Source: the human T2T-CHM13v2.0 reference genome, Homo sapiens. Taken from it: 64,000 nucleotides of DNA. The stretch lies in contig CP068257.2 in the NCBI GenBank assembly GCA_009914755.4, forward strand, positions 39,712,001 to 39,776,000, in the 5' to 3' direction. Shown here piece after piece: positions 1-64,000 of this stretch. The notes below the pieces were generated by a model that saw only the letters and a program-made list of their open reading frames with translations, ran no database searches and was not told the origin of the DNA. Each line of letters begins with the position of its first letter. Within the stretch, counting starts at the first letter, position 1. Position numbers and translations under genes: made by a program.

Positions 1-1355
1 TGTCGGACTGAAGAGCTGTTGGAAAATCTTCTGTAAAGTCTTGGGAAGCAAAAGCTAGTAATTGAGTAGATGTGAAAGAAAGGGCAGACATTGTATGTCG
101 GTGAACACACGCCCTCAACCATCAGCTTAGGAAAGGCCCAGCTCTCTGTAGGGCGGCTGCTTTCTGTCCTTCCCCACAATCAAGGTGGGTTTTCTGAGAG
201 CCTGCTGTGTGCTGGGCATGTCCAGGAGCTAAGGAGAGACGGAGGACAAGCCCACGAGGTCCCTGCCCCTTTGGCACTGATACCCTAGTGAGGGGAGGTG
301 ACAGCTTAACGCATGAACAAATGAGATTCGAGAGAGGATGGGTGGGGAAAGCCTCTGAGAAGGAGGTGACAATTGAGAAGCATCTCAGTGAAGCAAGGGA
401 GTGGGCCATGCTGGGTTCTGAGGGCTGTGTGCCAGTTTGGGAGCATCATGACTTAGTCTACCCAGATTACTGTAAGAGAACACCATAGACTGGGGGCCTT
501 ATAAACAACGCATTTATTTCTGACAGTGTTGGAGGCTGGGAAGTTCAAGATCAAGGTACCCGCAGATTTCATGTCTGGTGGAGACCTGCATTCTGCTTCA
601 TGGATGGCTCCTTCTGGCAAACGAGGTCTCTGAAGCTCCTTTTATAAGGGCACTACTCCCATTCCTGAAGGCTTCATCTGCCAAAGGCCCCACCTCCTAA
701 CACCAGCACTCTGGGGATTAGGTTCCAACATATGAATTTCAGGGGGACACATTCAGTCCACAGCACATGAGTTGCAAACTGGGGGCCCAGAGACAGACCT
801 GTCAGAGACAAGATTTGTCTAAAAGCAAAACACATAAAATATGGACAAGTATTTCAAAATCAAGAGATCTCCCATAAAACTCCATGTTAGAGCATCTCTT
901 GAAACAGTAGAAGCTCTGATACCCCAGGCCCTCATTCCTGCAAGGCCATGATCAGCCACAGCTGGGCAGGCTGTGGTTACACAAGGGCGAGAGTATGGCC
1001 AGGACCAAAGGGATTCATCCAGTGGCCAGTAAAGTCACAGGAACAGGGAAGAAACAAGGAAAACGAGGTCCTTGTGCTTTATACATAGATTATCTGTAAG
1101 TCACACTGATCACTATGTTCTTTACTTCCTGGTTTCAATCTTATTTTACAATACACATTCTGGGACAGACTGAATTATCGCCGAAGGAAATGCCTACTGT
1201 GAAAGTCCATTTATTTATTAATTCAGCAGGTATATTTAGTAACAGCATCCCTCTCTGGGCCGTGGTCTGAGTGCACGTGTTTTAAGGTTCATCCTTTACT
1301 TCTAAGAACCTCAGAGTCTACTAGAGAAGAACTTAAAAGCCAAATCATAATGTTA

Positions 1356-1997
<642 letters not shown>

Positions 1998-4119
1998 TCA
2001 GGATCTTATTTCATGACTCAATATTTCTAGTGACTTTGCATGGATCTCCTACCCTCTGGAATAATCTTCCTCATTTATAGGAGTTAAAATGAGATCATAG
2101 TTCCCAAATCAGGAAGTATTTTTAAAAGACAGATTCCTGGACCCCACTCTGGGAAATTCAAAGCTCCCTAGGTCCAGGGTGGAAGCCAAGAACCTGTATT
2201 TATTTTAATTTGTTTTAAAACTTGGCTTCATACAGAGCCAAATTTGATCATCCTGGAACTAAACGGTCACTATGGTTTCTTTTAAATCTAAGGTTCTTTG
2301 TGATTTGTATCTAAATTTCATAAAACCTCCTCTCCACCCTTCCAAGTCCCAGTCTACATATTCCTGTGGTTACAGCATATGTGGGGAAAGCCACCAGGAG
2401 AGTCCGGACGCAAGGCTGTGCGAGCTCTATAGCTGGGTTCTCATTGCTGTCGCTACTTTCAGAGCTGGGTGAAGCAGCTATTGTATTATAAACCAGGAGC
2501 TGCTCGTGAGGATGAGGAACCAGGTGGATTTTCCTCAGCAAGAGAATAATTTCTCAGACTGAAACTGATAGCAGAAGGCTGACTGCATCCTAGGGAATGG
2601 TGTTGCTGCTGGAGGCTTTCAGTCTTAAACAAACCAGCTTTTCATGAGGCATAAGAAACAGGAGACTAAATAGAAGGTCCGCCGTTCTCCCTGGCTAGGA
2701 CACTGGCTTCTACGTAAGCCACATGAACTTTACCTTTTGATTGTTTGGGGGAAGGAATTTCAGGAAAAGCACTGAAGACCTAGATGTGGTTCTCCAGGCA
2801 GGGTTTGGAAAGAGCTGTGTTTTCCCAGGAGCTGTGTCCACCCTCCAATCCCACACTGAGTTAGGAACATGGTCTTCTTTCTTCATTCACGTGGTGACAC
2901 ATTGTGCTTCTGGGAAACGGATGGGGGACTCAGAAAGCTACTGACTCTTTTTTTAAATGACACATGGGTTCCCTGCCCACTCCCAGGCCCTGTGAGGAAA
3001 CACAAATGCCCATCTGTGTGTCACCCATAGTCACTAAAGCCACATACTCCCTGGAGGATATGAGGCACATCAAACACCTCCCTTCTGGAAAGCCCTCCTG
3101 CGCATGTCCACACGAAACAGGACTCTCACTTTGCAGAGCGCCAGGGGCTGCAAGTCTAGAAGCTGGGGAGGAGGCCATGCTCATGGCTGACGGGCTGCCA
3201 GGCCCTGGCGTGGGGACCTGCTCGTTCTGCTGCCGATCCCGTAGGGGAAGTCCCTGGGGAGAGCATCCCTATGGGACCCCCACAATGGCCCCGCTGGAGA
3301 CGCCAGCACCAGCCCTTTGGGTGAGTGTCCTGGGTCCAAGGGTGGGAGTGCTGGGCAGGCCTGTGTAGTAGGCCTGTGTACCCTGAGCCCCAGCCCCTGA
3401 GGCAGGAGGAGGAACAGGAACAAGTTAGGCTAGAACCCAGCCCACTGTTCTGCACCTGGGGCCCTTTTCACCCAAGCTCCTCGTTTCCCTTCACCTAAGT
3501 TTAGCAGCTGCTGCCTCTGCCTTGGGAACCTGTCATGGGATTGAGGCCAGGCCTGGTGCCCTTTGATCATTGCGAAGGCTCCCAGTGCCTGTTGGTGCCA
3601 GAGCCACGGAAAGCCAGAAAACAAAGAATGAGGATGTCAGGTGGGAGGAAGGCCCGGGTGCCCTGTGGCCCTTCAGCCTCCCAGGGTGCTCTTAAAAGAA
3701 ATATTTAATGCATCTGAAATAAACTTTACCTGGAAAACATTTACTGCTAGTTTTAGAATGAAAAATGTATTTTTAGGTCAAAACTGTTATTCGATATGTT
3801 TGCAGTCACAGCCCTTAGCTAAATCACAAACCACGGATTCTTTTATAAATCTTTCCACCATTTCTGGAAAGAAGTACTCCTTGGCTTTGTTATTCTCTCC
3901 TCCCTTATTAATTAAAGGTTTAACTTTGAATTTAGGCTTAACTTCTCTGTGCTTCCTGTATTGCTTTTGAGGCTTATTGACCAGAACGTGTGACTTGCAC
4001 AGGAGCCAGAATCATCCCAAAGGTTAGTAGAGGTTGGAGAAATATGAGGACCAGATATTTATACCAGTTTAGTTGCAAAGAGACCCTGCCTTATTCACCT
4101 TGCATTCCCATTTCCATTT

Positions 4120-4262
4120 GTCTTAAGATATTTTTTAATTTCCTTTTGATTTCTTCTCTGACCCATTGGTTGTTCGGGAACATGTTGTTAAATGTCTGCA
4201 TATTTGTAGATTTCCTGAAATTACTCTTGTGATTAATTTCTAGTTTCATACCCTCATGGTGG
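4120..4262 (-). mobile_element. L1 fragment (antisense of the ORF1/ORF2 junction region)
   Basis: Matches the L1 antisense consensus ...tgatttcttctctgacccattggttgttc..atgttgtt.aat...tttctagttt.ataccc. Confidence 0.55.
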
Positions 4263-5117
4263 GGATCTTCTCTTTGCCTCGTTTGTGGAGTCTTCAGACC
4301 ATTTGCTCACTTGTAATAGTTCAGCTGGCTTTACCACAAAGTAAAACTACCTTTTCTATCTTCCCTTGCTACCTCTTGTGCTAAGCTGCTGCCATACTGT
4401 TGTCCTAATGACCACACCCTCCAGGATGCAGAGGTGGTTTTATCTTTTAGGAGCCATCAGGGCCGTGGATGTGGCATGCCATCCACCTCTGTGAGTAAGT
4501 GCACCACACCTGTCAGCATGCACAGTGGGTCCGTATAGAGGCGCGAGTCCTCTTCACCCTCCAGCTGAGAGGATTCTGTATCTAGTTTACTCCGTGCAGC
4601 ATCCTGATGATGACAAGAGGAGCTGGAAGTGTTTCTGAGACACAATTCATAAGTTTCTGACAGCAGGGCCTGGTTAAACGAACCATGGAGCTGTCTTGCT
4701 GAGAACAGCACTGCCCACGGGAAAGTGGACAGGTCTGTGCGCTTGTGAAGGGAACAGGTCACGTACACTAAAGGGGAGCGCGGGCTCCAGGGAGGATTCC
4801 TGAGTATTCCCACTCATGTATTCTCTCTGAATTGAGTACCCATACACAGGGTGTCTGCAAAGTTGGAAACCAGGACACACCTACTTTTAAACTGTTAGTT
4901 ACATTTTCAAATGCTATATTCAACGTGTTTTCAGGCGAATACCTAGGTAATGAGTATAATTATTAAATTGAAAAAAGGTACTAAAGACAGAGTGTCCAAA
5001 AATCTAGAAACACTGGAAAAAATAGTCCATTTATAGCACGTTTTCATATGAGCAATTGGACGTTTGCTTTAAATTTGGGTATCTGGAGACTGACCAAAAA
5101 AAAAAACATTAAGTTAA

Positions 5118-5288
<171 letters not shown>

Positions 5289-6162
5289 TAAGAAGAATAA
5301 ATTAAAACAGGGAGTGGGGCTAGGTGGTATTGGGGTGAGCTGGAGTGTTGAGATGAGACGGGGCAGTCAAGGAGGAAGGTCTGAAGGAGGGGAGCCAGCC
5401 TGCAGGGTTGGTGTGAGCACTCCCAGGAGAGCTCTGTGTTTTCACCTACTGGGGACGGAGGACTGTGGTCACCAAAAAAACCCAGACCACGTCCAGCTCG
5501 GCCCTGGCAGCTTGCTCTGATGTCGCAGCACTTCTGTGTGCCCAGTTTTCTCCAGCAGGCCCTTCCAGCACCAGTGCTGTTCACCCTGGTCATGATAGCT
5601 TTTATCTTTAATTAATTCGTTGACAGCATGTGTTGATATACGTATACGTTGTGGAATGGCTGAATCAAGCCACTTAACATGCATCACCTCACATATTTAG
5701 CATTTTTATGCGATGAAAACACTTAAAATCTACTCTCATGGTGATTTTCGTGTATACAATACAGTAGTTCCCCCCACTTATCTGTGGTTTTGCTTTCTCT
5801 GATTTCACTTACCCTTGGCCATTCACAGTCCAAATATACTAAATGGAAAACTCCAGAAAAAAGCAATTTATATGTTTTAAATTGTGTGTCATTTTGATTA
5901 GTGTGATGTAATCTCACACCTTCTCGCCTTGTCCTGCCTCATCCCACGGGGGACGTGAATCCTCCCTTTGTCCAGCATCTCTGTGCTGCACACACTCCCT
6001 GCCTATTAGTCACTTAGGAGCCAGCCTGGTCATCAGATTGACTGTCACAGTATCTGTGTTCAAGTCACCTTTATTTTACTGAATAATGGCTCCACAGAGC
6101 AAGAGTAGAGGTGCTGGCAACTTGGATACGCCAAAGAGAAGCCGGAAAGTGTTTTCTTTCTT

Positions 6163-6483
<321 letters not shown>

Positions 6484-6754
6484 TGAAAAGGTGAAAGCTC
6501 TTGATTTCATAAGGAAAGAAAAAAATCATTTGCTGAATTTGCTAAGAACTCCAGTAAATACAGTAAGATATTTTGAGAGAGACCACATTCACATAACTTT
6601 ATTAGAGTTAGTTGTTGTTAATTTCTTACTCCAACTAATTTATAAATTAAACTATATTGTTAATTGTTGTTAATCTCTTACTCTGCCTAATTTGTAAACT
6701 AACCTTTATCATAGTTATGTCTGTATAGGAAAAAAAAAAAAAAAAAACATAATA

Positions 6755-7075
6755 CAGGTACAGCATCCCAAATCTGAAAACACACAATCTGAAATGCTTC
6801 AAAATCCAAAACTTTTTGAGCAGCGACATGACACTCCAAGGAAATATTCATCAGAGCGTTTTGGATTTTGGATTTTCAGGTTGGGGGATGTTCAACTGGT
6901 AAGTATAATGCAAACATTCCAAGATCCAACAAAAATTTGTAACACTGCTGGTCCCAAGCATTTTGGATAAGGTATACCCAACTGGTATATATAGGGTTCT
7001 GTACTATTTGTGGCTTCATGCATCCACTCGGCATCTTGGAATGTACCCCTTGTGAATAACAGGAGGACCACTGTA
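6755..7075 (+). mobile_element. Old L1 (L1M-type) 3'UTR-like segment
   Basis: Motifs ...aaatgcttcaaaatccaaaactttttgagcagcgacatga...ttttggattttggattttcagg...ggtcccaagcattttggataagg..., recalled from L1M 3' ends. Orientation and family are uncertain. Confidence 0.35.
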
Positions 7076-9854
7076 TATTGTTATTAACTGTAGTCACCAT
7101 GATGTGCAATGGATCTCTTGAACTTATTCCTCCTGTGTAGCTGAAACTTTGTACATTTTGACCAACATCTTCCCAAACCCCTGAACCTCTGGCCACTGGT
7201 AAGTACCATTCTCCTCTCACCATCCTGCTCTTTGCTTCTATGAGTTCAACTTGTTTACATTCCACATGTGGGTGAGAACACGTGGTAGTTGTCTTTCTGT
7301 GGGTGCGTTATTTCTGTTAGCATACTGTCCTCCATGTTCATCTACATTGTCACAAATGACAAGATTTCCTTCTCTTTTAGGCTGAATAGTATTCTATTGT
7401 GCACTCTGTTATACCACATTTTCCTTATTCATTCATTCATCGATGGGCACATAGATTGATTCTGTATTTGGCTATTGTGAATAATGCTGCAGTGAACCTG
7501 GGAGTGCAGATCTCTCTTTGACATACTGATTTCATATCCTTTGGATATATGCTCAGATGTGAGATTGCTTTATCATATATTCTACTTTCAATTATTTGAG
7601 GAATCTCCATACTGTTTTTCCATAATGGTTATACTAACCTACATTCCACCAATAGCATATAGGGTTTTCTTTGCTCCACATCTTCACCAACACTCATTAT
7701 CTTTCCTGTTATTAGTAATAGCCATTCTAACAGGTGTGAGCTGATATCTCCTCATGCGTTTGCATTGCCCTGATTATTAGTAATATTGAACATGTTTTCA
7801 TATACGTTTTAGTTATTTGTATGTCTTCTTTGGAAAAATCTTTATTCAAGTTCTTTATCCATTTTTCAATCATGTTTTTTATTTGTTTTCTTGTTATTGG
7901 TTCTTTGGGTTCCTTGTATGTTTTGGATATTAATCACTTATCAGATTTACACTTTGCAAATATTTTCTCCCATTTTGTAGGTTGTCTCTTCACTCCGCTG
8001 ATTGTTTCCTCTGCTGTGCAGAAGCTTTTTGGCTTGATGTAATTCCCTTTGCCTGTTTTTGCTTGTGTTGCCTGTGCTTTTAGGGCATATTCCCCAAATC
8101 ATTGCCCAAACCAACATCATGGAGCTTTTCCCTTATATTTTATCTAGTAATTTCATGGTTTCAGGTTTTATGGTTAAGTCATTAATTTATTTTGAGTTGA
8201 CTTTTTATGTGGTGTGAGATGAGGATCTAATTTCATTCTTCTGCATATGGATATCCAGTTTTCCCAATACCATTTATTGAAGAGACTGTCCTTTCTCCAT
8301 CAACTTGAGTTGATGTTATGAAGTTAACTGTGAGCTTTTCATATGTGGTCTTTATTGTGTTAAGGAACATTCCTTTATCATGAAAGGATTTCAATTTTGT
8401 CAAATTCTTTTCTTGCTTCTGTTTTCTGTCTAAACCATATGACATTATCATACAGTTTTTGTCCTTCATTCTGTTGATGTGGTAATCACATTATTGATTT
8501 GTGTATGTTGAATCATACTTGCATCTGTCCTTGCAAGGACAGATCCCACTTGGTCATGGCAATTTCGTTTGGATATTTGGCCCTGCCCAAATCTCATTTG
8601 GAATTGTAATTCCCAGTGCTGGAGGTGGAGCCTGGAGGGAGGTATTTGGATGATGAGGGTGCATGCCTCATGGCTTGGTGCTGCCTTCACGATAGTGAGT
8701 TCTTGTGAGATCTGGTCATTTAAAAGTGTGTGGCATCTCCCCCTGCCGCTCTATCTCACTTGCTCCTGTTTTCACCATGTGACATGCCTGCTCCCCTTCA
8801 CCTTCCACCATGATTGTGATTGTAAGCTTCCTGAGGCCTCCCTAGAAGTTAAGCAGATGCCAGTACCAAGCTTTCTTTAAAGCCTGCAGGACCATGAGCC
8901 AATTAAACCTCTTTATAAATTACTCAATCTTAGATATTTCTTTATAGCAATGCAAGAATGGACTAATACACATGGTGAATGATTTTTTTAATAGCTTGTT
9001 GAATTCAGTTTGCTAGTATTAATATTTTGTTGAGGAATTTGGCATCTACGTTCATCCGGGATATTGACCTACACTTTTATTTTCTTGTAGTGCCCTTGTC
9101 TGGCTTTGGTATCAGGGTAATGCTGGCCTCATAAAGTGAGTTTGGAAGCATTCCCTCCTCTTCAATTTTTTGGAAGAGTTTGAAATTGATTGGTATTAGT
9201 TCTTTAATTGGTTGGTAAAATTCAGCCATGAAGCCATCTGGTCCTGGGATTTTTTTTGATGAGAGACTTTTTATTACTGACTTCGTCTCCTCACATTTAT
9301 TGGTCTGTTCCTTTTTTCGGTGTATAATTGTCCACAATAGTCTCTTACGATACTTCAGTGTGTCTGTGGTATCAGCGGTGATATCTGCTCTTTCATTACT
9401 GATTTTATTTGAGTCTTCTCTTTCTTTTTTTCTCAGTCTAGCTAAGAGTTTGTCAATTTTATCTCTTTTCAAAAAAACCAAGTCTGTTTTTTTGGCCTTT
9501 TCTATTGTTTTTCTAGTCTCCATTTCATATACTTCTATTATGATTGTTGTCATTTTTTTCATTCTGCTAACTTTGGGCTTAGTTTGTTCTTCATTTTCTA
9601 TTTTCTTGATGTATAACCTTAGGTTGTTTATGTGAGACCTTTTTTTAATGTACGCATTTATTACCATAAACTCCTCTGTTAGAACTGTTTTGCTGTATGT
9701 CGTAAGTTTTGATATGTTGTGTTTCTGGTTTTTTTTTTTTTTGTCTCAAGATAGTTTTTAATCTCCCTTTTAATTTCTTCTTTGATCCATTGGCCGTTCA
9801 GAAGCCAGTGTTGTTTGATTTCTACATATTTTTGAATTTTCTGAAATTACTTTT
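7075..9854 (-). mobile_element. L1 (L1M/L1P class), minus orientation. 3'UTR at the low-coordinate end through an ORF2 N-terminal remnant (minus ORF 9077..9667). Interrupted by a solo MaLR LTR at 8566-8966.
   Basis: + strand shows classic L1 antisense sequence. The minus-strand ORF 9077..9667 translates to L1 ORF2 endonuclease-region peptides (…[43 protein letters not shown]…). Confidence 0.8.
8566..8966 (+). mobile_element. Solo MaLR LTR (MST/THE1 family) inserted into the L1
   Basis: ...GCCCTGCCCAAATCTCATTTGGAATTGTAATTCCCAGTGCTGGAGGTGG...CCATGATTGT..GCCTCCC.AGAAG...AATTACTCAATCTTAGATATTTCTTTATAGCAATGCAAGAATGGACTAATACA. L1 antisense sequence resumes on both sides. Confidence 0.65.
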
Positions 9855-12313
9855 TGATATGGCTTGAATCTGTGTCCTCACCAAATCTCATGTTGAATTG
9901 TAATCCTCAATGCTGGAGATGGGGCCTGGTGAAATGTGATTGGATCATGGGAGTGGATTTCTTATGAATGGTTTAGCACCATCTTCTTGGTGCTGTTCTC
10001 ATGATAATGAGTGAGTTCTCATGAGATCTTGTTGTTCAAAAATGTGTGGTACCTCCCTCTTCTCTCTCTTGTTTCTGCTCTGGCCATGTGATATGCCTGC
10101 TACCCCTTTGGCTTCTGCCATGATTGTAAGTTTCCTGGGGCCTCCCCAGAAGCTGAGAAGATGCCAGCATTATACTTCTTGTACAGCCTGTGGAATCGTG
10201 AGACAATTAAAACCCTTTTCTTTCTAAATTACCCAGTCTCAGATATTTCTTTCTGGCAGTGCAAGAATGGACTAATACAGAACATTGGTACATAGGAGTG
10301 GAGCATTGCTATAAAGATATATGAAAATAAGGAAGCAGCTTTGGAACTGGGTAACAGGCAGAGGTTGGAGAGTTTGGAGGCTCAGAAGACAAGAAGATGA
10401 GGGAAAGTTTGGAACTTCCTAGAGACTAGTTGAATGTTTGTGACCAAAATGCTGATAATGAGATGGATGGTGAAGGCCAGGTTGATGAAGTCTCAGATGG
10501 AAATGAGGAACTTATTGGGAAATGGAGCAAAGGTCACTTTTATTATACCTTAGCAAAGAGCTTGGCTGCATTGTGCCCCTGACCTAGGGATCTGTGGAAC
10601 TCTGACCTTGACAGTGATCATTTAGGGTATCTGATGGAATAAATTTCTAAGCAGCAAAGCATTTAAGATATGGCCTGGCTGCTTCTAATAACCTGCGCTT
10701 ATAAGTGTGAGCAAAGAAATGACCTAAAGTTGGAAATTATATTTAAAGGGGAAGCAGAGCATAAAAGTTTGGAAAATGTGCAGCCTGGCCATGTGGTAGA
10801 AAAGAAAAGCCTGTTTTCACAGGAGGAATTCAAGCAGGCTGCAGAAATTTGCATAAGTAAAAAGAAGCCAAGTGCTATTAGCCAAGACAATGGGAAAAAG
10901 TCTCCAAAGGCATTTCAAAGACCTTTGCAGCTGCCCCTCTTGTCACACAGGCCCAGAGGGTTAAGAATACAGAATGGTTTCATGGGTCAGCCCCAGGGCC
11001 CCACTAACCTGTTCAGCTTCTAGACACTGTTCCCTGCATCTCAGCAGCTCTAGTTTCAGCCATGGCTCAAAGGGGCCCAGGTATAGCTCAAGCTGCTGCT
11101 TCAGAGGGTGCAGGCCATAAGCCTGGGGGGTATTCACATGATATTAAGCCTGCAGGTGCACAGAATGCAAGAGTTAATGCTTGGGAGGCTCCACCTAGAT
11201 TTCAGAGACTATATGGGAAATCCTGAGTGCTCAAGCAGAAGCTGCTGCTGGGGCAGAACCTCTACTAGAACAGTGCAAAGGGGAAATGTGGGGTTTGAGC
11301 CTTCACACTAGTCCCCACTGGAGCACTGCCTAGTGGAGCTGTGGGAAGAGGGCCACCATCCTCCAGACCCCAGAGGGGCAGATCCTGGCAGCTTGCACCC
11401 TCAGCATGGAAAAGCCACAGAAACTTAATGCCAGTTTGTGAGAGCAGCCTCAGGGACTGAGCCTTGCAAAGCCACTGGGGTGGAACCAGCTGCCCAAGGC
11501 CTTGAGAGTCCACCCCTCACACCAGTGTATGCTGGATGTGAGACATGGAGTCAAAGGAGATTGTTTTGGAGCTTTTAAGATTTGATAACTGCCCTGCTGG
11601 GTTTTGGACTCGTGTGGGGCCTGTAGCCTCTTTCTTTTGGCTGATTTTTTGCCTTTTAAAGTGGAAATATTTTACCCACTGCTTGTACCTCCATTGTGTC
11701 TTGGAAGTAAATAACTTCTTTTTGATTTTACAGGCTTGTAGGTGGAAGAGATTTGCCTTGTCCCAGATGAGACTTGGGACTTTGGACTTTTGAGTTAATG
11801 CTGGAGTGATTTTGGACTTTGGGGGACTATTGGGAAGGCATCATTGTATTTTGCAATGTGAGAAGGACAAGATATTTGGGGGACCAGGGGCAAAATGATG
11901 TGATTTGCATTTGTGTCCCCAGCAAAATCTCATGTCAAATTTTGCTCCCTGTTGTTGGAGGTGGGGCATGGTGGGAGGTGTTTGGATCACGGGAGTGGAT
12001 TCCTCACGAGTGGTTTAGCACCATCCCCCTGAGGCAGTGCTCATAACAGTGAATTTTCATGAGACGTGGTTGTTTAAAAGTGTGTGGCGCCTCCTTCCCA
12101 CCCTCACTCTCTATTGCTCCTGCTCTGGCCATGCTCCCGCTTTGCCTTCCACCATGATTGTAAGTTTCCTGAGGCCTCCCCAGAAGCTCAGCAGATGCTA
12201 GCACCATGCTTCCTTTACAGCCTGCAGAACCATGAGCCAATTAAATCTCTTTTCTTTATAAATGACCCAGTCTCAGGTATTTCTTTATAGCAATGGGATA
12301 GCGGCCTAATATA
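9855..12313 (+). mobile_element. Complete MaLR (ERVL-MaLR, MSTA-like) element: 5' LTR 9855-10280, internal region 10281-11895, 3' LTR 11896-12313. Inserted into the minus-strand L1.
   Basis: Both LTRs start TGATATGGCTTGAATCTGTGTCC.. / TGATGTGATTTGCATTTGTGTCCCCAGCAAAATCTCATG.. and end ..GACTAATACAG / ..GGCCTAATATAC. The internal region matches THE1/MST-int (…ctataaagatat..gaaaataaggaag...ggaactgggtaacaggcagaggttgga…). L1 antisense sequence flanks both ends. Confidence 0.75.
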
Positions 12314-12562
12314 CTTCTATTATTGATTTCTAGTTTCATACCATGGTAGTAGGAAAAGATACTTGATGCAATTTCAGTCTTCTTACATTTATTAAGTTTT
12401 GTTTTGTGACCTAACACATGGTCTGTCCTGGAAGACATTCCATGTGTGCTTGAGAAGAATGGATATTTTGTTGCTGCTGGATGGAATGCTCTGTATGTCT
12501 ATTAGATGCTTTTGGTGTAAAGAGCAATTCAAGTCTCCTCTACCCAGTGTTGATGTCCCACC
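12314..12562 (-). mobile_element. L1 (continuation of the same minus-strand L1, 5' region antisense)
   Basis: atttctagtttcatacc...gatacttgatgcaatttcagtcttcttacatttattaagttttgttttgtgacctaacacatggtctgtcctggaagacattccatgtg matches L1 antisense. Confidence 0.7.
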
Positions 12563-13249
<687 letters not shown>

Positions 13250-13250
<1 letters not shown>

Positions 13251-13760
13251 TGTCTATTGTTGAAAGTGGGGTATTGACATTCACTACTATTATTGTATTA
13301 CAGTTTATCTCTGCCTTCAGATCTCTTAATTTTTGCATTTAGGTGCTCTGATGTTTGGTGCATACATACACACACACAATTGTTATGTCTTCTTGATGAA
13401 TTCACTCCTTTATTATCATATAATTACCATCTTTGTCTTTTTTAAAAGTTTGACTTGAAGTCTATTTAAACTGATGTAAATATAGCTATCCCTGCTCTCT
13501 TTTGGTTTCCATTTGCATGGAGTGTTTTTTCCATCCTTTCGCTTTCAACCTATACATTTTTTAAATCTGTCGAGCTCATCTGTGTCTTTTGATTACAGAA
13601 TTTAATTCATTTACATTTGTGGTAATTATTGATAGATAAGGCTTTACTACTTCCATTTTGTTCATTGTTTCCTGGTTGTTTTGTAGGTCCTTCTTTCCTT
13701 TGATTCTTTACTTGTGATATTTTATGTATAATCTACCATTTTGCTGACTATACTTCTTAG
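13250..13760 (-). mobile_element. L1 (same minus-strand L1, ORF1/5' region antisense)
   Basis: ctgtctattgttgaaagtggggtattgac...ctctgccttcagatctcttaatttttgcatttaggtgctctgatgtttggtgcatacata...ctctcttttggtttccatttgcatgga...ttacatttgtggtaattattgataga. Confidence 0.75.
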
Positions 13761-13864
13761 TTTAAGGTGCTAAGAGTACAGTAATTCATAAAATAGAGCC
13801 AAGTCTCTACTCAAACTTAAGGTGAGAGAGTGAGAGAGTGCTTTCTGAATTCCTTTCTGCAGAC

Positions 13865-14024
13865 TTAGGATTTAAATCTGAAGTGAGCACAGCACTGTGG
13901 GTTCTATGGGTGATGATAGACAACTACTCGGGGATCTGAGTGGGATCAGTAGTGATGCAGTGAAAGATGTGTGGGGGCTGTGGGGGCATGGGAGCCTCAG
14001 GGGTGTTCAGGGCCAGGTGGGCTC
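13865..14024 (+). repeat. Low-copy direct duplication, copy 1 (160 bp). Partner at 15351-15511.
   Basis: TTAGGATTTAAATCTGAAGTGAGCACAGC.CTGTGGGTTCTA.GGGTGATGATAGACAA.TACT...GCCTCAGGGGTGTTC.GGGCCAG.TGGGCTC is shared by both copies at ~90% identity. Confidence 0.8.
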
Positions 14025-14194
14025 CTCGCATTCCAGCCTCAGGTCCCTCAATCCTCCCAAATTGCTGACCCCTGTGAAATAAGGATGCTGATGCTAGGAG
14101 AGATATCTCCAGGATCTGACATCATAGCGTCCTGGGCAAAAAGCTCAGTTCCTCACACTCAAGTGAAAGGAGAGTGGGTCAGCTGTGGTGGTCA

Positions 14195-14560
14195 GGTGTA
14201 TGTGGTATAGAGTGTATGTGTGACTGTGTGTGATATGGTATGTGTTGGGGGAGGGGATGTGTGTGGGAGTGGTGTGGTGCGTGTGTGTACATGTATGGTG
14301 TGTGTGTCTATATGGTATGGTGTGCATGCGTGTGTGGTGAGTACATGGTGTGTGTGTGAGATGTGCAGTATGTTGTATGTTGTGTGTGAATGTGTGCTGT
14401 ATATGGTCTGTGTGTGTGTGATACATCATGTGGTATGTGTGCATGAATGTGTGGTGTGGGTGTCAGTGTGTTGAGCATGTGGTGTGTTGTATGATATGTA
14501 TGGTGTGTATGTTTATAGTGTATGTGGCATGTTGTGTGATGTGTGTGTGTTTAGGGTGTC
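14195..14560. repeat. Imperfect GT/TG-rich microsatellite-like tract (GTGTGT, TGTATG variants)
   Basis: Direct inspection. It generates the low-complexity minus ORF 14145..14444 (His/Thr-rich). Confidence 0.8.
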
Positions 14561-14975
14561 TAAGGCTGTGTAGATGCAGAAGCTTTATAGATGCTCCACA
14601 GATGGCTGTCTTTGCTCACCAGCTCTCTTAGACCCCTGTAATCTTTCTTTTATTGTATTGCAAATTACATTGCCCACCAAGAATGTCACAATGGGCAGCC
14701 ATGGGCAGTGATTCCCAGCCCTTATGAAATTGTTACGCCTACTCAGTACCCCTCTCCTTCTTTGCTTATTTGTCACTTTAAAATGAAATCAGATTCAGTG
14801 AGCTTTGTGTCTTTAGGGGAATTCTCAGTGAAGTCTGGAAACCCTCCCCCCTCAGGTTTTCCGACCGCTGCTTGGAGTTTCTGGTATGAAGTGCTGGTGT
14901 TCTCCGCCAAGCAGCAGGTGCATCTGTAAATTACTGTGGGATGTTAATGGCTATATACTTTCTTATTCATTACAG

Positions 14976-15099
14976 CTCCAGTCCCCAAAAGGCAAAAATG
15001 TGACCACTGGACTCCCTGCCCATCTGACACCTATGCCTACAGGTTACTCAGCGGAGGTGGCAGAAGCAAGTACGCCAAAATCTGCTTTGAGGATAACCT
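14976..15099 (+). CDS. FAM3B: FAM3B coding exon (aa [42 protein letters not shown]). Phase-1 acceptor after tcattacag, donor CT|GTAAGT.
   Basis: Translation in frame matches FAM3B/PANDER protein from memory. Flanked by a consensus acceptor (polypyrimidine + AG) and a perfect GTAAGT donor. Reading frame is continuous with the next exon. Confidence 0.85.
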
Positions 15100-15350
15100 G
15101 TAAGTACCAGCGTTTAGAAGGAAAATAAAGCGATCCTACTGATTCTTGCCCCTTCCCTGAGGCTGACCAAGCAGCAGTTCTGCCCACAGGAGAGAACCAT
15201 ATGTCGTTGGTCTCAGGCAAAAGGCTGAGAGCATCCGAGTGGAAATGAGAAAGCTCCGCTGTATTCACCAGGGAAGGAGCTGATTGTCTGTAATGGCTGT
15301 ATGTGTCTTGTGTTTAATGGTTTTACGGTTTCGTTTGACTGCAGTTGTAC

Positions 15351-15511
15351 TTAGGATTTAAATCTGAAGTGAGCACAGCCCTGTGGGTTCTACGGGTGAT
15401 GATAGACAAGTACTCTGGGATCTGAGTAGGGATCAGTATTGATGCAGTGAAAGGTGTGTGGGGCACGTGGGGGCATGAGAGCCTCAGGGGTGTTCGGGGC
15501 CAGATGGGCTC
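15351..15511 (+). repeat. Low-copy direct duplication, copy 2. Partner at 13865-14024.
   Basis: See copy 1. The two copies bracket the FAM3B exon at 14976-15099 and the GT-rich tract. Confidence 0.8.
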
Positions 15512-16743
15512 TGAACAAAGTTAGACTACTTTAAAAAGCGAAGTTAGACTACTTTACTTTGAATATGTGGCAAAGTCCTTCAAAGTCATGGGAACATGAA
15601 AACTCAGCCGATAGTTTCTTCGTTTTATTTTATGATCCTCACCTTCCTGGATTAAAGCAGGTGTTGTTTCTGTTTGCAGTCCATACTTTACACTTCTTCA
15701 ATATTTTGGGAAAATCCATATAAGATTGATATTATTTCTTCTTTAAATATTTGGTGTGATTTCCCAACAAAGTCGTCCTGGCCTGGAGGGTTTTGTTTTG
15801 AGGTTTTTAACTGCAAATTTAATTGATGTAATAAGTACAGCACTACTTAAGTTATCTGTTTCTTCTTGAGTGGGCCCCATTTTTATTTTTTTATTATTTA
15901 TTTATTTTGTTTTAGTGCTTCCTTGATTTACAGCATAGCTAAACTCAGCCGAGTCTTTCTTTGTTCAGACTGAAATCAGCCATTTCTCTAAAGAGAGAGT
16001 TCCTTAATGGGATGTGGTATTTAGAAACCAAGATCTAGACACTCATGGGCCCTTGATAGGGTTCCTCCTAAGCACTTTTAGTGGACAGAACCAAGCAATG
16101 CATTTGTTTCTAAATCATGAATTTACATTAGCATTTACAATTCAAATTCAACAGTGCAGGAGTCTTACCCCCTTAAGTTCTTCGATTTTTCATTTTAACT
16201 CTTCCCTTACACTGAGAATCTTGGTTCCTAGTACTATTAACCTTCGCCTTCAAATTACAATACCAAGACTACTAACAATACAACTACTGAGTGAAGTTAA
16301 AAAATGTTGTTTGCAGTTCCTCATAGATTTAAAAATATTTTATTAAGGTTATAAAGAGTCAGATGTCTATATTAATCAAGGCTCTCCAGAGAGACAGAGC
16401 CAATGGCAGTGGGAGGTAAGAAGAGAAAGGAAAGAGTGGATTTATTTATTAGAGAAATTGGCTCATGCAATTATGGAGGCCAAGAGGTCCCACGACAGGC
16501 CATCTGCAAGCTGGAGACCTTGAGATGCTGGTAACATGGCTGAGCCCAAGTACTAAAGCCTCAGAACCAGAGAGGCAGATGGTGTAATTCTCAGTTTGAG
16601 AATCAATAGGAGATGGGAGGTCTGCTGGTATCAGTCTTGGAGTCTAAAGGCGGGGGAGCCTGAAGTTCTCATGTTCAAGGTAGGAGAAGTAGAAGGGTGT
16701 CCCAGTTCCAGCAGAAAGAGAGAGAGAGGCAAAAGGGGACTGA

Positions 16744-17049
<306 letters not shown>

Positions 17050-17504
17050 AAAGTTGTCCTTTTATAAGGAACCCATTCACTCCTGTGATAACAGCATTAA
17101 TCCATTCAGGAGGGCAGAGTCCTCATGGCCTAATCACCTCCTAAATGTCCCACCTCTTAATGCTATTTCCACATGAGTTTGAGAGGTAACAAACATTCAA
17201 CTCATAGCAATGACCAAAGTCATATGAAATAATTACTTTCCCTGTAGTTATTTTACATTGAATTAATTTCCATTTGCTTTCAATGCTAGGTTTGTTTTTC
17301 TTTGGGTTTCATTTAATTTTTGAATATATATTTATTTGGTTCAGAAATCAACATTATGTTTGAATATTACATGTCCCAAAAAAGGAGGCTCAGAGAAATC
17401 TTCCCTGTATTCTCCACCTTTTCTCCCCACCTCTTGTTCCCATCTCCATTAATTTTTTAATTAGTTTTTGATTTATTCTTCCAGTATTTCTTAATGGCAA
17501 AAAA

Positions 17505-17690
17505 TAAGCTATATATATATATAAAATTAATACATACCTATGTATATTTTTATATACAGGTATATATATGCATGTATACATGTGAATATATGTATATGTG
17601 TGTATGAATATGTGTGCATATGTGTATATACACATTATACACGTATACACTCATATGTACACACACATTTATATCCTTTCTTACATAAAA
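17505..17690. repeat. TA/CA-rich low-complexity tract (TATATG / TGTATA / CACACA)
   Basis: Direct inspection. Confidence 0.7.
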
Positions 17691-17739
17691 GGTGGTAAAC
17701 TCTATACACAGTTATGACCTTGGCTTTCTTCACTTAACA

Positions 17740-19560
17740 GTTAATAGAGATTACTCCATATCAGTACATCAGGCTTTTCCTCATTTCTTTTATTGATATG
17801 TGGTATTCCATAGCACGGATGTGTCATAGTTTATTCAACTAGTTCTGCACTGATAGGCATTTCTGATGTTTGATATCTTTTGGTATTACCAGTAATGCTG
17901 CAATAAATAACCTTATGAATATATCATTTTGTAATAAATTATGATAAGGCGAGCAGTTGTGTAACCACCATCCTGGCTAAGAAATAGACTATCACTAGCA
18001 CCCCATAAGCCCTCTGTGTACCCCTTCTGAAATGCAGCTTCTTCTTTCCTTCCTGCCCAATGGTAACCTGGATTTTTTTTGGTGGTGATTTATTTCCTCA
18101 CTTTTCTTGGTAGTTTTACTGCCTAAGCATGCATTGCAAAATACTGTTATTTAATTCAACACTTGTTTAATGTTGTCTGTTTTGGACTTTGTATAAGTGG
18201 AATCATAAACCAAATACTCTTTTGTGTCTGAGATTTATCCTTCACGTTGGATGTAGCTGTTGTTCTTAGATGTTCATTGCTGTATGATACTGCATTGCAT
18301 GAATATGTTACAGTTATCCATTCTATTGTTGAATGACATTTGAGTCATTCCCAGTTTGGGGTTATTATGAACAGTGCTGTTTATGTCTCTTGGTGCACAT
18401 GCACATACATTTTTGTTGAGTGTTTTTTTGAAGAAGGATTCTCACAACTAGCCTCAAATTCAGTGATACTCTAGAAAAATTCCTAAGACCCAATAACAGG
18501 TTACACTTATAGGTAAGTTTTCTTACAGCAAAAGACACAGAGCAAACCCTCCTGCATGTTCTGCTGATGGTGAATTCTTCCAGTTTATGTTTCTCTGAAA
18601 TATCTTTACTTCACCTTCATACCTGAAAAATAGTGTGGTCTGCTGATAGTGAATCTTTCCAGTTTACGTTTCTCTGAAATATCTTTATTTCATCTTTGTT
18701 CCTGAAAAATACTTTTGTAGGCTGTGTTAGCCATTACTTTCTTTCAGCACATTCAAGGTACTATTCCACTGTCTTCTAGGTTCTATATTTTCCTTTTGAG
18801 AAGTCAGCTGACAGTCTTATTGTCGCTGCTGTGAAAGTAACTGCCCATTGCCCTCGTCCCCGTCACCTTAGAGATTCCTTGTCTGGTTTTCAACATTTGT
18901 ACTCCAATGTGTCTTTTGTTGTTTTATCTTCTTTGGAGTTTTTTTGAGTTTCTTAAATAGGTAGGTATTGAAGTCTTTCATCAAATTTAACAAATTCTCT
19001 GCTCTTGTATCTTCTGCCCATTCACTTTCTCCTCTTCTTCTGAGATTCTTAATGAAACATATATTAGACCTTATCACTACTATAGTCTCTAGAGCCTATA
19101 GTCTATTTTGTATTTTCCATTTGTTTACCTCTCTGCTCTTTATCGTGGACAGAGTTGTTTTCCATTCACTAATTCTCTCACCCACTGTACCTAATCTGCT
19201 GTCAAACCCATTCAATCACTACTGATTTTAGGTTACTGTATTATCTTAGTTTTAGAAATTCATTCTGGTTCTTTTTAAAATCAGCATGTCAGTTTTGGTA
19301 CTTTTCAGTTCTGAAATTTTTAATTTTATCAACCATGTTTTTGAATACATTATAGTTAAAGTCTGAGTTGGATAACTCTAGCATTTAGAGTGCCTGTGAG
19401 TCTGTCACTATTATCTACTGTTTTCTGCTGGTTCCATTGTCTCTTGTGTGCGTTGGCCTTTTTCCTCACGTGTCAGGTTTCATTTGATCCTGCACCTGTT
19501 TTTTAAAAAAATTGAGGCATGGGATGATATCTTCTTCTGAGGAATTATCTTTGCTTCTCC
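17740..19560 (-). mobile_element. Old L1 (L1M-like), antisense orientation. Contains an internal ~66-bp tandem duplication at 18555-18690.
   Basis: L1M antisense-like stretches (…gtgtctgagatttatccttcacgttggatgtagctgttgttcttagatgttcattgctgtatgatactgcattgcatgaatatgttacagttatccattc…). Family assignment is approximate. Confidence 0.45.
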
Positions 19561-20438
19561 CAGGGACCTGGAACCTTTAGCAGAACAGGGTGACCTGAAT
19601 AAGTGTTAAAGATTTTCTGGGCCACCTAGTTGACTAAAAACTAGGCTGAAGTTTATACAAGCTCTGATTTTTTTCTGGTTTGCTCTCACTTTCAGGATTC
19701 AACCCTTTGTGACCCCAGGCCAAATAAGATGTGGGAGATTTAACATGGCCCTGACCCTGGCTTCCAACTTCTGTTCCCTTGGCTCACATGGTTGTCAGAA
19801 GGGCTGTTCACTTCCTTACACACCTTTTCTGGAATCAGCAAATTCTCCTTGGTTAAAAGTAGCTTTTAAACGCTGGACTTACCAACCTGAAATTTAGTCT
19901 TCTCCCAGATCTTGGCCTGGGAAATTCTTAACTACCTTATTTGGTCTCTAACGTATACAACCAGATCTTTAACAACAACAGCAACAACAAAACTTGCCTC
20001 ATGTTTTCTGCTTTTCTCCATGAGAAAGTCGGTTTAGATTAGCCGATTTTCTATTATCAGAAATCTCTTTCTGCTTCAAGTTATTATGGAATAGTCTCTA
20101 AACCTGTCAAAAAGCACTAAGCCTAGAAAACTCATAGGGGAGTTTAGGTAAAGGTGTCAAAACAAAATATTAAAGTTCCGTGTTCGCTATTCCAAAGCAT
20201 GGAAAAAGGAGGAAGCCTTCCAAATTATTTTCATAAAGCTAACATGTCATTGATTCTGACACTTGACAATGGGAACATGCACATATACAACATGCACACA
20301 CACAATTTCTGTGATCTTCAGCAATAATTACCATCTCCAGGTAAGTCATTTAGTTTTCCTGATTTTAGGGCACAATCCTCTTGAATTTGGCATTTCATAT
20401 TCTACAATTTAAAGGTTAAAAATTAAGTGACATACTCA

Positions 20439-20738
<300 letters not shown>

Positions 20739-21073
20739 TTAACAATAAAGTGCATCTGTGAAGAGCCTGAGCTAAATAAATGTTAGTTTTTCTTCCCCCT
20801 AGCCATTTGTCTAAATTATAAGATTGAATGCAGTGTCCAGGTCCCCTGAGAGTCCAGGTCCCCTGAGGGACTGAGTCTGTAGACACTGAGAATAGATGTG
20901 TGTGGATGAACATGGGGGTGGCGGTCTCGGGAGCTGCACCAAGGCGAATGCAGACTTTCAAGGAAAAGGTGGGGGACAGCAGATGAGACTGACATTTGGT
21001 CAGGCGAAGACTTCGCGGAGCGGGGAGAGTCGCACGCCTCTTGGTACTTGACTAATGCTTAGCTCCATTTCAG

Positions 21074-21132
21074 ACTTATGGGAGAACAGCTGGGAAATGT
21101 TGCCAGAGGAATAAACATTGCCATTGTCAACT
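21074..21132 (+). CDS. FAM3B: FAM3B coding exon (L-MGEQLGNVARGINIAVVN-y)
   Basis: Acceptor ccatttcag|ACTTATGGG and donor CAACT|GTAAGT. Phase is consistent with the previous exon (ct+a = L) and the next exon (t+at = Y). Confidence 0.8.
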
Positions 21133-21750
21133 GTAAGTTACTAAACATTTTCTTTAAACTTCTCTAAAAGCTCTCTGGTCAGATTTTCAAAGGTACCTTG
21201 GGTTTTCGAGACTTTTGCGCGTGATTTAGTCTAGGTTTGTATTTTAATGCATTTTAAGATTATATACTCAATTATTTTTACAAGTCTCACTTCACAGATT
21301 ATTTGTGGTTCTAACAACAAATAAACAACTGAAAACCAAATATAGACTTTATTTTAAAAAAAGAAAAAAACAGAGGGATAGGCCAAAGTTAGGGTTAACA
21401 CCAGAAGGGCCGCCAAGGGGGTGCAGCCTGTGGTCCTGGACTGAGCCTCTCATTTGCTCCCAGAGTCCCAGTGTCTGCTCAGGGGCTGACACCATAGACC
21501 ATCTCATCCTTCTGTGTGATAAAAGCCACTGCAACCTCGTGGGAAACAAAACTTGGCCTTTCTCTTAGGTCTGGAATAAAGCTCTCTCACAGTTGCCTTT
21601 GAGGGGCCCAGAGGAGAAGGAAAGGGTTTCCCACAACGTCCCTGTGAGTGAGTGGGCCGCATAGCCCCGAGACGTGAGGGCTGTGGAAGTGAAGATAAAA
21701 TGCTCCCAATCTGACAGCCCTGAAGGAGGCTGTAAAGTAGGAAGTGGGCA

Positions 21751-22026
21751 GGCTGAGGGGGCTCTGGTGTTTCTGTGGGATGAGGCGGGTGGGCCTGGCT
21801 GAGGGGGCTCTGGTGTTTCTGTGGGAAGAGGCGGGTGGGCCTGGCTGAGGGGGCTCTGGTGTTTCTGTGGGATGAGGCGGGTGGGCCTGGCTGAGGGGGC
21901 TCTGGTGTTTCTGTGGGATGAGGCGGGTGGGCCTGGCTGAGGGGGCTCTGGTGTTTCTGTGGGATGAGGCGGGTGGGCCTGAGTGAGGGGTCTCTGGTGT
22001 TTCTGTGAGATGAGTTGGGTGGGGGA
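21751..22026 (+). repeat. Minisatellite/VNTR: 46-bp unit GGCTGAGGGGGCTCTGGTGTTTCTGTGGGATGAGGCGGGTGGGCCT, ~6 copies, in the FAM3B intron
   Basis: Exact period 46 from 21751 (21797, 21843, 21889, 21935, 21981). The last copy is diverged. Source of the spurious Pro-rich minus ORF 21504..22094. Confidence 0.9.
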
Positions 22027-22282
22027 GGTATTAGTGTTCCATCAGGTGTAACCCAAAGCAAACTGGAAGAAAGTTCTAGCACAGCTTCCAGCACTTTCCT
22101 TTGACCTGGTTTTGGGGACTCTCCTCAAGGGGCCCGCCCTGTCTCTGCAGGCTGGGTCATTACATCAGTGGTGTTTGCTGGAGATAGACAGGGAAGAAAT
22201 ATTTCCTTCCCCAGGCCCTGGTGCCACAAGTGCGCCCTAGTTCTGTGAACTTTCTTTTAAAATACCATTTCTTTTATTTTCA

Positions 22283-22333
22283 GATGTAACTGGGAATGTG
22301 ACAGCAACACGATGTTTTGATATGTATGAAGGT
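22283..22333 (+). CDS. FAM3B: FAM3B coding exon (y-VTGNVTATRCFDMYEG-d)
   Basis: Acceptor tttattttcag|ATGTAACTGGG and donor GGTG|GTAAGA. Frame is continuous with neighbouring exons. Confidence 0.8.
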
Positions 22334-23611
22334 GGTAAGAAAATTTTTTCTGTTAAAATTCAAATGAATTTTAAACAGAAAATTAAGATTAAAAAGCACA
22401 AAGAAAAATGTCAACCATTTTTATTTTGTCTACTAGAAAAACGCCAGCAGCTCTCCTGAGTAATCTAGAGTGGTCTTATGTAGATCCTCTTAAACTCTAA
22501 TTGAATTCATAGAACATTTGAAGGCATCATCTAGAAATGTCTTTTCTTCTGTTAGTTTTCCTCAGTCTTTCTCTTTTTAGCTCTCATGATATAATAAGAA
22601 AGAGAAAAAGCCTTTTTTTTTAAAAAAAAAAAAAAGCCAAATACATTATATGTAAAATAAAGCCACCAGCATCCAGCCCTAAATATCATCATCCTTTGAA
22701 AGCTGTCACGATTACTCCTGGTGACTCACAGTGCTCTGCTGGGCTCAGGGCAAGCATTCCCGGAACCCACGGGTGCCCAGTCTTTCTCGATGGTCTCTCC
22801 TTTCTAGGCACTGACTCTTGACTGCAGTTGTTGGCCAGGATATACTATCCCCTCTTATTTTTATATATCAATGAGACTTTCAAAAACAAGTTTTTATAAA
22901 GATAGTGAAGACGAAGAATAGAAAACGCCTGCACCCACCCAATAAGAAGGACACAGTTGTACTCTGCAGTTAACCTAAGCAGAACAGTAAATAATGAGCC
23001 GCAGCGGTGAGTAACAGGGTTTGAGGTTTACCTTTATTTTATAAGGCATAGATAAGTCTCTTGGCACAGACTTGCCCACGGTCCACATGTCTCGTATTTG
23101 AGTTCTGTGGGAGTCTCTCTCCTGCACACGTCGGTGTGTTTGCAAGGCCACTCTGCTCAGTGGTCGTGGTGTGGGTGTGGGTGTGGCCCTTTATCAGTGA
23201 CTACAGAGAACACTCCACCTGTGCCACACAGGCTGCTGCTTGTTAAGAGTTTGGTGATCTCATTTCTAAGGAGGGTTTTTTTTTTCTACCAGGGGCTCCA
23301 CTTCTCTTGTTTGTTGGTCAAAAAAGCTCCTTATCTTGACCCCCTTTCACTACTGCCCTGAACACCTATTGCAAGTGTTAGGTTCTTTTCCTTCTACGCT
23401 GTGCCACTCACCTCAGATAGTCCCTATGGTACCCCAGTGAATGTTCACACGTCCAGAGCTAGCACACCATCTGCAGGGTTGAGCAGCGAGCGCTGGGACC
23501 CCCAAGGATTCAGAATGGACACAGAATGCAGGTGCAGGAGGAAGCCCAGCACCCAAGGCAGAGCCTCAGTGAACAGCAAAGACCCTAAAACTGACTTGCA
23601 TCCCCCAATAG

Positions 23612-23699
23612 ATAACTCTGGACCGATGACAAAGTTTATTCAGAGTGCTGCTCCAAAATCCCTGCTCTTCATGGTGACCTATGACGACGGAAGCACAAG
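23612..23699 (+). CDS. FAM3B: FAM3B coding exon ([30 protein letters not shown])
   Basis: Acceptor cccccaatag|ATAACTCTGG and donor ACAAG|GTGAGT. In-frame match to FAM3B. Confidence 0.85.
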
Positions 23700-24072
23700 G
23701 TGAGTGGGTGTAGGTCTGTCACAGCGGTGGGCAAGAGAAGCCAGCTGGGGCAGAGGCTGCCAGGGTCTCTCAGTGACATCCTCTGGGGACAAGCAGAAAG
23801 TCCAGGAGCAAAGTACTTCTCTAAGGAAAAAGAATGAAAGATCATGACAAAATAGATGGCATTTCTTTAAAAAAAAATTAAATCACTAACCACAGAAGTA
23901 CTAGAACCTAAATCAAAGGAGTATTTCAAGGAATCAAGACAAAGCCACTGTTGACCATAATTAGGACAGACAAACTAACCTCCGGACAGAAAGCCTAAAC
24001 CCAGGGTGGCATTAATAGTTACAGCAATGTGAAAGGAAATTGAGATAATTTCCCTATAGAAAGAGGAAAAGA

Positions 24073-24413
<341 letters not shown>

Positions 24414-25190
24414 CTAGAAGTGGATGTAGCTCAGTGCCTCTCAGAGTGTGTCCTACTAAGTAAACCAAACCTGTGTCTTTGCTGCAGAATGTCTAAGAAC
24501 CTTCAAAGTGCTTATTTGTGTGGTGAATTTCCCAGACAGGGCTACTGACCACAGCATTTCCCAAATTTATCAGATTCCTTTTTTCATGGAGCATCTTACC
24601 AAACTGAAGTTCCTTGGCACATACTTTGAAAAATTCTGACTTAACTCACTTAGAACAATCTAAACTTAACTGTTTACTTTCCTGTCTACCCTCCTGTCAC
24701 TTCCTCTAAATCTTAATGTTTGCAGTGGCAGTATTGTTTTACATTTCTTTTTCCTTTTTGATGTGGACTTTTCTGATTATGAAAAGGGGGCAGTTTTGGC
24801 ATTTGCTTTCATCTTTCAGCAACTTCTCTCCACCTTATTTTGTGGTCACTAAACAAGGGGCAGAGCAATAGCCGAAAATTGTATTGGCTGAGTGTGAGCC
24901 TGAGATTGAACCCCAAAGCACAAGGGCTTTCCAGAATTGAGAAGTAGAATTCTGTGCCCCAAACTGGGGCCTAAAATGGCTCTGGATGTCCAATGGTTAA
25001 CTAGAAATGTGACATTCTCAAGAAGCATGTGTGCCTCTTAGCTGCCACTGTGTGTCATGCACTGCAGCAGGAGATGAATGTGTTTAGAAACCTCCATCCA
25101 AGGATGCACAGCGTAACACATCCAGAGCAGAGTTCCTCTCCTCTCCACGTCTCCCTGAGATGCTCACATGCTTTTCCCTTTGTCCTGCAG

Positions 25191-25323
25191 ACTGAATAAC
25201 GATGCCAAGAATGCCATAGAAGCACTTGGAAGTAAAGAAATCAGGAACATGAAATTCAGGTCTAGCTGGGTATTTATTGCAGCAAAAGGCTTGGAACTCC
25301 CTTCCGAAATTCAGAGAGAAAAG
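25191..25323 (+). CDS. FAM3B: FAM3B coding exon ([45 protein letters not shown])
   Basis: Acceptor tttgtcctgcag|ACTGAATAAC and donor GAAAAG|GTGAGT. ORF-track frame 25168..25662 contains this peptide and then reads through into the intron. Confidence 0.85.
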
Positions 25324-28300
25324 GTGAGTGGTTTTAAAATGTCCCTTCCCACCAATGGTGAGTATAGTAAATGCTGTGCCTTGAAAACGTTCCTGGTGGG
25401 TTATAACTCCGTCTCCAAACATAAGAGTTGTGTCAGCTGTTTCCATGAGATCAGCATTAGATCCGGACAGAAGTTTCAAACTTCTCCAATCTCTTTCAAA
25501 GTAGAAAATTCTGAATGGGCTGTTGGTATTGGTTTTTCACCATGCTGCAGCCAACATGGTCTGTCCTGGGCCTCTCCTTCCTTGGGCAGGAGGTTTACCT
25601 CCCCAAGCTCCTGCTATGGGGAAAGTAAGAGAGCTCACCTCTTAGGATGGCTGAGAGCATGAACAGACATGGTGAATGCAAAACACTCAAAACAGGCTGG
25701 ACACCAAATCAACACTGCACAAATCTGGCTTCCATTGCTGCTGCTGCTGCTGTACTAACTGGGCACGTGATTGATTCTAAGTCCCTCCCTTTATGGCCTT
25801 TATTTATCAAAGAGAAGTAAAGAGCAAAAGAATGGCGTTCTCACTTATTAACCACTAAGTCTCCTGTGAAAATTCCAACTGAGGGTTTGCAAAATGTGTG
25901 GGAGTAACAAGCTGAGCATCCGATGACAATCACAACATCCTGGAGAATTTCAGAGGGTTCTGCTCTCCAGGAAAAGATGCTGCAGTAACCGGTGCTGCAG
26001 TAACCGGTGCAGAAGAGGAGGAAATTGTGCTGCATGACCAAGGCGCGAGACTTCCCCACTATACCTTCTGAGGATAAGGGCCTCCTTTCCACTTAGCCAG
26101 AAATTCCCAGAAAGCAGAGATTTCTACATCTCCAGGGTGTGCAATAGGCCGCTTCTGATTTCAGGCTCTGACATTTGGTCCCAGTCTGCCTCCTTGTGCT
26201 GTGGATACGGGTCTGGGAAGAAAGACAAGCAACAGAAGCAGCTCGGCATCTTCTTGTTGCCATGACCACCTGAGGTAGAGGAGAAGGGGGCTGGATAAGG
26301 TGCGACTTCAGCGCAGGCCACACAACCAGACAACTTGGAACTGGTTCCCAGGAAACCCTAGACCTTCTGTGACCCCCTCTAGTCTCATGTTCCGGAGGCC
26401 CGGAAACCATGGTTATTTTAGCATGCATCTACACAAGCATGCTTTCCCCTTGTGACTTCATGTTCCTCTAGAGCCAGGAAGCCAGCCCTGCAGAACGTGT
26501 AGGGAATGTTTCCCGGGGCCCTGGCCTCGACCCCTCCTTGCTTATGACTGTGCCTGGGCACTTGCATGCACAGTGAGCCCTCATGGGTCTGCCCTAACCG
26601 AGAGGCACTCCCTGAGCTCTGATTGGTGGGGCTCCTTGGGCCCCACCACTGCCTGGACCCACACTGAGGGCAAGCTGAACCAGCCACACAATAGTGAAGC
26701 CGGGGCTTACGGTCCTGTGTTAGTTTTGCGAGGGGACGTCGTGTGATCTTAAACAAGTCACGTCACCTCTCTGGGCTCCAGCTTTCCTGCCTCCTCCAGG
26801 GCCAGCAGCTGTGCTGCAGTGTGCACCCCATTCTCCCCGGGATTTCCTCAGGCTGACCCTGGGGAGCGAATACTGGGTCCCCATCTCTCCGATCCCTTGT
26901 GTGATCCATGCCACAGGCTGTCGTCTTGAGAATGTCCAGGCTTTATCCAGCTGGCTGTGTGGTCTTGGAAAGTTATCTAACCCTCTGTGCTCAGAATCAT
27001 CACCTGTGAGAGGTGAATAAAGATAGTTCCTGCCACAGAAGGGCTCCTGAACATGAAAGAAGAGAAACACATGGATCTCAGAGTGGAGTCCTGTAACCCA
27101 GAACAGCTGGGCCTTCCTGGAGCTCCCCGGGTCCTGCCCCACCAGCCCACCCCAAACCCAGATCCCTCCGCACAGCTTCTGCAATCAATGTCTCTCCCAA
27201 CTTGGGTCTCCCCAAAAACCAGTGATGTCCAGGCTGTGCGCAGGACAACTGAACCAGCTTCTCAGAGGGTGGGGCCTGGCCTGGAGATTCTGATGCACGG
27301 GGAAGGGAGCCTCCTTGCGTGGATCTCCAGGAGAAAATGGAGGCCCTGGTTTCACATACACACCCACACTTCCCCTTAACAGCGTCCTCCGACTTCTCTG
27401 CTCCTTCCCCGGCTCTTACCCTGTTTTCCTCCTCCTCTTTCCTTCCTTCCCAGTTCCACAGTCTCTTCAGCATCTCCAGGGGCCTTGTCCCACCTTATCT
27501 AACCACCCCAGCTTATTTAACTAGCAAGGGCGGCGGTGAGCAGGTACTCCTGGCAGCCCGGGCGTTGTGCCACACAGGGACCCCCCCATGCACACGAGCG
27601 TCTGTGGTTATTATTACTACCAATGGTGCGGTTCTCCAGCTGATTTATGAGAGTGTCCAGACTGTACCAGAAAGGCTGGCATGTGAGGCTGAAATCCTTT
27701 TTAACTCAAATGTTAACATCTCATCAAACAGGTTCTTCATTAATGTTTAAGTCGTAGAAAACAAAAACCTCATTGGAATTGCACAGAGGAAGTTGTAGTC
27801 CTTCCTTATGATTTCCTTCATATGAAAGAGTTTCTGGAGCAGGAGAAATCAAGAAAAAGACTGGACGTCAAAGCCAGGGCTGAGTTTAGAGAATTGGAAT
27901 GTGTTTGGAAATGGTGGCTCCAAGTGAATTTCAGGAAAATGCCTGTTTTGCCCACCTGTGTCAGCTAAAAGTTATCCAAGTTACTACAGGAGTATAAAGA
28001 CGAGACCTAAACACAGCAAGCAGTCAGTGCTGGAGAGTTACTAGAGGTTCTGTGGTTTGGGGGCGCTAAAGGATGTTTGCTCAAATGTTGGTGAGGTCTG
28101 GACTGGTAGCCAGGGCTTCAAGACAGGTCTTACCGAGACCTTGAGAGAAGTGCCACTGGAGGAATCATTTGTGTCTGTGTTACTTTGGCTATTCAGACTT
28201 GCAGGTGGTGTATTTCCCTAAGGGTGGTGTACCCATGTTGGGAGGGCCTCCTGAGTCCTCAGGGGTCTCCCCAGCCCCATGTTCACTCCCACTCCACCTG

Positions 28301-29014
28301 CTATTCCAGGAGTCAGCTTTCTAGGCACAGCGCCTGGGCCACTCTCATGCAGAGCCTTTAATGACCCCACTACCTGCTGAATTGAATTTTAAAGTATAAG
28401 GAACTTCAAAGATTATTCCATCCAACCTCTTGGTTTTATAGGAGGAAGGAAACTGAGAAATAAATAAGGACAGGAGTCTTGGAAGTGAGGGTAACCTGGT
28501 TCAGATCTGGACTTGGCCACCCCGACTGCATGACCTGAGTTTGGCACTTCATAGGCCTGCGCCTCTTCTGCACCCTGAACTGTGGGTAGCGGAGCCTGCC
28601 TTGCTCCCTGTGTGTGTGACAAGCATGATGCAGCAGGAGGAGCCATCATTCTCATCGCCTCCAGCATGGTCTGAGTCTTGTCTCTGGTGATCCTAACTGG
28701 AGCACAGACCCTTGTCTTCAGCCCCACTCAGCCCCTCCCATGCTTTGTGTGCTCAACACTCCAGCAAAGCCTCATGAGTGGCTGCTCTTACCATACCCTG
28801 CAGCGCTTTGCCACTATGCTGGCTCTGTTCAGGTCTCGTCTTTATATTCCTGCTGTAACTTTCCACATGTGGACCTCTGCACATGCCTCCCTCCATGCAG
28901 GGGGTGCCTTCACAAAGCCTTAAAGATCCACCTCAAGGCTGTTTCTTCTGAGAAGCCTCTCTGGCCCTGCCACTGCTGCCCGTAATGCCCATGGCATTTT
29001 GTACCTTCCCTGAG

Positions 29015-29082
29015 AAAGAAAGGGAAGGGAATGGAAGGAAGGAAAAAGGGAAGGGAGGGGAGGGGAGGGAAGGGAAGGTGCA
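29015..29082. repeat. GA-rich simple repeat (GGAA/GGGA)n
   Basis: gaaagaaagggaagggaatggaaggaaggaaaaagggaagggaggggaggggagggaagggaagg. Confidence 0.8.
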
Positions 29083-31468
<2,386 letters not shown>

Positions 31469-43192: not shown

Positions 43193-46100
43193 GGTCCTTC
43201 TCAGATGCTTTGGGTCCTGCCATTGAAAGGGAAGAAGAGAAGTCCCTTCCCTGGGAGAGCCTCAGTGATCCCTGCACAAGACCAGCCGTCTTCCTCCGCC
43301 CCATATTGTTCAGCCCTGGCACCCTGTGTTGTGCGTGGAGTCCCTTGTTTTCCTCTATCTTATCAGGAACCAGTTCTAGGTTCCTAACCTGGTCTGACCC
43401 CGGCACCCTGTCCTGTTACACAAGAAACCCGGATGCTGATATATATATGTCCCAACATTGCCCTTCCAGAGCCTCTCCAGCTGTGACTCACTGTTGACAT
43501 GGCAACCCCCACCCCCTGGACTCCTCGCTCAACCCACAAAGACTATCTCTTGCGTACTCTGCTCTGAGGTGTTTTAAAAAGCGCCACCATAAACCTGTAA
43601 CACAAGAATGAAACCCAGCAAGAATCAGGGGACAGGAACCAAGGAACATGACATCACGTGAGAACTAAGGGCCGCTCTGATTGACCATAGCATTTGGCTC
43701 TCAGCCTCCCACGGCCAAGGCTAAGGGAGGATAGGACAATTGTCTCTCTCACTCTTGAACAAGAGGGAGCTCCTGGATTCACCGGGAGAGTAAATTTGAC
43801 TAGCTTGGACTTCTGCAAGGTAATTTGTTGTGACTGCATATTAAGGAGACTAATCTTAACATAATCTTAACATAATTTCTTTATATTAAGGAGATTAAAT
43901 AAATCCATGGATATGTTCTTGAGTGAAATTTTTTTTTTTTTAAAGCAGAGACCTTTTCCACGGGATCACATTTTCTTTTGACACTCCTGGGAGGCAGGCA
44001 GGACCATGTTAAGTGGCTGTTTTTCAGTGAATGATTCTACGGGGAAACCTGAATAAGATGGTAATGTTATAGGAAAGTGTCTGATGCAGAACCCGGCAAT
44101 GGCTAAAACTGGAAGATGCAAAGCAGCCTGCTAGTGTGGGAGCTGCAATAAACCAAATCCCTTTTTTTTCTCAGTCAGAAGGAGGGACTTTCCAAGCTTG
44201 ATCCTCTAAGAAAAAAGGATCCCCTCCTATTTTCTTACCGATTTTCAATTCATCCAGAATGCATGCTTCTTAGTCTTCAGACTCCTGGCCTGGTCACCGC
44301 TTGAAAATATTTGGCAGCCCCCTGGTTTAACAGCAGCCTCGAAGTTGACAGCAACTCCAAATCCTGCGGCTCAGCAGTACAGAGCCAGCTGGCCTCACCT
44401 CTCCTCTGGGTCCACTGCATCTTATCAAGGCCTTGCTGTCCTTCCTTGGATCCGTCACCCCCGACCTGGCCCTCAGTAGCTCCCTCCTGGATTCTGACCT
44501 CACCCTGTTCCTCATCTTTGTCTTAACTCTTAACTTGGCTGTCTGCTGCACCCTGACAGCCACCTTGTCTTCTCTTTTCTCCTCTTCTCTCACCAGCTGT
44601 CTTCTTGGTTTTTCAGTTCCCCTCTCTCAAGACCTGCACTTTCTCTTCAAGTCAAGGTCCACAGCTCCCATGCTCTGCATTTATACTGGGCTGCGGAAGC
44701 TCCCACGTGGGGACCAAGCCCTGGAGAGGAACCCACAGTGCAGCGGCTCCTGAAAGCAGAGGCCTGCACCCCTAAGCCTCTTAAGCCCCCCACTTTCATT
44801 CCCTCCTGCCTCTGTGCATAGCCCAAGTCCCACCTGTCCATGTGTCACCCGGCTCTTCCGTGTCGTCTCCGTGAGCCTGCAGGGGCACCCAGCCAGCCGA
44901 CAGGCTCCCGAGACAGTCCACTCACACAGACACACTGTAGCCATTTCTGAAGATTGTGCAGGGGAGACAGATGGTTCACCAGGCACACACCAGACAACCC
45001 GAAACCTACATTCCTTACTCAACAGGCCCGTGTCAGAAAATCCTCCCTAAACTGCAATGGGGAGGGGGACTGAGGGAATTCTCATCCCCTACATGTCACC
45101 CCACGGCTCACTCCTGCCTCCGACCTTCACACATGTTCACCCCTGCAACTTTTCACCCCTTTATTTTGCAGAGCAATCTGTGCCCAGCTCCTGTCCTCTC
45201 AAACTTAATCAGCTCATGATACGCTTAGCAAGACCTGCCCTTCATGAAAATGAGGGTGAGGGTGAGGGTGGCGACAGTTTTAAATATGTTTTAAAAGGAA
45301 CATGAAATGAAGAATATTGGGCTTCACAAAAGGAACCCTCCTTTCCCTTGTTCTTTCTTCCCATGGAGAGGAAGAAGTTGAGGCTGAGTTATCACCTCCC
45401 ATCAGCACTCGGTTTTGTTCCTGGACCCCTGACTTCGTCACCAAGGGCAGCTGGCTCCAGCTCTCAGCCTTTGAAGGATATTGTGGCTAGGGGTTCAGAG
45501 TCCCAGGCTCCCTCCCAGACAGATGGGTGGAGTGAGGCCACCTGAGATCTCACTTGCTAGGGTGGGTGCCACCAGGCCCACCGAGCTGCTGGGTCCTGGC
45601 CAAGCCCTCCTGTACCCCCTGAGAAAGTCTCCGTAGGGCTAGGAGCTGTTTGTGCCAACTTTAGATGGACTCATCTCTCAGTGATCCCATAAAATTGCTG
45701 CCTAGCCCTTCTGGTTTCAAGGATTTCACATCAGAAAACGTTTTACGAACCCAGGGCTAGTTCTGAAAACAGGAAGTGCTTTCAGCCCCCATGGGAGGAG
45801 GGGGGTGCAGGAGGCCTGTGGACCTGGACCTCTGGGAGCCAGGCTGGAGAACAGGAGCTGAAGGCTGAGCGGCGGCGGGGCCATTCACACAACCATGGTC
45901 TTTCCTCCCAGTGAGGAGGGACCCCAGGTGGGGCTGCTGAGCTCAGGAGCCGCTGGCTCTGCTGGAAGATCCGCCCCTCTGAGGCTGCGCGGGGAGGATG
46001 CAAGACTGGGCAAGAGCTCATTAGGAAACGCTGAGACAGAGGGTCCTAGTGAAGATTCCACTGCAGAGAGGGCAGTCCAGGTCATCACAGGGTGACATCT

Positions 46101-46379
46101 GGGGATGAGGCTGGCCGGGGCACGGGGCAGGTTTTTGAGCCCGGCAGTGTAAGCAGTCTCTGTCCCAAGGGAGGAAAGCCGCTGAGAGCTGCTGGGCCAG
46201 CAGGTGGGAGTGCTGGGCTGGCCTCAGGGTTTCTGGAAGGGGTATTCCCGAGAAGTGAGGTGCTGCTCTGGGACTCTGGTGCCCCTGGGGCCTTCCTGCA
46301 GGGCGCTCTCAGCAGCCACCTTCGGTAGAAGCCAGGGCCACCCTGCATGGGGGATGATGCCGCATCCAGCACAGAGCCT

Positions 46380-46760
46380 TGCGATCAGTCACTCTCCTCC
46401 CTCCACAATAGCGGGGACCTCCCTGCCCGCCGCACCCCTGCCCCCCGCCCCCGCCCCCGCTCCCGCCCCGCCGTGGCTGTGCAGCAAGCAGGGGACAGTC
46501 CCATCAGCAAAGTCGGGGAACTTCCAGGAAGCCCGCGTCCCCCTCAGCCTGCCTTTAGCCAGAAAAGATTCCAAGCTCTGCTCTCTACTTTGGAAAGCCA
46601 GTGTTTGCATGTGGAGATTGTTTTGCTAGACTCGACGAGGGTAGCAAAGCAACAGGAAGTGTTCCCCAGAGCTCCGCCCACGACTTGCGTGGCCCAAAGC
46701 TGGATGGTCGTCCGTCCCACCATGGCGGGTGGGTAAAGGTTCTTTTCCTGGGCTGTGTCA
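46380..46760. promoter_or_regulatory. CpG- and GC-box-rich island inside MX2 intron 1: Sp1-type boxes CCCCGCCCCCGCCCCCGCTCCCGCCCCGCC at 46441-46472, and a GAS-type palindrome TTCCAGGAA at 46522-46530
   Basis: Sequence inspection: ~25 CpG in ~380 bp, a tandem GC-box cluster, and a TTCN3GAA palindrome. Its function (alternative promoter or enhancer) is inference only. Confidence 0.4.
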
Positions 46761-48366
46761 TTCCACCCAGAGCAAGGGATAAGCCTGTGATAGCCGTAAA
46801 TCCGGAACCACTACCAAGGTGAAAGACCTTCAAGTTAATTGTTGGAACCTGCGGCTCTAACACTTCCAGCAAAGCTACTTCTGTGAAAGCTGTGACGAGC
46901 AGAGGAAATGGGACAGGAGAGGAGCTGAATCCTGAGATTGTATCGCTAGGAGCCCCCAAAGTACGATGACGGTCCTCGGGCCAGCATGGGGGTGCATTGG
47001 CACCATGTAAGGAAAGGGGCCCTCCCGTGGCACCGTTGGAGTGGGGCGGTGTGGGGTTGTTCGGAGAGAAAAGTTTCCCATGAGCTCTGTTTCAGCAAAC
47101 GGCGATGACCACTTCCGTGGCAACTAAACAGTCTTGCCTTCCTGCACGTGGACATTTTTCTTCATGCATATTTCTCTTGCAAATGGTTCTATTGTTTGTA
47201 TAACAGTATTTCATGAGCGGAGAAGAGTTGGAAGCAAAAATCTGTTCATGAGAAATGTAAGTATGTGGTAACATTGCCTTCAGTGAAATTGAGAGCAGAT
47301 CTAAAGGGATGTGAAAAGCATCAGGGTGCTCATATAGGAGGCAGGATCATTTCCCCCAGACCGCGGCCATGCGGGTTGTGTTTTATGGTAGGAGTGATTA
47401 TGGCAGCCTATGTGTGTCTGGGCATAAGAATACTTATTCTATGGATCTTAAGGTAATTATGTGTTGGAATTATGTGTTGGAAAATGTATGGCGTGGAATT
47501 CAGTAGGGGAATGCTCACGATTTGTGTGGTTCCTGGAGTTGGAAATGGGTGGCAGATCCAGCAAGAGGCAAGATTTCCAAATGGACTGCTGAGTCATTCT
47601 TAGGGTGGGCTAGGAGAAAATGTGTTTTGGTCTGAAGGAGGGAGGAAGAAGACAAAAACAAGTAAATTAGAAAACGTGGTTGCAGGATTGAAATCTGATC
47701 CTGAAAAAGAGAGAATAGCCATGAGTATAATGTTTAAAAATACACACAAAGAAATCCACTGTGGTGGGAGTCACAAGAAGTTCAATCATTATCTGGTCTC
47801 GTCATCTCGAGTGAAGCTGTCCACTCCCAAAGCCGACTGCTTGGTCCATAGCTCTTAGTTTTTGCATCTGGAGGCTTTTGTGGTTAGTGTTGGTTTGAGG
47901 TCATTTGAGCTGATCCATTGGTCTGGGTTTGTTGCCTGTTTCTACTGACTCTTGAGTACTTGGGTCAACACCTTGGATCTTGACTGCCCTGGCATTTGCT
48001 AGGAGGACCTGAAATGGCTCCTTCCAAAGAGGTCTGAAAAGTTTTTGCCTTGAGGTCTCTTCCAGCGGACCCACACCAGGCTGGAGGTCAGAAAAGTCTG
48101 GCCGGCATTTCCTCTGGCTGGCATTTCCTTTGGGCACGAGACTTGGTGTGTGAGGCTAATCCTTGACAATGCTTAACTGCGTACATGAAATGGAGCAGAG
48201 CCAGGCCTTGCTGGAGTTACTCCTGGTCATGTACAGCATCTGGTTATGATCTCATGGGGTGCTGGACTAAGTGAGCACTCAGAGACGGTCACGCCAATAG
48301 CCTATTATATCCTCGACCTAGGAGTTAAGGAGTAATCTTCTGCTTACTCCTTAAGCAGCTCCTTAA

Positions 48367-48466
48367 GGAGCTGAGGCAGATAAATTGGGTGTGGCAAGCG
48401 GGGTGTCTGCCAGGCCCAGGAGCCCCGGCTGTCACCAGTGCATGATGTGACTTTGGGTGAGCCACA
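48367..48466 (+). repeat. 100-bp direct repeat, copy 1. Partner at 49884-49983, 98% identical. Contains a MIR-like core.
   Basis: GGAGCTGAGGCAGATAAATTGGGTGTGGCAAGCGGGGTGTCTGCCAGGCCCAGGAGCCCCGGCTGTCACCAGTGCATGATGTGACTTTGGGTGAGCCACA versus a partner with 2 mismatches. The flanks are unrelated. Confidence 0.85.
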
Positions 48467-49883
48467 TCTTCTGCTTACAGATAGAGGCCAAGACCGCACG
48501 GCCAATAAAGCTGGTGGCAAAACTCAAAGCCCAGAGAGATGGAGGGTTTTTTATAGTTAGGGAATTTCAGCTTCAGTGTGTGATTGATTTTGTATTTTGC
48601 GAACACCGAGGGTGATTCAGACAGTGAAGTGTCTGTGTTAGAAGAAGGACCCTCCAGGACAGTAAGTCTATAATCTTTTGATAGGAAGATAGGTATTGTC
48701 CATGCTGAGAATAGAAAGTCTAGCAAGAGGTAGACTTGCTATCATGAACCCATGGCTCTGAATCCTGTCTCACCTTTACAGTCTTGCCTGGGTTATATTG
48801 GTTGCAGATGAGATAGGACTCTACCACTTCCTGGGCCAATTCCAGAAAATTTCCTGACCAATATGCATTGCATGTAAAACTTAATTTACCTTTTCCATGA
48901 TGCAAACAATTATGGAGTAATTTAGCTAGGAAGGCTCATGGCACTCAAGGACAGGTGTTCTGAGATGACCAGATTCCATCTTTATTAAGAAACTATTTTT
49001 GAGATTGCCAATATTACTTGTCAGAAGTTTGCATCGATTATTATGAGTCAATTATAAATGGATCCAATTTTCTTTCTGAAAGTTTGGTGGATAGATGTCA
49101 GTTACTATTTTAGAACTCTTAATATAGTATTTAAAGCTATTTTTTTTTAACATGAAGTCAGTAAGGACATCGCCCTTGACTTCTGGCATGGCTTCTCAAC
49201 TAAAAGCTTCTACTTTAGTATCTCATACCTCCTTTGGATATTGGGTAGCTTCTAATAAGTTACTGATCCCTTACTCATTTTTGATGTGAACAATCACAGA
49301 TATCATAAATCCTCTGTGCTTCCGTAGCATCCCCAAATCATAAGCAGCTCCAAATGCCCATCTTATCTATTCTTGGTATAAATGCTTACTGTTTTATCTC
49401 TTAAAATAATGTGACTTGAAGTCAGGACTACAGCTTAGCCACTGGGAAATAGCTCACATGAAGAGATAGAACATTTTGATGGGTGCATGGCAGTTTCCTA
49501 CGCAGGAAATGCTTTCGCCATTTTTATTGTTTTTTCCTCCACAGCCTTTATTAAGCTCCTACTGTATGCCAGGTACTTTGGGCTGCAGGTACAGCTGTGA
49601 AAAAAAACAGGTAAAAATCCCTGCCCCCCTGGGGCCTTATTGCAGCTGGGGAGACAGGAAACAGGCAGAATCCATCAGGAAAGATATCGTGCAGATGGTG
49701 GGAATGCAGCTTTTGACTGTTGCCTCCCCCATCAGATCCTTAGCACCAAAAAAGGTGGCAGTGTCTCCCGGCTGGGTGTCCAGAGCCTGGCACACAGCAG
49801 GCACTCAATGAATGTTTACAGAGTGGATGAAGACTCACATTGACTCAGGAACTGCAGCTCAGAGAGAGCAAGGAACCCAACCA

Positions 49884-49983
49884 GGGGAGCCATGGAGCTG
49901 AGGCAGATAAATTGGGTGTGGCAAGGGGGGTGTCTGCCAGGCCCAGGAGCCCCGGCTGTCACCAATGCATGATGTGACTTTGG
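49884..49983 (+). repeat. 100-bp direct repeat, copy 2. Partner at 48367-48466.
   Basis: See copy 1. Spacing is 1517 bp, same orientation. Confidence 0.85.
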
Positions 49984-52864
49984 GTGAGCCACACCCTCTC
50001 TGTGCCTTGTTGGGAGTAGGCACTGGAGAGCAGGGGTGGGAGCGGTCATTAGGATGAGGTGTCCTGGAAGCCCACCCCTGCCAGGGCCCTCCAGGCTGCA
50101 GGCAGTCTCCAGCCCGAGGCCCTTTGGAGTTGTGTGGCTCCCCCTCCAGCTGCTCTGTCCACAGATCTTCCTGCTCTCCCCAACTCCCCTCTGCCCTTCA
50201 GCCCCACAGCCAGCCATTAGCTGACTTGTTGACCATGACTTCAAAGCATCCAGAATCCAGTCGGCTCTCACCACCCTCTTTGCCATTGTTTCCAAAAGGG
50301 TGTTGCCCCTGGGTTTGTCTTTTGGAGCCCCCCAGGAGAAGGGAGGACTTCAAAGACAGAAAGAGAGCTAGGCACCAAACCTCAAGCAGGCCTTGCTTTC
50401 CCAGACTCTCAAACTTAAAAAAAAAAAAAAAAAAAAAGCCAGACAGAGACAGGCAGGTGTCCTCCCAGCCGGGCCTCGATGGCTGTACTGCACCCCCCTC
50501 CTAAACAGCAGGCGGGAACCAGCCCTGGGACAGGCTCCACACACTCACTGAGCACCGCCTCCTGCACAGCGCAGTCCCTGCTCTCAGCCTGAGCAGGCGC
50601 AGCAGCCCTGCCCTCCCAAGAAAGGGGATGGTGAGAAGCCTAGTGTCCCCTCCACAGAGACCAGCGCCACACATGACAGCCACACATGACAGTGTTGGTA
50701 CCAGCACTCAGTCTTTGAGCCACAAGTGCTTATAAGATGTAAGTAATAGTACGGAACCCTCCCACATCCTCAGGAGGAACGGTCAGCCCCATTTTCTAGA
50801 TGTGAAAACTGACACCCAGAGAGATTTCAGCACATGCTCTGGGTCCCCGGGTCCCATGCACAGCCCTTGTGCTGGACGGCCCCAACCCTACTTTCTAATT
50901 CTTTATCCTAAACCCGGACTGTGGGCCTCATCTTAGGGAGATGGTGCTGCCACCTGCCTCTGGAGGACACTCTGCCTTGGCCTAGTCCTGCCCTGCCCCT
51001 CGCCGAGTGGAGCCTCCACAGAGGCTTGTGCATGGCTTTGGGATCCCGGGCGGCAGGAGTAGGGTCTGGGCTGGTGAGCAGGGACGGGGAAGGCCCCGAC
51101 AGCAGACCCCATGAGGATGACTGGGCTCCATCCTACGTGGACCTTCTAACGAGCCACATGGAAGCATGTCCATCTGAGAGGTGGGAGAAGGAGGAAGTTG
51201 TCCCCAGTTGTCCCACCTCAGGATGGGAGGTTGCCCCAGGGGCTAGCTTCCCACTTCTCCAGGCTGCCATGCTGAAAGCCGGCAGGTGTCGCAGGTAGCA
51301 GATGTGGCAGGTTGCTCGAGGGAGAAACTCTGGACGCATGAGATTCAGTTGTACAGAGCCTGAGTCCTGTGGCCTGGCCCAACTGTCCCAAAGCCCCAGC
51401 ACTCTGGCTGTGTGTAAACCTTACCTCTTCTTCATGCCCTTCCTGGTCCATGGCTGTGTCCTTTATTGTACCTGGTCTCCTTATCTTCAAGGGTGCCCAT
51501 CACACCACTCTCCAGCTCAGAACCCTCCAAAGGCCTCCCTCACACCCACACACAATGCAAGACCTCTGCCCACATCTTGCAAGCCTTTTTCCTCCCTCTT
51601 TTTCACCAGTCACACTGACCATCTTCCTATTCCCTGAGCTCATTCCGACCTCAGGACCTTTGCACATGCATTTCCTCTGCGGGAGAGGCTGGTCCCCACT
51701 TCCTCCAAGCCTTGCTCCTCTGCCCATTCCCAGGCACACCCTCCAGTGGGCACCCAAGTTACCCTCACCCCAGAATCTCAAGCCCACCACCTGTCTTTCT
51801 CCAGACACTCCCTTGTCACCTGGAGCCTGGTTGGTTGGTATATTTGTTTTGGCATTTCCCTGCTAGGATGGTGTGCCAGGAGTGAGGGCTTGGTCTGACT
51901 TGATCACCACAATAACCACGTGGTGGAAAGTGCCTGGCACATTCAGAGTCGTACCCTTGTATGAGTCTGCTCAGGCTGCCATGGCAAAAGACCACAGACT
52001 GGGTGGCTTAGACAACACACATTGGTTCTCTCACAGCCCTGGAGGCTGGAAGTCCCAGATCAAGGTGTCGGCAGAGCTGGTTCCTTCTGGAGGCCCCAGG
52101 GGGAATCTGTGCTCTCCTCCCAGCTCCTGGTGGCTGTGGCAGAGGCCTTGGCATTCCCTGGCCTGGGCTGCAGCACTGCAGTCTCTGCCTCTGTCTTCAC
52201 AGGCCCTTCTCCCTGTGTGTCTCCAGGTCCCAAATCTCCCTCTGCCTGTCTCTGATAAGGACACCTGTGATGAGATTTAGGGCCCATTCTAAATCCAGGA
52301 TGATCTCATCTCAAAATCTTCACCTTAATTATATCTGCAAAGAGTCTTTTTCCAAAAAAAAAGTCATGTTCCCAGGTTCCAGGTGAACATAAATTTTGGG
52401 GGGACTGTGGGGACACCATTCAGCCTCCTAGATCCACATTACTACTAGAGGAAAGGGGGATACAGTGTGATCCAGAGTGTGGGGGGCTCCTGCCCGGAGC
52501 ACAGGCCCAGCTCTGAGTCCTGGCTTAGGCGTCATTGGCCCTCCCGGATGTCAGTTTCTTGACCCTGAAAATCCAGATAAGGGCCAAATGCATAGGCTTG
52601 TTGTGAAGCTTAAATGTATGTCTCAGCATGGTGCTGCCCTCATCTGAGTGCAGGCCACAGCCTGAGAACTGGGGCCCAACACCTGCTTCTCCCACACTCC
52701 CCTGGTGCCTGGCCAAGCCCGGGTGTGAGGCCAGGTCTGGCTTCCAGCAGGCCCAGGAGGTGCTGCCTGTCATCTCTGCACACCTAATGGTTCTCCTGCC
52801 TGGTGCTGAGCCACAGAGACCTGATGCCATAGATGACACAGACCATCAGAAGTGACAAAGGAGA

Positions 52865-53180
52865 CTGGGTGTGGTGGCTCACGACTGTATTCCCAGCACT
52901 TTGGGATGCTGAGGCGGACGGATTGCTTGAGCTCAGGAGTTTGAGACCAGCCTGAGCAACATGGCAAAAAACCCATCTCTATAAAAAATACACACACACA
53001 AAAAAAACTAGCTGGGCATGGTGGTGCATGCCTCTAGTCCCAACTACTCGGTAAGCTGAGGCAGGGGGACTGCTTGAGTCCAGGGAGGTTGAGGCTGCAG
53101 TGAGTCCTGATTGCACCACTACACTCCCCCACTGGGTGACAGAGTGAGACCCTGTCTCAACAACAACAACAACAACTACA
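52865..53180 (+). mobile_element. Alu (+) with (CAA)n-type tail, ~270 bp upstream of the MX2 exon 2 acceptor
   Basis: CTGGGTGTGGTGGCTCACGACTGTATTCCCAGCACTTTGGGATGCTGAGGCGGACGGATTGC...GAGACCCTGTCTCAACAACAACAACAACAAC. Confidence 0.9.
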
Positions 53181-53446
53181 AGTAGCAAAGGAACATTGAG
53201 ACTCTACTGGGAATGTGGAGTCCACTGCCCCCCGTTCCCCAAGCCCGGGCCGGTAGAAATCCACTTGTGCTCTGTGGCTGCCAAGAGCCCCTCCTGCAGA
53301 CAGGGGCCCTGCACTGGACCCCTGGTCTCTGCATCTGTGTGTAGGGGGTAGGTTGTAGGGTGGGGTGAGGAGGGGTTGGCAAAAGTGCCAACTCAGGGAG
53401 GACTTCTGGTGACCTGTGGGCCGCTCTCCCTCTTGTGTCTTTGCAG

Positions 53447-53517
53447 AGCTTGTCAGGAAGATCGGAGGTGCCAAGTAGCAGAGAAAGCATCCCCCAGCTC
53501 TGACAGGGAGACAGCAC
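53447..53517 (+). other. MX2: MX2 exon 2, 5'UTR portion (acceptor ctcttgtgtctttgcag|AGCTTGTCAGG)
   Basis: Strong polypyrimidine tract plus AG immediately upstream. An in-frame stop (TAG at 53476) lies upstream of the ATG in the same frame. Confidence 0.7.
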
Positions 53518-53766
53518 ATGTCTAAGGCCCACAAGCCTTGGCCCTACCGGAGGAGAAGTCAATTTTCTTCTCGAAAATACCTGAAAAAAGAAATGAATTC
53601 CTTCCAGCAACAGCCACCGCCATTCGGCACAGTGCCACCACAAATGATGTTTCCTCCAAACTGGCAGGGGGCAGAGAAGGACGCTGCTTTCCTCGCCAAG
53701 GACTTCAACTTTCTCACTTTGAACAATCAGCCACCACCAGGAAACAGGAGCCAACCAAGGGCAATG
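53518..53766 (+). CDS. MX2: MX2 first coding exon: complete N-terminal domain (aa 1-83, MSKAHKPWPYRRRSQFSSRKYLKKEMNSF...NRSQPRAM), donor AATG|GTAAGC
   Basis: Translation is identical to the human MX2/MxB N-terminus as I recall it, including the RRR motif at codons 11-13 (53548-53556) and the internal Met26 (53593-53595). 83 codons, phase 0. Confidence 0.9.
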
Positions 53767-54399
53767 GTAAGCCCGGTGGAGGGACGTTCAGAAAGGGTGC
53801 ATTCTGGCTGCCGGTGCAGAGGGCTGTCATGTAAGCCCACCACAATAATAGAACCAGCCAGTCTGCTCCTCCGGCACAGCTGATGTCTCCAGCTCTCCTG
53901 GTCATGCCCAACAAGTACCAGGAACATACATAGACTCTCCTGCAGCAACGGGCTGCTGCGACGTGGGTCTGGGGCTTCTGTGTGCGGGGGTCCCCTTCCT
54001 GGAGCTTTTCTTTCAGCCTCCCCTGCAGCCATCACATTGCCAGCCCACCCACTTGCCACCCTCCCCAGCTCTGCAGCTCCCCAACCCAGAACCTCTCCTC
54101 CCTCTGGCTGGAGTCTCTGCCTCTTGGAACTTCTTCCTGGCTCAGTGCTCCCAGCCCCTCCCCAGGAGGCACACCCTGCACACCTGCAGCCAAATCCTCC
54201 CAGCATCTGCCCCTGTGAGGCCTCAATAGGAACAGAACAGAAGGGCCCCTGAAAGCAGCAGCACCCCTCCATCCACCTTCTCACCTCCTGTCTGCAACCC
54301 AACCTAACATCATAGCCGCACAAACTCTGCCACACATCTCCATGACACCAGGGACCCTATCAGGGGTCAAGGCAGTGGCATCTGTTCTGCCTTCTCCAG

Positions 54400-54592
54400 G
54401 GGCCCGAGAACAACCTGTACAGCCAGTACGAGCAGAAGGTGCGCCCCTGCATTGACCTCATCGACTCCCTGCGGGCTCTGGGTGTGGAGCAGGACCTGGC
54501 CCTGCCAGCCATCGCCGTCATCGGGGACCAGAGCTCGGGCAAGAGCTCTGTGCTGGAGGCACTGTCAGGAGTCGCGCTTCCCAGAGGCAGCG
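54400..54592 (+). CDS. MX2: MX2 coding exon 3 ([65 protein letters not shown]). Contains the P-loop GDQSSGKS at 54523-54546.
   Basis: Acceptor ccttctccag|GGGCCCGAG and donor CAGCG|GTAAGT. Dynamin-family G1 motif is present and the frame is continuous with exons 2 and 4. Confidence 0.9.
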
Positions 54593-54677
54593 GTAAGTTC
54601 AACGGACCACCTTCCCTCCGCAGCAAGCAGCGCCACCTGTAAGCCACAAAGCTTCCCCAGGCACCAAGAGGTTTTAG

Positions 54678-55042
54678 AGACAGGCTGCTGGGTGAGAGAG
54701 CTGGGAAAGACAGGACGCTGGGAGAGAGGCCGCTGAGAGAGACAGGCCACTGGGAGAGACAGGCCGCTGGGAGACAGGCCTCTGGGAGACAGGCTGCTGG
54801 GAGAGACACGTTGCTGGGAGAGACAGGTCACTGGGAGAGACAGACCATTGGGAGAGACAGGCTGCTGGGAGGGACAGGCCATTGGGAGACAGGCTGCTGG
54901 GAGAGACAGATCACTGGGAGAGACAGGCCGCTTGGAGAGACAGGCTGCTGGGAGGGACAGGCCATTGGGAGACAGGCTGCTGGGAGAGACAGATCACTGG
55001 GAGAGACAGGCCGCTGGGAGAGACAGGCCACTGGGAGGGCCC
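54678..55042 (+). repeat. Minisatellite/VNTR in MX2 intron 3: ~17-19 bp unit GAGACAGGC(C/T)(G/A)CTGGGAGA, ~20 copies, with a ~76-bp higher-order duplicate (54860-54935 and 54936-55011). Starts only ~85 bp downstream of the exon 3 donor.
   Basis: Direct inspection of ...gacaggccactgggagagacaggccgctgggagacaggcctctgggagacaggctgctgggagagacacgttgctgggagagacaggtcactgggagagacagaccattgggagagacaggctgctgggagggacaggccattgggagacaggctgctgggagagacagatcactgggagag... It explains the many overlapping Gly/Arg/Glu- or Pro/Ser/Leu-rich ORFs on both strands (e.g. 54811..55104 +, 54565..54882 -). Confidence 0.9.
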
Positions 55043-56710
55043 TAGGAGGGCAGCTTCTCAGGCCTGGTGGCAGGGGGCTGGATTCCCCATACATGTTTAA
55101 ATAGCTTTCACTGCCCGTGTGTCAGTCAGGTGCAGGGACCTTGCCACCTCTTCCTAGTGGTCTTTGTAAGAATGTAGAAGCATTTCTTTGATAAGTTGAT
55201 AAGTTTTAGGTGACAGGCGAAGCCTTCTTAAAGAATTGTCTCAATGTTTTGAAAACCTCTTATTTAGGATCATGATATGAGACACCTTTTCCTTGAACAA
55301 AAACTTTTAAAAGTCTGTTTAGAGTGAAGAAGCTGTTGTACATTCATAATTTAATAAAATAATTATAAAGGAAAATGATAAAGGCGGTACCCTCAGAGTG
55401 GGTACTGGAGAGTGTTTAGAAAGGAGTTTTTAGGTAAGCAGGGCATAGGGAAGCCAGCAAGAAGGGGGTGGGACAGGAAGGGGAGCAGCTTCCAGAACCC
55501 AAGAAGGAGCAGCATGCAGGGGCCCTGGCAGGTGCAGCGGCAGCAGAGAGCGCCCAGCTCCTTCTCCTCCCTGGCTCCCCTCTCCTGCCACTGCTGCTTA
55601 CTTCTCAACCCAACCAGAATGCTGGGGTGGCCGGGAGGCATCTGATGGTTTCTCCAAGGTTGCCCAGAGCAAGGTGGGGCTGCTGGAGGGCTGCCCGGAC
55701 CCTGCACAGCCCCCTGCAACAACCGCAAAGCCACAGTGAGCCTGGGAGAGTGCCCCTCCCCTGGCCTCCCTGCTGCCACCTGCAGCCTGGTCCTTTACCC
55801 AGCGTGTCCCGTAAGATGGCCATCAGCCTGGGCACAAGGCAGGAGAGAGTAAGGGTGTGGGATGGCCAGTCCTTCTCCGTGCTCTGGGTTCAGCATTTGG
55901 GGCAGTGAGACTACGGGGTGGAGAGTCTGAATGCCAGAGGGCAGGCACGGGACCCTGGGCGAGTCCCATAGTTGGAAGACGGGACAATACCTCCCTATAG
56001 GGCACGGGACAAAGGTCGCGGGTTCTCAGGGCTTCACGGCAGGAGCGTGAGGGCCCCCACCCCAAGGAACTCAGCACCGCTCCCACCTTTCCTGGGTTCA
56101 GTAGCATCGGAGGATCCTGCCTCAAAGGGCACTATCAGGATTCCCCTTGCTCCTCCTTCGGGATGTCCGGCTTCTCCTCCAGGCTTTCACCACCTTCTTC
56201 CCACTCCTTGAGAGGGGTTCCATGGCCCCTGGATGGGTCTCACTGCTCCACATTCCCGCCATCCCCCACCCCCCACACTAACCAGGGCTGCCCACCGGGA
56301 CAATTACAGGGCCTGGGGCAGACACCTGACATGCTGACTCCAGCTGCAGAAAGACGGGGAGCCTGGACATGTACCGGAGCCCCAGCATCTGCCTCCATCA
56401 CTTCCAGGGCAGTGTGGTGGGGGCTATGGCTGTGGTGAGGACTGTGGCTATAGCCACTTGCTCATGTCCATCGGAGCTCAGGGTGCTTACTCCGGCAGCG
56501 AACACTTCCCAAGGATAGCAGCACCTCCCAGGGCCCTGTGCCCCTTTGCATCTGCTCAGTCCAGACCCCCTCACCTACTACCAGGCCCCAGGGAGAGCCA
56601 GAAAGTGCAGACGAGGCCTTTGGGGACAGCAGGGCAGGTTCTGGGAGCGAAGGGCCCAGTGCCACTTCTTTAAAAGGAAACTGAGGATATTTGGGGAACC
56701 TCTCGCTCAG

Positions 56711-56845
56711 GAATCGTAACCAGGTGTCCGCTGGTGCTGAAACTGAAAAAGCAGCCCTGTGAGGCATGGGCCGGAAGGATCAGCTACCGGAACACCGAGC
56801 TAGAGCTTCAGGACCCTGGCCAGGTGGAGAAAGAGATACACAAAG
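56711..56845 (+). CDS. MX2: MX2 coding exon 4 ([46 protein letters not shown])
   Basis: Acceptor tctcgctcag|GAATCGTAACC and donor CAAAG|GTGGGC. Matches the MX2 GTPase domain and contains the switch-I Thr (IVTRCP). Confidence 0.85.
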
Positions 56846-58097
56846 GTGGGCCCACGTCATTCTGAGGTTCGGATCTGGCAGCCGCTCCTCTCACTTCCTC
56901 GGTTCCTTCTCCTCTTCCTCAAGTCACCCCCACAGTGACCACTCAGCTCCTAGCCCCATGTGCTCCCACATGGGGCTGAACCCATTGCTGTCACCTCCAC
57001 CATCCCTCCAGGTCCTTGTCCAGGTCCCCTCTCATCGAGTCATCCCATGCCGAGGACCCTCTGGTGGCTTCCCTTAGCAGCCTGCAGCCCACGTGGCTGG
57101 CCTTGCCTGTCCTCTCCCGCTCCCCGCCAGCCCAGGCTTTCTCTACTCCACAGGGTACTCGCCCTCTCTTCCTTCCAGGTTTCTCCCCTTCACCTGCCCA
57201 ATCCCTACTCGATCTTTGGATCTCAGGTCACCTGCGCCCCCTTTGGAAATGCTGCTGCAGGACCCCTGGTCCCACCCCAGGTGTCACAACCATGGCTTGT
57301 CTTCCTGAAGTTCAGCTCTAACCCTGGCCAGCCACCTTGTGGCCACCTTTCCTCCCAGCACCCCCTCCAAATGCAGACCCCTCTCACCCAGCTGTGGAAC
57401 AAGTTTCCCAATGCTTGTTCTTGGCCATGGCTGATCAGAAAAGGCTCAGTTGCTCCTGGAGTCCACACCCTTCTCCCCCGAGGGGCCCTAGTGGTTACGT
57501 CCCTTGGAGTGCACAGCCCTGCCTGCCCCAGGCACTGGAGCCTCTCAACCTCCCTAAAGGCTTCTCCCCTATCCTGCCTGCACAGCCTGTCCTGGACTCA
57601 GCCAGGATAGATGGAAAAACAATCCTGAATGTACTAAGACTCCCTGCAGGGAGGAACTAAGTCCAAGGAAGGCCTTTTGCATTACTGGATAGCAAACTCA
57701 GTGTCTGAGCGGGGGCCCTTTAGACGACCCTGTGGGCTCAGCCCTTTCCCACAGAACCCCTGTCTGCCTGGATCAAATGGCTTTCTGGAGGAATCCCTTC
57801 CCAAATAGAGAGGTCTTCACTCCAATTTCCGTGTTCACCCCTCTAAAACAGAAGCTGCTGGATACCCTCAATTAGCAAGTTTCCTAACTTCAAATTGCAA
57901 AAGGTCTGCACCCCAGCTGTGCCCACCACAGCTACTGTGGTGCTCCCAGGACATCTTGCAATGTTCGTTGACATCTGTCTGGAGTCTCACCAGCTGTGAG
58001 CTCTGTGGGGCAGGGCCAGGAGAGCTGTCTCTAGCAGACCAACAGCACACCATATGTGCAGGCTTGGTCAAAGTTTTGGGTAAGAATGAATAGTGAG

Positions 58098-58401
58098 GGC
58101 CAGGCGCGGTGGCTCAAGCCTGTAATCCCAGCACTTTGGGAGGCCGAGGCAGGCGGATCACGAGGTCAGGAGATCAAGACCATCCTGGCTAACATGGTGA
58201 AACCCCGTCTCTTCTAAAAATACAAAAAATTAGCCGGGCGCAGTGGCAGGCACCTGTAGTCCCAGCTACTTAGGAGGCTGAGGCAGGAGAATGGCATGAA
58301 CCCGAAAGGCAGAGCTTTCAGTGAGCCGAGATCGTGCCACTGCACTCCAGCCTGGGCGACAGAGCGAGACTCTGTCTCAAAAAAAAAAAAAAAAAAAAAA
58401 A
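58098..58401 (+). mobile_element. Alu (+, AluY-like, pure A23 tail) with 15-bp TSD AGAATGAATAG(T/C)GAG
   Basis: GGCCAGGCGCGGTGGCTCAAGCCTGTAATCCCAGCACTTTGGGAGGCCGAGGCAGGCGGATCACGAGGTCAGGAGATCAAGACC... Flanks are taagaatgaatagtgag|Alu|agaatgaatagcgag. Confidence 0.9.
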
Positions 58402-59103
58402 GAATGAATAGCGAGCAAACCCAAGACAAGACATCTTTAGAATAGCATCTTGGAACCCCCTCCACTGCTGGTGGGAATGTAAGTTGGTGCAACCACTTTG
58501 GAAAACCATCTGGCAATCTTCACTAAAGCAGTTGGCAGGAGGCCATACTTCCTTACCTTGTGGACTTCTCCATAGCTACTTAGTGTCCCTGTGACATGGC
58601 AGCCAGCTTCCCCTAGGGCTAGTCATCCAAAAGGAATCAAGGAGGAAGCCATGATGCATTTAGGAACTAGTCACACACCATCACCTCCACTGCATGTATT
58701 CATTAGAAACAAGCCCCTATGTCCAGCCAATAGACTGGGTGCTTTTGGAGGGAGGAATGTTGAAGGATTTGTGGACATATTTTAAAACCACCACAGCACT
58801 CACTGGAAAATGCTAAAAAGCAGGAAGAAAGAGAACAGAACCCATCCGCAGTCCCATAGCTAACATACCAGAATCTTTTCTTCTCGTCTTTTGGAAAGTG
58901 TAGGTCTGTGCACCTACATATTAAACAGCCATCTTGGTGGCTTCTGAGATCCCTCTGCAGGCTTCTCTGAAATGTTTTCTAAACACCAGGGACCTACTGA
59001 AGCTCTCATACCCTGGAAAGGAGCAGTCATTACCTTCAGGAACTGCTTCCTCACAGGGATCATTAATGAGGGCTCTGGGTTTCTCCCCTCCTGGCCTCCA
59101 TAG

Positions 59104-59258
59104 CCCAGAACGTCATGGCCGGGAATGGCCGGGGCATCAGCCATGAGCTCATCAGCCTGGAGATCACCTCCCCTGAGGTTCCAGACCTGACCATCATTGA
59201 CCTTCCCGGCATCACCAGGGTGGCTGTGGACAACCAGCCCCGAGACATCGGACTGCAG
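59104..59258 (+). CDS. MX2: MX2 coding exon 5 ([52 protein letters not shown]). G3 motif DLPG at 59199-59210.
   Basis: Acceptor ctggcctccatag|CCCAGAACG and donor CTGCAG|GTGAGC. In-frame continuation. The next MX2 exon (IKALIKKYIQ...) is not in the window. Confidence 0.85.
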
Positions 59259-59763
59259 GTGAGCCCTTCTGGAATTTGGGATTGGGCTCTGCTGAAGTGG
59301 GGGAAGGGTCAGAGGTCCCCAGGGTCCTGGTGTACCTCCTGGAGCCTTTACACTGAGGGATGAGGATGGAGTCTCAGGTAAGACCTGCCCAGGTGGGGGC
59401 CTCATGCCCAGGTTCTGACTTGGGCTTGACAAGTCACAGAAAAAAGAGAGTTGGACTCCAGGGGACTGGCAGGCATTTGGGATAGTGTACGCCCTGCCCA
59501 GTCATTCAGGACTGTGAACCCGGTGTGATCAGTTGTGATCAGTTGTGCTGATAGTCAAAAGCGGGCAGAAATTTGGATTTTTACATGAAATCTGTCCATT
59601 TTGGCAATATTTTAAAAAATGAATGTTACATAAGTCATAACATGGACTGTGGTCCTGGTCTGGGCAGGAGAGGCACAGGGGTGAGGGAGGGCGACCGGGC
59701 AATAAGGACACACATCAGCCAACAGCAGGGCTGTGGCTTCTCTGCCAACAACCTACCCATCTA

Positions 59764-60073
<310 letters not shown>

Positions 60074-60608
60074 ACCTGAGGTTGCCTGAAAACATAGTCC
60101 TCGCTCAGGTGCCTGAATCAAATGTGGTCCAGGAAAACTTGTGCATACCCTGTTTGGGTTAGGCCAGTCCCCGGACCAGCCCTGTCATGCTTTGGCAAGC
60201 CAGCTCATGTGGAAATGAAGGAGACAGAGTCGATGCCAGGGCAGGGGAAGGCTGGGGAGATGAGGCCCTCCTTTGCTAGAACTGAGGCCACTTTCCTGGC
60301 TTCTTCCATTTTGTGGGAGACAGTGGCAGTGTTGACAACCCAACCACAACCAAATTAAGGGGTGGCAGCCCTAAGAGCCTCCTGGGTGGGGTCTTCACTA
60401 GCTCTGCTGTTTGGGGCAAAATCTTGGTTAGTGATCTTCCTCAACATCCAAATCGCCATTCTCTGTCTCTCTAAGAGCAGGGAAATTAGCTCGTATCACT
60501 TGCTGAGTTAAGTGATGAATTCCATATTTCTTAGCCCTCCTAGGAGGGTGGCTGATTCATCCATCAAGTTATGGGATTTCCTAGAGACTGCAAAAGATCC
60601 TTGGGTGG

Positions 60609-60992
60609 TGATATGGTTTGGTTCTGTGTCCCCACCCAAATCTCATCTCAAATTGTAATCCCCACGTGTCAAGGGAGGGACCAGGTGGGAGGTGATAGGA
60701 TCATGGGGGTGTTTTCTCCCATGCCGTTCTCGTGATTGAGGGAGTTCTCATGAGAGCTGGTGGCTTTAAAGTGTGGCACTTTCTTGTTCTCGCACACATT
60801 CCCTCCTGCCGCCTTGTGAAGAAGGTGCCTGCACCCCCTTGGCCCTCCCCCATGATTGTAAGTTTCCTGAGGTCTCCTAGCCATGCTTCCTGTTAAGCCC
60901 GTGGAACTGCGAGTCAGTTAAACCTCTTTCCTTTATAATTACCCAGTCTCAGGTAGTGTTCTTTATAGCTGTGTGAGAACGGACTAATACAG
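60609..60992 (+). mobile_element. Solo MaLR LTR (THE1/MST family)
   Basis: TGATATGGTTTGGTTCTGTGTCCCCACCCAAATCTCATCTCAAATTGTAATCCCCACGTGTCAAGGGAGGGACC...CCATGATTGTAAGTTTCCTGAGG...CCTTTATAATTACCCAGTCTCAGGTAGTGTTCTTTATAGCTGTGTGAGAACGGACTAATACAG. Confidence 0.8.
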
Positions 60993-61423
60993 GTGGGATC
61001 AGAACATGCAGCTTCCTCCTGCCACTTCATCCTCTCCTCTATGGAGGATACACATGATTTGGTCTGAGACAGTTTGATCTCAAACAGTTTCATCAAAAGC
61101 AAGTTGGTTGAGACGGCAAAATTTTTCCGTTGTTGTAAATATTGGGGGAAATAAGTGTGCGGTCTCTCTAAGCTTTTCATTTATGTTTCAGATTTCTAAA
61201 GGGCTTTGTTTCTCTACATTCTTTTACTTCTAATTATCAGCTCATAATTACAGCCACGTGCCCTATGGGACTGGTTAATCCCTAACAGTGAGTTATGATG
61301 CACGTTGTACAGTGTGCTCAGTTACCAAGCCTTGACCTGGTGACCAAAAAGAATTCTATCTGAAAGGGTGGCAGTATACGAAAACACTGCCAAGTGAACA
61401 AGTGTTTTATAAAAATTAATTAG

Positions 61424-61547
61424 GTTCCAGCTACTTGGGAGGCTGAGGCTTGAACCTGGGAGGCAGAGGTTGCAGTGAGCCAAGATCGTGCCACTGGACT
61501 CCAGCCTGGGCCACAGAGTGAGATTCTGTCTCAAAAAAAAAAAAAAA
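61424..61547 (+). mobile_element. 5'-truncated Alu (right arm only) with A15 tail. TSD ~AA(T/C)TAATTAGG.
   Basis: TTCCAGCTACTTGGGAGGCTGAGGCTTGAACCTGGGAGGCAGAGGTTGCAGTGAGCCAAGATCGTGCCACTGGACTCCAGCCTGGGCCACAGAGTGAGATTCTGTCTCAAAAAAAAAAAAAAAG. Confidence 0.85.
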
Positions 61548-61978
61548 GAATTAAAAAACTAATTAGGAATAAAATGCCCTACCTTAAGTTTCTTTTGTTT
61601 CTTTAATTCTTGCTTAAATCATTACAAAGGGATTTTGTTATTGAAATTGTCAAGATAGAACAGGAAGAATAAATGTTATTTTATGCCCCATCCCTGTTAA
61701 CATGGAGTATATAAACCTGCAAGTGGCCTTCTGTGAGTGTGAGTGTGAGTGTGTGTCTCCTTACCTGTCTCACTGTCTTATCATCCATGTGTTTACTGGA
61801 GTAGCACTTCTAATTTCTTTCAAGAATTTTTCCTTTGTATTCAACACTTAGCTAACGGGTTGGCACAAGCAGCTTAGCTTTTGGCCTTTACATGCCTTTC
61901 TCACTAAACTCAATCATTTCTAGCTTTTAATTTAAAGTAAGAAACATGCAACTTTTCCTTTTAGTTGAAGGAAGGCCA

Positions 61979-62338
61979 CTGATGGTTTGGCTGTGTCCCC
62001 ACCCAAATCTCATCTTGAATTGTAGCTCCCATAATCCCCACGTGTCGTGGGAGGGACCTGGTGGGAGGTAATTGAATCATGTGGGCAGGTCTTTCCCGTG
62101 CTGTTCTCTTACTAGTGAATATGTCTCATGAGATCTAATGGTTTTATGAAGGGCAGTTCCCCTGCACACGCTCTCTTGACTGCTGCTATGTAAGATGTGC
62201 CTTTGCTCCTCCCTTCCATCATGCTTCTGAGGCCTCCCCAGCCATGTGGAACTGTGAGTCCATTAGACCTCTTTTTCTGTACAAATTTCGCTGTCTCTGG
62301 TATGTCTTTATGAGCAGTGTGAGAACAGACTAATGCAG
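61979..62338 (+). mobile_element. Solo THE1B-type MaLR LTR inserted into Tigger1
   Basis: TGATGGTTTGGCTGTGTCCCCACCCAAATCTCATCTTGAATTGTAGCTCCCATAATCCCCACGTGTCGTGGGAGGGACCTGGTGGGAGGTAATTGAATCATG...CCATGTGGAACTGTGAGTCCATTAGACCTCTTTTTCTGTACAAATT...GCAGTGTGAGAACAGACTAATGCAG. Confidence 0.85.
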
Positions 62339-62712
62339 CCACTCTATTTAGAGGCCACTATAGAGCTATTAATTGGCCTAATTTTATTATTGTGGTGCCT
62401 CAGGGAATAGAGAGAGGGAGAGAGGCTGGGGAGCCGTCATAACACAGGCAACATTTATTAAGTTATCTATCTTATATGGGCCTGCTCCATAGCACCCCAA
62501 AACAATTATAATAAAAACATCCAAAATTGATAATCACACATCACCATAACAGATAGAATAATAATGAAAAAGTTGGAAATAGCACAAAAATTACCAGACA
62601 CAGAGGCAGAAAGTGAATATATGCTGTTGCGAAAAGTGGCACCAATAGGCTTGGTCAACTCAGAGCTGCCACAAACCTTTGATTTGTTAAAAAAAATACA
62701 AATAAAGATAAG

Positions 62713-62942
62713 GGCTGGGCACAGTGGCTCACACCTGTAATCCCAGCACTTTGAGAGGCCGAGGCGGGTAGATCACCTGAGGTCAGGAGTTTGTGCCTGT
62801 AATCCCAGGAGGCTGAGGCAGGAGAATCACTCGAACCCGGGAGGCGGAGCTTGCAGTGAGCTGAGATCACGCCACTGCACTACAGCCTGGGCAACAGAGT
62901 AATACTCCATCTCAAAAAAAAAAAAAAAAAAAAAAAAAAAAA
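62713..62942 (+). mobile_element. Alu (+) with ~75-bp internal deletion and a long A-tail, inserted near the Tigger1 terminus
   Basis: GGGCTGGGCACAGTGGCTCACACCTGTAATCCCAGCACTTTGAGAGGCCGAGGCGGGTAGATCACCTGAGGTCAGGAGTTTGTGCCTGTAATCCCAGGAGGCTGAGGCAGGAGAATCACTCGAACCCGGGAGGCGGAGCTTGCAGTGAGCTGAGATCACGCCACTGCACTACAGCCTGGGCAACAGAGTAATACTCCATCTCA(A)n. Confidence 0.85.
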
Positions 62943-64000
62943 CAAATCTGCAAAGCACAATAAAGCGAAGCACAATAAAAGGAGGTTTGCCCGTGCACAC
63001 TCTCTCCACATCTGAGCCTTCTCAGGTATAAGTGCTGCCTTCAAGAGAGAAAAAAATTTATGTTTTCTTAGAGCAAACTGCATGAGAGAACAGGGTCACA
63101 GGAGTTTAGAGGAGCAATGAAAACTGTCATTGTGGCTGTGAGAGGCTGGGAGTGTGAAAGAGTAGGGAGTAAGAACTGTTATGGCAGAGGGAAAATTCGG
63201 ATCAAGACCAGTCTGGGAATCCATCCCGAAACATCTCCTTCTCCATCACCTTCCCACCCTCCTTGGCCCCCTGTAGTCTGTCCTAGACCTCTCTCCTGCA
63301 GATCGGGGCCTCCAGGTCCCACAGGCTCCCTGGAGCCCCAGGGTCCTGCCCTACCCAACCTGGCTGAGGCCTCCAGGTGGCCTGTCTGAGCACCAGGAAG
63401 CCATTGCTGGGAATTCCTCGATTCTTTGACATTGTCCTCCACGTTCCTGGGCTTGTGAAGGAACATCCTCCTCCATGTTCCTGGAACTTCAGCCTTTGCT
63501 TGGCTCAGGAGCCTGAACTCCCCAGGATGTCCAGGAGTGTCCGAAGGAGAGAATACAGTCACAGGTTCTTAGTTTCTGTTTCTGGTTGGGCCAGTAAAGC
63601 CCCTTCCTCATCCCACTTTTCCACTTACTACTAAAGACAGAAACCAAAAACCATGGCTTCAGGCTGCTAAAAACCTAAAACAAAACAGAACAACAACAAC
63701 AACAAAATAAGGCAGGTTGGACAAGCTTAGTCATAGAGTCAAAGCTTCCTGCACGCAATCGTGTGCCTTTCTGGAGTCCCACCACGCTTTCCCTTCGTAT
63801 TTTTGTGTCTCTTCTCAGATTCTTCATTGTCTTTGATTTCCAAAGGCACTGCCAAGGTCAGACTGCTGGTCATGTGCACCCTGTGTTCCTCCCCTCCCGG
63901 TCTTCCTGAGAAGTCATGGAAATCTTAGCTCCTCCAGCAAGAACACATGTGTCTTTCATTTGAAAGATTCATGCCTCTCCTCCATGTGAAAGCCGATTAA

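What the first reader, a model, noticed from the sequence alone, without database searches (positions are those of the whole stretch)
53518..53766. Complete MX2 N-terminal domain in one exon: RRR11-13 motif and internal Met26
This exon encodes residues 1-83 of MX2. It includes the basic N-terminal stretch with the triple-arginine motif (codons 11-13 at 53548-53556; CGG AGG AGA). Established literature identifies this motif as the determinant of MxB nuclear-envelope targeting and lentiviral capsid restriction. An in-frame ATG at codon 26 (53593-53595) is the known alternative initiation site that yields the short, non-antiviral isoform. The whole functional determinant is a separate exon, set off from the GTPase exons by a phase-0 boundary. 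That is a plausible exon-shuffling origin of the MX2-specific N-terminus relative to MX1.
Basis: partly seen in the sequence, partly recalled or inferred. Interest (0 to 1): 0.5.

Follow-up and report, generated by a model that had tools for sequence, protein, structure and literature searches.

The report
Human MX2 first coding exon

Summary
Window 53518-53766 (+) translates without a stop into 83 residues that match my recalled human MX2 1-83 at 100%. RRR11-13 lies at 53548-53556 and Met26 at 53593-53595. The exon ends at a phase-0 donor (ATG|gtaagc). The next three MX2 exons follow in the window, and FAM3B lies upstream.

The full exon is 53447-53766 and includes 71 nt of 5'UTR.

The interpretation needs three corrections.
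- RRR11-13 is essential for capsid binding and HIV-1 restriction, but the RRR-to-AAA mutant still reaches the nuclear envelope.
- The literature's N-terminal domain is residues 1-91, so residues 84-91 come from the next exon.
- Exon shuffling is not supported. The same phase-0 intron is present in manatee Mx2, mouse Mx2, hedgehog Mx1 and a bird Mx. A profile search of 1.84 billion proteins found the module only in eutherian MX2.

It is the human-specific Met that confers HSV-1 restriction.

Across 12 eutherian sequences Met26 is invariant, while RRR is present only in human and chimpanzee.

All of this is already known biology, so interest is low.

The parts
53447..53766 (+). Complete MX2 exon that contains the start codon (320 nt). 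It runs from acceptor tttgcag|AGC to donor ATG|gtaagc.
   Evidence: Splice-site context. Junction solved exactly.
53447..53517 (+). 5'UTR part of the exon (71 nt). It has no ATG, and an in-frame TAG lies 14 codons upstream of Met1.
53518..53766 (+). Coding sequence for MX2 residues 1-83, the MX2-specific N-terminal region.
53518..53520 (+). Met1 in a weak initiation context (cacATGt: C at -3, T at +4).
   Evidence: Leaky scanning is reported in PMC4442396.
53536..53556 (+). Codons 7-13 (PWPYRRR), the segment modelled at the HIV-1 capsid tri-hexamer interface.
   Evidence: Coordinates derived. Structural role from bioRxiv 10.64898/2026.05.07.723526 and PDB 30OF.
53548..53556 (+). Triple-arginine motif R11 R12 R13 (CGG AGG AGA).
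   Evidence: PMC4442396.
53557..53571 (+). Stretch containing Ser14, Ser17 and Ser18, the repressive phosphorylation sites.
   Evidence: Coordinates. Function from the abstract of PMC9426416.
53593..53595 (+). Met26, the internal start of the short isoform. Its context is gaaATGa (G at -3). It is the next ATG after Met1 in any frame.
   Evidence: It is invariant in 12 eutherian MX2 N-termini. PMC6264145.
53599..53601 (+). Ser28. The phosphomimetic S28D is hypermorphic.
   Evidence: PMC9426416. PDB 30of_S carries S28D.
53764..53766 (+). Codon 83 (ATG, Met), the last codon of the exon and positions -3 to -1 of the splice donor. It is the human-specific determinant of HSV-1 restriction. The M83T polymorphism changes base 53765.
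   Evidence: PMC10312577.
53767..54399 (+). Phase-0 intron of 633 nt. Reading through it gives a 121-aa ORF identical to P0001.
54400..54592 (+). Second coding exon, from residue 84 to the first base of codon 148. It encodes the BSE helix and the P-loop.
   Evidence: PMC4687636.
56711..56845 (+). Third coding exon of MX2 (G domain).
59104..59258 (+). Fourth coding exon of MX2 (G domain).
38521..38666 (+). Candidate MX2 promoter and non-coding exon 1. It has two identical ISRE-like elements (AGTTTCATTTCT at 38521-38532 and 38548-38559), a TATA-like ATAAAAG at 38610-38616, and a donor gcagcg|gtaaga after 38666. This is inferred, not verified with transcripts.

Best explanation
The interval is the coding part of the first coding exon of human MX2 (MxB), an interferon-induced dynamin-like GTPase.

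It encodes residues 1-83, the N-terminal extension specific to MX2.
[quoted passage not shown] The three arginines make the essential contacts and also bind FG-nucleoporins and TNPO1.
- Met1 sits in a weak initiation context. Some ribosomes scan past it to Met26, the next ATG in any frame. This produces a short cytoplasmic isoform that lacks the capsid-binding segment.

The exon is spliced in phase 0 to the conserved BSE/GTPase exon.

That intron is ancestral to amniote Mx genes. The separate N-terminal exon is therefore inherited gene architecture, in which the first coding exon has a lineage-specific sequence. It is not a module shuffled in from another gene.
For: Shown here:
- Exact translation, with 100% match to my recalled human MX2.
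- Identity to PDB 30of_S over residues 1-45 apart from S28D.
- The next exon matches the MxB crystal structure 4WHJ at E 3.3e-102. Residue 84 aligns to chain position 15, which fits a construct that starts at residue 84.
- Canonical AG and GT splice sites and a phase-0 junction.
- FAM3B exons lie upstream on the same strand, matching the published synteny (PMC4687636).
- Met1 context is cacATGt and Met26 context is gaaATGa. No other ATG lies between them, and all five ATGs in the exon are in frame.
- Met26 is invariant in 12 eutherian N-termini. RRR is present only in human and chimpanzee, and Met83 only in human.
- The same intron position and phase occur in manatee Mx2, mouse Mx2, hedgehog Mx1 and plover Mx.
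- A profile of the module finds only eutherian MX2 among 1.84 billion proteins.

From the literature:
- RRR is essential, and nuclear-envelope localisation is unaffected by its mutation (PMC4442396).
- RRR-dependent binding to nucleoporins and TNPO1, and the Met26 isoforms (PMC6264145).
- M83 and HSV-1 restriction (PMC10312577).
Against: Nothing contradicts the identification. The limits are these:
- No transcript data were available, so the 5' end of the exon (53447) and the upstream non-coding exon are inferred from splice-site sequence only.
- The full-length human reference used was recalled from memory. It is corroborated by the PDB and chimpanzee hits.
- Mouse Mx2 sits at the ancestral MxB position (Mitchell et al.), so it is a weaker witness for MX1 architecture. 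Hedgehog Mx1 and the bird gene cover that gap.
- I could not read human MX1 genomic DNA directly.
- The N-terminal exons of MX2 and MX1 share no detectable sequence similarity. In-situ divergence and replacement of the first coding exon therefore cannot be told apart.
Confidence: 0.97

Rival explanations
1. Exon-shuffling origin. The MX2 N-terminal module was captured as a mobile exon from another gene and inserted ahead of an MX1-like GTPase gene, creating a new phase-0 intron.
For: The module is a discrete exon with a phase-0 3' boundary. It has no detectable similarity to MX1, bird, salamander or hagfish N-terminal exons. It works autonomously when grafted onto MX1, Fv1 or leucine zippers (PMC4442396; PMC6264145).
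Against: The intron is not new. The identical position and phase are found in hedgehog Mx1, mouse Mx2 (MxA-like) and plover Mx, so it predates the eutherian MX1/MX2 duplication.

No donor gene exists among 1.84 billion protein representatives. Of the 11 hits, two were confirmed by name as eutherian Mx2 (pig and rabbit). One was a repetitive protein judged spurious. The rest are unnamed MX2-like N-terminal fragments, most of them genomic read-through ORFs.

The exon carries the 5'UTR and the start codon, so it is not an internal symmetric exon of the kind classical shuffling moves.
Confidence: 0.03
2. First-exon replacement or de novo recruitment. After the eutherian duplication, MX2 kept the ancestral intron but gained a new first coding exon from previously non-coding local sequence or from an alternative promoter or exon. 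Under this reading the MX2 N-terminus is not a diverged copy of the ancestral N-terminal exon.
For: There is no significant similarity between MX2 1-83 and any non-MX2 Mx N-terminus. Shuffle tests gave z <= 0.1 for six of seven comparisons. Bullfrog reached 33/1000, which is not significant after seven tests. The profile search detected the module only in eutherian MX2.
Against: The region is proline-rich and only residues 7-14 could be modelled even when bound to capsid, so it looks disordered. It also evolves quickly: within eutherians, identity to human falls to 36-59%. Loss of detectable similarity by ordinary divergence is therefore expected, and absence of similarity does not discriminate. 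Bird, frog and salamander Mx genes also have long, basic N-terminal exons of similar size.
Confidence: 0.2
3. Chance ORF or processed pseudogene rather than the functional MX2 exon.
For: None beyond the formal possibility.
Against: Introns are present with canonical splice sites. Four consecutive MX2 exons lie in the correct order and phase. FAM3B lies upstream in the expected synteny. An ISRE pair lies about 15 kb upstream. Identity to my recalled human MX2 sequence is 100%.
Confidence: 0.005

Closest known systems
Human MX2/MxB first coding exon. Mitchell et al. number the next exon 'MxB exon 3', so this is exon 2.
   Same: The protein sequence over residues 1-83 is identical, including RRR11-13, Met26, Gly37 and the human-specific Met83. 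The downstream exons and the FAM3B synteny also match.
   Different: Nothing detectable. The window carries the common M83 allele, not T83.
Other eutherian MX2 N-terminal exons (chimpanzee, manatee, pig, rabbit, whale, pangolin)
   Same: They are homologous over the whole exon (E 1e-4 to 1e-30). They share the exon end and phase, the invariant Met26, and a conserved PPNWQ...KDFNxLTLN core.
   Different: RRR is replaced outside human and chimpanzee: QKQ in manatee and rabbit, QRH in pig, and QKH, RRH and ERH in three unnamed sequences. Residue 83 is Lys in 10 of the 11 non-human sequences and Gln in one.
MX1/MxA-type first coding exon (hedgehog Mx1, mouse Mx2) and bird Mx first coding exon
   Same: The gene architecture is the same. 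A separate first coding exon encodes a variable N-terminus and ends in phase 0 exactly three codons before the N-N-L (or x-x-L) of the conserved [19 protein letters not shown] helix.
   Different: There is no detectable sequence similarity to MX2 1-83. The MX1-type exons are shorter (28-35 codons; the bird exon has 71). They have no RRR capsid-binding segment, and none of the aligned first exons shows an internal Met like Met26.

Membership tests
Human MX2 (MxB) gene, first coding exon | Translation equals MX2 residues 1-83 | tested here: met
   One search gives the translation. It matches recalled human MX2 at 100%. It is identical to PDB 30of_S over residues 1-45 apart from S28D. It is 99% identical to chimpanzee MX2 P0002, differing only at residue 83.
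Human MX2 (MxB) gene, first coding exon | Followed by exons encoding the MX2 BSE and GTPase domain | tested here: met
   Exons at 54400-54592, 56711-56845 and 59104-59258. They match 4WHJ MxB at E 3.3e-102.
Human MX2 (MxB) gene, first coding exon | Canonical splice acceptor and donor, phase-0 3' junction | tested here: met
   tttgcag|AGC at 53446/53447 and ATG|gtaagc at 53766/53767. The junction reproduces ...PRAM|GPENNL exactly.
Human MX2 (MxB) gene, first coding exon | Genomic context Fam3B(+);MxB(+) | tested here: met
   Six FAM3B exon matches at 14969-33805 on the + strand (the FAM3B query was recalled from memory). Published synteny in PMC4687636.
Human MX2 (MxB) gene, first coding exon | Interferon-responsive promoter (ISRE) | tested here: inconclusive
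   No strict GAAANNGAAAST site was found upstream. Two identical AGTTTCATTTCT elements 27 bp apart at 38521-38559, a TATA-like box and a GT donor form a plausible promoter and exon 1. This is not verified by transcripts or binding data.
Human MX2 (MxB) gene, first coding exon | Dual initiation at Met1 and Met26, giving 78 and 76 kDa isoforms | not testable with these tools
   The sequence is compatible: weak Met1 context, better Met26 context and no intervening ATG. The isoforms themselves are known only from the literature (PMC6264145).
Module acquired by exon shuffling | Homologous module present in an unrelated gene (a donor) | tested here: not met
   The profile search of 1.84 billion representatives returned 11 hits. 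Pig and rabbit Mx2 were confirmed by name, one hit was a repetitive protein judged spurious, and the rest are unnamed MX2-like N-terminal fragments, mostly genomic read-through ORFs.
Module acquired by exon shuffling | Intron bounding the module is absent from the paralogue or outgroup lacking the module | tested here: not met
   An intron at the same position and phase is present in hedgehog Mx1, mouse Mx2 (MxA-like) and plover Mx. [quoted passage not shown]
Module acquired by exon shuffling | Internal exon flanked by introns of the same phase | tested here: not met
   The exon contains the 5'UTR and the start codon, with an in-frame stop upstream of Met1. It has no coding 5' phase.

The most novel reading that the evidence does not exclude
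Codon 83 occupies positions -3 to -1 of the splice donor (ATG|gtaagc). Two changes both alter donor position -2:
- the human-lineage K83M change (AAG to ATG);
- the common M83T polymorphism (ATG to ACG, base 53765, about 18% in African-ancestry populations per PMC10312577).

These alleles might therefore differ in splicing efficiency or intron retention. Read-through gives a truncated 121-aa product that still carries the whole capsid-binding N-terminus. That would be an effect on top of the amino-acid effect on HSV-1 restriction, which was measured only with cDNA constructs. The words 'splice' and 'exon' do not occur in that paper.
Probability: 0.08. Interest if true: 0.35.

Novelty: already known. 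Interest (0 to 1): 0.08.

Why it matters
MX2 is a major interferon-induced restriction factor for HIV-1 and herpesviruses, and this exon carries nearly all of its specificity determinants. All of that is already established experimentally and structurally.

What this check adds is modest:
- It corrects the claim about RRR and nuclear-envelope targeting.
- It shows directly that the intron after the N-terminal exon is shared with MX1-type and avian Mx genes, which removes the exon-shuffling argument.
- It notes that the human-specific HSV-1 determinant, Met83, sits on the splice donor.

Tried and rejected
- **Strict ISRE scans** (GAAANNGAAAST across the whole window, then GAAANNGAAACT with up to one mismatch over 38-54 kb) found nothing useful upstream of the exon. 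The candidate promoter was found only after placing the window on the genome through the gnomAD coordinate in PMC10312577 and reading around 38.5 kb.
- **Apparent frog similarity.** Bullfrog Mx (RATRRSQ..., PKDFCF) looked like MX2 (YRRRSQ..., AKDFNF). The shuffle test gave 33/1000, which is not significant after seven comparisons, and the profile search did not recover it. I rejected it as evidence of homology.
- **P0129**, a 558-aa repetitive protein that hit the profile at E 3e-6 through six repeated stretches. I judged it a repeat-summed spurious match.
- **Gene look-ups** for orangutan MX1 (P0011) and lemming Mx1 (P0017) returned nothing. I used hedgehog Mx1 and mouse Mx2 instead, so human MX1 genomic DNA could not be read directly.
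- **The first word-indexed protein search** with the 83-aa query gave only two hits, because that database is mostly microbial and metagenomic.
- **Not run:** a structure prediction of the N-terminus, because a disordered region would give an uninformative model.

Full report
**Observation.** Window 53518-53766 on the + strand translates without a stop into 83 residues, MSKAHKPWPYRRRSQFSSRKYLKKEMNSFQQQPPPFGTVPPQMMFPPNWQGAEKDAAFLAKDFNFLTLNNQPPPGNRSQPRAM.
- CGG AGG AGA for R11-R13 at 53548-53556;
- ATG for Met26 at 53593-53595;
- the last codon, ATG (Met83), at 53764-53766, followed directly by gtaagc, so the junction is phase 0.

The exon itself is larger than the stated interval. A polypyrimidine tract and acceptor (ctcttgtgtctttgcag|AGC) place its start at 53447. 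That gives 71 nt of 5'UTR, with an in-frame TAG 14 codons before Met1 and no upstream ATG.

**Identity.**
- A tblastn with human MX2 recalled from memory gives 100% identity over residues 1-83. It also finds the next coding exons in order on the same strand. I refined these from the splice sites to 54400-54592, 56711-56845 and 59104-59258.
- Independent anchors agree. PDB chain 30of_S, named 'Interferon-induced GTP-binding protein Mx2,GST', is identical over residues 1-45 apart from an S28D difference, which its preprint describes as an engineered phosphomimetic. The downstream exons match the MxB crystal structure 4WHJ at E 3.3e-102. In that alignment residue 84 falls at chain position 15, which fits a construct that starts at the exon boundary.
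- A chimpanzee MX2 fragment (P0002) differs in this exon only at residue 83, Lys instead of Met.
- P0001, a 121-aa ORF called in metagenomic assemblies, is the exon read through into the intron and is identical to the window. I take it to be human DNA contamination.
- FAM3B exons lie upstream at 14969-33805 on the same strand (the query was recalled from memory). This matches the published ancestral locus order Bace2;Fam3B;MxB;MxA;Tmprss2 (PMC4687636).
- Bayer et al. give the M83T variant as gnomAD 21-41377154-T-C. That base is window position 53765, so by inference the window is about chr21:41,323,390-41,387,389 in GRCh38.

**How the exon works (from the literature, checked against the sequence).**
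- *The arginine motif.* Goujon et al. scanned residues 1-91 with triple alanines, and only RRR11-13A lost anti-HIV-1 activity. RRR-to-KKK was also inactive. The RRR11-13A protein still accumulated at the nuclear envelope (PMC4442396).
- *Partners of the motif.* Dicks et al. showed that the motif is needed for binding FG-nucleoporins and TNPO1 (PMC6264145).
- *Isoforms.* Dicks et al. also restate that the Met26 isoform (76 kDa) is cytoplasmic and not antiviral, while the 78 kDa form is at the nuclear envelope.
- *Structure.* A 2026 preprint defines residues 1-45 as the minimal active region. [quoted passage not shown]
- *Phosphorylation.* Phosphorylation of S14, S17 and S18 represses activity, and S28D is hypermorphic (PMC9426416).
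- *Leaky scanning.* The sequence fits this mechanism. Met1 has C at -3 and T at +4. Met26 has G at -3 and is the next ATG in any frame. All five ATGs in the exon are in frame. Goujon et al. explicitly note leaky scanning and the effect of adding a Kozak sequence.

Codon 83 is the single determinant of HSV-1 restriction by human MxB. Met is human-specific, most primates have Lys, and the M83T allele loses the activity (PMC10312577). In my alignment of 12 eutherian MX2 N-termini, residue 83 is Lys in 10, Gln in one, and Met only in human. Met26 is one of only two invariant columns. RRR is present only in human and chimpanzee. This agrees with Goujon's finding that dog MX2 has RRH and gains activity with H13R.

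**Test of the exon-shuffling idea.** I fetched genomic loci for four other Mx genes and solved the first coding junction in each.

| Gene | Junction |
|---|---|
| Human MX2 | …PRAM\|GPENNLYSQ |
| Manatee Mx2 | …PRAK\|WTESILCSQ |
| Mouse Mx2 (an MxA-like gene per Mitchell et al.) | …EKDQ\|ESVNNLCSQ |
| Hedgehog Mx1 | …SWEA\|MAQGCLSSQ |
| Plover Mx | …QQHK\|AAEHTLYNQ |

- All five junctions are phase 0 and fall exactly five residues before the conserved Leu of the first BSE helix. The intron therefore predates the eutherian MX1/MX2 duplication.
- Mitchell et al. independently treat the second coding exons of human MxA and MxB as corresponding units that undergo gene conversion.
- A profile of the MX2 N-terminus, searched against 1.84 billion representative proteins, returned 11 hits. 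Two were confirmed by name as pig and rabbit Mx2. One was a repetitive protein that I judged spurious. The rest are unnamed MX2-like N-terminal fragments, most of them ORFs that continue past the exon end with a Val (GT…) codon. No donor gene exists.
- Smith-Waterman scores with shuffling show no similarity between MX2 1-83 and the N-terminal exons of MX1, mouse Mx2, hedgehog Mx1, plover, salamander or hagfish Mx. Bullfrog gave 33/1000, which is not significant after seven tests.
- The architecture is therefore ancestral. The MX2-type sequence is detectable only in eutherian MX2. Whether it arose by rapid divergence of a fast-evolving (probably disordered) exon or by replacement of the first exon cannot be decided from these data.

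**Other corrections.** The literature's N-terminal domain is residues 1-91. 'Complete' is therefore true of the MX2-specific and minimal functional parts, but not of the operational domain. Residues 84-91 (GPENNLYS) lie in the next exon and are shared with MX1. Mitchell et al. found positive selection concentrated in the MxB N-terminal tail, but not at RRR or at residue 37.

**Verdict.** The functional annotation is largely right, with one error of attribution: RRR is not the nuclear-envelope targeting determinant. The evolutionary speculation is not supported. Everything here is established biology of a well-characterised human gene, so novelty is 'already known' and interest is low. The only untested angle I can offer is that the functionally important codon 83 variants also change position -2 of the splice donor.

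Noticed in passing
window 38521-38668: Two identical ISRE-like elements (AGTTTCATTTCT, reverse complement AGAAATGAAACT) lie 27 bp apart and occur nowhere else in the window. They are followed by a TATA-like ATAAAAG at 38610-38616 and a donor gcagcg|gtaaga after 38666. This is probably the interferon-responsive MX2 promoter and non-coding exon 1, about 14.8 kb upstream of the coding exon.
   Followed up: partly
window 14969-33805 (+): Six tblastn matches to FAM3B (query recalled from memory), at 93-100% identity and in order on the + strand. The 3' part of FAM3B therefore occupies the first half of the window, as expected from the Fam3B;MxB synteny.
   Followed up: partly
window 53764-53772: The human-specific Met83 codon forms positions -3 to -1 of the 5' splice site (ATG|gtaagc). 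The ancestral AAG would match the donor consensus better at position -2, and the M83T allele (ACG) also changes that base. A possible splicing effect has not been examined.
   Followed up: no
window 53518-53883: Reading through the donor gives a 121-aa ORF that is present verbatim in metagenome-derived protein collections (P0001). Similar exon-plus-intron ORFs from other mammals (P0122-P0125, P0127, P0128) are also catalogued there. I take this to be host DNA contamination that prokaryotic gene callers annotate as proteins.
   Followed up: partly
window 53447-53766: All five ATG triplets in the 320-nt exon are in the MX2 reading frame (codons 1, 26, 43, 44, 83). There are no out-of-frame ATGs, which would favour productive leaky scanning.
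   Followed up: no
window 30000-34000: An AT-rich block (GC about 0.35) with strong positive AT skew lies between FAM3B exons. It is probably a LINE-type repeat and was not examined.
   Followed up: no
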